Origin: Tubulanus polymorphus
Taxonomy: Eukaryota; Animalia; Nemertea
Length of the DNA stretch: 64,000 bases
Assembly: GCF_964204645.1 (NCBI RefSeq)
Contig: NC_134031.1
Span: 248,001-312,000, forward strand
Direction: 5' to 3'
Shown here: positions 1 through 64,000 of the stretch, piece by piece
Numbering within the stretch: position 1 is the first letter of the stretch
Layout: each line of letters opens with the position of its first letter
The notes under the pieces: generated by a model
Told to the model about the DNA's origin: nothing
Databases searched by the model: none
What the model saw: the letters and a program-made list of their open reading frames with translations, nothing else
Position numbers and translations under genes: made by a program

Positions 1-15
1 AGTTGCGAGTTCCAC
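1..15 (-). CDS. MAP2K7: MAP2K7 coding exon 9, start only (VELAT...)
   Basis: tttaattgtag acceptor at 17/16, followed by GTG GAA CTC GCA ACT, the expected continuation after SLGISL. Confidence 0.88.
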
Positions 16-3000
16 CTACAATTAAACAGAATATTCATTAGGGGCAAATGGAGACGGAGTTCTTTGGGGCATAGTTGAGTTCTGTGGGGCATAGTAGTTC
101 TGTGGGGCTGCTAGGGGTAGTTGGGCTCAGTGGGCTGCTGGGTTTAGTTGCCCTGTAAGGCCCAGTGAGCCACTAGGTCCATTTTGGCCCTGTAGGGCCT
201 GGTTGAGCTCTGTGCAGCCCGTGGGCTGGTGGGTCCCTGTAAGGCTTGGTTGAGCTCTGTACAGCCCGTGGGCTGTTAGGTCCCTGTAAGACCTGGTTGA
301 GCTCTGTACGGCCTGTGGGCTGGTGGGTCCCTGTAAGACCTGGTTGAGCTCTGTACGGCCCGGTGGGCTGGTGGGTCCCTGTAAGGCTTGGTTGAGCTCT
401 GTACGGCCTGTGGGCTGGTGGGTCCCTGTAAGACCTGGTTGAGCTCTGTACGGCCTGTGGGCTGGTGGGTCCCTGTAAGACCTGGTTGAGCTCTGTACGG
501 CCCGGTGGGCTGGTGGGTCCCTGTAAGGCTTGGTTGAGCTCTGTACGGCCTGTGGGCTGGTGGGTCCCTGTAAGGCCTGGTTGAGCTCTGTACGGCCCGG
601 TGGGCTGGTGGGTCCCTGTAAGGCTTGGTTGAGCTCTGTACGGCCTGTGGGCTGGTGGGTCCCTGTAAGGCCTGGTTGAGCTCTGTACGGCCCGGTGGGC
701 TGGTGGGTCCCTGTAAGGCTTGGTTGAGCTCTGTACGGCCTGTGGGCTGGTGGGTCCCTGTAAGGCCTGGTTGAGCTCTGTACGGCCCGGTGGGCTGGTG
801 GGTCCCTGTAAGGCCTGGTTGGGCTCTGTACGGCCCGGTGGGCTGGTGGGTCCCTGTAAGACCTGGTTGAGCTCTGTACGGCCCGGTGGGCTGGTGGGTC
901 CCTGTAAGACCTGGTTGAGCTCTGTACGGCCCGGTGGGCTGGTGGGTCCCTGTAAGACCTGGTTGAGCTCTGTACGGCCCGGTGGGCTGGTGGGTCCCTG
1001 TAAGGCCTGGTTGGGCTCTGTACGGCCCTGTGGGCTGGTGGGTCCCTGTAAGGCCTGGTTGGGCTCTGTACGGCCCGGTGGGCTGGTGGGTCCCTGTAAG
1101 ACCTGGTTGAGCTCTGTACGGCCCTGTGGGCTGGTGGGTCCCTGTAAGACCTGGTTGAGCTCTGTACAGCCCGTGGGCTGGTGGGTCCCTGTAAGACCTG
1201 GTTGAGCTCTGTACGGCCCGTGGGCTGGTGGGTCCCTGTAAGACCTGGTTGAGCTCTGTACGGCCCTGTGGGCTGGTGGGTCCCTGTAAGACCTGGTTGA
1301 GCTCTGTACGGCCCTGTGGGCTGGTGGGTCCCTGTAAGACCTGGTTGAGCTCTGTACAGCCCGTGGGCTGGTGGGTCCCTGTAAGACCTGGTTGAGCTCT
1401 GTACAGCCCGTGGGCTGGTGGGTCCCTGTAAGACCTGGTTGAGCTCTGTACGGCCCTGTGGGCTGGTGGGTCCCTGTAAGACCTGGTTGAGCTCTGTACG
1501 GCCCTGTGGGCTGGTGGGTCCCTGTAAGACCTGGTTGAGCTCTGTACAGCCCGTGGGCTGGTGGGTCCCTGTAAGACCTGGTTGAGCTCTGTACAGCCCG
1601 TGGGCTGGTGGGTCCCTGTAAGACCTGGTTGAGCTCTGTACGGCCCGTGGGCTGGTGGGTCCCTGTAAGACCTGGTTGAGCTCTGTACAGCCCGTGGGCT
1701 GGTGGGTCCCTGTAAGACCTGGTTGGGCTCTGTACGGCCCTGTGGGCTGGTGGGTCCCTGTAAGACCTGGTTGGGCTCTGTACGGCCCTGTGGGCTGGTG
1801 GGTCCCTGTAAGACCTGGTAGGTGTACGTACCAATGAGATACCTAAACTCCAAACATCAGCTCTGATATCATAATCTGGTTTAGTTGGATTTGGGGGATC
1901 AATTCTTTCAGGCTGAAAATAAACAAAAATATTTCATCAAATATCTCACAGGGCAGATAATGTCCTAGTCCTAGTCCGGTATTTACTCACAGCCATATAC
2001 GCAGCACATCCGGCGCTCCTTGTTTTAGCTTTTGAATCGACTAGTCGTCCACTTATTCCAAAATCACAAAGTTTTATTCGACCGCATTCGTCTAGTAGTA
2101 TATTGGATGGTTTTATATCTGAAACACGGAGATAGAGACTGTAAACACAGGAGAGGGGGGAGGGGGGGAGTGGAGAGGGAGGAGGGAGGAGGGAGAGGGA
2201 GGAGAGGAGGGGAGGAGAGGAGAGGGAGGAGAGGGGGAGAGCGCATTCGTCTAGTAGTATATTGGATGGTTTTATATCTGAAACAGGGAGATAGAGAGAG
2301 ACTGTAAACACAGGAGAGGGAGGAGAGGGGGAGAGGGGGAGAGGGGGAGAGCGCATTCGTCTAGTAGTATATTGGATGGTTTTATATCTGAAACAGGGAG
2401 ATAGAGAGAGACTGTAAACACAGGAGAGGGAGGAGAGGGGGAGAGCGCATTCGTCTAGTAGTATATTGGATGGTTTTATATCTGAAACACGGAGATAGAG
2501 AGAGACTGTAAACACAGGAGAGGGAGGAGAGGGGGGAGAGGGGGAGAGCGCATTCGTCTAGTAGTATATTGGATGGTTTTATATCTGAAACAGGGAGATA
2601 GAGAGAGACTGTAAACACAGGAGAGGGAGGAGAGGGGGAGAGGGGAGAGGAGAGGGGGGAGAGGGGGAGAGCGCATTCGTCTAGTAGTATATTGGATGGT
2701 TTTATATCTGAAACAGGGAGATAGAGAGAGACTGTAAACACAGGAGAGGGAGGAGAGGGGGAGAGGGGAGAGGAGAGGGGGGAGAGGGGGAGAGCGCATT
2801 CGTCTAGTAGTATATTGGATGGTTTTATATCTGAAACAGGGAGATAGAGAGAGACTGTAAACACAGGAGAGGGAGGAGAGGGGGAGAGCGCATTCGTCTA
2901 GTAGTATATTGGATGGTTTTATATCTGAAACACGGAGATAGAGAGAGACTGTAAACACAGGAGAGGGGGGAGAGGGGGAGTGGAGGAGGGGAGAGGGAGG

Positions 3001-4522
3001 AGAGGGGGAGAGCGCATTCGTCTAGTAGTATATTGGATGGTTTTATATCTGAAACACGGAGATAGAGAGAGACTGTAAACACAGGAGAGGGAGGAGAGGA
3101 GGGGAGGAGAGGGAGGAGAGGGAGAGGAGAGAGGGAGGAGAGGGGAGGGAGGAGGAGAGGGAGAGAGGAGAGGGAGGAGAGGGAGGAGAGGGAGGAGAGG
3201 GAGGAGAGGGAGGGAGGAGAGGGGGAGAGCGCATTCGTCTAGTAGTATATTGGATGGTTTTATATCTGAAACACGGAGATAGAGAGAGACTGTAAACACA
3301 GGAGAGGGAGGAGAGGAGGGGAGGAGAGGGAGGAGAGGGAGGAGAGGGAGAGGAGAGAGGGAGGAGAGGGGAGGGAGGAGGAGAGGGAGAGAGGAGAGGG
3401 AGGAGAGGGGGAGAGGAGAGGGAGGAGGGAGAGGGAGGAGAGGACGAGAGGGAGAGAGGAGAGGGAGGAGAGGGAAGAGAGGGGAGAGGGAGGAGAGGGA
3501 GGAGAGGGAGGAGAGGGAGGAGAGGAGGAGAGGAGAGGGAGGAGGGGAGAGGAGAGGGAGGAGGGAGAGGGAGGAGAGGACGAGAGGGAGAGAGGAGAGG
3601 GAGGAGAGGGAAGAGAGGGGAGAGGGAGGAGAGGGGAGGGAGGAGAGGGAGGAGAGGAGGAGAGGAGAGGGAGGAGGGGAGAGGGAGAAGAGGGGAGGGG
3701 GGATAGGGAGGAGAGGGAGGAGAGGAGGGGAGGAGAGGGAGGAGGGGAGAGGGAGGAGAGGGGGGATAGGATGGGAGGAGAGGGAGGAGAGGGGAGGGGG
3801 GAACGTATTAGTCTAATATCAGGGCAGAGAGAAGGGTGTGTGTGTAGTACTAACCTCTGTGAATGACTCCATGAACTTCTTTTAAATAATTCAATGCCTT
3901 CAATGTCTGCAATAATGAAATCAATCAATCAATCAATCAATGAGGAGGAGGGCGGGGCATGATGCTACAGGAGGCGGGGCTTTAATCATCATTCATTGAC
4001 TTACCGCTACTGCTAATTTACCCAGAATTCTCTCTGGCATCGGACCTTTTAATTTACGAATTAATTTATCAAAACAAGTTGACATCAACTCCATACAAAT
4101 CCATACATCACTCTGTGTGAGAGAGAGAGACAGAATATCAGATCAATACAACTCCCCCTCACTCCCTCCACTCCCTATAACACCCCCTCCCCCTCAAATC
4201 CATACATCACTCTGTGAGAGAGAGAGACAGACAGAATATCAGATCAATACAACTCCCTCCCTCCCCTTAACTCCCTACAACACCCCCTCCCCCTCAAATC
4301 TATACATCACTCTGTGTGAGAGAGAGAGAGAGAGACAGAATATCAGATCAATACAACTCCCTCCCCTCCCCTTAACTCCCTACAACACCCCCTCCCCCTC
4401 AAATCTATACATCACTCTGTGTGAGAGAGAGAGAGAGAGACAGAATATCAGATCAATACAACTCCCTCCCCTCCCCTTAACTCCCTACAACACCCCCTCC
4501 CCCTCAAATCTATACATCACTC

Positions 4523-4557
<35 letters not shown>

Positions 4558-6199
4558 ATATCAGATCAATACAACTCCCTCCCCTCCCCTTAACTCCCTA
4601 CAACACCCCCTCCCCCTCAAATCTATACATCACTCTGTGTGAGAGAGAGAGAGAGACAGAATATCAGATCAATAGAACTCCCCCTCACTCCTCCACTCCC
4701 TCCGCCCCCCCCCCCCCTCCCCTCAATGTCGATACTTACACTGGTAATAAATGCTCCCACACACTGGACGATGTAAGGACAATCGTGACATTTTAACACA
4801 ACGTCTAAATCCATTATAATGCGTTTGTTTTCTTCACGGTTTCCGGAACGTCGCATTTGCTACAAAACGATCATATCAAAATCAGTTACGCCCCCTAGTG
4901 ATCACAATATCAACTACAAATACCGGGTATCACGCCCCCTAGCGGCGATAATACGAACCTTCACAGCGACGAGGTGACGAGATTGTTTGTGTAACATTTT
5001 AACGACGTGTCCACATGTTCCGTGACCTAATTCACCTAGAGGATCTAAATCTTTTATCGCAGATCGATATTTCTGAAATGAGATACGATATATCAATATC
5101 GAGATATGAGATATCACTCAGATGATGGGGAGAGGGAGGGGGGAGTTTCTAACCTGCCCGTTTAGAGTAAGAATTCCTGTTTGTTTCATTATTTCCTCAT
5201 ATTTTTTCTCTATTTCGGCGCCATCTGGTGGTTTCGGTTGAGGTGACATCGGTATATTTAAATGGCGTTGTCGGCTGCTAGCCGGCGCCGAGCCAGCTCT
5301 CATTTGAACCCCGGCGAACGTTGGTCTCGTCGCCGATACCGTCGAGAATCCGCTGAAACTTCCATCCAGAGGCAGAGGTAAACCCACTGTAGAAATAAAC
5401 ACACATTACTTACTGAATTACACACTGACTGATTTACGAATAGTTACAACTGTGGAACTGGGAACAGATTGTTACAACTGTGGAACTGGGTCCAGATTGT
5501 TACAACTGTGGAACTGGGTCCAGATTGTTACAACTGTGGAACTGGGTCCAGATTGTTACAACTATGGAACTGGGTCCAGATTGTTACAACTGTGGAACTG
5601 GGTCCAGATTGTTACAACTGTGGAATTGGGTCCAGATTGTTTCAAGAATAAAACTGATATATCTATGTAAATGGTCAAGTTTTATTAGCCACACAGTGGA
5701 AAGGTGACGTTAACTGCAGTTAGAGCAGATTGTTAAGAAGACAATTACAAGATTGAAAGGCACACAACAGCTCAGATTCAGATTGGCAGCAATTGAATAA
5801 TAAATGTCAAATGGTTTAAACTACTGATTTGATTATTGGAAATAACTGATCAATTACATTCAAACAATAGTTGAGAGTGGATCAGTGAAACAGGACTCAG
5901 TTCCACAGTTTCCACACAACTGTGGAACAGGGGGCACTATCATCATCATTAGATATTTGATTGTGAAATGTCAGTGTTGTTGTTGATTGAGAGTTGAGAG
6001 GTCAGGTCGGGGATAACAACAGTAAATCACGATCAATCCACAGATAAAACACTGCTATATTTAAAGTACACGTACTGGGTTTAGGTTTAACAGGAAGTTC
6101 CCAGTTTCTCGGATTTCTATCTCGTCTTCTCGACTCATTTTCAGCCTTTAATTTCGCTTCTAAATCGTTTAATTTGTTGTGGAATGAGGAGGTCGCCAT
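1..6199 (-). CDS. MAP2K7: Dual-specificity MAP kinase kinase 7 (MKK7/hemipterous), multi-exon, 3' end outside the window
   Basis: Exons join in frame: 6199-6076, 5386-5154, 5072-4959, 4859-4740, 4112-4005, 3906-3855, 2118-1991, 1912-1832, 15-1. All introns are GT-AG. Motifs seen: [74 protein letters not shown]. The SKAKT activation loop and the N-terminus ([13 protein letters not shown]) are characteristic of MKK7. Confidence 0.96.
185..1820. repeat. 39-40 bp minisatellite, about 41 copies, in MAP2K7 intron 8
   Basis: Unit GGCTGGTGGGTCCCTGTAAGACCTGGTTGAGCTCTGTACGGCC(C)(T/G)GTG. It accounts for the 553 aa and 525 aa ORFs. Confidence 0.97.
1832..1912 (-). CDS. MAP2K7: MAP2K7 coding exon 8 ([27 protein letters not shown])
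   Basis: attttcag acceptor, gtacgt donor, 81 nt. Confidence 0.94.
1991..2118 (-). CDS. MAP2K7: MAP2K7 coding exon 7 ([43 protein letters not shown])
   Basis: gtttcag acceptor, gtgagt donor, 128 nt. Confidence 0.95.
2119..3300 (-). repeat. Tandem array of 9 extra copies of the intron 6 acceptor plus the first 36 nt of exon 7
   Basis: GTTTCAG|ATATAAAACCATCCAATATACTACTAGACGAATGCG recurs with the acceptor G at about 2278, 2388, 2482, 2585, 2708, 2831, 2925, 3049 and 3266. Confidence 0.96.
3301..3802. repeat. Polypurine/polypyrimidine (GGAGA-type) low-complexity tract in intron 6
   Basis: Almost only G and A on the + strand for about 500 nt. Confidence 0.95.
3855..3906 (-). CDS. MAP2K7: MAP2K7 coding exon 6 ([17 protein letters not shown])
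   Basis: ttattgcag acceptor, gttagt donor, 52 nt, ending inside the HRD Asp codon. Confidence 0.92.
4005..4112 (-). CDS. MAP2K7: MAP2K7 coding exon 5 ([36 protein letters not shown])
   Basis: Not in the ORF track; translated by hand. cacacag acceptor, gtaagt donor, 108 nt. Confidence 0.93.
4113..4726 (-). repeat. Tandem array (about 100-113 bp unit) with 5 extra copies of the intron 4 acceptor plus the first 17 nt of exon 5
   Basis: CACAG|AGTGATGTAT(G/A)GATTTG recurs with the acceptor G at about 4212, 4312, 4417, 4522 and 4635. Confidence 0.94.
4740..4859 (-). CDS. MAP2K7: MAP2K7 coding exon 4 ([40 protein letters not shown])
   Basis: ttttgtag acceptor, gtaagt donor, 120 nt. Confidence 0.94.
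4959..5072 (-). CDS. MAP2K7: MAP2K7 coding exon 3 (Gly-rich loop, VAVK)
   Basis: atttcag acceptor, gttcgt donor, 114 nt. Confidence 0.93.
5154..5386 (-). CDS. MAP2K7: MAP2K7 coding exon 2 (docking region, GLPLPLDG...[14 protein letters not shown])
   Basis: tttctacag acceptor and gttaga donor; phase matches exon 1. Confidence 0.9.
5443..5641. repeat. 28-bp minisatellite, about 7 copies, in MAP2K7 intron 1
   Basis: Unit GTTACAACTGTGGAACTGGGTCCAGATT. Confidence 0.95.
6076..6199 (-). CDS. MAP2K7: MAP2K7 coding exon 1 ([41 protein letters not shown])
   Basis: aagATGGCG start context; donor gtacgt at 6075; phase 1. Confidence 0.9.
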
Positions 6200-6213
6200 C
6201 TTGAGTCACATGA
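6194..6213 (-). promoter_or_regulatory. YY1-like motif overlapping the MAP2K7 ATG, with an adjacent E/M-box
   Basis: CGCCATCTT at 6194-6202 matches CGCCATNTT, and GTCACATGA lies just upstream of the ATG. These are motif matches only. Confidence 0.4.
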
Positions 6214-7860
6214 TCAATAACATTCAAACCGGCCACGACGAAACGACGAGCAGCGAATTTTCATCGAGAACAAATGAAATGAATGCTCATAATTAGATAA
6301 AATTAAGCGTAAGTGTTTTGAAACAATGAATTATCTATTTTGCCACGAGATTTGCGGCTGGGTTTGATCAAATTCGTTTAAAGATACGACACAAAATACA
6401 AGTTGAAATCAGCCAACAAGAAAAACCAAACAATTCCAAAATAATATGAAATTATATTCTATTATATCATCATCAATTATTCGGTGGATTTAAAGGTTTT
6501 TAAAATTTGCAATTAAATTTCATTTGAATTTAATATTTATTCTCGAGTACGTGCAAATGCGTTACGAGCATTCACTGCCTTTTTAAGACACATTATAGAG
6601 TTGATGAGGGTAGGCCTAGTTAGGTACAAGCGCCCTTTATTGATCGTTTATCGGGCAATGCGGGCTATAATTCGTACAAAATACTACGTAAATTTAGATT
6701 TAGTAAAAGCTATGTGAGGAGGGGAGGGGAATGCGGTTATGTAACTATAGAGTCCCCTAGAGGCGACTGTATTCAACGCCTCTGTGCCGTGCGGTGGCGC
6801 TGCGCCCGCGGCAACTTTGATTTCACGCGGGCAAAGAAGTTTAAGATTCACGATTTTTATGTACACCCTTGTTGCGAAAGAAGGAATTAATTTTATAGAG
6901 CCTTTGTTGCCTTTTAATATTAGGTTAATAACGAATTTGGAGCAAAAGGCTGGGCTTGTCCTCGGAGTCCTCCACTTTCAAGCGAGTCCCTCGAGTCTCT
7001 CCTCCCCTCTTCCATCTCTCCTCCTAGTCATCTCTTCTCCCTTCTCTCTCGCCTCCCTCCCCCTCTCCACTCTCCTCTCTCTCTATCTGGCGCTCGTTTC
7101 AAGTATCAGAGACCATTATGATGGTGGTTGAGGTAGGACACGTATCTCATCTTTAAATAATGCGTGACCGGCCGCGAGCAGGAGACACGAGCACTCACTT
7201 TAAACAAAACCAATAAATAATTACAAATAAACCTCACCATCAGCAGTGCACGCGTAGGATTAGATTTCTGTAGCAGGTTGTTATATCAGTATAAGGGTTC
7301 TCCTCGGGGAGACTGATGCGGGGGGGATGGACACAATCAACAGAGAGGTTCTAGTTTACAGTCACCACGTCACTTGACCGAGACATGTTAACTGTAATCC
7401 AGTAGTAAACCGATCCGATTAGACTGCGCAAGGCGTATCAGATTCCTTGCCTCTATGGCCCTCTTCACGATCGTCCCGAGTTCCATCTTTAGAATGTGGA
7501 TCCAGTTGCTGCAGCTCTGGATGCTGGTTGAGAGGATGAGGAGAGGATGCTAGATGCGACTGATATCCGATAACATGTTACATGCAAGCAGTATCTGATT
7601 CAGACTAAGACAACATGAATATCATATATTTGATGATAACTGCTGAGGAGACGCCTGACAAAATCTCCATACCCCCAACATCCAATAGTCCATATTTTAA
7701 GATACCGACAGATGGGGCTACGGTTTAGGAGTCTCAAAAACGTTCGCGTGTCACGCCGTCGTTTAGTAAAAAACTTTTGTAGTCTTCGCGAAAAAAATAA
7801 ATCCTCACTGGGGGCCAATGCCTTCCAAAAGACTAGCTGCAATCCTCACGGCCGGCCATA

Positions 7861-8047
7861 CCCTAGATTGGCAGTAACCCTAACCCTAGGTCGGAAATAA
7901 CCCTAACCCTAGCAGGACCCGAACCAGCGACCTCCTGCATGCCAGCCGAGCGTCCTAAACACTAGGCCATAGACCAGTGGTGACCGAGGTAGTTCGTAAG
8001 TTTGTATGGTCAATGCGGCGGGTGACCTGATGACCAGTCAGGTGTGG
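7861..8047 (-). mobile_element. Dispersed repeat with a tRNA-like segment and TTAGGG units (SINE-like), copy 1
   Basis: A-box-like TGGCCTAGTG and B-box-like GGTTCGGGTCC followed by TAGGGTTAGGG. Aligns by eye to 25451-25616. Confidence 0.65.
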
Positions 8048-11000
8048 TGACTTGTGACCAGTCAGGTGTAGAGACTCCATACAATGATTTTAATGGTTTC
8101 CAATCAGACATTTAACTGAAGAATTCGACGAGCCGCTCATCATTCGTATTTCCCATCGATAGGAAACATTAGAACATAAAAAACTGCATCTACTTTAATT
8201 TAATTCATGAATTCATGATAAATGATTCATTATATTGAATGAACGGAGTATAGACTAGAACGTGGTGTCATCTAGCGTTAACGAACTGAACTAAAACAGC
8301 ACTAATTAATCTATTGTTTCAGTGAGACGCGAGCAGGCGCAGGTGCGTATGTAAATGATATGTAAATTAGCTGAGTTGTGTCTATTAATTACTATCACGG
8401 TATTCGATTCCTTTCCGTTCAGCGGAGTTTGATTGATCCATTCATGAAATTTAAAACAGCTTTTACTAATCATCGTAGAAGTCATCGAGAGGTTTATAAT
8501 TGACTCATGGTAAAAACAGCGAGGGATTGGACCTCGACACGTGTGGGACTGGTCGCCACTGATCACCAAATCCTAGAAAAATGATTTAAAATGTAGAATA
8601 TAAATTTGGGAGGACTGGTAAATTTGTGAATGTATAAATCAGACACAAACATTCAAAAATTGTATTCATTTCATTGTAAAGATTATCAAAATGATTTGAT
8701 GGCTTTTTTTGCATAATGTCTCATTGAGTGGAATTTCTGTAGTCTGTGTGTGAAGATACGTTAAAACATTTTACATTTTGTAATAGTTTACCAATGCACA
8801 CATCAGTAACCGGCCACATCAGTGAAGTGTTTTAAAAACATGTTTTAAAGTGTTTGATAATTAGTCACTATTAAAAAAATGGTATTTTGTAAAGAGCTTT
8901 GAGATTGTTTTAATGTAAAACGCTTTTAAATAATAAGTTATTATTATGATTTTTAAGCATACTCAAAACAATATGTGATTTGAAATATATTTACATCTTT
9001 AGAAATATATTCATAAATATGAACGGACTATACTTATCAATTTCATCGATTGATGTCGACTAACAAGAGAGCTGGAAATATATCTACCTAGAAATGGATA
9101 TCAACAATTTAGATTATTTTAAACGCACAGAGAGAAGGAGGGCCCTGGCCGGGAGAGACTGTAGACGACTATTTGAAGTTGTTTAGGTGACGGATGGTCG
9201 GGATGAATCGGTCTGTCTCTATCTAGAGCTATTGACACGGACAAGTCTCGCTCGTTAAACAATACTTCAAGCACCACTGAAAATAAAAGCACCCATCAAA
9301 ACTGTTTTACCAAATACAATAAAACAATAGTTGAACAGACAATAAGGCTCCTAATAGCTGACGAAGTCACCGATAAGGTTTAGTTAATGCTTGCACAGAT
9401 ACACGTCAATAGGTACTTGTAATATCGCAGTCAGGTGTAATAGACAACCGGCTAGCCTCTATCCCTCACCCTCTTTACCTCTTAAACACGACTTCTTTAC
9501 ATTTCTGACGCCAATAAAGTTATTTTCCACGATCTGAAGAGCGCGATCGCGCGTGTTCAATAGAAATACAACTCTAGTTAGGCGTGCAACTCATTCTAAA
9601 ATATTCGAGTCTAGGTACGTTTTATTGTTGCGCAAAAAGATGGTTCTTAGTTTTAAACTTTTTTCAATTCATTCTACGCACGCTCGTGAAGTTTGGATTT
9701 TCCTGGACCGGACAAAACTTAAATTCAGACTCAAGAGTTTTTAGTTGGATGGTACAGTAGACTACACTCCGTTCCGAAAATGAGCTCTGATGAAAAATGT
9801 TTCGACAATTGAGGGTGATATCTGAGTTGGATGATACAATAAACTCTGTCCAAGTCAGGAGTGCTGATATCCAAATGTAGACAGTCGCGTCCCACAAAAT
9901 GATTTCATCAACTCAAATATTTAGAATACTGTACGTTCTCCTAAGAATCCATGCAATATGAATGATTTCCAATCGTTTCTCCTGAAGATCAAAATTAAGT
10001 CTCTGCAGTCAATATATATTCGTAGTTTCAATTTCCGTCTTGTCAATTGTTCATTATTTCTAGTATTTAAATACTTTATTTTCCTCCATCAATACAATGT
10101 GTATCGTATAAATAATATGTATACTTTAACAAAAAAAGTTTATAATTACTATAAACAGTGTCAGAAAAGTATTCGTCCAACGAAACATCTGAATTAAACA
10201 GTTTGACTATGGACCACAGGTTTATGATAGCCTTGAGAAACGGCCCGTGTAAATGTGTACCGGTCCTCAGACTAAGTGACGTCACGAGTCTTTATAAATT
10301 GGGCGGCAACATTTTGAAGAGTTGTGTCTCAGTGGCGACACGTCTAGACGAGAGTCACAGACAATTTCAGTGCAAATCATTTGAATTCGAATTCGAATAG
10401 TTCAACGATTTCGATTGTTTGAAAACAACTGTTTGATACGGTTATCCTTCAGTCAAAACATTATTTACATTTTTAACGGATATACATAAAGTCGTTGAAG
10501 AATATATCAGCTGGAATTAATACAACGTGGATCAATAGAGCTCTTATTGCGTTATGCGAATTCTAACATGAATTCAGATGTAGATTCTCATTTCATTACT
10601 TGAGGATTTTATTCAAATATTTCGATGATGATAAACATTTTCTACATATTTTTCGCATATATACATAACGCATTCCTTTTGAAAGAATTCTTGCCCCGTA
10701 TAAAAAAAAAGACTGTTGACAAAAAGTGAACTGATATATAATTTAGCAGGTTGCGACGAGTCGAGATGAGAATGTGCCCTATAGCGGATTGTTTTATCGG
10801 TTGCTGGTCTCACGGAATGTCGCGGTTATAGTTTCACTGGTGTAATTATCTGGTATCCTGTATCCTGTATACAACACACACACATTTCCTTCGTTTAATT
10901 AATTCCACAGGAAGAGAGCGACATCAATAGGGTTTTAAATAAGCCCGGAATAAATTACATTATTCAACAGACTGATCGTGTCATATCACTGAGGACTACT

Positions 11001-12624
11001 CCAGTCTAAACCGCCGGTATCCTATTACAGTAATACTACTCGCTGCCGGCTTTATCGTAGAACGCGCTTATATTCTTATTGTCTTAATTATGTGGTCACG
11101 TGTCACCAGGTCGTCGTCGTCGTCGTCTTACACCGATATCTATGGGTGACTCTTTATAGAATGGCCTTGACATTGCCGAGTATCAGGAAGTGACGTATGC
11201 GATACGCAACAATGCGTCCAATCGCGTGGTTGTAACCATGGCGAGAGGATTGGTCCGGGTCCAAGTGGTGGCTCGAGGTTTCCATCAGCTACTGACCCCT
11301 GGTGGCTAACCCATTAACAACTCGATCAGACCGATCCTATGATACCGAGGAGACAGTTATCTGCGTTACTCCGTAATTAAGCACAACAATTAATTATACG
11401 ATCAGTTTATTGTCTCTGTTAAACGCGTAGAGATAATTTCTATAATTTCTGGCGACGATCGATAGTTTCCCAAGCACGCAGCGTCGACCCACAACCAAAA
11501 CTCTCTCTCTCTCAATTATCAATCAGTTAAATGTCAGACTGTCCTGATACCAGAGAATCAGAGATTTATGAGTCTATATATATGGGTTTGATCTTTAACG
11601 GCGCTCGAGTTGATGATGAGAAATGTAGACTGAATAGCGTATAAAATATTGCGAGTAAAGGGCACCACATTTCCCACAGTTGCTAGTAGGACCTGACCAG
11701 TAAACACTTGCCAATGCGCCCTGCCTTTGGGCACAATGGGCCCAGATCGACGGACTCTACTGAGCTCTAGTTATGGCACGAATGCCACTTGGGGGCCAGA
11801 GTGACTTGTGTTGCCAACTCGCGACTCAAGACTAGGAAGGGAGCAACATTGGACACTTTGGGCTTTGAGACTGGTCATTGTTGGTCACGCAGGGGTCACC
11901 ACGGTCAGAACGATGGTCCTAACAGATAAATTTCGGTGTGTTTAAACTACCTGTCTCTCCCTGTCCCTCTCTCTCTCACGGAGATCAGGAACCAACACAA
12001 CTTTATACGTAGATAAATAAAGACTATATGAAGTGGATATATTAATATCCGCGCGCAGAGATCTGTCTCTGCTGAGCTGCATCGAGTCGAGTTTATTTAC
12101 ATTCATTTCCCGTCGTCTCGACAACGCGCAACACTGGTGGACGTTGGTTACCAATAGAGACGAGTGTTTGACCAATCGGATCTTCAATATCCTGTCGTTT
12201 GTCAGGTCTGGGATTAGGCAGACGATGTCACCAGTACGGCGTACGTTCTCTCTTCAATTATACAAACACAACTGGACAATGCTAATAGCAGACGGTTTAT
12301 TTGCCTAATTTCGTCTTCTACAGTTAAAAGTGGTCATCTAACATTAGCCTTATTTCGTCGTAGATGTCACGGGTTGTTAGATTGAAGTGATACTTATCTT
12401 GACACTGATAATTCAACCGTTAAGGGCTAGTCACTCATTTCCAGTCGGTACATACAAGTATTTGATTATAATTTCCAATTCCCCATCTCTCCCTCTCTCC
12501 TCTTCGTTGTGTCACTTACAATTGAGTACCTTCCCCAGTACAGATACACGGGTAGGCCGAGGATCGGAGAATCGGTCACTTTTAGTGATATATCACAAAT
12601 AGATCAAATTAGGTACAGACACTA

Positions 12625-12755
12625 GGGCCCAGTTTCAGGAAAAAGTGTAAGCCTAAAACGGTTAAGTTTGAATTGTTGTCCTCATTTAAAACATGAAGTA
12701 ACCAATGAAAATTACAACAGAAATTTGAGTCTAATTTTCTTGTGAAACCGAGCCC
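12625..12755. mobile_element. About 130-bp MITE-like element
   Basis: Imperfect terminal inverted repeats GGGCCCAGTTTCA ... TGAAACCGAGCCC around an AT-rich interior. Confidence 0.55.
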
Positions 12756-13714
12756 AGGCAGGGGAAAGAATAATGTTCATCACTTAGGCCATTTTTGGAG
12801 ATGAAGATTATCTCCCCGGAACCAGAAAAAAATTCTGAAAAAACTGTGTCGAAAAGTCTAAAACAAATCCGCAGATGACATGACCCGAGACTCGCAACCC
12901 TTTCAGCCTAATTCGGGCGAATAGAGATTGGAGTTTTCTTGAAGTTCCCGACAAAACACAGAATTCATCAGAAACTAACGGCGGGATGATTGTATTATTT
13001 ACTGAAAGGTGACATTAATTCAATATTCTGGTGTCAAATAAGAACTAGTTTTCACACTTAAGATAATTTCCTGACATCGGCGTCAAATAATTCACAGAGT
13101 CGTCGAATGACGAGATACAGTGTGAAGACCATGGAAACTGTCAATGCAACTCGTTAAAGCTTTAGTGAAGCTGGACGCCATCAAGTAAAAGATCCATCAT
13201 TAACGAAAAGCATTGAATCTTTGAAAACCGCTCTCACAATGACCGCGCGTCGTCGGAAGTCGAATGTCGTATGTCTAATGACAGAATCGTGTCGTGCAGA
13301 TTAGAATCACAAAAACAACGTAGTTTCTTTCAGCTATTAATTTATACTCAAGACATGAAAAATATGAGTTTTATAACTATCAGTGGCAGTCTGAGACGAC
13401 CACGCTATATTTTACGCGTGTTGTCCAATACAATTTAATGCGGATATTTTTACAGTGCTGTTACTGCTCAGGCGATGTTATGTTTGCTACAGAAAAGATG
13501 GATCTTTCTTCACGTTTCATTTAATATCAGAAACAAGTGTAAACACATGAAATACTGACTGTAACATCAATCATTATTATATTAGTGACAAAAGGGTCTA
13601 CTAGGGAATAGGGTGCTGTTCGGGAGGGTAGGTTACGAGGGATCTTAAGGGACACCTGAAGGGATGCAGGTAATTGGAGACGGGACCGACAATTGTCGGG
13701 ACAGTGAAGAGCCT

Positions 13715-13900
13715 GGTCCTGTGGACAGTAAGGTCCTGTCATGCAGTTCCTGTGATTGTCCTGCAGGTCCTGTGGACAGTAAGGTCCTGTCATGCAGTTC
13801 CTGTGATTGTCATGCAGGCCCTGAGACAGTAAGGTCCTGTCATGCAGGTCCTGTGATTGTCATGCAGGTCCTGAGACAGTAAGATCCTGTCATGCAGGTC
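13715..13900. repeat. Compound minisatellite (GGTCCTGT/CATGCA units)
   Basis: Repeated GACAGTAAGGTCCTGTCATGCAG(G/T)TCCTGTGATTGTC. Confidence 0.85.
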
Positions 13901-15409
13901 ATTAGTAACATGTCTTGTCGGATGGAGTTTAATAATAATCATGTAATATCATGTATTGCAGAGATATTCGTGCTGTAAAGCTATCACTACTGACTCTCTT
14001 AATATCGTCTGCTGTTCGCTGTTAATCCTTTACTTGTCACTTTACACATGAAATTACATCTTATATTGTCAATAACCCCCCGCGTAGATTCACGAGCAAT
14101 GACAGGGAGAGGGGGAGAGGGGGGTGTTAAAGAGAATAGGGAGACATGATTGTTAGATTTATCATATGGTTCAGTGTTTTGAGTATGAGTTAAACAGACT
14201 CGAGCAGGAAACAGACGAATCAATCATCTATTGCTATCAACTATAAGAGGATTACCTCAAACAATTTCAATCGTTTTATTACGCGATAGTTTTACGTGTA
14301 AAATAATAAAAACTCATTAAAACTCGAATCGTTTCAGAATGTTTGTGTTGTGAAGCTCAGTCGTGTTGGTTTCGGCATCGAGAGGGATGCCACTTCGTCG
14401 TATTTTACTTCTATTCCTTTTGTAAATTCATAACTATGTGAACTATATATCTAAACTATACATCTACCGGTACCATTATCATGTTATCATTTTATCGCTT
14501 TTATATTTCACAATGAAATGATTTCAAATTAAAAAGTTGCAGTGATTTCTATGTATTTTTTATTTTCTCATTATTAATTCAATAGTTCCCTACGTTTTGA
14601 ATGCCAAGGATGCTGCCCTGGCAGAAAACCCATTATCGCTGCTTTGCAGCAATTTTTATTTTTGTATTTTACGAGAAAAAACATTTGAAAAGAAACAATA
14701 CATTTGATTCGTAACTTTTATTACAATAATCCAATAAAACGATTGTTGAAGGTAAAACTATTATAGATTTATGGAAAAACATTTCAGTAAAGTGGTCAGT
14801 AAAGAGAGGGAGAGGATCAATGTATATCGAGTGATTCGCTGACGATCACTGTTAGTTTCAGCTGTTTTCTGATATAATGAAACACTCGGTTTATTTGACC
14901 TGGTTTTATAAAGATAGAGTCAGTTTTATAGTTTTTAAACTATTTCATGTTGTATACAATTCAATGATTGCTGTATCAATAATCAATATTTATGCACTTA
15001 ATTTTTGCTTCTGATGTCTGTGGTATAAATATATACATGATTTAATTAATGGGGGCAAGTGTTGCACCCTTACAAACACCGCTCCCCGTAGGGATGACGT
15101 TTCATATCGGGGTACACATTTCAGTTCTACGTTCAGTCAATAGATGGCTCGACTGAGTTTGAATGAGGGTAGGTCAAGGACTATTGGAAAATAGCAACAT
15201 ATAACGGATTTAGAATTTAATATGTGTAGAATGGAAAATAAAGTACTGAAGGGTGTTAGGGGTGGGAAAAAAGATGTAAAATAAAATAACGATGGTATTT
15301 TTGGGGTGTGATAGACAAGTCACACGGTACTGGATGCGGGGAGTTCTAAACTACAGAACAACAATTCAAGTCTGAAGAGCACAAATGGCGAGAACCGGCG
15401 GCGATAGAC

Positions 15410-15570
<161 letters not shown>

Positions 15571-17028
15571 GGGAGCAGAGACAGGGTAATCGAGAGTGAA
15601 GCAGGGAATAATAGTAAAAATATGGTCAATGATAGAAACACCTGGTCGCGTTTATAGCGCCATTCACACACAATGAAACAAACGTCTGTTTTTCCGATGT
15701 GAAGAAGTTTAAAATCAATCAATTAGAAAAGTTACGCGCGGAAAATAATTATTCAGGTCGGCAGCTGATGGGCCAAAAATTGAATCCTTATTCAGTATGA
15801 GCGCGGTCTCTTCAAAGCGTGCCCGCAATATCAATAATCATTATACACACACTATCATCCAATACAACTACATAGGACTGAATACATTTGACACGAGCAG
15901 TGGAGTTTGGCAAGGTGAAGTTCTTAAACGAACTAGAACCGGGAAAACTAGAGAATATGGAGAGAGTGTCGATGGTTGTATAGAGTACGGAGGACGGGAA
16001 GATGGCATGGAGGAGAGGGAGGGCTCCATTGAGGGAGGAGAAAACCGATCTATAAACCGCCGCAAGTAACAAATTGCCTATTCACATCAGGTCACGAAAC
16101 TCTTACTTTAACTACTGGGCTTTAGTTTGATGACTATCACAGAATAATCCTTCAAATACTGATCACTCTTAAAAACCTCTCGACAAAAAAAATTAGCAGA
16201 GCCTCTTCACATTTAATTAATGATCAGAGAGAGAGAGAGAGAGTGAGAGTAGAGAGAAATAGGGAGAGAGAACAGATGACAGAGAGGAAGGAAGGAAGTT
16301 TTACAGTAATTAAATTGAAACATCTGTCTTTAATGTCAATGTATGTAGTTTGTATTATGAGAGTCGCATTGAGAGAGTAATTAATGAACTGTTTCTGTCT
16401 ATGTCTATACTGGCGCTTTGTGTTCTAAAAAATCGAAATTTTACGACATTTGCCGCAACACGAATATTTTCAGCATCTTTCCCCCTCAATTCACTCAACT
16501 TGTTGGTTTGGTTGAAAGTTTAAGCATCAGTCCCGATTTTATGATGTCATAAAATATTGAATGCATTGTTGGATGACAATGTAGAACATTGTTACACAAT
16601 TGTATTTAATCAATTAAAACTTATAGATTGTATTGAAAACAATGTTGTATTAATTTCTTCATTGTTGTAGATGTATATACAGTTTTTAACAATGAATTCA
16701 GTTGAGCTGATAAAACCGTGACCTTTACACTCATTGTGAAATACGCGGTCACCATTCGGGTTTAACTTCGATCTCACGCTCCAAATATAAACATATATTT
16801 CATTCATAAAAATTATGCTAATGATATTGATGACACGATGATGAGATGGCCTCTAGCAACCGGGGTTCATTCTGTTCAGTCATCAGTCATCTCAGTGATT
16901 GTGTGTAACGGTTTTGTCAAATCATATCTTATTAAAAACAGCCACATTATTATGTCCTAATTAGGCCAAAATTATCTATAGTTTTTCCGGAACATCGGCT
17001 TTTCGTTCATTTTTACTTGACGTTTATA

Positions 17029-17107
17029 AGATAAAATCCCACTATTAACAGATTAAAAGAATTTAAAAACCAGAATTTATTTATCAAATCTAAAATATTT
17101 GACGTTT
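17029..17107 (-). mobile_element. Truncated copy of the repeat that flanks the 23.3-kb hammerhead motif (putative Penelope-like terminal repeat remnant)
   Basis: AGATAAAATCCCACTATTAACAGATTAAAAGAATTTAAAAACCAGAATTTATTTATCAAATCTAAAATATTT is near-identical to about 23214-23285. Confidence 0.65.
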
Positions 17108-18982
17108 ATAATTTGCGTAAAGTCTTAAACCTTTTCTAGTGACATGAATATGACAGAGGGGAGGGTGGTAGCAGATTTGGAGGGGATTCAGATAATTGTC
17201 CACAAAATTACAAAATAACTGATGATTAAGAAACAGGGAATAAATATCTCGTGGCCTAAAAAAGATAAATGGTATTATTGCGGGTTGGATAAAAATGGAA
17301 TTGTACGTATTATTAAATTATTGAGAGAGGAAGGAAGGGAGTAAGTGATGGCCCCAAAATCAATTTTTTGACTGTAAATGGTACATATAATAATTCTATC
17401 TGATTATTTCTGGTATAATTTCATCTGTATCTAGGCCTTGAATGACGTCAGGCACTCCTAGGTATTTATATCTATAAATTGCTCGTTATAGCTCACTGTG
17501 TAACACACCAGAAAATCAATCTGCGATAAAAACTCATTAACTACTGACCAAATAGAGGTCGCCGTTTTCACCCTGTTTAACACAGTTCGGGACCCGATTC
17601 TATAGTTCCGGGCACAGTTTGACGGCGAAAAGTTCCAGCACCCAAAGTTCCCCTCCCTGAACCCGCGCCTGCCATAACTGCTCTCATAACGCCAGCATTT
17701 TTCTGAGAACAAATTTGCTCAATCTGACTCAAATCTGATGGTAATATCATTGTTTATAACCCTGCCAAATTCGTGTTAACGCTATCTTTTTCTTCGGTCC
17801 AAACGTGACAGTTTTTAAAAGGATTTTTATTGTATTGAGTTGAACTAATCGTGAACCTACTGTATTTGAGAGTAATAGCCAAAATTAATTCATTTCCATA
17901 TTTTTTCACTAGCTACCAGACTATAGAGTCGCGTACTGCGAAACCAGATTTTCAGTGGATTCTGAGTGACTCCAATGATAATTTGAAATAAAATATGGAA
18001 AATGATTTGATTTTTTTTCACTTCTGTGAAACTCATAGAAACAAAAGCGATTCTAAAACTTTTTTTATTTATTCGCAATATTTCGAATGGTCCAAAATTC
18101 AACTGATCACCATTGATATAAAAAATACTACGGAATTTTCCCACCGAAAACTCGTCCTCAAAGCGTCAATAATTAATTACTGCAGGAATCATCGATGAAT
18201 CGCGCGACTCCGGCAGGAACCGGAATTCGGCTATACGCGACTTACTGTTCAAAAACCGGTTACGATTAGAGCTCTCTGATTGGTTACTACGGGAATTTAA
18301 AATCAAGAAATATTACTGGGAAAGTTTATCAGCAGCTAAACACTATTCGTTAGTGAGCTGATCCATTTCGGGTTCGAAAAAAAACTTCTCATAGTTTTTT
18401 TTTTGATAGCGCAAGTTTCCGATGTAAAATGCGTCAGGAAACCGATTTCAATTGATGGTCAAAATAGCCACTTATTCGACATCGATTTGCAGGTCAAAAC
18501 ATTTTAGCGACACCACTTCAAATTGAGGTTTGATTCAAAAACTATTTAATGTCGCTCGCTAACACTGAACCCGCGTGGGAAAACAACTAAACTAGATTTA
18601 TATATATTCGTGAACTCTTTAAACGGTTTGGAAATTACGGTCGTTAGCCGGTGCTGCCACCTAGGTCCTTTCGGTAAAACGGGACTGAAGGAAGTCAAGT
18701 GGAGTTCGTAGCGTGCTGCCACCTAGCGCCATAAACGCGAACCTCCGCTATGAATTTATCGCCACGCGGTTCACTGTCACTCTACAGCTTTTGATGTTTT
18801 TTGTAGAATGTTTTGTCTTCTGGCGCTAATAAAATAAAGGATAATGAATGCAGGTGTTACCAAAGAGAGGTGGGCTCCGACCTCACTCGGTGGCTCACGT
18901 GGTCTCCCGGCTGTGACACACTGCAACATCTGTATCTAATCTGTTTTATAGAATAATGGTGTTATCCGATGGGTGTCAGAGA

Positions 18983-19105
18983 GGGGACTGAAAAGAGGTC
19001 ACGGGGAGAGGGGACTGGAAATGGGTCACGGGGACTGAAAAGATGTCACGGGAACTGGAAAGAGGTCACGGGGAGAGGGAACTGGAAAGAGGTCACGGGG
19101 AGAGG
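18983..19105. repeat. Degenerate minisatellite (GGGAACTGGAAAGAGGTCACGGGGAGA-like unit)
   Basis: About 5 imperfect copies. Confidence 0.8.
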
Positions 19106-20665
19106 TAAAAGGGTGAGAGGAGAAGATCAAACTGTAGGCAAAGTTATACAGAAGCGATTGTAGTTTACAAGGTAAACTACAAATATCACTTGTGCAAGTG
19201 GATTATTGAAATACGTAGTACGGGCAGAGTTTAGAGGGGGTCTGGTGGGGAGAGGGGTGAGGGGGGGGGGGGTGTTAGAGGAGGAGACAGGTGGTAGTGA
19301 TGTAAATTATCTCTGTGTTGAAGATAATCTGATTAAACTAATATCAACTTCTAAAAGAGAGTTTTTCATTTCTTTATTTGTGAGTTTTTTTTTTTATTTT
19401 CATTTGGAGACAATAATGAATTGACGAAGTTCAATTGCAAACTATTCGATTAATCGCATTAAAATGGAATTAAATGAGAAAATGGCAGCAGGTTATTGGG
19501 ATTATAGTGGATTATTGCGAGGTACCCAGGGATCGCCGTGACACCACACAGCTGTCAACCATCCCTGGTTGTCAGAAACAGTCTCTGAAAATACTTTACT
19601 GTCCCCCTGATACACACAGGGCTGTCAACCATCCCTGGTTGTCAGCAACAGACCCAGAAAATACTGCCCCCTAACACAATGATGAGATCGTTCAATAATG
19701 GAAGCATGTATCATACGTGTATATCATGTATTCTGACAATGAATTTTGAATTCAACGCAATTTGAAAAATATCCATACATATGTATCGTCTGCGATACAA
19801 AGGGGTCTCTCTTCTTCCCATAGTAAGTGAACAGCTAAACAACACTTGAAATTCATTTTGATCAATTCACGATTGAAATTAACACGTTTTTTACCAAACA
19901 CCCAACAACACTTGACAAATACTTGTAAAAATCTGCGTGCCACTTTTAAGCGCGGTCGTCGCGATATTTCTTTGCACCGTCTTTTCAAAGTTACAACTGC
20001 TCGTTTTGTTTTTTTCGGTTTTTATGAAGTTCAAACTCTCCTCTCTCTCTCTCGGCTCAGACTTGAAAAGGTAACAATAGATTGAAGTATGGTTTAAGTA
20101 TGTGGGTTACAAGACGTGTACTACACGCAATTGAAGAGTGTTCAATAATTGTATCTATTCAATCAGATTCACTGTACACCTCTTATACAACCCTCACCTG
20201 CCCCGGGACGGCTTCACGGCGCATCTTTAACCGGTGTAACTAGATCTGTGTTTTATTATTAAGGCCGATGTTTTAGTGAAATATGACACGAATTCTTTTA
20301 TAATTTTTCATGTCCTCAAATTGAATATGAATCTGATTGAAGGCACACGAGTCTCAGTCCTCTCAGTCTTCGAGTGGTCGAATTCTGAGATTTCTTTTTT
20401 CAATTGTATCCTGACATATGTTCCCGTATTGTAGCGAATGGTTATTTATTCAAATGTGCGTCCATTGGTTCTACGTATGTCTATGTATGTGTCTATGTAT
20501 GTGTCTATGTATGTCGATGTATGTCTATGTATGTGTTTGAGTATGTCCCCTACGATCTCTTCGCTTCAAAAGTTTCTTCACCGAGGTCTTGTTGATCATC
20601 GCAAAAACAGTGAAAACAGGTTTCGAAATGAAACCAGAAAAGTTAAACTAATTTACCACTCAATC

Positions 20666-21102
<437 letters not shown>

Positions 21103-23289
21103 ATCAAGCAGCACAGCCCGGCATCTGACAACCTGGTACTGTATTGATTTGAGATGGTTAGAAATTTCATTGAAAATAATAAATTCAGATTTTGAATATG
21201 CGAATTGTTTTTTTTGTATTTTCTATTTTCTCCTATTGAATATCTTTTTGTTTGGTACAGATTCATGACTTATCTAGCTGGTACTGGGGAGGGGGAGGCT
21301 AGAGGGAGGGGAGGGGAGGGAGGGCTGCGGTTGTGTCTATAATCTATAAACGTAGTCTAATTCACATAGATTTCACGCTTTAATCGGAAGGAAGTAAAAA
21401 CATTCAAACGATTCGTCTCTAGTTTCCGTTAAAATCGCTAGTCACGTGATCAGATTTAAATCACTTAACCCACTGCCTCACACAATCATTGACCAATATT
21501 TATATACATATCATTTGTTATTTTCGAAAAAAATAAAACTGTGACGACGCCGCTCGTGAAGGCTGTGAGAATGATGACAGTGAACTGCGTGGCTCCAGTA
21601 AACTCCACTTAACTCACACACATGTCACAGCGGCTAGGCCTCGACATAACGACACAAACACAGCAGACGACAAACAATAGAGAAATATATCGGGCTATTT
21701 GATTCTCTAGAAATATCTCCTCTCTCTCTCTCACCCCGACACCGCTAGTGAATGGACACATATGTTTTTTAAAAGTATCTAGATTTATTGAATATTTATT
21801 GAATACAGTGAGACACGTGACGTAGATCATCCACGTGACTGACACTGATTTCTCTGAAGGTGGTCGCGAATCAATCTGTTCGATCAATATGAATGGCGGT
21901 GCATTTATAGCGATCTAAAAACACAGAATTGTTGATTCTCATTAAGAATTTTATTACGACATTTAGTGTTGTGGTTTATCACTAGGTGGCAACCATGTTT
22001 TACACATATGTGTACCCGAGGATGGAATTATTGATTTATTAAATAAGAACCCCCTCGCACGGTTGTCATACGACTTGAAGAATTCATCAATATGTTAAAG
22101 TGTTAATGAAAATTACAAATAATCAAGAATGTACTTAATATTGAATGTATTATTTTTGTCATGGCCTGAGACGTCCTGACTAATTATATTAAACCCTCAC
22201 TGATTATATTTAATTCTTACTAATTATTTCTAATTCAGTATTTTGAGACACTATTTTAATGATGTTATTCTGTTATTTCAGGTATAAAATCCCTGTTGTA
22301 TCTCATAGCTGTTTAAACATAAATCTTTTATTTAAAACGATTGTTTTTATTTTCTCTGTAAATTGTAAATAGTTTACGGAACTGTAAAAATAAAACGGAG
22401 TAATGCAATAATTGAATTGAATATTGAGGGAGATTACAATGGAATGAAACCACATTCCCACGAGGCGGAGTGAGAGGGAGGCGGTGGGGCATGGTCAGTG
22501 AAACAAAGGGTAATTAATAATAATGATTAATCCTTGAGTAGAGTAGTATATAATGTAAATATTGGTGTAGAACTGGTCAGAGTTAAACCAGGAGTAATTG
22601 TCATGGGTTGAAAAGGTATAATCTATATCTCACGTTAATTAATCCTTAGATTTAGGGTTTGTGTTAAATACCGTCGTTGTTTTCACGAGGAATTTCCGTG
22701 AGAAATTTCCCACAGTCGACAGCGTCACCAGCCTAAAAATCCATCTCACTTTTCTTTACTATATTTTGTTTCAATTGTAACTGTGTATTCTTAAAGTCAA
22801 AGAGTATTTTGTAAAGACATGAGGCATAATGAATTATCATACATGTATCACATTGAGGAATGTTTCAATTTCAGCAGGATATCCGAGATGTTTAGATACT
22901 CGATACGTGTTGCTGCAGGACCGAACAGGTGTGTCATACTGAGTACTGTGAGGGGTCAGGTGTCAGTGAATGAGGTGGAGTGTTTGAAGTGACACCTGAC
23001 AGACACGCACACACACGGACCTCTCTTTGTTACACAGTTTCCTATTTGTTGAGTTTACCGCGCGATTCAACATGTATCGCTGTGATTCTGTTACTAGATT
23101 TCTGTTCCAGCGAATATCGTAGAAATTACAGAAATAAACATCCGGTAAAAATATCATCCAGCACAGAGTCAGGATTTTGTATTAGAGATTATTACAATAT
23201 ATCTACAATATCAAGATAAAATCCCACTATTTACAGATTAAAAGAATTTAAAAACCAGAATTTATTTATTAAATCTAAAATATTTAAAA

Positions 23290-23333
23290 GACACGACGTT
23301 TCGATCTCACCCTAGAGATCATCGTCAGGTGTC
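23290..23333 (-). ncRNA. Minimal type-I hammerhead ribozyme motif (Penelope-associated type)
   Basis: The minus strand reads GACAC-CUGACGA-U-GAUCUC(UAGGGU)GAGAUC-GAA-ACGU-C-GUGUC. This gives the catalytic core, a 6-bp stem II, a 5-bp stem I, a palindromic loopless stem III and a GUC cleavage triplet. Confidence 0.72.
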
Positions 23334-23373
23334 ACCTGACGATGATCTCTAGGGTGAGATCGAAACGTCGTGT
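23333..23373 (+). ncRNA. Inverted second copy of the hammerhead motif
   Basis: CAC-CUGACGA-U-GAUCUC(UAGGGU)GAGAUC-GAA-ACGU-C-GUG; stem I is only 3 bp. Confidence 0.6.
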
Positions 23374-23882
23374 ATTCTATATATTTTAGATTGAATAAAT
23401 AAATTCTTGTAGAATAAATAAAATAGTTAATTTTCGCTGTTTAAACTCATGGAAAAGTCAGTAATTTTGGAAAAAGTCCTCGTAAGTTTGGTGTAAGTCG
23501 ATATGAGTTGTTGTTTTGTAGTTTGTGTGTGTTTAGATCTACTCTCAGTATTGGACAGATGGTTGTCAATTTATCTATAGACATTTTGTTTCTTTATGTC
23601 CTTCTCAGAATCATCTTTTGTTTGCGGTCGAAGCGACAAGAAAAAAAGATCAACGTTGATAGAGAATATAGGCCGTTTAAACGGTTGTATTTGTGGACGC
23701 TTACTTTGAACTGTAGTTCACAGGGATCTAGTGTCCTAAAAAATCACCCGGCCTCAGACTATTGATTGTCCATTGACGGGGAATAGAATGCTCTTTGTAT
23801 TAATGTGGGCGAGAGATGAGAAGAGAGTTTGTCAGTTTGTACCTGAAAAAGGGCCATCGGCTTCAGAGCCAGTTTAACACTG

Positions 23883-23995
23883 CGCACACCTTCCCATCCC
23901 AGCACGCACACCATTCCATACCCGCACACCATCCAATACCCGCACACCTTCCCATCCCAGCACGCACACCACTCCATACCTGCACACCAGCACAC
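23883..23995. repeat. Degenerate GCACACC-containing tandem repeat
   Basis: GCACACCTTCCCATCCCAGCACGCACACC occurs twice, with related subunits. Confidence 0.75.
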
Positions 23996-25045
23996 AAACC
24001 CATACCGCTATCCCGGGCTCCCGCTGGTTTTAAGGGCACAATCTCCAAGGCTCACAGTTTATGGGGCTGGCTATACTTGGGCTCTTGGGCTAGAGCGGGC
24101 ATCACAGATGAATCCATTCCTGGGCCTCACTGTCTGAGGCTGAGTTATCAGTCCAGTGTTTTAGAATTAAGATTACAGTACTGTTTACTGGTTTTATATA
24201 CTCAACTTGTGCTTTACATTGAAAAAGGCAAAAGACAGAAATGGCTGGAATGACAGATATGACAAACTGATTGTGTCCAACTTCAATATAATCTCAGATT
24301 GTATCAGATGCTCTAAAATCTGTAAAACCAGGAAATGTCTAATTATTGAGGGTCAGTGATTTTACTTTGTGCGGCTTCATTTTTATAACCGTTTAAAAGA
24401 AAATTCCATTAACCGAAAACTTGAGCGGAACAGCAGACAGAGAGATAGTGCGTGAGTGACCGACGGGTCGACTGTGGCCCCCGGGTACCAGTCCAGGTAC
24501 CAGTCCAGGCCCAAACCAGTCCATTACAGGTCACATACACAGTCTGACTATAGAAGATGAACACAAATAAAACTCGGTGTTTTTAACAAGTTTTAAAAAG
24601 CAGCATTTTAAGAGATGAATAGAAATCTGGTCTCGTCGGTTCAGGAATCGGCGGTCCGCTTTTATTCTATAACTCGAGCTCGTCGACAATGACACGCGAT
24701 TTTCGAGACAGCGTTTCAGACTTTGCGGCCAAATATTAGCCCGGAGGATTCCGTGAAGATAACGACTCGATTCGACTTGACGGACGGTTCAGAGATGCGT
24801 ACAATGCTTCTACCCCCGAGGCAACCCTCCCTCCCCTTATACCACACCTGCCCGGATAATCACATTTAAATATCAATGAAAAGATGCTGTCGCGATTGTG
24901 TTTAGGTCAATTTTCAGGTCGCGTGAACAACAAAAAAACCGCGGCACATTTTATTCTAAATCCGTGTCGTCACTAATCATTGCGATGCTGTAGATACGAG
25001 AAATAATCGTGAGAATCTTACATAAAGACCCACGGGATTCCGGGA

Positions 25046-25317
25046 GCCTCCCCCCTCACCCCAGTGACACCTGGGAATTACCGGTGCCTCCCCCCTCACC
25101 CCAGTGACACCTGGGAATTACCGGTGCCTCCCCCTCACCCCAGTGACACCTGGGAATTACCGGTGCCTCACCCCTCACCCCAGTGACACCTGGGAATTCC
25201 CGGTGCCTCCCCCTCACCCCAGTGACACCTGGGAATTCCCGGTGCCTCCCCCTCACCCCAGTGACACCTGGGAATTCCCGGTGCCTCCCTCTCACTCCAG
25301 TGACACCTGGGAATTAC
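25046..25317. repeat. 39-bp minisatellite, about 7 copies
   Basis: Unit GCCTCCCCCTCACCCCAGTGACACCTGGGAATT(A/C)CCGGT. Confidence 0.95.
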
Positions 25318-25450
25318 CACTGACAGTTTTTGTAAGAAATTTCTCAACCAAAAAAAAAGGAAAAAGCTACCGTCGAAAATACAATCTGCTGGGACCAGAC
25401 TAGATCGGCCACAACACTAACCTACTAGCCAGTTACCCTTACTCGCTAGA

Positions 25451-25616
25451 AACCCTAACCCTAGCGGCCGTAACCCTAACCCTAGCAGGACTCGAACCTG
25501 CGATCTCCAGCACCTCAGCACAGCGTGCTAACCACCAGACCATAGATCAGTGGTGACTGACCGAGTTTGTAAGTTTGTCTGGTCAGTGTGGGTGACTGGT
25601 GACCAGTCAGTTGTGG
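25451..25616 (-). mobile_element. Dispersed repeat with a tRNA-like segment and TTAGGG units (SINE-like), copy 2
   Basis: TGGTCTGGTGG A-box-like sequence and a perfect T-arm GCAGG-TTCGAGT-CCTGC, followed by TAGGGTTAGGG twice. Confidence 0.65.
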
Positions 25617-25789
25617 AATGACACTAACAATACCTGTGATATAGTTCTTTAATTTTTCCCGAAGGTCAGGCATTTTTATCTCTAAAGTTTAGTAATTGAA
25701 TTAATCAGGTTGGTATAGTATTAGATAACACGTAATCAAGTTTTCTATCTGAACAAAAAGAGGCCTCAGGGACTGGAGGTACAGATACA

Positions 25790-25921
25790 GATGCCCCCTG
25801 GCGGTGGCCCGCTTCCAGATCTCCTGGAGAGGCTTACTTCCGGCCCAGTTCACCCGTCTCATATCTAACTTATCTAACCAGATCCCGGTAGGGGGCACTG
25901 TACCGACACCAGGGGGCGCTG
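25790..25921. promoter_or_regulatory. Cluster of three CTCF-consensus motifs
   Basis: CCGCCAGGGGGCATC (-), CCCGGTAGGGGGCACTG (+) and CACCAGGGGGCGCTG (+). Confidence 0.5.
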
Positions 25922-26973
25922 TTGCCGCGATAGTATCACAATGAGGCTCATTACCTGTCACTGTGCTTGAATCATCAAATTTCAATAAGATTAATCTAAT
26001 TAAAGCCTCGTTTTAATTATCGATTATCTCAACGGATTACATTCTATGGATATGTTTAAAGGATTCTGACATTTGAGATCTCAAAATTCCCAATGTCTCG
26101 GTAAATACGCAATGAGTTCCATCGCCTGAAAACCGTTAGAAATTTAAATTCGAATTTGTTTTTGTCTCCTAAAATGACGGTTGGTTACGTGCGCATGCGG
26201 AGTCTCGGTTTCGTAACAAACAAAAAAAAAGAAACTCTGCACAGCGCGGTCTAATTTGCATATTGTGTCCTCGCGACAACAAAACAATCATTTATTGTTG
26301 GATGTCGTTTGGCTTGAGAATCACTCCAAGGTCATCCTTTATCAGTATCAGTGTTGTAAAATGAACTTCTCTCAGTTCATTGTCTCTGCTGGTAAACCGA
26401 AGAAAAATATCTGTACTTTAAGAAAAAAAAACATATTAGGTATAAAAGATAGCGGTACAAGAATTTCATGAAAATTAACAGAATTTTGTTTAGAATTTAG
26501 AAAATGTATTTTTCAAACTTTTTTAACTTAGCCAATTTCAACATCGACCTGGTGTAGGGAACATGTATCCCAGGATTCGGAGCTTAAAGTACCTACTGTT
26601 TCTCTGAGAACCCATTGAGGTATCCTCAGTTGCCGGTAGATTCCCGGCGGATCCCCCCGCGGCCGCTGACATTGAATAGAAGTAGTTTTTGTTGTAATTG
26701 ATACAATAGACAGAATTGACGTGTCCTCTAAATGTTAAAATCACGAATGTCCAAGATTTCCTTTATTTACCTGGTCTGTGACCTGGCCTCAATCAATAGT
26801 TCTTGTCCTTTTGTGAGTGTTAAAAATCATCGCTGAGATTTTTGACCCTAAGGAGAAGTTACTATTCATTCATTTTGACGGCCATCCTAATTTTTTTCCT
26901 TTATATTTCGCCGCTGAGGCCGCAGTCTGTTCAAACCGGGTTTCAAAAAGCCGCTGGCCAAAGTCATTAGAAG

Positions 26974-27009
<36 letters not shown>

Positions 27010-28584
27010 CGAATTCAACTAGTGGACGACTTTTTTTCGGCCGTTCGCCACAAAAGGATTTTCACGAAATTAGATAGAATAGTAATTGATGCTTGAACAA
27101 TTGGCTTCTTATTTTTGCCACCTGAGTAAGTTTCAATAGTGACAATCACCAGGGAAAGAAAGGCCGCGCCGACCGACCGACCAGCCGACACAGCTAACTC
27201 AGAGATCTTTTTTGCTCAGATTTCGAATCTGATGTCGTCGCTCTGTTTTGTAAAGGGCTCTATTGTAATGTCTCAGTCTATCTTGTCCATTGTATATTAT
27301 TTTACACTGATATCTCACTCGTCGCCGCTTCAGGGAATATTGCGCCATTGTATGGGGTTTATTTGGACCGGGTTGCGGGTGAGGGGAGTAGATTCAACTC
27401 CCTCCCCTCTCACATGGACGACCAGTCACCTGGTTTTATTTCCTTTTTTGTTTTAAATTTGATTTGGACGTATGCGTTATAATATTTTTCACCCATGGTC
27501 CTAGAGTTGGACCTCTATGGACCACTATGGGCCTCTATTGGCCGCTCTGAAGGTAATGAAAAAGCACTGGACACATAAAACTTAACATGAAAATTAAATT
27601 GAAACTGAATGTTTTATTTTATTGTGTTATTTTGTAAGCGAGTTCTCAGATTCTCCACGGCTCAAAAAAACTGATCTAACTCATTCTAAGTTGATTTTAG
27701 ATTGACTACTTTAAGTGAAAATTAAATTGTTAAACCCTCTCTTGTGAAACTGGATCGGCCACAGTAAGCCAGGTCTCCAGGTCGGTTCAGATCGACCCAT
27801 CGGTCAAACTCTGATACACGTGATTGTCCCGTATCTGTTCAGAAATAACATTCATAAACTAAATCGTGATTAACTCATAACAATAGATACAATTATCATT
27901 CACAACTTCGGAACTTTTAAGTAGAATTTAATTGGCTCCACCACCATTTATAAGATGACCCGTAATTCACCCTATGACCAGTCGAGTTTGTTCACTGTTA
28001 TTTTCACGGATTTCTCAAATTCTTTATCAATCAATTTCTTCACTTTCATTTCATGAACCCGTGTCACATTTACCTGCGAGCCTCTAAACTTATATTTTAT
28101 TTTACTGTAACGAATATATTATTAAAAGTTCTTTTTTGTCAAAATCTCAATATTTCGATGAACTTTAAATTTCGCTGATTTCGCTGATGGGTCAGACGTC
28201 AGAAGTAAATCGTCTGTCACGTGAAATCAATAGTTTGTCGTCGCATTCAATGGAGTCACATTCAACAGTTGTTCAAACGATGTTCTTTTACACGTTTTCA
28301 GACAAATTTCTGATTGTTATTTTGAATAGTATCGCTATCTATGTCTACTTCAGTTTTATATTGTTATATACTTCCTTCCTCCTGAAGGAATATTGAAGGT
28401 TTTATAACGACGCCCAACTGAGATTCAAATCCGCGATTACATTTCGGGCTTGAAAGAATATCATCAACATCTATGACTGAGACGAGAAGATACACAATAT
28501 CCGTGTAAGATGATAACGAGAGAAATCCCACAATCCCACAATTCAACCAAAATGAGAAACTTGAATAGAAGAGTTTATATATTT

Positions 28585-28626
28585 GCGCAACGTTTCGGCT
28601 AAAGATTATTAGCCATCATCAGGCGT
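28585..28626 (-). ncRNA. Minimal type-I hammerhead ribozyme motif, second family
   Basis: The minus strand reads CGC-CUGAUGA-U-GGCUAA(UAAUCU)UUAGCC-GAA-ACGU-U-GCG. A degenerate inverted copy lies at 28647-28691. Confidence 0.62.
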
Positions 28627-30408
28627 ACTGGTGAGACGCTAATGTTCGCCTGATGATGGTTTATAATCTTTAGCCGAAATGTTGTGCAAATCTCGTTATC
28701 AACATCTATAATTTGTACATATAATTTACAAGTTTGGCTTCAAACCTGAATGAATAATGATGAAGTTTAGAAACATTTTAATCTATCGTAAGACACTCGC
28801 GTGCACAGTCGTGAGTTCAGATAATTTGAGATGATCTTTAGTTAAGACTGGTTTGAGTTTAGGAACTAAGACGGTATTAGATCTAAAATGAACATTCCGG
28901 GTTAAATAAACCTTGGAGTAGTTATCATTTCGACAAGATGATTAAAGCTAAGGATAATGATAAGATATAGCCTCACCCATCCAGGCTCAGTCTGCTGACT
29001 GGTATTCATTTAATTCTGGGACTCATGAATTGAATCCTGCTGCAATAATTCCGATGATGCTTGAATAGACACATATTTTCTAAGCGCTTTTAGATAAAAA
29101 TGTTGTGATTATCAATAAATCTTTTCATTACAAAAAAAATTATTAGTTTTTTTATGTGATTTGTTTAATAACGAGAGCGGTCGGTATGAAGGGAGTAGGC
29201 CACAGCTGTAGGTCTCTCTCTCTCTCGCTGTCTCTGTGTAAAACCGGCTGATTTGTTTTTTCAGTTTGTTGAAGTTTTTTGTCATCAAATTTTTGATATT
29301 AATTAATATTTTGATCGATGGGTTGTGAATAATGACTCCACACAGACCCACTGTCTCGGAGCTCGTAAAAATCACTAACAACAATAGCAGAATTCGTCCT
29401 CTGGAAATTATTCGTTTCAACATGGACTCGTTTTAACATGGATTCGTTTTAACATGGATTCGTTTTAGAGTCAATGGTTTAAAGTTATTTTGACCTACAA
29501 CTTAAATTTGGTCCACATTATTTTCAAATAAATCTGACTTCGTCAAAATAAGTTGCAAAGTCTAATAAGAACCATCGACAACCAACGTTTTACATTAAAA
29601 CAATCTCAAAGCTTTTTACAAAATATGTATTTATTCTTAACCTCGCGATTAGAGCATATTTTGACAACTGTGCAACTGGGTTCATCAGTTCCACAGTTGG
29701 CAGATTTTAAGCGGTATTTCTTTGAGTGAAAATCAATTGGCGTTCAGAGTGAAAGTTCCGAGTTAAGCTGATATAGCTGGCACAGACACCATGCACGTAT
29801 CCCATTCACGCGTTTAATATTCAATATTATCGCTTTCCTTTTGTTTGACGGCTACAAATTACGCGCACCAAAAAAAGACATAAATTTGATGAATCAAATA
29901 TCAAAGGTTCTGAAACAAATAACGACAGAGTTTGTTGTATGTCAGCAGCAGGTGTACTCAACGAGCTATCCGCACAAAAACCACTATATACATATACTGC
30001 CGATACATATTAAATCAATTGTTGGCAGCAACAGATGATGAGTCGGCGGCGCTGTGTGTGGATTGGAAGCAGTGTGTGAATCTATGGAGGGATACAAACT
30101 ATAGGGTACCCCCGGTCCAGCCCGGCGGCCGCGGCGCGCAACATGTGTCGTGTTATAAATCAGATATGACACGTGTGCCTCTTGTCACCTACATACAACC
30201 ATTAACTTTCATACAATAAAAAAGACACGATTCAATTAATTTATTACCGTTGGTTTTTTGTAATTTGTTCATTCAACAGTCACGTATCGCATTGATACAT
30301 AAACGTGTGACATCAGCTGTGATACATTGATCTCCTCTTTCCCATCACTGTATATACAGCTTAACATAACCAGCCCTTCTTCAGTGGGCGCATCCAGGCC
30401 GGGTCAAA

Positions 30409-30714
30409 TCTCTCCTCTCTCCTCTCTCCTCTCTCTTCTCTCCTCTCTCATCTCTCCTCTCTCCTCTCTCCTCTCTCCTCTCTCCTCTCTCCTCTCTCCT
30501 CTCTCCTCTCTCCTCTCTCCTCTCTCCTCTCCTCTCTCCTCTCTCCTCTCTCCTCTCTCCTCTCTCCTCTCTCCTCTCTCCTCTCTCCTCTCTCCTCTCT
30601 CCTCTCTCCTCTCTCCTCTCTCCTCTCTCCTCTCTCCTCTCTCCTCTCTCCTCTCTCCTCTCTCCTCTCTCCTCTCTCCTCTCTCTCCTCCTTCCTCTCT
30701 CTCCTCTCTCCTCT
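30409..30714. repeat. (CTCTCCT)-type polypyrimidine satellite
   Basis: Visible directly in the sequence. Confidence 0.95.
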
Positions 30715-30900
30715 AAAGATGTGGAAATGTCCTTTAGACTTTATTGATTAAGGTGTCACCTTTGATAAAGTTTATTCGCTACCCTGGCTCAGACTCAGAC
30801 TCATGGGGGTTCAGATGGCTTTGTTTATTTCACAACTTAAGCAAAACCTTGAACTTTCCGAACTTTAATTTATAACGCCTTAAGATTAGTTGGGACTCAG

Positions 30901-30938
<38 letters not shown>

Positions 30939-33900
30939 GCTGAGGGCAAACTCTGGCCTTGAGTTCGTTTCTGATCGGATTACACTAATTTACACGCTTC
31001 ATTAACCCGGGCACTGGTCACAACACGTGATCGCATCGACCAATCAGCGCTGCGGTTTATAGTGTGTTCATGAAAATAATAAACAAAGCAATGACGTCAC
31101 ACATTGTGGTAATATTTTCCGGACAATGGTGGTAGATTTTATAGTGCGTTACTAATAACTGTTGATGAAGTGTAGATTGTTTTCGGTGACCGTGAATTTG
31201 ACTCCAGAAACCGCAAACTGTTTTTTAAATTGGAATTTAATCTCAGGACTCGGCGGTAAACATAGAAGGGTCTGAATCTGTCACATTGATTTATAGATTA
31301 TTAGATTCGAATAGTAACGATTATTTTCTAGTGAAAAATGATTGTAATCCGTAATCCGTGTGAGGTGAGGCCTGGATCGGTGTCCTGTCGGTATCCTGTA
31401 TATGCGAATCCGAAAAGAGGATGATTTTTGTCAGTTTGGTTCAAAAACCATCTCAACAAAGGCTCGTTCTATAAACACAGTTTACAAATAAATAGAAAAA
31501 ATCATCACTGAGCCATCATCAGTGGCCGCGTGAGATGGGTTTGTGTTATTGGAAGATGTTTGAATGAAGCGGTCATTAATTTGAGATAATCCTGGCGGAT
31601 ATGAGCCCGATTCGAGTCTCACTGTCGCCATGAGGTGTTTACATTTACGCCTCGCTTTTGTCATCGTAGAAACCAGAACACAATCGAGCTGGTTTTTGTG
31701 ACGGGTTGAGATTTTGCCCAAAGAAGCGAATTTGTGTTGTCTGTGCAGAAAGGACTAAAAAATGGTCGTATATTAAAGGCTGCAGAGTTGTGATGTTTAA
31801 ATGGTACATCAAAACCGATTGTATTGGAATGGTGTTTATTGTGTTATATCCCCGTTCAATAGCTGTCTTTTTATCGCTAGAATTCTTTATAAACAAGACG
31901 ACGACACTACGGTAGTGTGTCCGTCTCATACGTGCGGGTCATGAGTCCCGCGTTCACATAGAGATAACTCACTAAATATTACCATTAATTCTCTCATTAA
32001 ATCATCATACTGTTCACACACGATATGCTCGCTTATAATTAGTATAATTGTGAATTGTTTCTAAAGAACTGCGTTAAGATTGATCAAATTCAAAGTATAC
32101 CAATCAAATAAATAACGGGATCAATCCTTATTTTAAGATAGAAAAAGATAAGTCTCATTGATGTGATGTCGTCCCTATTTTTGAGTCTCAATTTGTGTTT
32201 CCAATATCAATGTTGTAAATGAAAGTGGTTATTTGTATAAGTCATTGACACCTATACTGATCGCGAATATCAATGTATCATCTTTAATTCCTTGAAATGT
32301 ATTTTGATCAAACAGTTTTATCGGCGCCACACTTAATTAGACTCCACTGTTAATCATGCAGTTTAGTTTTTCTAAAATTAATGGATCCTTCCGATCATCG
32401 CATCAGTGTCGAGTTCGACTTAACTGTGAATCAGAATCTGTTGAATCTGTGAAACTCAATCTCGAATTTGATTCATAAGGAATGTTTTTTTTTTTAGATC
32501 AGTGTAATAAATATATCTATTAATGGAATATTTTAAAACTTGACGCAGCAATTGAATAGAAACACGGCTCGGTTGTAGTTATAACGAGTCCCGTTAAACA
32601 GCCACTCTCAGCCTGTATTTTATCTATTCTATAACACCGTCAATATCATTCATTATTGTCTGTTCAACAGATATTCTAATTCTTTAGCTGTTATAATTTA
32701 TAACCGCTTCTCGATTCGTACTGATCGACGACAACATTTTAATTAAATTTCGAATTAAATTCGTGTGATATTTTGATTTAAACCGACACGCACCTTGTCT
32801 ACAGGTGTCGAATGTGACTCCTCCAAAACGCATTAAATTCTTTTTCCGACGCTTCTGCGATCATTAAATTTTTTCGGGGCTGGAATCATAAAATACATAT
32901 ATATCTGTATGGTGAGGATTTAATGAGTTCCTGATTTATATCGTCAGCAAAATACGCGATAAAAAGGTGTTAAAACTGTTGAATGAAATATTGTCTCTTT
33001 TTGTTCGAGCTGAATTTATTTCACTCTCGAAGAAAATGAGGCAATTATTCAGTAAACGACACCGAGACGAGTTTAAAATATATTCTAAACTGTTTTATGT
33101 AGAGTTTTATTTCAACTTAGAATTCTCAGAATCGTGATAAACAGAGTTGAATAGTCTGTACGAAACCTTGTAATCAGATCAGTAACGTTTTAAATATGTT
33201 CTTTTAAACTGACACTTAACGCTTCGTCGTGTTACACTCAAGAAGGTCCAAGTGCATTCATCACAACTCATAGAATTCCAATAAAACGACAAAAAGTTTA
33301 GTTTTTTTTCTCATTGATGATGATGATGATGATGTAATTTCATATTTTCGGGTTGACAAAAAGACAACACCTTGAATATAAAATGATACAAAAACTGAGA
33401 AACCCCAAGGCCCATATATAGCAGTCACAGTCGTGTGTTAAGTCTAAAAGTGGTGAAATCTTTAGTCTAATGCTGTTTGATAGAATTAGGGTTTTATGAT
33501 CGAACTTAGTGATGACTGACTTTATAACTGGTCAATGAACTCACAAATGGTTGTTGAACTGGTATATCACTGAGTCAATATTAATCCCTCACGCCCTCAC
33601 ATACCCCTCACGCCCTCACATACCCCTCACCCCCTCACATACCCCTCACGCCCTCGTTGTTTTTATTTAAGGTGCTTATATAGAATTAAGATAAGATATT
33701 TTATTTACACTCGGAAATGACTGCGTTTATGAAAAATGTGTCCTACATCGGGATTAAATTCTTATCACTCTCGTATCGAATACACCCATGACACGGTAAG
33801 TGAATGTCTGATCAGAAATATCTATTCATATTGAATTGTCAACATTTGTCCTCTTATGTCGAAGACATGTTTAGCATAATCAATGTACATATTAAATAGG

Positions 33901-34826
33901 AAATATGTTCCGCTATGCCTGGAATTACTAATTATTTGTCACTCGGTTCAAATACATGTTATATTTCTATTGACTATTCGCTTTTGTGGAAATAAATCTT
34001 TAGACTGAGAAAGTCGCGCCACAGGACAATTTACCTTTTAATTCACGCAGTTATTCTACGGTTAGTTATAGATAAAGTGAAAACTTTACTTTTTAAACAG
34101 ATTTTCATCGAGATGTATTTTAAGGCAAACGGCTTTAATACGCAGTGGATAGAGTGGAATATAAATAATTCTATTTGTAAATGTCTTCTGATTTTCGCCT
34201 CACAGTAACCCGTCCCTCCCGTCCTATACGCCAGTGTCTGGTGGTAGCTGAAGACAGTACAATTTCCATATTTATGGAATAAAAATGAATTTCATTACGG
34301 TCATTGTAGCAGAAATATTTAAGAGTAATTTTTATGTAATCTTGGGATCGTCTGCACAGTTATATCATATATAGTTGAGACAGGTCTAAGACCATATTCG
34401 ACTCTACAGTCAACCAGGGAAACACTTCTCTGAGTCAACCTACAACTTAAGACCGATCTCGTTATTTAAAATCCCTTTCCGTGGTGCTGTGAATTCTAGG
34501 TGTTTGAGTAAATCCTAAACCACCTCGCTTTGATACAAGAAATCTCACCCAGACACTAAACTGAAAAGAATAAATTAGTAACTGTTTGATATTGAGTGAT
34601 ATTTTGATTTATACAATGACTAGAGATGTACCGGGTATGAATAGAGTTATAGACGGCACACGGGACCCGCACACGACCTGGCGCCCCCCACCGCACACCC
34701 GACTTAACACACAGACTTTTACATAATACTATCGCTCACACGCTAATACATCCACACAAAATGTCCTTATTTAAATCTAAATGATGATAGTTCTATTCAA
34801 TTTTTTTGAACAGTGAAATTCTCTCT

Positions 34827-35024
34827 AGTATGAGAGTAAACGGTTTGTAGGTTGCAGGCCCTGGTAGTATGAGGGTAGCCGGTTTGTAGGTTGCAGGCCC
34901 TAGTACTATGAGAGTAGCCGGTTTGTAGGTTGCAGGCCCTGGTAGCATGAGAGTAGCCGGTTTGTAGGTTGCAGGCCCTGGTAGCATGAGGGTAGCCGGT
35001 TTGTAGGTTGCAGGCCCTGGTAGT
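34827..35024. repeat. 39-bp minisatellite, 5 copies
   Basis: Unit TAGTATGAGAGTAGCCGGTTTGTAGGTTGCAGGCCCTGG. Confidence 0.95.
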
Positions 35025-35768
35025 GGGCTGCGGGCTACGGGCTTGAAGATTATCAATTCACGTTTTGATGGACCTAAGCCGGGTCTAATCTTTTAGAGCC
35101 AGTCTCTAAAATACCCAGAAATACTTGCTACAAATGCATAGATATGATTGTATTAACTGCAGTTTGACATTAGTGAAATTGTTATTGTATTTTACGGACC
35201 TGTTTTAACAGTTAAACGTCTGTGAATGAATAAGAACAATGACCCCCTTTCACCCCCCTCCCCCGCTCTCTCCCTCTCTCTCTGTCAATCAATGTTTATT
35301 CATGAGCATTGTTATCAAAGTGTTAGAAGTGTGCTGATGATGTAATAAATAAAACAGGTTGTTTTCCTGAGGATATTGGATCTGATTCGATCAACTCACA
35401 GAGAATGTTCGCATGTCTAGTTATATAACCCTCTCACCCCTCCCTCTCTAGAGGTTCACGTCTGTTATCAAGTCAGGAATCTGTTATTTTTCGTTTAGCT
35501 GGAAAGTGTCACCAGATTCCACAAATATTTCTCACCTTTACATGAAAACCGATTTGAATAAGAATTGCCAATTTCGCTTATTTCACAATGTGATAGAAAC
35601 AGCTAAAATCTGAGAATCTAAATTTCGATATTTCTCTCGTCAGTCGATTTTAGAATTCTATTTTGGAGATTATCAAATTCCATTCTGATATTCGAATATC
35701 TTAAACTTGCTTCGCTAGCTTATTGTAGGTTATGAAAATCAGTGCAATAAGAACGTGCTACAAGATGA

Positions 35769-35917
35769 GATTGAGATATCATCTACAGTGATATTGAGGT
35801 ATCATCTACAGTGATATTGAGATATCATCTACAGTGATATTGAGATATCATCTACAGTGATATTGAGGTATCATCTACAGTAATATTGAGATATCATCTA
35901 CAGTGATATTGAGATAT
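35769..35917. repeat. 23-bp minisatellite, about 6 copies
   Basis: Unit GATATTGAGATATCATCTACAGT. Confidence 0.93.
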
Positions 35918-36217
35918 TTATAAAGCTTTTGGTTTTCATTGAATAATTGATAAGAAATTCGTGTTGAAATATTTACAGTAACAGATGATTATTATGATTA
36001 TTATTATTATTATTATTATTATTATCAATTGTTTGAGACAATGAAGATTCGGTCACACAGAAAGAACGTTAATATAACGATAAATATCTAGATATATATT
36101 ACTGTAGAAACATCAGTGTATGTTATCTTATACTGACCACACAGCAAATATATACACAGAATATAACACTAACAACATCGCAAATATTTAACATCGAATT
36201 CTACTATCATCCGGATC

Positions 36218-36531
36218 GTGCTGCCATCTAGCGAGTGGATATCGACCAGCTATCCGTCCCCGGGTTAGCTCCACCCCGACGACGCTGATTGGTCGGTGAC
36301 TAATTGAAGTGGAAAATGATGAGTGTGTTGTTGGTGTGTCGTGTTGTGGTTGTACAGTGTCAGTGATTCAGTCTGAAGTCATCACGGAACTCACAGCTAG
36401 CTCTCTCTCTCCTGGCGTCTGGTCGGAGGATCATACTTATCATAATTTCAAACATAACTTATTCATAAACAGACAGAAAACAACTTTCAGCTCGAGAAGG
36501 AGATATCAACACTTAGCTTATCATTACAGAG
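36218..36531 (+). promoter_or_regulatory. Candidate promoter and non-coding first exon of the PRDM16/MECOM-like gene
   Basis: A CTCF-like motif (36218-36234), a GC-rich patch and an inverted CCAAT (CTGATTGG, about 36286) are followed by a strong donor AG|gtaaga at 36531/2. This is inference only. Confidence 0.35.
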
Positions 36532-39500
36532 GTAAGACATTTTTTACTTATCATTTTTTATTTGATATCACAGATATGTCTTGTAAAAATTATCGATAAC
36601 TTTTTTTCATAAAGAATTATTGATGAAAAAGGAAAAAAAAACAAAACAACGATCGAAATTCAAGATTATTTTTCCTCTCAAATGTGAGGTGAGGTTATTT
36701 TTACCGGTCAGTGCTGTGATAAGAGCGTCTTTTTAATAATTTAAAGATTCCTGTTTACAAATATTTGAAAACTTTGACGCAAAAATGAAAACGGATGATT
36801 AAGAATTTCAGTCACGTTCACAAATGATCTTTAAGAATCTCTTTTAACCGATCGAAAATATTCTCAATTGTTTTCAAGATCTCCGTAGAAAGTTATCTAG
36901 CACCTGTGTTCTGTATCTAAGGGCATCTTATATAATCAGTATATATTTCATCAATATGTTTATATATATCATGAGTCAATTTAATGAATTCATGTTATCA
37001 GAAATTTCACAAGATAATAAGACCAGTTTAAAAGGCTTTTTGTAATTCTTTGAGAGTCTCGTGAAGATAAAATCTATTTCTGTTCGGCAAATAAAATACA
37101 GATTAAATGTTTCAAGGAATATAGCCTATAGATAGTTGTAGGTATCGTCACGCGGAGTGATGAGAGAGACAGGGGTGCGGACTCTGTTTGAGTGGGTGTA
37201 AAACGAGATGCGTTACTCTTCAACAATCAGTTGTTAAACATGTTTTACAAATCTGTTCATTTTAAAGGGCCTTTTACCGTCAAACCTGTCCTTATTAGAA
37301 CCATGCGTTTCCGTCAATTGAAAACCTACTTACACGTCATATTATACCCCCACTAGCCAGAGACGCTTTCGACATGTTTGTAGTAACATCATATACTTCA
37401 AAAACTATCTGATATACTTGAGCTATATCCGGGAAAGTGATGACAGTGAGTGGTCTATCTGTATAGAGGAACATCCCTCTTATAGAATCCACTGTATAAA
37501 TACCATATCATCATATCTATATACACAACATCGGAATTAATCTAGAAAAAAAAATGATCTGATAAAAATATTTCATATGAAGTTATCGGAACTGAAAGAC
37601 TATTGTTAGGAGATCATTGCATGGAGTCCAAAACATAGCGACTTTTGAATTCAATTTTTCTAAAAGTTTTTAGATTGTCAGTTTTTGTAGATATTTTAGT
37701 AACACGACTAACAGTTTATTCATAATATGTGTTCAGGCTTAATTTCTAAAATCATGATATATTTTCTACAATTTGGATAAATGCTATAAAAACAATAGAT
37801 CCATTAGGAGATATAACAGTTTTACAGGTGTCGGGGGAGGGGGGAGGGGGGAGGGGGAGGGGGAGGGGAGGAGGGGGAACTCTCAGTAACTGGCGTGCGG
37901 CAGTAATCACTGATATCTTCTCATCACCTTCACACCGAGTTAAAGATGATCTGTTAAAATCATCTTTTGTCTCCGATTATAAAAACTGACGCCCTGTGAT
38001 TTCTGACGCTTAGGATAAAAAATGACGACACTGAGGTCGCGTGCGGTGGAAGTGAAGGGAGGCGGTTTACAGCAGGGCGGCTGTTCGGCGTACAATAAAC
38101 CCGAGTCGGAGACAAGAGACACTGTAGTTTACTAAACCGTATTGTCTGTGACAATGCCTCATAAAATACTGACATCTTTCTTCTTATTATGATTTAATAA
38201 TAATCAACAATCGAATCGGTTATCATCGTCTCAATTTTGAATGAAAGACGATTTTAAGGTGTGTTTCAAAATGCGTGTTGAATACGCGACGGTTTTTTTG
38301 ACGGGATTCATGCATGATTAATATAAATTCGACTCGGGGTTTGTGGGAATTGAATAGTTCCCAGCGCTTCAGCCGTACTAGAACTATCGTGTTTAATTAT
38401 ACATGCCCGACTTGAGAGAGTGATCTTTTTAAAAATGAATTCATCACAGTCTGAGACGCCTGACCATATATCGCGTGTCACGTGATACACAATACTCTAT
38501 CCGATGAATTATTCGCGAGGTTGATTAATTCAACGTTCAATTCAACTATAGTCAATTCGACCTCATTAATTCATCATTGAATTATTCTATAGTTAACTAT
38601 ATACATCTTCATTCGCATTAGGAGAAATATTTATGTGAAGTAATGTTTGTATCTGTCGTGGTTGTTTCTAGATAAAAGCATGAATAGCGCCGTCACTTGC
38701 CACAGACAACTCTCAGTGGTTATGGGTTATATCTGTACTTCGTTTACCGATTTCAAATTAAATTCCCTTTTACGATGCCAGCAGGTGCGCGTGACTGGTG
38801 CGTTTGCAGAAGGCAAAATTTAAACATCGCATCAAATTGAATTATTGTCAACAAAATAAAAACAGGGAATTCATCTCGATTTCAAAATAAGAAAAACCTA
38901 GAAAGAAACTAGCTCGAAAATCGAATTCTTTTACTTGGAATTTTTTTGGTGCAATGTATTCAAGGTTTTTCTATGATAGACGATGAACACTAAAACGAGT
39001 CGATACCGGATATAGACAGATAATCTGTGGATTCTGTTGTCGGAAAAGTGAAGGAATTCATTTGAGAAAAAATCAGATATTTTTTTTGCGCGATTGTTTC
39101 TGATATAATTTGTATGAAATGACTGCATCACCATCAGAGGGAGGTCATTAATCATAATGCACTGATGTTTGAAATAAGTGCGTCCCGCACAGTATTAAAT
39201 CGGTTACGGGCGGTAATTAGCAGTGATTATATGAATGTAGATATATAATTGATTGACAAACCTATTTTCCTGCTCCGCCGCCGCCGCTGCTGCTGCTGCT
39301 GTTGCTGCTGCTGCAATCACGACAATCAGTAATCTACGGGGGTAATCTCTGCATGCTTCAATTAAACCTCTTCATATAATTAATAGTAGTTAGTTTAAAA
39401 AATACTGATATAAACAACCGACCGCGTCTGCCATAAAAACAAGAGAGAGACACAGATTATATTATCTGATCTGATCTTTTTGGTTGAGGTTTTATTTCGG

Positions 39501-41068
39501 GGGGGGGGGGGAGGTTCGTTTTGGTTGGAATCCTCCCAGACAACAAGTACTACTATATCATACTAACTGATAACTTACTCCAGGATCTGCCGGCTTTATC
39601 TGATAACTAGTACAGTCTGTTCCGAGCTATCACAGTTATTTGAAATCATAAAAATGAATGAATTGAATTAATAGTTGATACGATACTCAGTGACATTGTC
39701 TATAGTGCGTTTCGATAAAATTGTTACACGAAAACGACAACTTTTTTCTTGTTCTTCAACACTGTAGAAGAAATGGACATAGCAACCTTTGTCAATGATA
39801 TATTTCTTGGCACCTATTTCCTGAGAGGGGTATTAGAAAACGAGTTGTGAGCGATGAATACGAACTAATTGATATGTTTATATAAGAATACAGTTATTAG
39901 GGGATCGAGAACCTGTTTCTGTGTAGATAATGTTTCAATTTAGAACAATAGACGAATTAACACGACACTATGCGGTCTATTGTTACGGGATTAAGAGCCG
40001 TGATGTTTATTGAATTCGGGTGTGATCTGATTATTGTGGTATTAATCCACTGACTTTTAGTGTTATTGATTAACTACACCGATTAATAAGTGGTCAATTC
40101 AAGTCGAACCCCTGGAGCTTGTCGAAGGTTCTATTAGTGAGTGAAGAAGCCTTATTTATGATACAGTTAAACTTGTCGTCGATGACACTTTTCAACACGT
40201 TCTTCTTCGTTGTTACTATTTGAATAGAGAGTTAACGGCGATGAAACCATGGCGATCGATAATAACCCGAATCCACACCATCGAAATATCTAATAAACTT
40301 CGGGTCCACAAAATGCTAAAACAGGACCAAATTCCACAATAGACCGGTTCCACAGTCCAGGATCTAGTTCCGCAGTTGTCGGTTAAGATTAGTTTGTTTC
40401 CAATGTTTTGAATTTTGGGGCCGAATTTAACCCTGTTAACTTTGAGAATAGTGAAACTGGTATCGAAAAGTTGACATATCTTTATCTTGAGGAGTTTTCT
40501 ATTATATCTCACAGTTAGAACGTTCATTATGTGTCAATCTGATTGTTATATATATATAATGTTAATCCGGTGTGTGTTGGGGGGGGGGGTGGTTTACGTG
40601 TTCGTCGCGCTTTGAACTTTTATCGTCTGTTATTTACACAGATCTTGTCATAAAAAACGCCGGGTAAATATTTGATAAAATACAATGAAACCAGTTTTGA
40701 GATATCTATCTCACGCGTGAGACCGGTTTGATACTCCTCGCGCGATGATGAGATTTCCACTATGTTTGTTATTCTCACACATATATCAAATAGTATTTGG
40801 GATTATCAAATTATCTCAACGACGTGTAGTTATTTTGAGAATTAAAGATCGAACTGATTACGCGCAGAAATTACTCCGAACCGATAATATGGTCAATTGT
40901 TTAAACACAGCTATAACAATTACACAAAATCAAATGGGGGTCGAATCCCGAGTTCGCTCAATTTCTAGCGGTCAAATTTCATCGATGAAAAATTAATCAA
41001 TGTTTTTTTTGTTTGACATTTTTAGGGACCTCATTGAGTGAGAGGGAGGTTGAAAGACACGTGACAGG

Positions 41069-41144
41069 ATGTTGTTGTACGAAACGCCGACGTATTTACC
41101 AGAAACAGAAGATGTATCTGATAACATGCAATCTACCGCTACTG
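41069..41144 (+). CDS. PRDM16: PRDM16/MECOM-like putative first coding exon ([25 protein letters not shown])
   Basis: Acceptor tttttag at 41025 and donor G|gtgagt at 41144/5. The phase matches the next exon, and there are in-frame stops at 41039 and 41051 before the ATG. Confidence 0.55.
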
Positions 41145-44100
41145 GTGAGTACTATATCATATCTTATCAATACAGAAATACTGTGCCCCCTGGTGACGTA
41201 GATTCGTGCACCACCCCCGGTGACGTTGAATATGCCCCCGCTGGTCACCGAACATTCGCAGCACAGCCCAGGGCACATGTAATCGTATGAGACACCTTTT
41301 AAAAGTTCATGTTGAGAAATGTCATTCTCGTGGTTATCAATAGTTTGTTTTTGTGTCCTTTTATAAGTCTGAAACATATCCTGGAGCTGTTGCGCATTTA
41401 TGTTAATTTCCTCTGCTCGATTCTAGCCATGTTGCTCTAACGCTGACTGTTCGATTTGCGTCGAGTTTTTATCGTTGTACAATAATTTGACCCGATCTTC
41501 GTAAATTAATTTCCTACTCGATTATAGCAGCGCCGAGCTCGCCTGTGTCTGTAGAGTGAGAGAGAGAGAGAGAGTCAGTCGATCGGACGCCTCGATAGGA
41601 AGTGAAATTTACATCAGAAATTCGACTTTGCTCAAAACAAATTATGATTAGAAATTCCAGTGTTGGTGTCATATTACATTGAATGATTGATAGATCTGTC
41701 GGCTCTCGCTCAGTGTGCTGATAACGGCGTGGTTTGTTCTACTAACAGACCACCTTATTTCTTACATATATCAATCCTGTAATTGGTATCCCGCCCGATG
41801 ATTGGCTGATCAGTAGTTTATGAAGTAGTTGATGTAGTTTTCAAATTCATACGTAAAATATTTTCGCTTTGAAATCTTAACAAATTTTATTCTTCAATCG
41901 TGAGATATCAATTGCTGGTTTATTATTTTGCGGATTATAGTGTGTTTCAGTAACTAGTTCCCCTGTACTTCCGTCTATGAATAGTTGGGGGGGGAGGGGG
42001 GGGGGGGTAGGTGAGGTTGTTAGAACTGATATTTTCAATTCTATCTGGAATATATTTCATAGAAATGTATGCAGCAGACACACACCGTTTATCCTATCCG
42101 TCTCTTAATCCCTCTTATCACATCACTTTTATATCTGTTAATCTGTTTTGAAATATACAGATGTTTCTTTGTATCTGTTATTTGAGTATTTAACGGATTT
42201 GATTCAGTAAACGCCATCAGGCGGCAGGTGAATTTATAATCCGTTCCACGAGAGTCACGTCTGATAACACTTTATAATATTATAAATCTCACTGATCAGA
42301 TGTAATACAGTTTTTTAACACTAGCTACAACAGAATAATAAATGTTTAACGGTTTGACAAGCGATTTCACAACAATTCAGTTCCATTGTTTCTGTCATAC
42401 ATAAGATTGGTTATAGCACCATCCTAGTCAGAAACCGGACTGTGGTTTAGTTCGCATAAACCCGATCCGATTAGAAGTTTACACTAATTGCCCCCCAGTG
42501 TCACAGACTCAAGTCCTCGAACACAAGAGGAGTCCTGCTCTTAGTCTGTTCGTTCTGAATCTAGCTCGATTCACTCATACCCCGTTAGTCTGTTAAACAG
42601 CCGCCGATAAATTCAATTTTTCTCGTTTTTTCAGATGATGTAAAAGAACAGTGCAAAGAGTGTGGTGAGATATTTCGCTCAAAGGTGGCGCTGCGACGTC
42701 ACGAAACGTACGTTTGTAAGAACAATAACGCCATATTCGCGCGTTTGAATCAAGATTTTATCGATCGACAACGGAATGAGAATTTACACCATAGTCAGTT
42801 GTTACTGTCCCCGTCTCAAACTACAATGGACTCGACGGTCAGATCGGCTGATAGTGAAGATAACATGTAAGTATCTACATAGACCACAGTTTCTCGCGCC
42901 CTGAGACTAAAGGGTTAATTTGCAATGTAATCAGCAACTATAGATTAAGTTTCAGTGGTTTTAAAGATTTTCTTTTTTTCATTCTTTCCACAGTTCAGAG
43001 ACAAGTAGTTTCACTGGCGACAATTGGAGAAATCAAGATGGCGACGACAAACTTTTCCCGTGCGAAAATTGCGATAAAACATTTACAGATCCCAGCAATC
43101 TACAACGTCACATCCGAGCTAATCACGTGGGTGCCCGGTCACACACGTGCAACGAGTGCGGGAAGACATTCGCGACCTCTAGCGGACTGAAACAACACCA
43201 ACACATACACAGTAGCGTTAAACCATTCCAGTGTGAAGTTTGTTTAAAAGCCTACACACAATTCTCTAATCTATGTCGACATAAGAGAATGCACGCCGAC
43301 TGTCGACAGCAGATTAAATGTAAGGATTGCGGGCAGGCGTTCTCCACTGTGACGTCACTCAGTAAACATAAACGCTTCTGCGAGGGAGGCCTGCGTAACG
43401 GCAGTACAGCCTCGTTATCGGCGTTTCCTAACGTGAACCTCACCGGGTTACCGAAACCAGTTCCGCTTCCGTCATCGCTTAGTTCTCTATCTCCCTCCCA
43501 GACGTCGCTATCTGCCGCTTATATGAATCTCTATGGTAACCGTCCAACAGTACCGTTCTATCCGTCGCTAGGGTTCCCGGCATTCCCTCCAACACATCCG
43601 TTAGCCGCTATGCAGATGGCAGCACTGTCCGGTATGGGTGGACTCGTACTTCCGAAAAGTTTGACCGAAATGAACAAGATCGATCTAGGTGGCGCTAGTG
43701 TGAAAACTGATAAACTCGGATCGGACGGTTCCGATCTGTCGTCATTGACGACCGGTAGTGATGGGGAGGCTGGACGTAATTCGGATACTGATGCGGAAGA
43801 ACAGATGCAGCCCCGGAGCCGCCCTTCATCACACTCCCCTCCAGTACAACCTAAACTATCTCCTATAGCAGCGCCATCTATAGCCGAACAGCCGTTTGAC
43901 TTGACGAAACATCGTCATCAAAGTCCCGAAAATACGAAACAATCGTCATTCGACATTAGTCATTCGACACCTAAACGAGGTGTGTCAGTATCGCCCCCTA
44001 GTGGCGGCAGCGGTGTCTCAATAGAATCTCCATTGGATCTCAGCGTGAAATCAACGAGCATCGAAACCGAGGCTAAACACGCCCATAAAACACACGTGTT

Positions 44101-45154
44101 CGGCGCAGGCGCGGCGGTGACGTCACCGGAACCACAGGTTACACCTAAAAAGCCGGAACCAGTTAAGCTACCATTGCCGACCTACCCGTACCCGTCGCCT
44201 ATGATGTTAGACTCGATCTATCAACGGTTCGAACAGAATAAACTCACTACATTTCAACAAACGGCTAAAATGATGGCCCTAGCTCAACAGCAATCTCAAC
44301 GATTCATTCCACTTCCGGTATCATCTGCTTACTCGGCTGCCGCAGCTGCTGCCGCTGCCTCGTTCTCGAACATGGCGGGTTTTCCGAGTCCCGTTAAAGA
44401 CGTGTCTCAGTTTATGGCGATGAAATCCGGGGAATCCCCGAGTCAATTCTCCCCGTACGCGGCTAAAATGAAAGAACGTTATTCGTGTAAATTTTGCGGT
44501 AAAATTTTCCCGCGTTCGGCGAATTTAACGCGTCACCTGCGCACGCATACCGGTGAACAACCGTATAAATGTAAATACTGCGAACGATCGTTCAGTATTT
44601 CATCGAATTTACAACGACACGTCAGAAACATACACAATAAAGAAAAACCGTTTAAGTGTCCTCTTTGCGATCGATGTTTCGGGCAACAGACAAATCTCGA
44701 TCGACATTTGAAGAAACACGAATCTGACGGACCGATTGTCGTAGATTCTCCCCCTGCCGAACACCGCCTACAATCAGGTAAAGACGAATCGTTTTCGAGT
44801 CTCGAGAACTTTAACAAACTGCCGACACCGGTGGACTGCGCGGGTTTGACAACTCCAGCCGTGGAGCGCAGAATCATTGATTCCAGTTTCTCCATCACTT
44901 CTAATGTATCCTGTCGTAAAGACGACGAAAGCAGCGACGTCAAGATGGAGACCGATGAAGACGAGGAGGAAATGTGCGATTTCGATGAAGATGACGATGA
45001 TCTGATGAAATCCGTTAGCGATGAAGAAAATTCGTTGAACAATAATCATAAAAATTCGATTTGTGAATCTAAAAATGATTCGTCAACAATAGCAACAACA
45101 TCAGCAGCAGCAGCAGCAGCAGTAGCGTCCACTGTAACCGCAGCAGTGTGTTAG
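41069..45154 (+). CDS. PRDM16: PRDM16/MECOM (Evi1/hamlet/egl-43) family C2H2 zinc-finger transcription factor, about 822 aa, 3 coding exons
   Basis: Exons 41069-41144, 42635-42866 and 42994-45154 join in frame (phases 1 and 2). The fingers [38 protein letters not shown] and [20 protein letters not shown]...[16 protein letters not shown], the PFDLT and PLDLS CtBP motifs and the acidic C-terminus match EVI1/PRDM16. It is likely co-orthologous to MECOM and PRDM16. Confidence 0.9.
42635..42866 (+). CDS. PRDM16: PRDM16/MECOM-like exon with the first (C2HC-type) zinc finger [22 protein letters not shown]
   Basis: tttttcag acceptor and gtaagt donor. Confidence 0.88.
42994..45154 (+). CDS. PRDM16: PRDM16/MECOM-like large terminal coding exon (4+3 zinc fingers)
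   Basis: tttccacag acceptor. The exon extends ORF 43127-45154 upstream to include [24 protein letters not shown]; stop TAG at 45152-45154. Confidence 0.95.
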
Positions 45155-47040
45155 TTTTATATTACTCCTGTGCTTGTATTCACTTACTACTGCTGCTGCT
45201 ACTATGACAATTACACCAGATTCAGGTTCTACTTCTGGTTTAAAAAAATTATTGATGTGGTTTATTTTTGAAATCTCGTAACGATATTTGCATGTTTTGT
45301 ACTTAAATGATCCGTATTTTACTATTGATCTGATGGGGGGAAATGGACGAGAACTTTACTATAATTCAGTCTAAACTTAGTCTAAAGTTTCTATTGCGCG
45401 TGGTTTTATTTCTATTATTGATATGAATATTTTCTTCTATTGCTGAATTTATTGTAAATAATCAACAATTACAATTATTTGATAAAGGTTTAACTTGTAT
45501 TATTGGTACGAAGACTAAATGACGACTGAGCTACGAAATCAAATCGTGATCTTCGAGTTTTGTTTTTGCTCTTATTTTTATACGATCGAAGAAAACGAAA
45601 GTACGAGAATATTTGTATATAAAAATATATGTATTGAGAGAAAAGTACTGGATTAACGGATTACCGGATTAACGGATTAAGATTCATTCTAATAATCATT
45701 TTAGACATTACGGTCTTTGGAACAGACTGTAGAACTTAGAGCATGTTTTGATAGTTCCTAGAAATTATTGCATGAATTTTCTTTTGATCTTAGATTTCTT
45801 TTCTATTATAAACTTCTCTAGTCAAATGGGAAAGTGCATATTATTAATATTATTATTATCTAATTTACATAATTATTCAATGGATAATAACCGATTCATT
45901 TAAATAATATTTGACAATGAGATCAACTTCAGTCGGGTCTCGCTTTATAAAACACCTCACTAAATAAACTTCTCTCCACAATAATAATCTATAACTTATT
46001 TGTTAATCTATAACTTTAATTTTCATCTTTTTTTTATACTTAAAAGTAACTAATAATTTGAATTATAAATCTTTGATTGAAGTGTGAACCTAGTATAGTA
46101 TAGTATAGTATAGTATAGTATAGTGAGGGTCTTGATTTTACTGGTTTATATGCTGTGTATGTTTGGTTCTATATATGAAGATTATTATTAATTCACTGAT
46201 ATTTCATATGATAAGACAATGTTTATACGACTAGTACAGTATCGATTACCAAGTTACAAATATCTCTGATATTTTTAGAACAGCAAAAAAGCAACATGTA
46301 GGCTACAATGAATATATCCTGTACCCGGTATAATATATACTTCTAGTAAAGGTCTATTGGCCTCTGTATGATCTCTGACCAGTAGCAAGTAATTTTGAGA
46401 ATGTCCTCTAAATATCATTTTTGAAAACAGTAGACTCCACCTAGCTCGGTCGCTTTGGGACTGATGTGAATATGAGTTGAGAATCAGGGAAATAGATCGT
46501 GGTTTTTCCAAATGAATTTTTGTAAAAAAAGACATCGGTTTCTCCCCCGAGTTTACATTTCGAGTCAGCTGTACTTCTGTTTTATTCCAAATCAGGACCC
46601 AATTTCATCCTGGTTACTGAATTACAGAAAGTAAATACATTTGTGTCACAGAATTTCCTAGGCATCAAATATCATTCTCTTGAATCTGACTGTAGTTGTT
46701 AGAGGAGTCGTCTGCAGATATTTTGAAGTAGCCATTGTTTCTGTTGTATGGGTATTACATGACTCTTAACTGAACGGATCACAGTCCTCGTTTTGCCGGT
46801 TGAAATTCAATCTCAATTCGATTAATATCTCAATATCAAATACTTCCATATGTTACGATATTTCAATTTCTGTGAGAAAATGATACAAAAAAACATAGTT
46901 TAACAGCGAACACTGGGCATACAGTGGACATCTGTGAATTTACTGCGAATCAATAGTTAGTTAAACTGCTCTATTTAACAAACAAATTAGATATATCAAA
47001 CTGAACTAAATCTTGTAAATAGAAATAAAAATGCGTGTTA

Positions 47041-47085
<45 letters not shown>

Positions 47086-47654
47086 GTTAATATTAGAAAT
47101 GGGTTTCGCTGACATCGAATGACAAAAATTAATTCATTAGATCTTAATTAATCGTTGATTAATAATTATTTAATTGATTAATTTGAATTGAATAGTGAGT
47201 TGATTTTAATACATGATTAATTAACTATTTCCTCGTGAGAAATAAAGAAAATTTAACTAAAAAAAATTTGAACATTTTTTCTTTTTAAATTTTTTCTCGT
47301 ATTTTCTAAGGATGGATATAGAAGGAGATATAAACAGGATGGATTTGACAATTGAATTCATTCTCAAATTCAGCGATCATTTCATAATATTTCAAAGGCA
47401 CCTTTCAGTGCGGCGTCCAGTTTCAGGAATGGGATTAACTCCCTCGCCGCTGAAAGTTACATCATTATTTATTGAAATTGGACGCTGGACTGAATGGTGG
47501 ACTGGCGGCTCTAGACTAACTACTACAGGCACCCCGAACAGCCCCATATGTCCGTATAGGACACAGCCCCATACAGCCCCAGATACCCATACAGAATACA
47601 GCCCACACAGCCCCAGATGTCCATACAGCTCCTTAAGATGATTAGCAGCGACAA

Positions 47655-47657
<3 letters not shown>

Positions 47658-47730
<73 letters not shown>
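47658..47730. repeat. (CAG)n microsatellite
   Basis: Visible directly in the sequence. Confidence 0.95.
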
Positions 47731-47732
<2 letters not shown>

Positions 47733-48208
47733 TGTGATAATAATTCTGATGCTCATTGCGTCTCATCGGTTAAATATTGACTAAGTAGTTTTTATCTAGC
47801 GCTTATCAGTGTAAACTAAACCGCTCGTGTTTGTCGAGTAGAACGATTAATCATCCAATATACTCTATCCCCCTCTAGGGTTTTCTGTAACATATGGCGC
47901 GACAATGTTTCACCGTGATTTCATTGTCGCAGAATCCACGAGTTCGAGTAAGAAAACTGGCCAAAATCATCAGCCGTGTAATCAATACAATCGGTCACTA
48001 CTCGCTATTGCGTAATGATAATACATGAGATTGAGTTATCACTCGATTACTCCAACGATTACCAGAACCAAAATATGACTGGAAAAATAGAAAAATTCTA
48101 CAAAATCAGAAACATAAAAACATTTCATCCAATGAAAGAAAAAAACCAAATGAAGACCATATCATAGAAGTGAAATCTTTACTGTTAGATTTCTTAAGAC
48201 CTGCGTAA

Positions 48209-48317
48209 CATTTTGCTAGAGACCGGGGCTGCATTTTGCTAGAGACCGGGGCTGCATTTTGCTAGAGACCGGGGCTGCATTTTGCTAGAAACCGGGCCGC
48301 ATTTAGCTAGAGACCGG
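48209..48317. repeat. 23-bp minisatellite, about 5 copies
   Basis: Unit CATTTTGCTAGAGACCGGGGCTG. Confidence 0.9.
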
Positions 48318-48749
48318 TTTAGTATTATTGCTATAAACCACGGGTATGATATCTATTGGTAACAGGAGGTTTTAAGAGACCAAAGAATCAATTTAGACTA
48401 AAATACTGGAGCATATGGTGTAAGTGAAGTGGTACTAGTCCTATATCGCTCTCTCTCAATAGCTGTTCTCTCTCTCTCTCTCTCTTTATCTTGTCTCTTT
48501 ATCGCGTTTGTATATTTAAACTGGATGAGACTGCTGCTGCTATAAGAGCTGACTGACTGGTTGACTGGTTGACTGACTGGTGGTTGGTTCGTGTGTAGAG
48601 GGGTTGCCAGGTGAGTGCGTCCAGTAACAAAGAGCTCTGAGTAAACATATAACAGATCGTCCACATGTCGTGACAGATTGGATAATATGATGCACATATT
48701 GACAATCATCTCGAGACCCAATCTCCTTTACTCTTATCCATTCCTCTTC

Positions 48750-48986
48750 CCTCCTCTCTCTCCTCTCTCCTCTCTCCTCTCTCCTCTCTCCTCTCTCCTC
48801 TCTCCTCTCTCCTCTCTCCTCTCTCCTCTCTCCTCTCTCCTCTCTCCTCTCTCCTCTCTCCTCTCTCCTCTCTCCTCTCTCCTCTCTCCTCTCTCCTCTC
48901 TCCTCTCTCCTCTCTCCTCTCTCCTCTCTCCTCTCTCCTCTCTCATCTCTCCTCTCTCCTCTCTCCCCACTCTCTCTCCTCTCTCT
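48750..48986. repeat. (CTCTCCT)-type polypyrimidine satellite
   Basis: Same unit as 30409-30714. Confidence 0.95.
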
Positions 48987-49106
48987 TCAAAATATATCAC
49001 CCAAAAAAACTTTCTTGTGATTAGACTTCTCATTATAGAAAATGAAATTTATTTCATTATATCGGTTATACCTGAACCCCCTCTCACTCTCCTCTCTACC
49101 TAAGAT

Positions 49107-49129
49107 CTACGAGCAATAATTGCTCGTAG
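49107..49129. mobile_element. 23-bp palindromic insert flanked by a 7-bp direct repeat
   Basis: CTAAGAT-[CTACGAGCAA TAA TTGCTCGTAG]-CTAAGAT. Confidence 0.6.
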
Positions 49130-50546
49130 CTAAGATGTATTAATTGTCTCCTGTTTTGTATAACGGTGACGACGGTGCACTGAGTTCACTCTATGTTTAC
49201 AGTTCAATGTGTACCCAAACCCTCATTAGAAAAAATCACTTGACATCTTTATTAAAACTACTGTCTCTTAAATACACACCGTGTGAACTGAAGATACAAT
49301 CAGTCCTTCATTTCATGTTGGTCAATTGTAATTAAATTCATTGATATTTCCTATGATAGTTTTATTCATAGATATAGATTTTCAAAGCGCGGTTTTTCAG
49401 TTATGTTTGAAAGTAAGTCTGTTAAGTGGTGCTACCCTAACCCCCGCTGACGGTTTGATGTCCTTTTGAAGTTACTTGAACTTGAGAGAATTGATTAGAA
49501 TTCGGTGGTCTTTATTTGTTCAAGCTCGTGTTAAATATCTGTCAAATTGAACTTGAACAAAATGATAATTTTTTCCTTAATAGATATCCCGTATTGATAC
49601 TAGATATGACATCTTTACTTATAGACGGTTTCTTTGTATAAATCCCTGTTAATTTATTCTAGGTATGAAAAGTTGTATGTGCATTTTAATTCTTAAACGA
49701 ATATTTGAAGAATTGGGAACGATTAAACCAGACCAGGTCTTTACCCTGAGAGATGTATTATACCTCGAAGACTTGGTCAAATCTGAGGTAATATTCTCTT
49801 GGTGCCAGTTCAATATGTGTGAGCTTACAGTTCCACATGATGCTAATTGTGACTTCAAATTTCATTATAGGTCTTAGAAACTTAGAAATGTAGCTATTTT
49901 AGAGTGAAAATTAGCTAAGAAACGCGACGGAAAATATGAATATGACGAGATACATATTTAGAATTCGGAGGATTTCGGTTATATCCTATGATTAATCTTC
50001 AGAAATAACGAAATACAACTGAATTTGTGATATCTTAGGAACCGGTCCTGAGATAGACCGCGGTTGTAAAAGTGATTACAACTCAATGAATTAAAGCGCA
50101 GCAGCAGCAGCAGCAGCAGCTGCCACTGAAGCCCATCGTCTCGGCTATTAATTGTTGATTAAAAGTATAAGTTCAAGGTCACAAGAAGCAGATGAACAAT
50201 AATATTTAGACAGTTGTGATTATGATGTGATGCGGTTCTGTGTGATTAGTCGTGGATAGAAAAATTTACATGTGTTCATTATGCACTTGATGAACTCATC
50301 ATCTACGTACTCCGTTAACAACAACATAACTACTCAACAATAAGTATCAAAATATCAATTAAATATCAGGAAATTCATTAAAAATCATTTGATATTAAAC
50401 GAAAAACAAATTTGAATGTGTGAATCACTGACAGGAAATACGTCATTCAGTTCAGCTGAATTCATTAACAGTATCATCTGTTAAGTACTTCACACAAACA
50501 TCTTTCAAATTTTATCAAATCTTTTATTCAAATCAGGGTTCAGTTT

Positions 50547-50678
50547 CAGTCAGGACAGGTACCTCAGTCAGGACAGGTACCCCAGTCAGGACAGGTACCT
50601 CAGTCAGGACAGGTACCCCAGTCAGGACAGGTACCCCAGTCAGGACAGGTACCTCAGTCAGGACAGGTACCTCAGTCA
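50547..50678. repeat. 18-bp minisatellite, 7 copies
   Basis: Unit CAGTCAGGACAGGTACC(T/C). Confidence 0.95.
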
Positions 50679-53600
50679 AGGGGGAAGCTAAGATTCATCA
50701 TTGAGTTAAAATAGTCACTGACATAATTCGGTATAAAGTGTATAACTGACTCAATAAAAGTACAAATAGTTAGAGGGAGACCGAGGAGAGGGGAGAGGAG
50801 GGGAGGGGGAGAGGGGGTCGATAGAGTCTGGCTCACAGCACACGGAGCCGACGGGTAGAGATAGATAGGTAGATAAGAGTATCGGTTTGTGTCTTGTCTC
50901 TGATGGACACACACAGTAATACACGCAGTAACAGTTAACAGCTAATTGCTCGGTTTATGCGACTATTCACTGTGACATTCAAGTACATCTTTCATTGACA
51001 CAAATCGAGTTCTATTTTCCGTGCAGCCAATTTAACGCGTAGATAACGAAGTCTTTAATTGGACGCTGGATGATATTTCGAGTGTGACATAAGTTGTGAA
51101 GTGGAATTGTTAGTTTATTCCTGTTTAATGATATATCACCGTGTGATATTTCAAATCATACATGTGTGTATCACTGACTGATATATCACTATCACTGAGA
51201 TAGAGATATCAGTCTCACTTTCTATCAGTTATACATGAACAATATCTACGATTAAAATATTTCTCGAAATCATTTTCTACCGATGATCCTTTATTACATC
51301 GAGTTAACCTTAAATTGTTTCAAAATTTCGTCTCAATGTTTCGAATTCTAGCCTAGTCCTGGTTCAGGGAGGGGCCTCTCTCCCTGGTTCTGGGGAATGC
51401 GAGCTTCCCGTCTCTCTAAAATCAAATATTTAGCGAATCAATTTTCACAAAGCTTTCTTTGTTTTCGATAGTACAAAGAAATATCTAGAAAAAACATATT
51501 GATAATTCATAATCCCGAAAAAAATGTTCACTTGACCCAGAAAACGGTTATATATATACATATATATATGTATAAATATCCATTTTCTGGGAGATATTCA
51601 TTTTTTCATAGACTGTTTAAAATTCATAGAACTGATTTGAATCAGTTTTACGATGACGTCATAAATCGATTGATTGTAAACATTGAGGTTGAGACGATTG
51701 AAGATTTTGTTTCAAGAATTCAGAGATCGTCGAGAAATGATGCTTCACCGATACATAGTGGAAACTAGAATAAACATTTATAATGTGAGATATGATACTT
51801 CAGGTATCAGTCAGTAGATACTTGTAGATACTCATGTATCATCCCGATACTGTAGTATTCACTGCCTCTATTTACCTTTATTCAATAGTTTCATTATAAC
51901 TAATGGCGCCAGAGAGATATTCTTCAAACTAACACTTTACAAGACTCGATAACAATCATTCCCTCTCTCTTCTCTCTCCTCCTCCTTTCCTGTCTCCTCT
52001 CCCTCCTCTCAGATATGTTTTGGTAACAACATTGGTCTATTGTGATTTTAGTTAGTGAAATATTTTTTTTTCATTTTCTACAGTATTTAAGGATATCTAT
52101 GATATCAAAACTGAAAACTGAGTAAATGCCTCTATTTGAAGTGAAGATATTGTGTCTTTATTTGTCATACAAGTATTATAATTACTTTGACGAAATGAAT
52201 AAATAAATAACATAAATAAATTTATTGTCTAATCCTAGAAAACTATGTAAATGACTTCTGGTTAGCTGACTGACTGATTGACTGAATGACTGGCTAGCTG
52301 ACTGGTTAACTGGTTAGCTGGCTGGTGGATTGGTTACCTGGCTGGCTGACAGGCTGTGACACTATAAATATAAACCCAAATAGTTTAAATAATGAATCTA
52401 TCTAATGTATGTATCTGTGTGAAGGCTTTGTACGGCGGGATCTCGACTGTGTTGAAGCAGTTTGAAGTCACCGCTGCCCGCCCGCCAGCCCGCCAGCCAG
52501 CCCGCCAGCCAGCCCGCCAGACCGCCCGCCTGAGCGAGTGCGGTCTCTCTGTCTGCTGAATTATTGTTTGATATCTCATTATATATAACTGATTTTTTCA
52601 GATCTGGTGAATCGTCTCTTGACAAACAATGGCTGATGATTCTAGCTGCACCTATTGACCCCTGCTGAGGGTCAGTTACTCACAGGTGTTTACTCCTTCT
52701 CTCCTCTCCTCTCCTCTCCCCCTCTCTCCCTCTCTCCTCTCCCCTCTCCCCCTCTCTCTCCTCTCCTCTCTCTCAACTCTGGGATTCGATGCGACCGACC
52801 GATATTTCAGTAACATTTAACATTTTATTTGAACTGATAAACGCCCAGCACTGATAGTCTGCCTACGCGTTGTGGACCCGTTTGCGCCCGCGCGAGTGTT
52901 TTATCAGTGGAGGATGTTTTCAATACAAATCATTTTAGTTGTTATAAGATAATGTTGTTATCACTGATTCGTCTGTCTATATCGAATTGATATCATTTTT
53001 CCAGGAATGAAAAAAATTGTGTCATCCAGGAATCGTTTCAAGGGCTTTCACCGAATACTAACTTCCTTTAGACTCATCCCTATCACTAGGGGGTCTAATT
53101 CTTTAACCTGTCACCAGGGGGCCTCATTCTCAGTAACCAGCACGGTAGTTGTTAACATTGCCTCTCCCTGTCCTTGTATTCAATGAATGTTAGTTTAATT
53201 TTCGTGAAATTGACGTCACAATGATGGTTCATATTCGTCATTTTGCACGTCAAACCTTGGACCTTCAGTGTCCTTGTGGTTCAGATTTAGAGACGTTATT
53301 AATGATATAATTACTGATGATTGATTTGTTGATGATTCAGATAACGGGGGGGGAGGGGGAGGGGATTGGGGAGTATTTATTATTGATGTGTTATTTGAAC
53401 AATGAAATGTGAAATTGTCCCCGGTTGCGGAAATCACCACTCAGGCCTCAACTGGTGAAAGTTAAATTTCCATTTTCTCAAGTAAACAAACATAAATCTA
53501 TCTGTTGTATTTACTGTACCGTTTCCTTCCGTGTTCAGTATGGGATTTAGCATCTGTGTGAATCTTTCTCGTTCGCACACCGTGCGCGCGCGGCCGTGTG

Positions 53601-55324
53601 CGTCGCCGGTGCTGTTGTGTAAACTTTGCTCTGTCTCTCTGCCGTTCTATCATCAATTAAACCGATGTAATTGGCTTCCTTTGATAATCTAGTTAGCAAA
53701 CAACTGGTCTCAATATTTGTAATAGACTCTGAAGACTCCCTCGCTCGTCAGTCAGTCAGTCTCTCGCCTGCTAATCTTGTCATTGTGGTGAAATCGGTCG
53801 TCGATTTCCAATAAACCGCAACCACGTGACTCGCTCATTGTACTCGTCGTCAGGGGCGCGCGTGAATTTATTTAATTGATTGTCTTCAGTTATGAAGTTG
53901 TGTTTGTCATCGTTGAGAGTAAATTTACTCGTGGATTCATTCGGCTCTACACACGACACGATGTGAATTAGTCCTGGAGTAATACCGCTGCTGTTGCTGG
54001 TTTCCGATGACGTATTATAGATATTGTACTGTCCCCCAACCCCTCGCAGACTGACCCCTCCTAGCACAGAGCTCCCTCCCTCTATTCAGACACATTCTCA
54101 TTCTTTATCCAGCACGAAATGAATTTTGTCACAAATTCTATTTTTCAAGTTGAGATGGGGCGTGGGGCGCGTGGGTAAAGGGATGGGGTGCAGTGGGGCA
54201 CGTGGGTAGAGGGCTGGGGTGCAGTGGGGCGCGTGGGTAGAGGGCTGGGGTGCAGTGGGGTGCGTGGGTAGAGGGACGAGGCAGCGGAGGGGGTCAAGTG
54301 TCTATCGAAATGCATTATCAGGAAAGTGATAGCTATCGCTGACTAAACGGTACCCCTAAATCCAGGCTTTATTTCCATTAATCCTTGCTTTGTTCGGGAT
54401 TAATTGGCTTGACATCAATTGCGCACACAAGATTAATCCCTATCACCATAATCCTCAGATAATCCTCCGATATTAACAATCTGTTTTACACAATGTAACC
54501 GATACAAATCCTTTTATTGATCGCTGATTTTACACATTTTAAAAACAGATGTTTTGTAAGTTTACACAAAGTAGATACAAGAAGATATCAACTCTTTCTT
54601 TCTCTCTTCTCTCTTCTCTTCCAATCTAATCAGGCTCTAGGTTTCTATGTACGTAAGTGATTAATCATCTGATTCTTTTATATCAGAAAAATATATCACT
54701 TTTATTCGCACATTCATTCAACACCAGTGAATCTTTAGCCAGTGTAGACATTGTATTAAACCAACGCTGAATGCAAACTGTGAAAGGATCGGGTTTAGAG
54801 GTATATGGAGACTAGGGGTCCGGGGATCAGTGCTATGGGGCGAGAGAGGTTTAGAGGTATCGGCCTGAGGCTCCCTATAATTCATTATTTCAAACACGAT
54901 TCTGTCCCCTGTTCAACTGATGTTTAGTTACAATAATATTATTGTTTTGTGAATTACAAAAAGAATGTTGGGAAGTTTTGGGTCCGACAAGTTGTAAGAA
55001 GCTGCAGGAGTAGTGAATGTAACTATTGTGATGAGTTACAGGACTATAAGTATCTGTAGTACCACTTCATCTCGTATCTATAACCCGCGCGCACTATCTC
55101 TTATCATTCGAGTAAAACTATTCATCACTTTATATTGAGTTTTAAAGTGAATGTGAGTTGTTTGTTGATGTGGCTCTTACAGAGATTGACATCTCCTCAG
55201 GTGTATCTGAGTAGGTTAGGTGAGGTGAGGTGAGGGGAGTGAGTGGCGAGGTGAGGGGTTGGGGAGTGGGTACGTCTATTAAGGAATGGCCACGGAACAC
55301 ATTTCCGCTTCGTGACACGAGCTG

Positions 55325-55439
55325 CAGTTGCTCAAAAGTTGGCCAAAGATAACCAGCCGATAAATACCGTAGTAACTATGAAATTTTAATTGTCATTATG
55401 TCAACTATCCACTGGTTCAAAACGGCCTTTGATCAACTG
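55325..55439. mobile_element. About 115-bp MITE-like foldback element
   Basis: CAGTTGCTCAAA ... TTTGATCAACTG termini with an imperfectly palindromic interior. Confidence 0.5.
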
Positions 55440-56057
55440 ATGGGTCGGGGTCATGTTTCAAAAAACTCAGGATCCAGTTTAACAGATGACCTCAATTTAG
55501 TCCATGGTTAAAGATAATTCATTTCCATTGTTTTAAATCTAGATTCAAATTCTAAATCGAGAGAATTTTGAATCAATTGACTACATTAGGTGAAGCCCAA
55601 TCACAAATCTATTCTCTTGTAGAAAATATACTTCTCTATCTGAGAATCCATGAAAGGATCTTCTCGCGTGTCTCTGGTGTGTCTGGTGTCAGGTCAGTAA
55701 ACTCTCATAGTTGGACTGGTAACTGACTAACTGGGGCTGGCTGGCTGGCTGGCTGGTAACTTACTGTCTGGTCTGGCTGTCTGGCAGAATAACTGACTGA
55801 TATTGTCTAGTCTTAGATTAAAATCACTGTAAGATGAACCAGTAGTTTACAGATCTATCATCTTTACTCCTGGTTTAATGTTTACATCCGAGTTTAGAAT
55901 GTCTCGCTCTGTACAGATAGGAGCAATAAAAGAAGCTTTGTATGAAATTCATAAAAATTTATCAATTTATCTCAATATTTCCTGGATATCACAACAGAAG
56001 AGTTGATTGTGGAACTCTGTCGATCCCCTTGGAAAACATTCCAATTTGAACCCACAG

Positions 56058-56485
56058 GACTGATGGGTGGCTATACTGTGGAGCTGATGGGTGGCTCCAC
56101 TATAAGACTGATGGGCGACTCCACTGTGGAGCTGATGGGTGGCTCCACTGTGGAGCTGTTGGGTGGTTCCACTAAAAGACTGATGGGCGGCTCCGCTGTG
56201 GAGCTGATGGGTGGCTTCACTGTGGAGCTGATGGGTGGTTCCACTATAAGACTGATGGGCGACTCCACTGTGGAGCTGATGGGTGGTTCCACTATAAGAC
56301 TGATGGGCGGCTTCGCTGTGGAGCTGATGGGTGGCTCCACTGTGGAGCTGATGGGTGGTTCCACCATAAGACTGATGGGCGGCTTCGCTGTGGAGCTGAT
56401 GGGTGGCTTCACTGTGGAGCTGATGGGTGGTTCCACTATAAGACTGATGGGCGGCTCCGCTGTGGAGCTGTTGGGTGACTCCACT
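56058..56485. repeat. 24-bp minisatellite, about 18 copies, two alternating variants
   Basis: Units GCTGATGGGTGGCTCCACTGTGGA and ...CCACTATAAGA. Confidence 0.95.
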
Positions 56486-56882
56486 ACAGTATAGAGGATC
56501 CAGCTCTAACGATGTTTACTGGTTTTGGTTGTTATGATTTTATCTTCAGACATTCTGTCTGAAAGACAAGATAAATTCAGACCCCTGCAGTTTGTGATTT
56601 ACAGGAAATAATCAATTATTACAGCATGAATTCATAATGTGTTTATTTGTTGAGACTGCCGGGCAAAACAGTCTTACACCACACATGGGTGGGGTGGAGA
56701 TCCACAGTACCGGCCCCCCTTCTCGGCACATGGTCTTCATTCAGTTATTCTGAAATCTGATATTGTTTATGAATAATCTAACATTAATCACACATTGTTG
56801 TGAATTGACTTCGGCAAGTGAGTGGTAAATTTTACATGAGATGTTGTTTGATTTAACTGGTTGGTATCTCACAGTCACAGTC

Positions 56883-56929
<47 letters not shown>

Positions 56930-58062
56930 CGGGCAACATGTCACCTGTTTGCCGTGTGACACATCACTTAGATAAATATTACAAGTACTGTAATAAACTT
57001 CTTACGGTACCGCTCGGCTCCACTTCCCTTGCAACAGCCGGGGCCGGACTCGGAACCGGACCTCGGACCCGGATTCGGACCTGTAAAGTTACAGTGTGGT
57101 GGTACAAAGCCCTCAGCAGGGAGGGACCTCGATGTCGGATGTAAATTCGGCAGTTTACAAACCTTGAACCGAGGTTATTGCAATATAATCTGATACAAAT
57201 AGTTCCCATTGCATTGGTCTCGATAAAGCCCAAACCTACTGCGGATTTGATAATTATATTTTCAAGATTTTTGAATAGTGATCCAGGGATAATGATGATT
57301 AGATTTAGTTAGTCCGGGGCTGAAATGTGTTTGTTTACTGATAGAATATATCTAGATTTTGGAGCCTGAAATGGTTGAAAAAGAGATAAACGAGAGATGG
57401 CTATTGTTCGATGTTTATCTGTGAGATAAGGTTTATAATGAAACGCATTAAATTAGAGTGATGTCTTATTTCAGATCAGATCAGATCAGATCAGATACAA
57501 ATGATGTTTATAGATAGTTTTAATGGGTAGTTTTAATACTATCTGTGAATGGACACCTGCACTACACACACCTAGTTCACTGATCATTCAATGTAATGTA
57601 AGTCATCATTTTAGATAAGTGGTCATTATATTAAAGTCATTTCTATTTTTGAGTTTCAATGTGTTTTTCTAATTCATTTAACTAAGTGTAAGTCGTCATT
57701 TGGATAAGTCGTCACATAACTGAAGTCATCGCTATTTTTGAGTTTCAATTTCTAATTCTTATTCATTTATAACTAAATGTAAGTCATCATTTCGATAAGT
57801 GCCGTGGTCACAAAATCATATCTATTTTATATTTCTAATTAACGAAGTGTAGGTCGATCATCACAACTGTGACGACTTAAAGCGAGAGTTTAACTGAATT
57901 TATAAATGAGATCCTCATTCAATGTGGAATTTTCAATTCTGAATTATTAAAATTCCACGGTGTTTTTTTTATTATATAATAGTAAAGTAAGATATTTATT
58001 AGAACAAACAGACGGTAGTAAAGAGGAAGAGAGTAGACAGATGTTTAGGGTTGATTTTTACA

Positions 58063-58065
<3 letters not shown>

Positions 58066-58134
<69 letters not shown>

Positions 58135-58209
58135 CCTCCCTCCCTCCCTCCCTCCCTCCCTCCCTCCCTCCCTCCCTCCATCCCTCCCTCCCTCCCTCCC
58201 TCCCTCCCT

Positions 58210-58258
<49 letters not shown>

Positions 58259-58319
58259 TCTCTCTCTCACTCTCTCTCTCTCTCTCACTCTCTCTCTCAC
58301 TCTCTCTCTCACTCTCTCT
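58066..58319. repeat. (CT)n/(CCCT)n compound microsatellite
   Basis: Visible directly in the sequence. Confidence 0.96.
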
Positions 58320-59205
58320 TACTGTGTCTGACTGTTGACCTGTTACTAATGATTTTATCTCGTTTGGAACCTGTTGCTAAGCAAAACAGAAGATTATCAT
58401 TAAACTGATAGGTAATCCTCACTGCTCTATCCATCTGTCAATCCGTCAACATCCCTCAACATCCCTCAACATCCCTACTTCATTCAGTAGTACACAAAAC
58501 TTTAATACATATGAAAAGCAAAACATTATCGTAAAAAAAGTTCGAATAAACCAGAATATTCCTATATTCCTGTCATTTAGGAGTTCTGCTCATGGTTTAC
58601 GTCATAACAATCAGTTGAAAGGCTTTCTGTAAGTCTCTGATACATAATCATTTTAATTTACAGTACAAACTATGTGTTAATTAAATTATTGGAATATATT
58701 TCCTGCTGTTGTACAGAACTGGGGGTAGTTCAGAGCTTGTTACATCACATTCACGATTAAAATTTTGATGAAAATACTTATATCTAAAAATGAATTGAAA
58801 ATTTAATGTCTCAGTTACTGGCTAGTGTTCCATAGTAACAATATTCCAGGAATGAATAATGATTTACTGGTTGAGTTACTGCAGATTCTATGTTTTAGTG
58901 ATTAATAGGTTTTTTGAGTGTTGATGCCTGTTAAACTAACATTTATATAGATACGCGCACATAGTCATATATCACACAGAGATAGGGAGAGGAGGAGAGA
59001 GGGAGGGGGGAGAGAGGGAGGGGGAGAGAGAGGGAGGGAGAGAGGGAGGGGAGAGAGAGGGAGGGAGGGAGGGGGGATAGGGAGGTAGCTAGAGGGTTAC
59101 TTGGACAAACAGGAGAATGAGAGACAAGCCACGAAGACGCCCAAATACACAGCAGTCAAACATAACCTTATATACACATCTTTGCGTTAATGTCTTTCCT
59201 CTCTT

Positions 59206-59337
59206 GGGCCTGGCTGCTGAACAGTCGTGACTTAAGTTTTCAAATCTTAAGACTGGTCTTAAGTTGTTCGATTGACTAAAGAATTAAGTTGGTCTTAGAC
59301 TTGTCTCGAATCTAAGTCATGACTGTGCAACCGGCCC
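59206..59337. mobile_element. About 130-bp MITE-like foldback element
   Basis: GGGCC...ACAGTCGTGACTTA ... TAAGTCATGACTGT...GGCCC inverted termini. Confidence 0.55.
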
Positions 59338-60430
59338 CTGAAGTCGAGTCAGAGTAGTTATAGGAACCCTTGGAGAGGTCAGATGGAGCTGTTTGTCAGA
59401 GCTGACAGAAGTTCACACACACACATAGTTGTGGTTTAATTAATGTATTTTTAATTATATAAACATTTATTTAAAAGGTTAAACCCATTAATCAGTAGTG
59501 AGAGTTTACTGATTGTGTTTGTCGTGTGAAAGATTTATGAGTATTGAAAACTCGACTGACCGAATCGACACAAACTGAGAGACTATGATTTATACTTCAT
59601 ACTAGTTATAATTAACTGAGATTTAAAACTGAATGAGAAACTGAAATATAAACCACTGCCTGTTACTACGAGTTACTACGGCCAGAGAGGAGGGGGAGGG
59701 GAGGGGAGGGGTAGCGGGACCCCCAGTATTACCATACGACACATATCATTATGAAATCCTTGATACATATTCTTGAAATCTAAATAAATTGGAAGTCATG
59801 ATTTTTTTTTTCAAAAATAATTTTTTTTTCGGATTCGAACCCACACGACAACTAAATTGTGGTGGTTGAATTTGTTCTTAGAATTTAATCTAGTTATGTT
59901 CGATTGTTTTTCCAGTGATGGTGGTCTCCGTATCTGTAGATTACTAACAGTAGCAGCATTGTTTTAATGATACATGATCTCTTCTCCCTCTCTTCCCTCT
60001 CTCTCCCTCTCTCTCCCTCTCTCTCCCTCTCTCTCCCTCTCTCTCCCTCTCTCTCCCTCTCTTCCCTCTCTGATCGTTTCTACAGACAAGTGACTCTAAC
60101 ATAACGTAATTCTATTGAATAAAAATCAATGTGATGAAAAACCAAAAGAATTGAGTCGAAACTTCAATATTCTTTTAGTTTTTCTTTATAAACGTCGGTT
60201 TCTTTTTCTTCAATTACAATCTCTGAGTGGAGCATGCAGTGGAGAGAGAGGGATCTGAGACCGATCAGGTGACACCGGACCTAAACGTGTTAACTGAAGT
60301 GAAACATGAAACTTGATAAAACCAGAAATAATTGATTAGTTTCAAATTACAGATTAATTTCAGATCCGATTCATCAGATTTGTTTTCGCTGTTAATGATT
60401 TGTTACTATGTGAGGTGAACTCCGACCTGC

Positions 60431-60784
60431 CTGAGTGCTGACCCTACACCTGCCAGTGCCTGCCACCTGACTGCTGACCCTACACCTGCCAGTGCCTGCC
60501 ACCTGACTGCTGACCCTACCCCTACCTGCCAGTGCCTACCACCTGACTGCTGACCCTACCCCTACCTGCCAGTGCCTGCCACCTGACTGCTGACCCTACC
60601 CCTACCTGCCAGTGCCTGCCGCCTGACTGCTGACCCTACCCCTACTTGCCAGTGCCAGCCACCTCGCAGTGGTACCCACCCAGCGCCCCTCGCAGTGGTA
60701 CCCACCCAGCGCCCCTCGCAGTGCTACCCACCCAGCGCCCCTCGCAGTGGTGGTACCCACTCAGCGCCCCTCGCAGTGGTACCA
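60431..60784. repeat. Two abutting minisatellites (about 40-bp and about 25-bp units)
   Basis: CTGACTGCTGACCCTACCCCTACCTGCCAGTGCCTGCCAC, about 6 copies, then CCTCGCAGTGGTACCCACCCAGCGC-like, about 5 copies. Confidence 0.92.
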
Positions 60785-61884
60785 TGAATGAAACGGATAG
60801 AGTACGCGTGTGTGTGTTTTTTTTTAATGACACCACAGTTAGTGGGGGGTTGTCTGTATACTGTGAGAGGATGAGAGAGAAGAGATGAGGAGGGATGAGA
60901 GAAGAGACGGATGACCCACTGTGAGTTTGGATGAGTTTTGGATTAGGTCTCTCAGTGATCTGGGGGTCATTAAGTGCAGCACATACTGACTGACTGGCTG
61001 ACTGACTGACTGGTTCGGTTTAGGTGTTCTGGTTTAGTTATTAGAGATGATGGTGATGATGATGATGATGGGGTAGTTGTTTTCGGAGATGACTTCCCCG
61101 CTGTTCTTTCTATAATCATTTCAAACTCGTGTAATTACTTCATTATTTTACACAGGGTTCATTCGGTGCACTGGTTTCTTCAAGGTGGAAGGAGGTACGA
61201 TCCTCGTCGAGTACTGAATATACTCCGCACTCTAATCATCGACACTAGGAAATATCTTTCTCTCTCAATTCTTATCGTTTCGATATTAGATATTAACAGT
61301 TTTTAAAAACGTAATTGAGATTTTCAAGTGAATTCGATTCACCGCGGGGGGGGGGTAGAGCTTTAATTCTGGTGAAAGCGAAATTCAAAGATTTTGCTTC
61401 GATTACTTCTCATTCATGGAATTCATCAGTTTTAACAACTCGTTGACGAATTTTAACTAATTTCGTCTCACCCCCTCACGCCTCACCCCTCACGCCTTAT
61501 CGCCTGCACCCATTTATTTCAAAATTAAATTATCAAGTCAGAACCTCGTACGAGGAAGTGATGCGTCTTCTGTCGATCCTTTCAATTCTGTAATTAACAA
61601 GTTCACACCTCTGAGTACACCGGAAGGGGATCAGTTCGGGGGCTACCTGGTACAGTGAGTCTAAACCTGATAGAACGTGTAGAGTGAAATATCTCAGTAA
61701 TTCTAATGGGTTTCACTTGGTATAAATTACACAAATCTATAATACAAAAACGTGTTACATAATTCACCATTAACGGCTTAAAAACTACATCGAAATTTAT
61801 AACAGCTTGAATTGAAATTCAGAAAATAGAAAGTGTGAAACAAATCATAGTGATTAGGATTATGTAGGGATTATACATGTATTT

Positions 61885-62076
61885 CAGCTCGACAGGTCAC
61901 GGGTTGGTGCAGCTCAGCTCGATAGGTCACGGGTTGGTGCAGCTCAGCTCGATAGGTCACGGGTTGGTGCAGCTCAGCTCGACAGGTCACGGGTTGGTGC
62001 AGCTCAGCTCGATAGGTCACGGGTTTGGTGTTTCTCAGCTCGATAGGTCACGGGTTTGGTGTTTCTCAGCTCGACA
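61885..62076. repeat. 30-bp minisatellite, about 6 copies
   Basis: Unit CAGCTCAGCTCGATAGGTCACGGGTTGGTG. Confidence 0.93.
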
Positions 62077-63136
62077 GACCCTTGGTTTGTGCTGCTGTTG
62101 ATAATCTGTGTGATTATTTGATTAATACTGTAACACACCGGTCTAATTATACTCTGTTACATAATCATATAACACAATAATCAATGAATGATTTAAACTA
62201 AATAAATCACCACAAACTAATATTTATTTTTAATCATTGACGGCAACGAATTTGATTGTTTGATTAATCGTCGCATTGTAACCGATCGTTTTAAATGTTT
62301 ACCGCTAGGTGGCATAACTGAATGTTCAACATAAATAATGTGTAGTAGCAAAGGTTCATAGTGTTTATGAATTTCTGTTAGTAGGCGTGTGTTGTCAATA
62401 AAGTTTTATTTTAATGTTTTAAAATGTTTTCATTTTCTATTTTTTCGGGATTGTAAATAATCTTTTGCCCTTCTGGTAATGGAGTAAATAAATCCAATAT
62501 ATTCGATTCAAGTTTGATTACTTTGTCCCCCTGCCCCCTGAAGACACCCTCATCTCCCCCAAACCGCAATCACAGGCCCCTTGACATAAAGGACCCGGTT
62601 CAACATTTCTCGGTTGGAATTCATCTCTTGGGGTTTCAAACATTGAAGATTAATTAATTGAATTATAGTGTCTCAAACTGATGATCTATGGATCTTCACA
62701 CGTAAATCTGTGTGAAACAACAACTAAAAATACAAAATATGATATAAAGTCATAGATATAGAGTTTAGATGATAGAGACATGAATGAACTATGTGTCTAT
62801 AATGTTCGTATTGATATAAGTCGTGTATGTTTGAACAGGTTTAGTGAATTTTGTCACATTTTCCTGTGAAGTGATCGATCCACTATTCTCTATTCATTCT
62901 AATTGTCAGTAAGTTTTTGAAGCGTTTCTAAATGAGGCTTTTATTTTGATTTCATGTCGGTCTCTGTTTTCTGTTCGGAGTTTGTTTTAACAGTTGATAT
63001 TCATACAGTGATCTCTATCATTAACTGTACGAGTCAATACAGCCGCTAGTATCAAGTTACATATTCTCTCTCACTGTCTGTCTCGATACTGGGTGGTGAC
63101 GTCCCCAGGGATTCTACTGCTCCTATGCCGGGTGCA

Positions 63137-63256
63137 CAGCCAGCCAGCCAGTCAGCCAGTCAGCCAGGCAGTCAGCCAGTCAACCAGTCAGTCAATCAGT
63201 CAGCTAGCCAGCCAGCCAGCGAGCCAGCCAGTCAGCCAGCCAGCCAGCCAGTCAGT

Positions 63257-63287
<31 letters not shown>

Positions 63288-63362
63288 TCAGTCAGTCAGC
63301 CAGCCAGTCAGCCAGCCAGTCAGCCAGTCAGTCAGCGAGCCAGCCAGCCGGCCAGCCAGTCA
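63137..63362. repeat. (CAGC/CAGT)n tetranucleotide satellite
   Basis: Visible directly in the sequence. Confidence 0.95.
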
Positions 63363-64000
63363 CGCGATGCTCTGTATGATGAGCGGGTAGAAGTGATGCT
63401 GGATGCTGTGATCTAACGGATACATCAGTCATCCTTCGTTTCCTCCGATAGTTACTATTGTCACCGTCAGTGGTACAGCACGATATATTAACCCTTCATC
63501 CTCGAAAACTAAAACACAATTCAAAAACCACTTTTAAATATTCACTTTGTTAACTCGAAAATATGACAAACCCGGTAAATTTCAGCGTCAAGTTTCTCGT
63601 ATTTTGCTGATTTGATTTTGCTGATTTGAGATGTTTAGATGAAGTCGTGTTGTAGACGTGAAAGGGTTAATCTTGAAGACGCACGCGAACTGTTAACAGT
63701 GATTCATTTATTCAGTGATCAGATCTTTAATATAATCACGATTTCAATAAAATCATGCAGGTTTTCATTATAAATGGGCGTCAATATACAATCAGAGAAA
63801 TAGATTTTATACCCGGTTCTATCAATGCTTTGATTCTAGACTTGTCTTAGTTCTGTAGATTATCCATAACAAACTAACACTATGCTTTCTTTACTTCTAT
63901 AACTAATCTAAACACTTAAGATCAGTCTCGTCATTCTAAGCTTATTTCGGTTCTATATCTGATCTAACAAGGAGAAGTCTTTAGATTCAAGACCATTTCT

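What the first reader, a model, noticed from the sequence alone, without database searches (positions are those of the whole stretch)
2083..3820. MKK7 intron 6 is an array of nine perfect decoy 3' splice sites, each carrying 36 nt of the catalytic-loop exon
Seen: each unit has a polypyrimidine tract, GTTTCAG and an exact copy of the first 36 nt of exon 7 ([12 protein letters not shown]), then returns to CT-rich intron. No unit has a good 5' donor. The spliceosome must therefore pass nine acceptors essentially identical to the true one and use the tenth, which a simple first-AG scanning model does not predict. Also seen: near the intron 5' end (3804-3815, minus strand) TAGACTAATACG-ttcccc matches the exon breakpoint TAGACGAATGCG-ctctccc at 10 of 12 positions. 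Inference: microhomology-mediated duplication across an intron/exon boundary seeded the array, and correct splicing relies on exon definition from the downstream donor. Use of a decoy would give extended exons, mostly frameshifted or insertion-bearing, so copy number could tune the amount of functional JNK kinase.
Basis: partly seen in the sequence, partly recalled or inferred. Interest (0 to 1): 0.8.

Follow-up and report, generated by a model that had tools for sequence, protein, structure and literature searches.

The report
Splice-acceptor minisatellite in ribbon-worm MKK7
One intron of a ribbon worm's MKK7 kinase gene is filled with nine exact tandem copies of its own end plus the first 36 letters of the next exon; this is real, but it is a known and apparently tolerated kind of repeat (a "mirage" minisatellite) and not a new splicing device.

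Summary
On the minus strand, the 42-mer TTTCAG plus the first 36 nt of MKK7 exon 7 occurs ten times without a mismatch (0 expected). Nine copies lie inside the 1,736-nt intron 6. The tenth is the real acceptor.

The window is Tubulanus polymorphus, a ribbon worm, not human. NCBI's 423-aa MKK7 model matches every exon at 100% and joins exon 6 to the tenth copy.

Each unit carries a candidate branch point, a pyrimidine tract, the AG and 36 exon nt, followed by a CT-rich spacer of 23-503 nt. No unit has a usable donor.

TAGACTAATACG lies exactly where the CT tract begins, so the array probably began as a slippage duplication in a roughly 105-110-nt intron.

The kind is already described: "mirage" minisatellites in amphioxus, and donor-side versions in human F7, IFI6, CBS, LMNB2 and PDGF, where the extra sites are mostly silent. 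Intron 4 of the same gene holds a second case. Earlier notes of this scan report the same kind in other genes of this genome.

Lineus longissimus has a plain 275-nt intron at this position.

Nothing supports tuning of JNK signalling by copy number. I could get no RNA data.

The parts
3855..3906 (-). MKK7 exon 6 ([17 protein letters not shown] plus the first base of the Asp codon); its donor is GAG|gttagt
   Evidence: 100% match to P0137 residues 234-250
2119..3854 (-). Intron 6, 1,736 nt, phase 1; 50% C, 32% T
3804..3854 (-). Unique 5' part of intron 6 (51 nt). It ends in TAGACTAATACG (3815-3804), the short homology to exon 7 nt 25-36
   Evidence: 10 of 12 identical, extendable to TAyTAGACkAATrCG; the only such hit on this strand outside the array
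3301..3803 (-). Long CT-rich spacer of the first unit (503 nt; within the 499-nt stretch 3305-3803, 329 C, 165 T, 3 A, 2 G)
3230..3300 (-). Decoy 1: 35-nt core (tgtgtttacag...ccgtgtttcag) plus 36 exon nt; use would add 1,147 nt and give a premature stop
3013..3083 (-). Decoy 2 (+930 nt, in frame but a stop at codon 74)
2889..2959 (-). Decoy 3 (+806 nt, frameshift)
2795..2865 (-). Decoy 4 (+712 nt, frameshift; C at -9; unit identical to unit 8)
2672..2742 (-). Decoy 5 (+589 nt, frameshift; unit identical to unit 6)
2549..2619 (-). Decoy 6 (+466 nt, frameshift)
2446..2516 (-). Decoy 7 (+363 nt = 121 codons, in frame and stop-free)
2352..2422 (-). Decoy 8 (+269 nt, frameshift, stop after 38 codons)
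2242..2312 (-). Decoy 9 (+159 nt = 53 codons, in frame and stop-free)
1991..2118 (-). True exon 7 ([43 protein letters not shown]); acceptor AG at 2120-2119, donor GCT|gtgagt
4113..4739 (-). Intron 4 of the same gene: a second array of the same kind. It has a 105-nt unit and 5 decoy acceptors, each with the first 17 nt of exon 5; four carry TGG>TAG

Best explanation
This is a young 'mirage' minisatellite, a tandem repeat whose unit spans an intron/exon boundary. It lies in the single-copy MKK7 gene of the ribbon worm Tubulanus polymorphus. Shown: intron 6 holds nine head-to-tail units, each with a 35-nt acceptor core, the first 36 nt of exon 7 and a CT-rich spacer. The tenth, outermost unit is the real acceptor and continues into the rest of the exon. 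Inferred origin: the ancestral intron was about 105-110 nt, like its 78-98-nt array-free neighbours (introns 5 and 7). Replication slippage or unequal exchange occurred between two imperfect direct repeats about 94 nt apart, TAGACTAATACG in the intron and TAGACGAATGCG in the exon. That duplicated almost the whole intron plus the exon start. Unequal exchange then multiplied the unit, and the CT microsatellite in each spacer grew or shrank. Inferred working: the decoys are largely or wholly unused. Each is followed after 36 nt by the next pyrimidine tract instead of the rest of the exon and a donor, so only the last copy can be recognised as an exon. The array is most likely a tolerated, neutral or slightly harmful by-product of a genome rich in minisatellites with very short introns. 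It is probably not a regulator.
For: Ten exact copies, with variable spacers that all start ctctccccctctcc and end cctccctctcc. Units 4 and 8 are identical, as are units 5 and 6, and one G/C variant is shared by blocks of units. These are the marks of unequal exchange and slippage. The short homology sits exactly at the predicted junction. Array-free introns 5 and 7 of the same gene are 98 and 78 nt. Intron 4 shows the same architecture, with the junction at ...ATTG|agggg against ...TTTG|agggg. TRF finds tandem repeats of period 10 or more over 12.5% of the window, about 38 arrays in 64 kb. The NCBI protein model for this gene (P0137) is 100% identical to every exon and joins HGVIHR directly to [16 protein letters not shown], that is, to the tenth copy. 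Lineus longissimus has the intron at the same position and phase, but it is 275 nt with no tandem repeat, so the array is lineage-specific. No unit has a donor. Literature: amphioxus mirages, including the globin BflGb6 acceptor-side case with 3-6 units, do not disturb splicing and vary in length (PMC3087553; PMC3902484). Human F7, LMNB2 and PDGF use only the authentic site (PMC1557585).
Against: No RNA-seq, cDNA or population data could be reached, so silence of the decoys is inferred from a gene model and from analogy. In human IFI6 and CBS the two nearest pseudo-sites are used, so some use of decoys 8-9 cannot be excluded. If decoy 9 or 8 were used the exon would be only 287 or 397 nt, so lack of a nearby donor alone does not obviously exclude them. 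Intron-definition or first-come splicing would favour decoy 1. Copy number in the three identical 123-nt periods could be mis-assembled.
Confidence: 0.8

Rival explanations
1. Dosage rheostat. The decoys are used at a low rate that grows with copy number. Most products are destroyed by nonsense-mediated decay, so array length sets the amount of functional MKK7. A variant: the decoys trap splicing factors and promote intron retention, as 'decoy exons' do.
For: Seven of nine decoys would give premature stops. The acceptor cores are identical or nearly identical to the true site. MKK7 is single-copy, so any loss would matter. Partial pseudo-site use is documented for IFI6 and CBS.
Against: No transcript evidence. 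The same kind of array occurs in intron 4 of this gene and, by earlier scan notes, in many unrelated genes of this genome, which fits a mutational process better than a gene-specific device. It is absent in Lineus. Known mirages leave splicing undisturbed.
Confidence: 0.07
2. Assembly artefact. The array, or its copy number, was created by mis-assembly of a repeat-rich region.
For: Three consecutive 123-nt periods are 100% identical. The amphioxus globin paper reports a mirage that was wrongly assembled in a draft genome. The locus lies about 250 kb from a contig end.
Against: Units differ in spacer length (23-503 nt) and in a point variant, in an ordered pattern that collapse or over-expansion would not create. 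The genome is in only 77 contigs. The unit is found at one locus only, with no stray haplotig copy. A second, unrelated array of the same design lies 800 nt away.
Confidence: 0.05
3. Raw material for new exons or introns. A decoy is on its way to becoming a new exon or shifting the intron position, as proposed for amphioxus globin mirages.
For: Decoys 7 and 9 are in frame and stop-free. The model is published (PMC3087553). Intron 8 of this gene, filled by a 48-nt array, is absent from Lineus MKK7.
Against: No decoy has a donor. An insertion would duplicate and split the catalytic loop of an essential kinase. The gene model shows no such isoform.
Confidence: 0.03

Closest known systems
'Mirage' minisatellites of amphioxus (Adh3, troponin C, globins BflGb6/BflGb9, PGBD5)
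   Same: A tandem repeat whose unit spans an intron/exon boundary. BflGb6 repeats the 3' end of an intron plus the 5' part of the next exon, as here. The authentic copy sits at the array's edge. Units show concerted evolution, with the boundary copy left out, and here the true copy alone has the 4-nt deletion. Splicing is reported undisturbed (PMC3087553, PMC3902484).
   Different: A different phylum (Nemertea). More decoys (9 against 2-5 in BflGb6) and perfect identity of the exon part. A hypervariable CT-rich spacer in each unit. A recognisable 12-nt homology at the founding junction. No RT-PCR or allele data here.
Human donor-side boundary minisatellites (F7 IVS7 37-bp VNTR; IFI6, CBS IVS13, LMNB2, PDGF)
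   Same: Identical splice sites are reiterated in the intron, and the site next to the exon is chosen. The arrays are polymorphic in length. They are used as natural models of splice-site choice (PMC1557585).
   Different: Those repeat the 5' splice site and this one repeats the 3' splice site. The F7 mechanism proposed (5'-to-3' scanning picking the most upstream donor) cannot explain choice of the most downstream acceptor.
Decoy splice sites and decoy exons that regulate splicing (for example the caspase-2 In100 decoy acceptor; decoy exons promoting intron retention). Recalled from my own knowledge, not checked here
   Same: Intronic acceptor-like elements that are not joined into mRNA, next to pyrimidine-rich protein-binding tracts.
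   Different: Those are single, conserved, experimentally shown regulators. Here nothing shows regulation, and the elements are recent repeat copies.

Membership tests
Mirage (splice-junction) minisatellite | Head-to-tail tandem repeat of a unit of tens to hundreds of nt | tested here: met
   10 units of 94-217 nt, plus a first unit of 574 nt; 0 expected by chance.
Mirage (splice-junction) minisatellite | The unit spans an exon/intron boundary and so reiterates a splice signal plus a piece of exon | tested here: met
   each unit has the pyrimidine tract, the AG and exon 7 nt 1-36.
Mirage (splice-junction) minisatellite | The authentic junction is the outermost copy, continuous with the rest of the exon | tested here: met
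   only the copy at 2118 continues as exon. P0137 matches it.
Mirage (splice-junction) minisatellite | Pseudo-sites are silent, or nearly so, in mRNA | tested here: inconclusive
   Only the NCBI gene model (P0137) uses the true site. No RNA-derived sequence of this species was found, and records of this genome are withheld from the look-up.
Mirage (splice-junction) minisatellite | Length instability or polymorphism | not testable with these tools
   One assembly only. The indirect signs are identical unit pairs and variable spacers.
Recursive (ratchet) splice sites | The acceptor AG is followed at once by a regenerated donor (AG|GTRAGT) | tested here: not met
   the AG is followed by ATATAA in all copies.
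Tandem exon duplication / mutually exclusive exons | Each copy is a whole exon with both an acceptor and a donor | tested here: not met
   only 36 of 128 exon nt are copied, and no donor-like GT is present.
NAGNAG / closely spaced tandem acceptors | Alternative AGs a few nt apart sharing one branch point | tested here: not met
   the acceptors are 94-217 nt apart, each with its own candidate branch point (tttAc at -28).

The most novel reading that the evidence does not exclude
The decoys are used at a low rate that depends on copy number. The array would then act as a heritable, fast-mutating dial on MKK7/JNK dosage through nonsense-mediated decay. In addition, the two in-frame decoys (7 and 9) would yield kinase-dead MKK7 with a duplicated catalytic loop that could act as a dominant negative.
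Probability: 0.06. Interest if true: 0.55.

Novelty: new member of a known kind. Interest (0 to 1): 0.2.

Why it matters
As a structure it is ordinary for this genome and its kind is already named. Its value is as a clean natural test case for 3' splice-site choice. It offers nine acceptors whose core is identical or nearly identical to the true one, differing only in what follows 36 nt downstream, in a single-copy essential kinase. It also preserves the founding junction, a 12-nt imperfect direct repeat. That gives unusually direct evidence that such arrays start by slippage across a very short intron. If mirages prove common in a nemertean as well as in amphioxus, they are a general feature of repeat-rich, short-intron animal genomes and not a cephalochordate oddity.

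Tried and rejected
- **RNA evidence.** I searched the protein collection with a stop-free genomic frame through exon 7 (112-355 aa candidates) and with a relative (183-581 aa). tblastn of all returned proteins against the window found no RNA-derived sequence of this species, only the NCBI model P0137. The look-up of encoding contigs for P0137 returned nothing, because records of this genome are withheld.
- **P0005.** This hit is 98% identical to the window over the 43-residue exon 7 region. It turned out to be an intronless 999-nt ORF on three ENA contigs with no DNA available, so it was useless for intron comparison.
- **Source paper.** The original mirage paper (Canestro et al. 2002, PMC117041) is not held. 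I relied on two papers that describe it.
- **Other copies.** I found no second MKK7 copy and no haplotig copy of the array.
- **Rejected classes.** Recursive splicing, mutually exclusive exons and NAGNAG acceptors all fail a defining feature.
- **Decayed-copy alternative.** I considered that TAGACTAATACG is a decayed old copy of the exon piece and not a founding homology. The match does not extend upstream beyond about 15 nt and the donor lies only 38 nt away. Founding homology is simpler, but the two readings are not strictly separable.
Full report
**What is there**

Read on the minus strand, window 1991-3906 holds two exons of a MAP kinase kinase gene separated by a 1,736-nt intron. The 42-mer made of TTTCAG plus the first 36 nt of the downstream exon occurs ten times with no mismatch, where shuffles expect none.

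Nine copies are followed by CT-rich sequence. Only the copy starting at 2118 continues as coding sequence.

Translated alone by reference, that exon (2118-1991) best matches solved human MKK7 structures. The E-value is 5e-21 with 39 of 42 residues identical; MKK4 and MKK6 score lower.

**Organism and gene model**

The assembly has 268 Mb in 77 contigs, and the window is C7:248,001-312,000.

Among proteins returned by two word searches, P0137 is NCBI's 'dual specificity mitogen-activated protein kinase kinase 7-like [Tubulanus polymorphus]', 423 aa. It is 100% identical to every exon in the window when compared exon by exon with tblastn. The contig is therefore from a palaeonemertean ribbon worm, not from a human.

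I did not build or search a joined spliced model. Exons were searched singly by reference.

The NCBI model reads ...[29 protein letters not shown]..., so it joins exon 6 to the tenth, true acceptor with no insertion. MKK7 is single-copy in this genome, at C7:247,620-254,199.

**Anatomy of the array**

- **5' end of the intron.** It starts with 51 unique nt (3854-3804).
- **First unit.** A 503-nt tract that is almost entirely C and T follows (the 499 nt at 3305-3803 hold 329 C, 165 T, 3 A and 2 G), then the first core and decoy.
- **Later units.** Their lengths are 217, 124, 94, 123, 123, 103, 94 and 110 nt. The true unit is 159 nt.
- **Unit content.** Each unit has a CT-rich spacer that always begins ctctccccctctcc and ends cctccctctcc. 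It then has a 35-nt core, tgtgtttacagtctctctctatctcc[g/c]tgtttcag, followed by the 36 exon nt.
- **Candidate branch point.** The core contains tttAc at -28. The AG two bases after it is too close to be used, and the next AG is the acceptor. Each unit is thus a complete 3' splice-site module. This is inferred from consensus, not tested.
- **Variants.** The -9 base reads G,G,G,C,C,C,G,C,C along the decoys and G in the true copy. The true copy alone lacks 4 nt of the core.
- **Identical units.** Units 4 and 8 are identical, and so are units 5 and 6.
- **Donors.** No GT in a unit resembles the gene's real donors.

**Consequences if decoys were used**

| Decoys | Outcome |
|---|---|
| 1-6 and 8 (seven decoys) | run into a stop codon |
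| 7 | stop-free, in-frame insertion of 363 nt (121 residues) |
| 9 | stop-free, in-frame insertion of 159 nt (53 residues) |

The two in-frame insertions would duplicate the catalytic-loop motif. The resulting exons would be 287 to 1,275 nt, against 52-128 nt for the neighbouring exons.

**Origin**

The last 12 nt of the copied exon piece are TAGACGAATGCG. They match TAGACTAATACG at 3815-3804 in 10 of 12 positions. That is the only other hit with two or fewer mismatches on this strand in the window, and it sits exactly where the unique 5' part of the intron gives way to the CT tract. The per-position probability is 3.4e-5, with about 2 such hits expected anywhere in 64 kb.

This is what a slippage or unequal-exchange duplication between two short direct repeats predicts. 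Each decoy ends with the exon repeat and goes on with what follows the intron repeat.

The shortest unit (94 nt) plus the 51 unique nt gives an ancestral intron of about 105-110 nt. That is in line with array-free introns 5 and 7 of the same gene, at 98 and 78 nt. With an intron of that size, almost any 94-nt duplication touching it must include a boundary (my arithmetic: 15 of 201 possible placements lie wholly inside).

**Context**

- **Intron 4 (4739-4113).** It has the same design. A 105-nt unit is repeated about five times, each with the acceptor and the first 17 nt of exon 5. Four copies carry TGG changed to TAG. The founding junction lies at a 3-4-nt homology 14 nt after the donor.
- **Intron 8.** A 48-nt unit repeated 34 times fills it, starting 12 nt after the donor.
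- **Repeat load.** Tandem repeats of period 10 or more cover 12.5% of the window.
- **Lineus longissimus.** Its MKK7 gene spans 3.9 kb. It has the homologous intron at the same position and phase, but that intron is 275 nt of unique sequence with no tandem repeat. The array arose in the Tubulanus lineage, and the near-identity of the units says it is young or kept uniform by exchange.
- **Earlier notes of this scan.** They report the same kind of array in other genes of this genome (POLR1B, PASK, SLC49A4, ASAP and others) and gave me the name 'mirage'. I treated them as leads. I checked the literature myself and the intron 4 case myself.

**What is known**

[quoted passage not shown] One is globin BflGb6, which repeats the 3' end of an intron plus the start of the next exon, with 3 or 6 units on the two haplotypes. 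The paper reports RT-PCR evidence that splicing is not disturbed, concerted evolution that leaves out the boundary copy, and one mis-assembled case.

PMC3902484 adds PGBD5 and cites Adh and troponin C.

PMC1557585 lists human genes with donor-side versions: F7, IFI6, CBS, LMNB2 and PDGF. In F7 the pseudo-sites are functional but not chosen. In IFI6 and CBS the two nearest pseudo-sites are also used.

I found no paper describing this in nemerteans, and I did not search exhaustively.

**How it most likely works**

Shown: the structure, the lack of donors, and the gene model's use of the last copy.

Inferred: the true copy wins because it alone is followed by the other 92 nt of the exon and a good donor. 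Each decoy is followed after 36 nt by the next unit's pyrimidine tract, which may also bind repressive pyrimidine-binding proteins.

This is not trivial. Intron definition or first-come kinetics would favour the first decoy, and decoys 8-9 would give exons of acceptable size. The known cases nevertheless show that such arrays are tolerated.

The regulatory idea (copy number tunes JNK kinase dosage) has no support and is made less likely by how common the pattern is at unrelated junctions.

**Verdict**

The kind is already known, so this is a new member from a new phylum and not a new mechanism. Interest is low to moderate, mainly as a natural model for acceptor choice.

Noticed in passing
window 4113-4739 (minus): Intron 4 of the same MKK7 gene is a second acceptor-side mirage. 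A 105-nt unit is repeated about 5.4 times, giving five decoy acceptors with the first 17 nt of exon 5. Four have the Trp codon TGG changed to TAG. The founding junction shows a 3-4-nt homology (ATTG / TTTG) 14 nt after the donor.
   Followed up: partly
window 17-1831 (minus); L011:4260-4487: Intron 8 (after ...SLGISL) is filled by a 48-nt unit repeated 34 times, starting 12 nt after the donor. Each unit carries CGTACAG, which resembles the donor region GTACGTACA. Lineus longissimus MKK7 has no intron at this position (the exon is continuous through ITLVELATG). This is therefore an intron gain or loss between nemerteans at a repeat-filled intron.
   Followed up: partly
window 5443-5645: A 28-nt unit repeated 7 times lies inside MKK7 intron 1, 56 nt upstream of the exon 2 acceptor and not touching a boundary. 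In all, about 4.1 kb of the 6.6-kb gene is tandem repeat, against a 3.9-kb repeat-free gene in Lineus.
   Followed up: no
whole window: Tandem repeats of period 10 or more cover 12.5% of the 64 kb (about 38 arrays). The locus lies about 250 kb from the end of contig C7, possibly a subtelomeric repeat-rich zone.
   Followed up: no
P0001 (Corapipo altera), P0002 (Malurus melanocephalus): Two partial bird MKK7 models in NCBI contain tandemly duplicated stretches of the same kinase region. In P0001 about 130 residues are repeated twice on a 1,372-nt contig. These are probably assembly or annotation artefacts.
   Followed up: no
P0005 (ENA ERZ25072999, three contigs of 0.7-2.2 Mb): An intronless 999-nt ORF encodes a 332-aa MKK7 lacking the N-terminal region, present on three contigs of one ENA assembly. 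It looks like a processed retrocopy family in an unidentified animal. No DNA was available.
   Followed up: no
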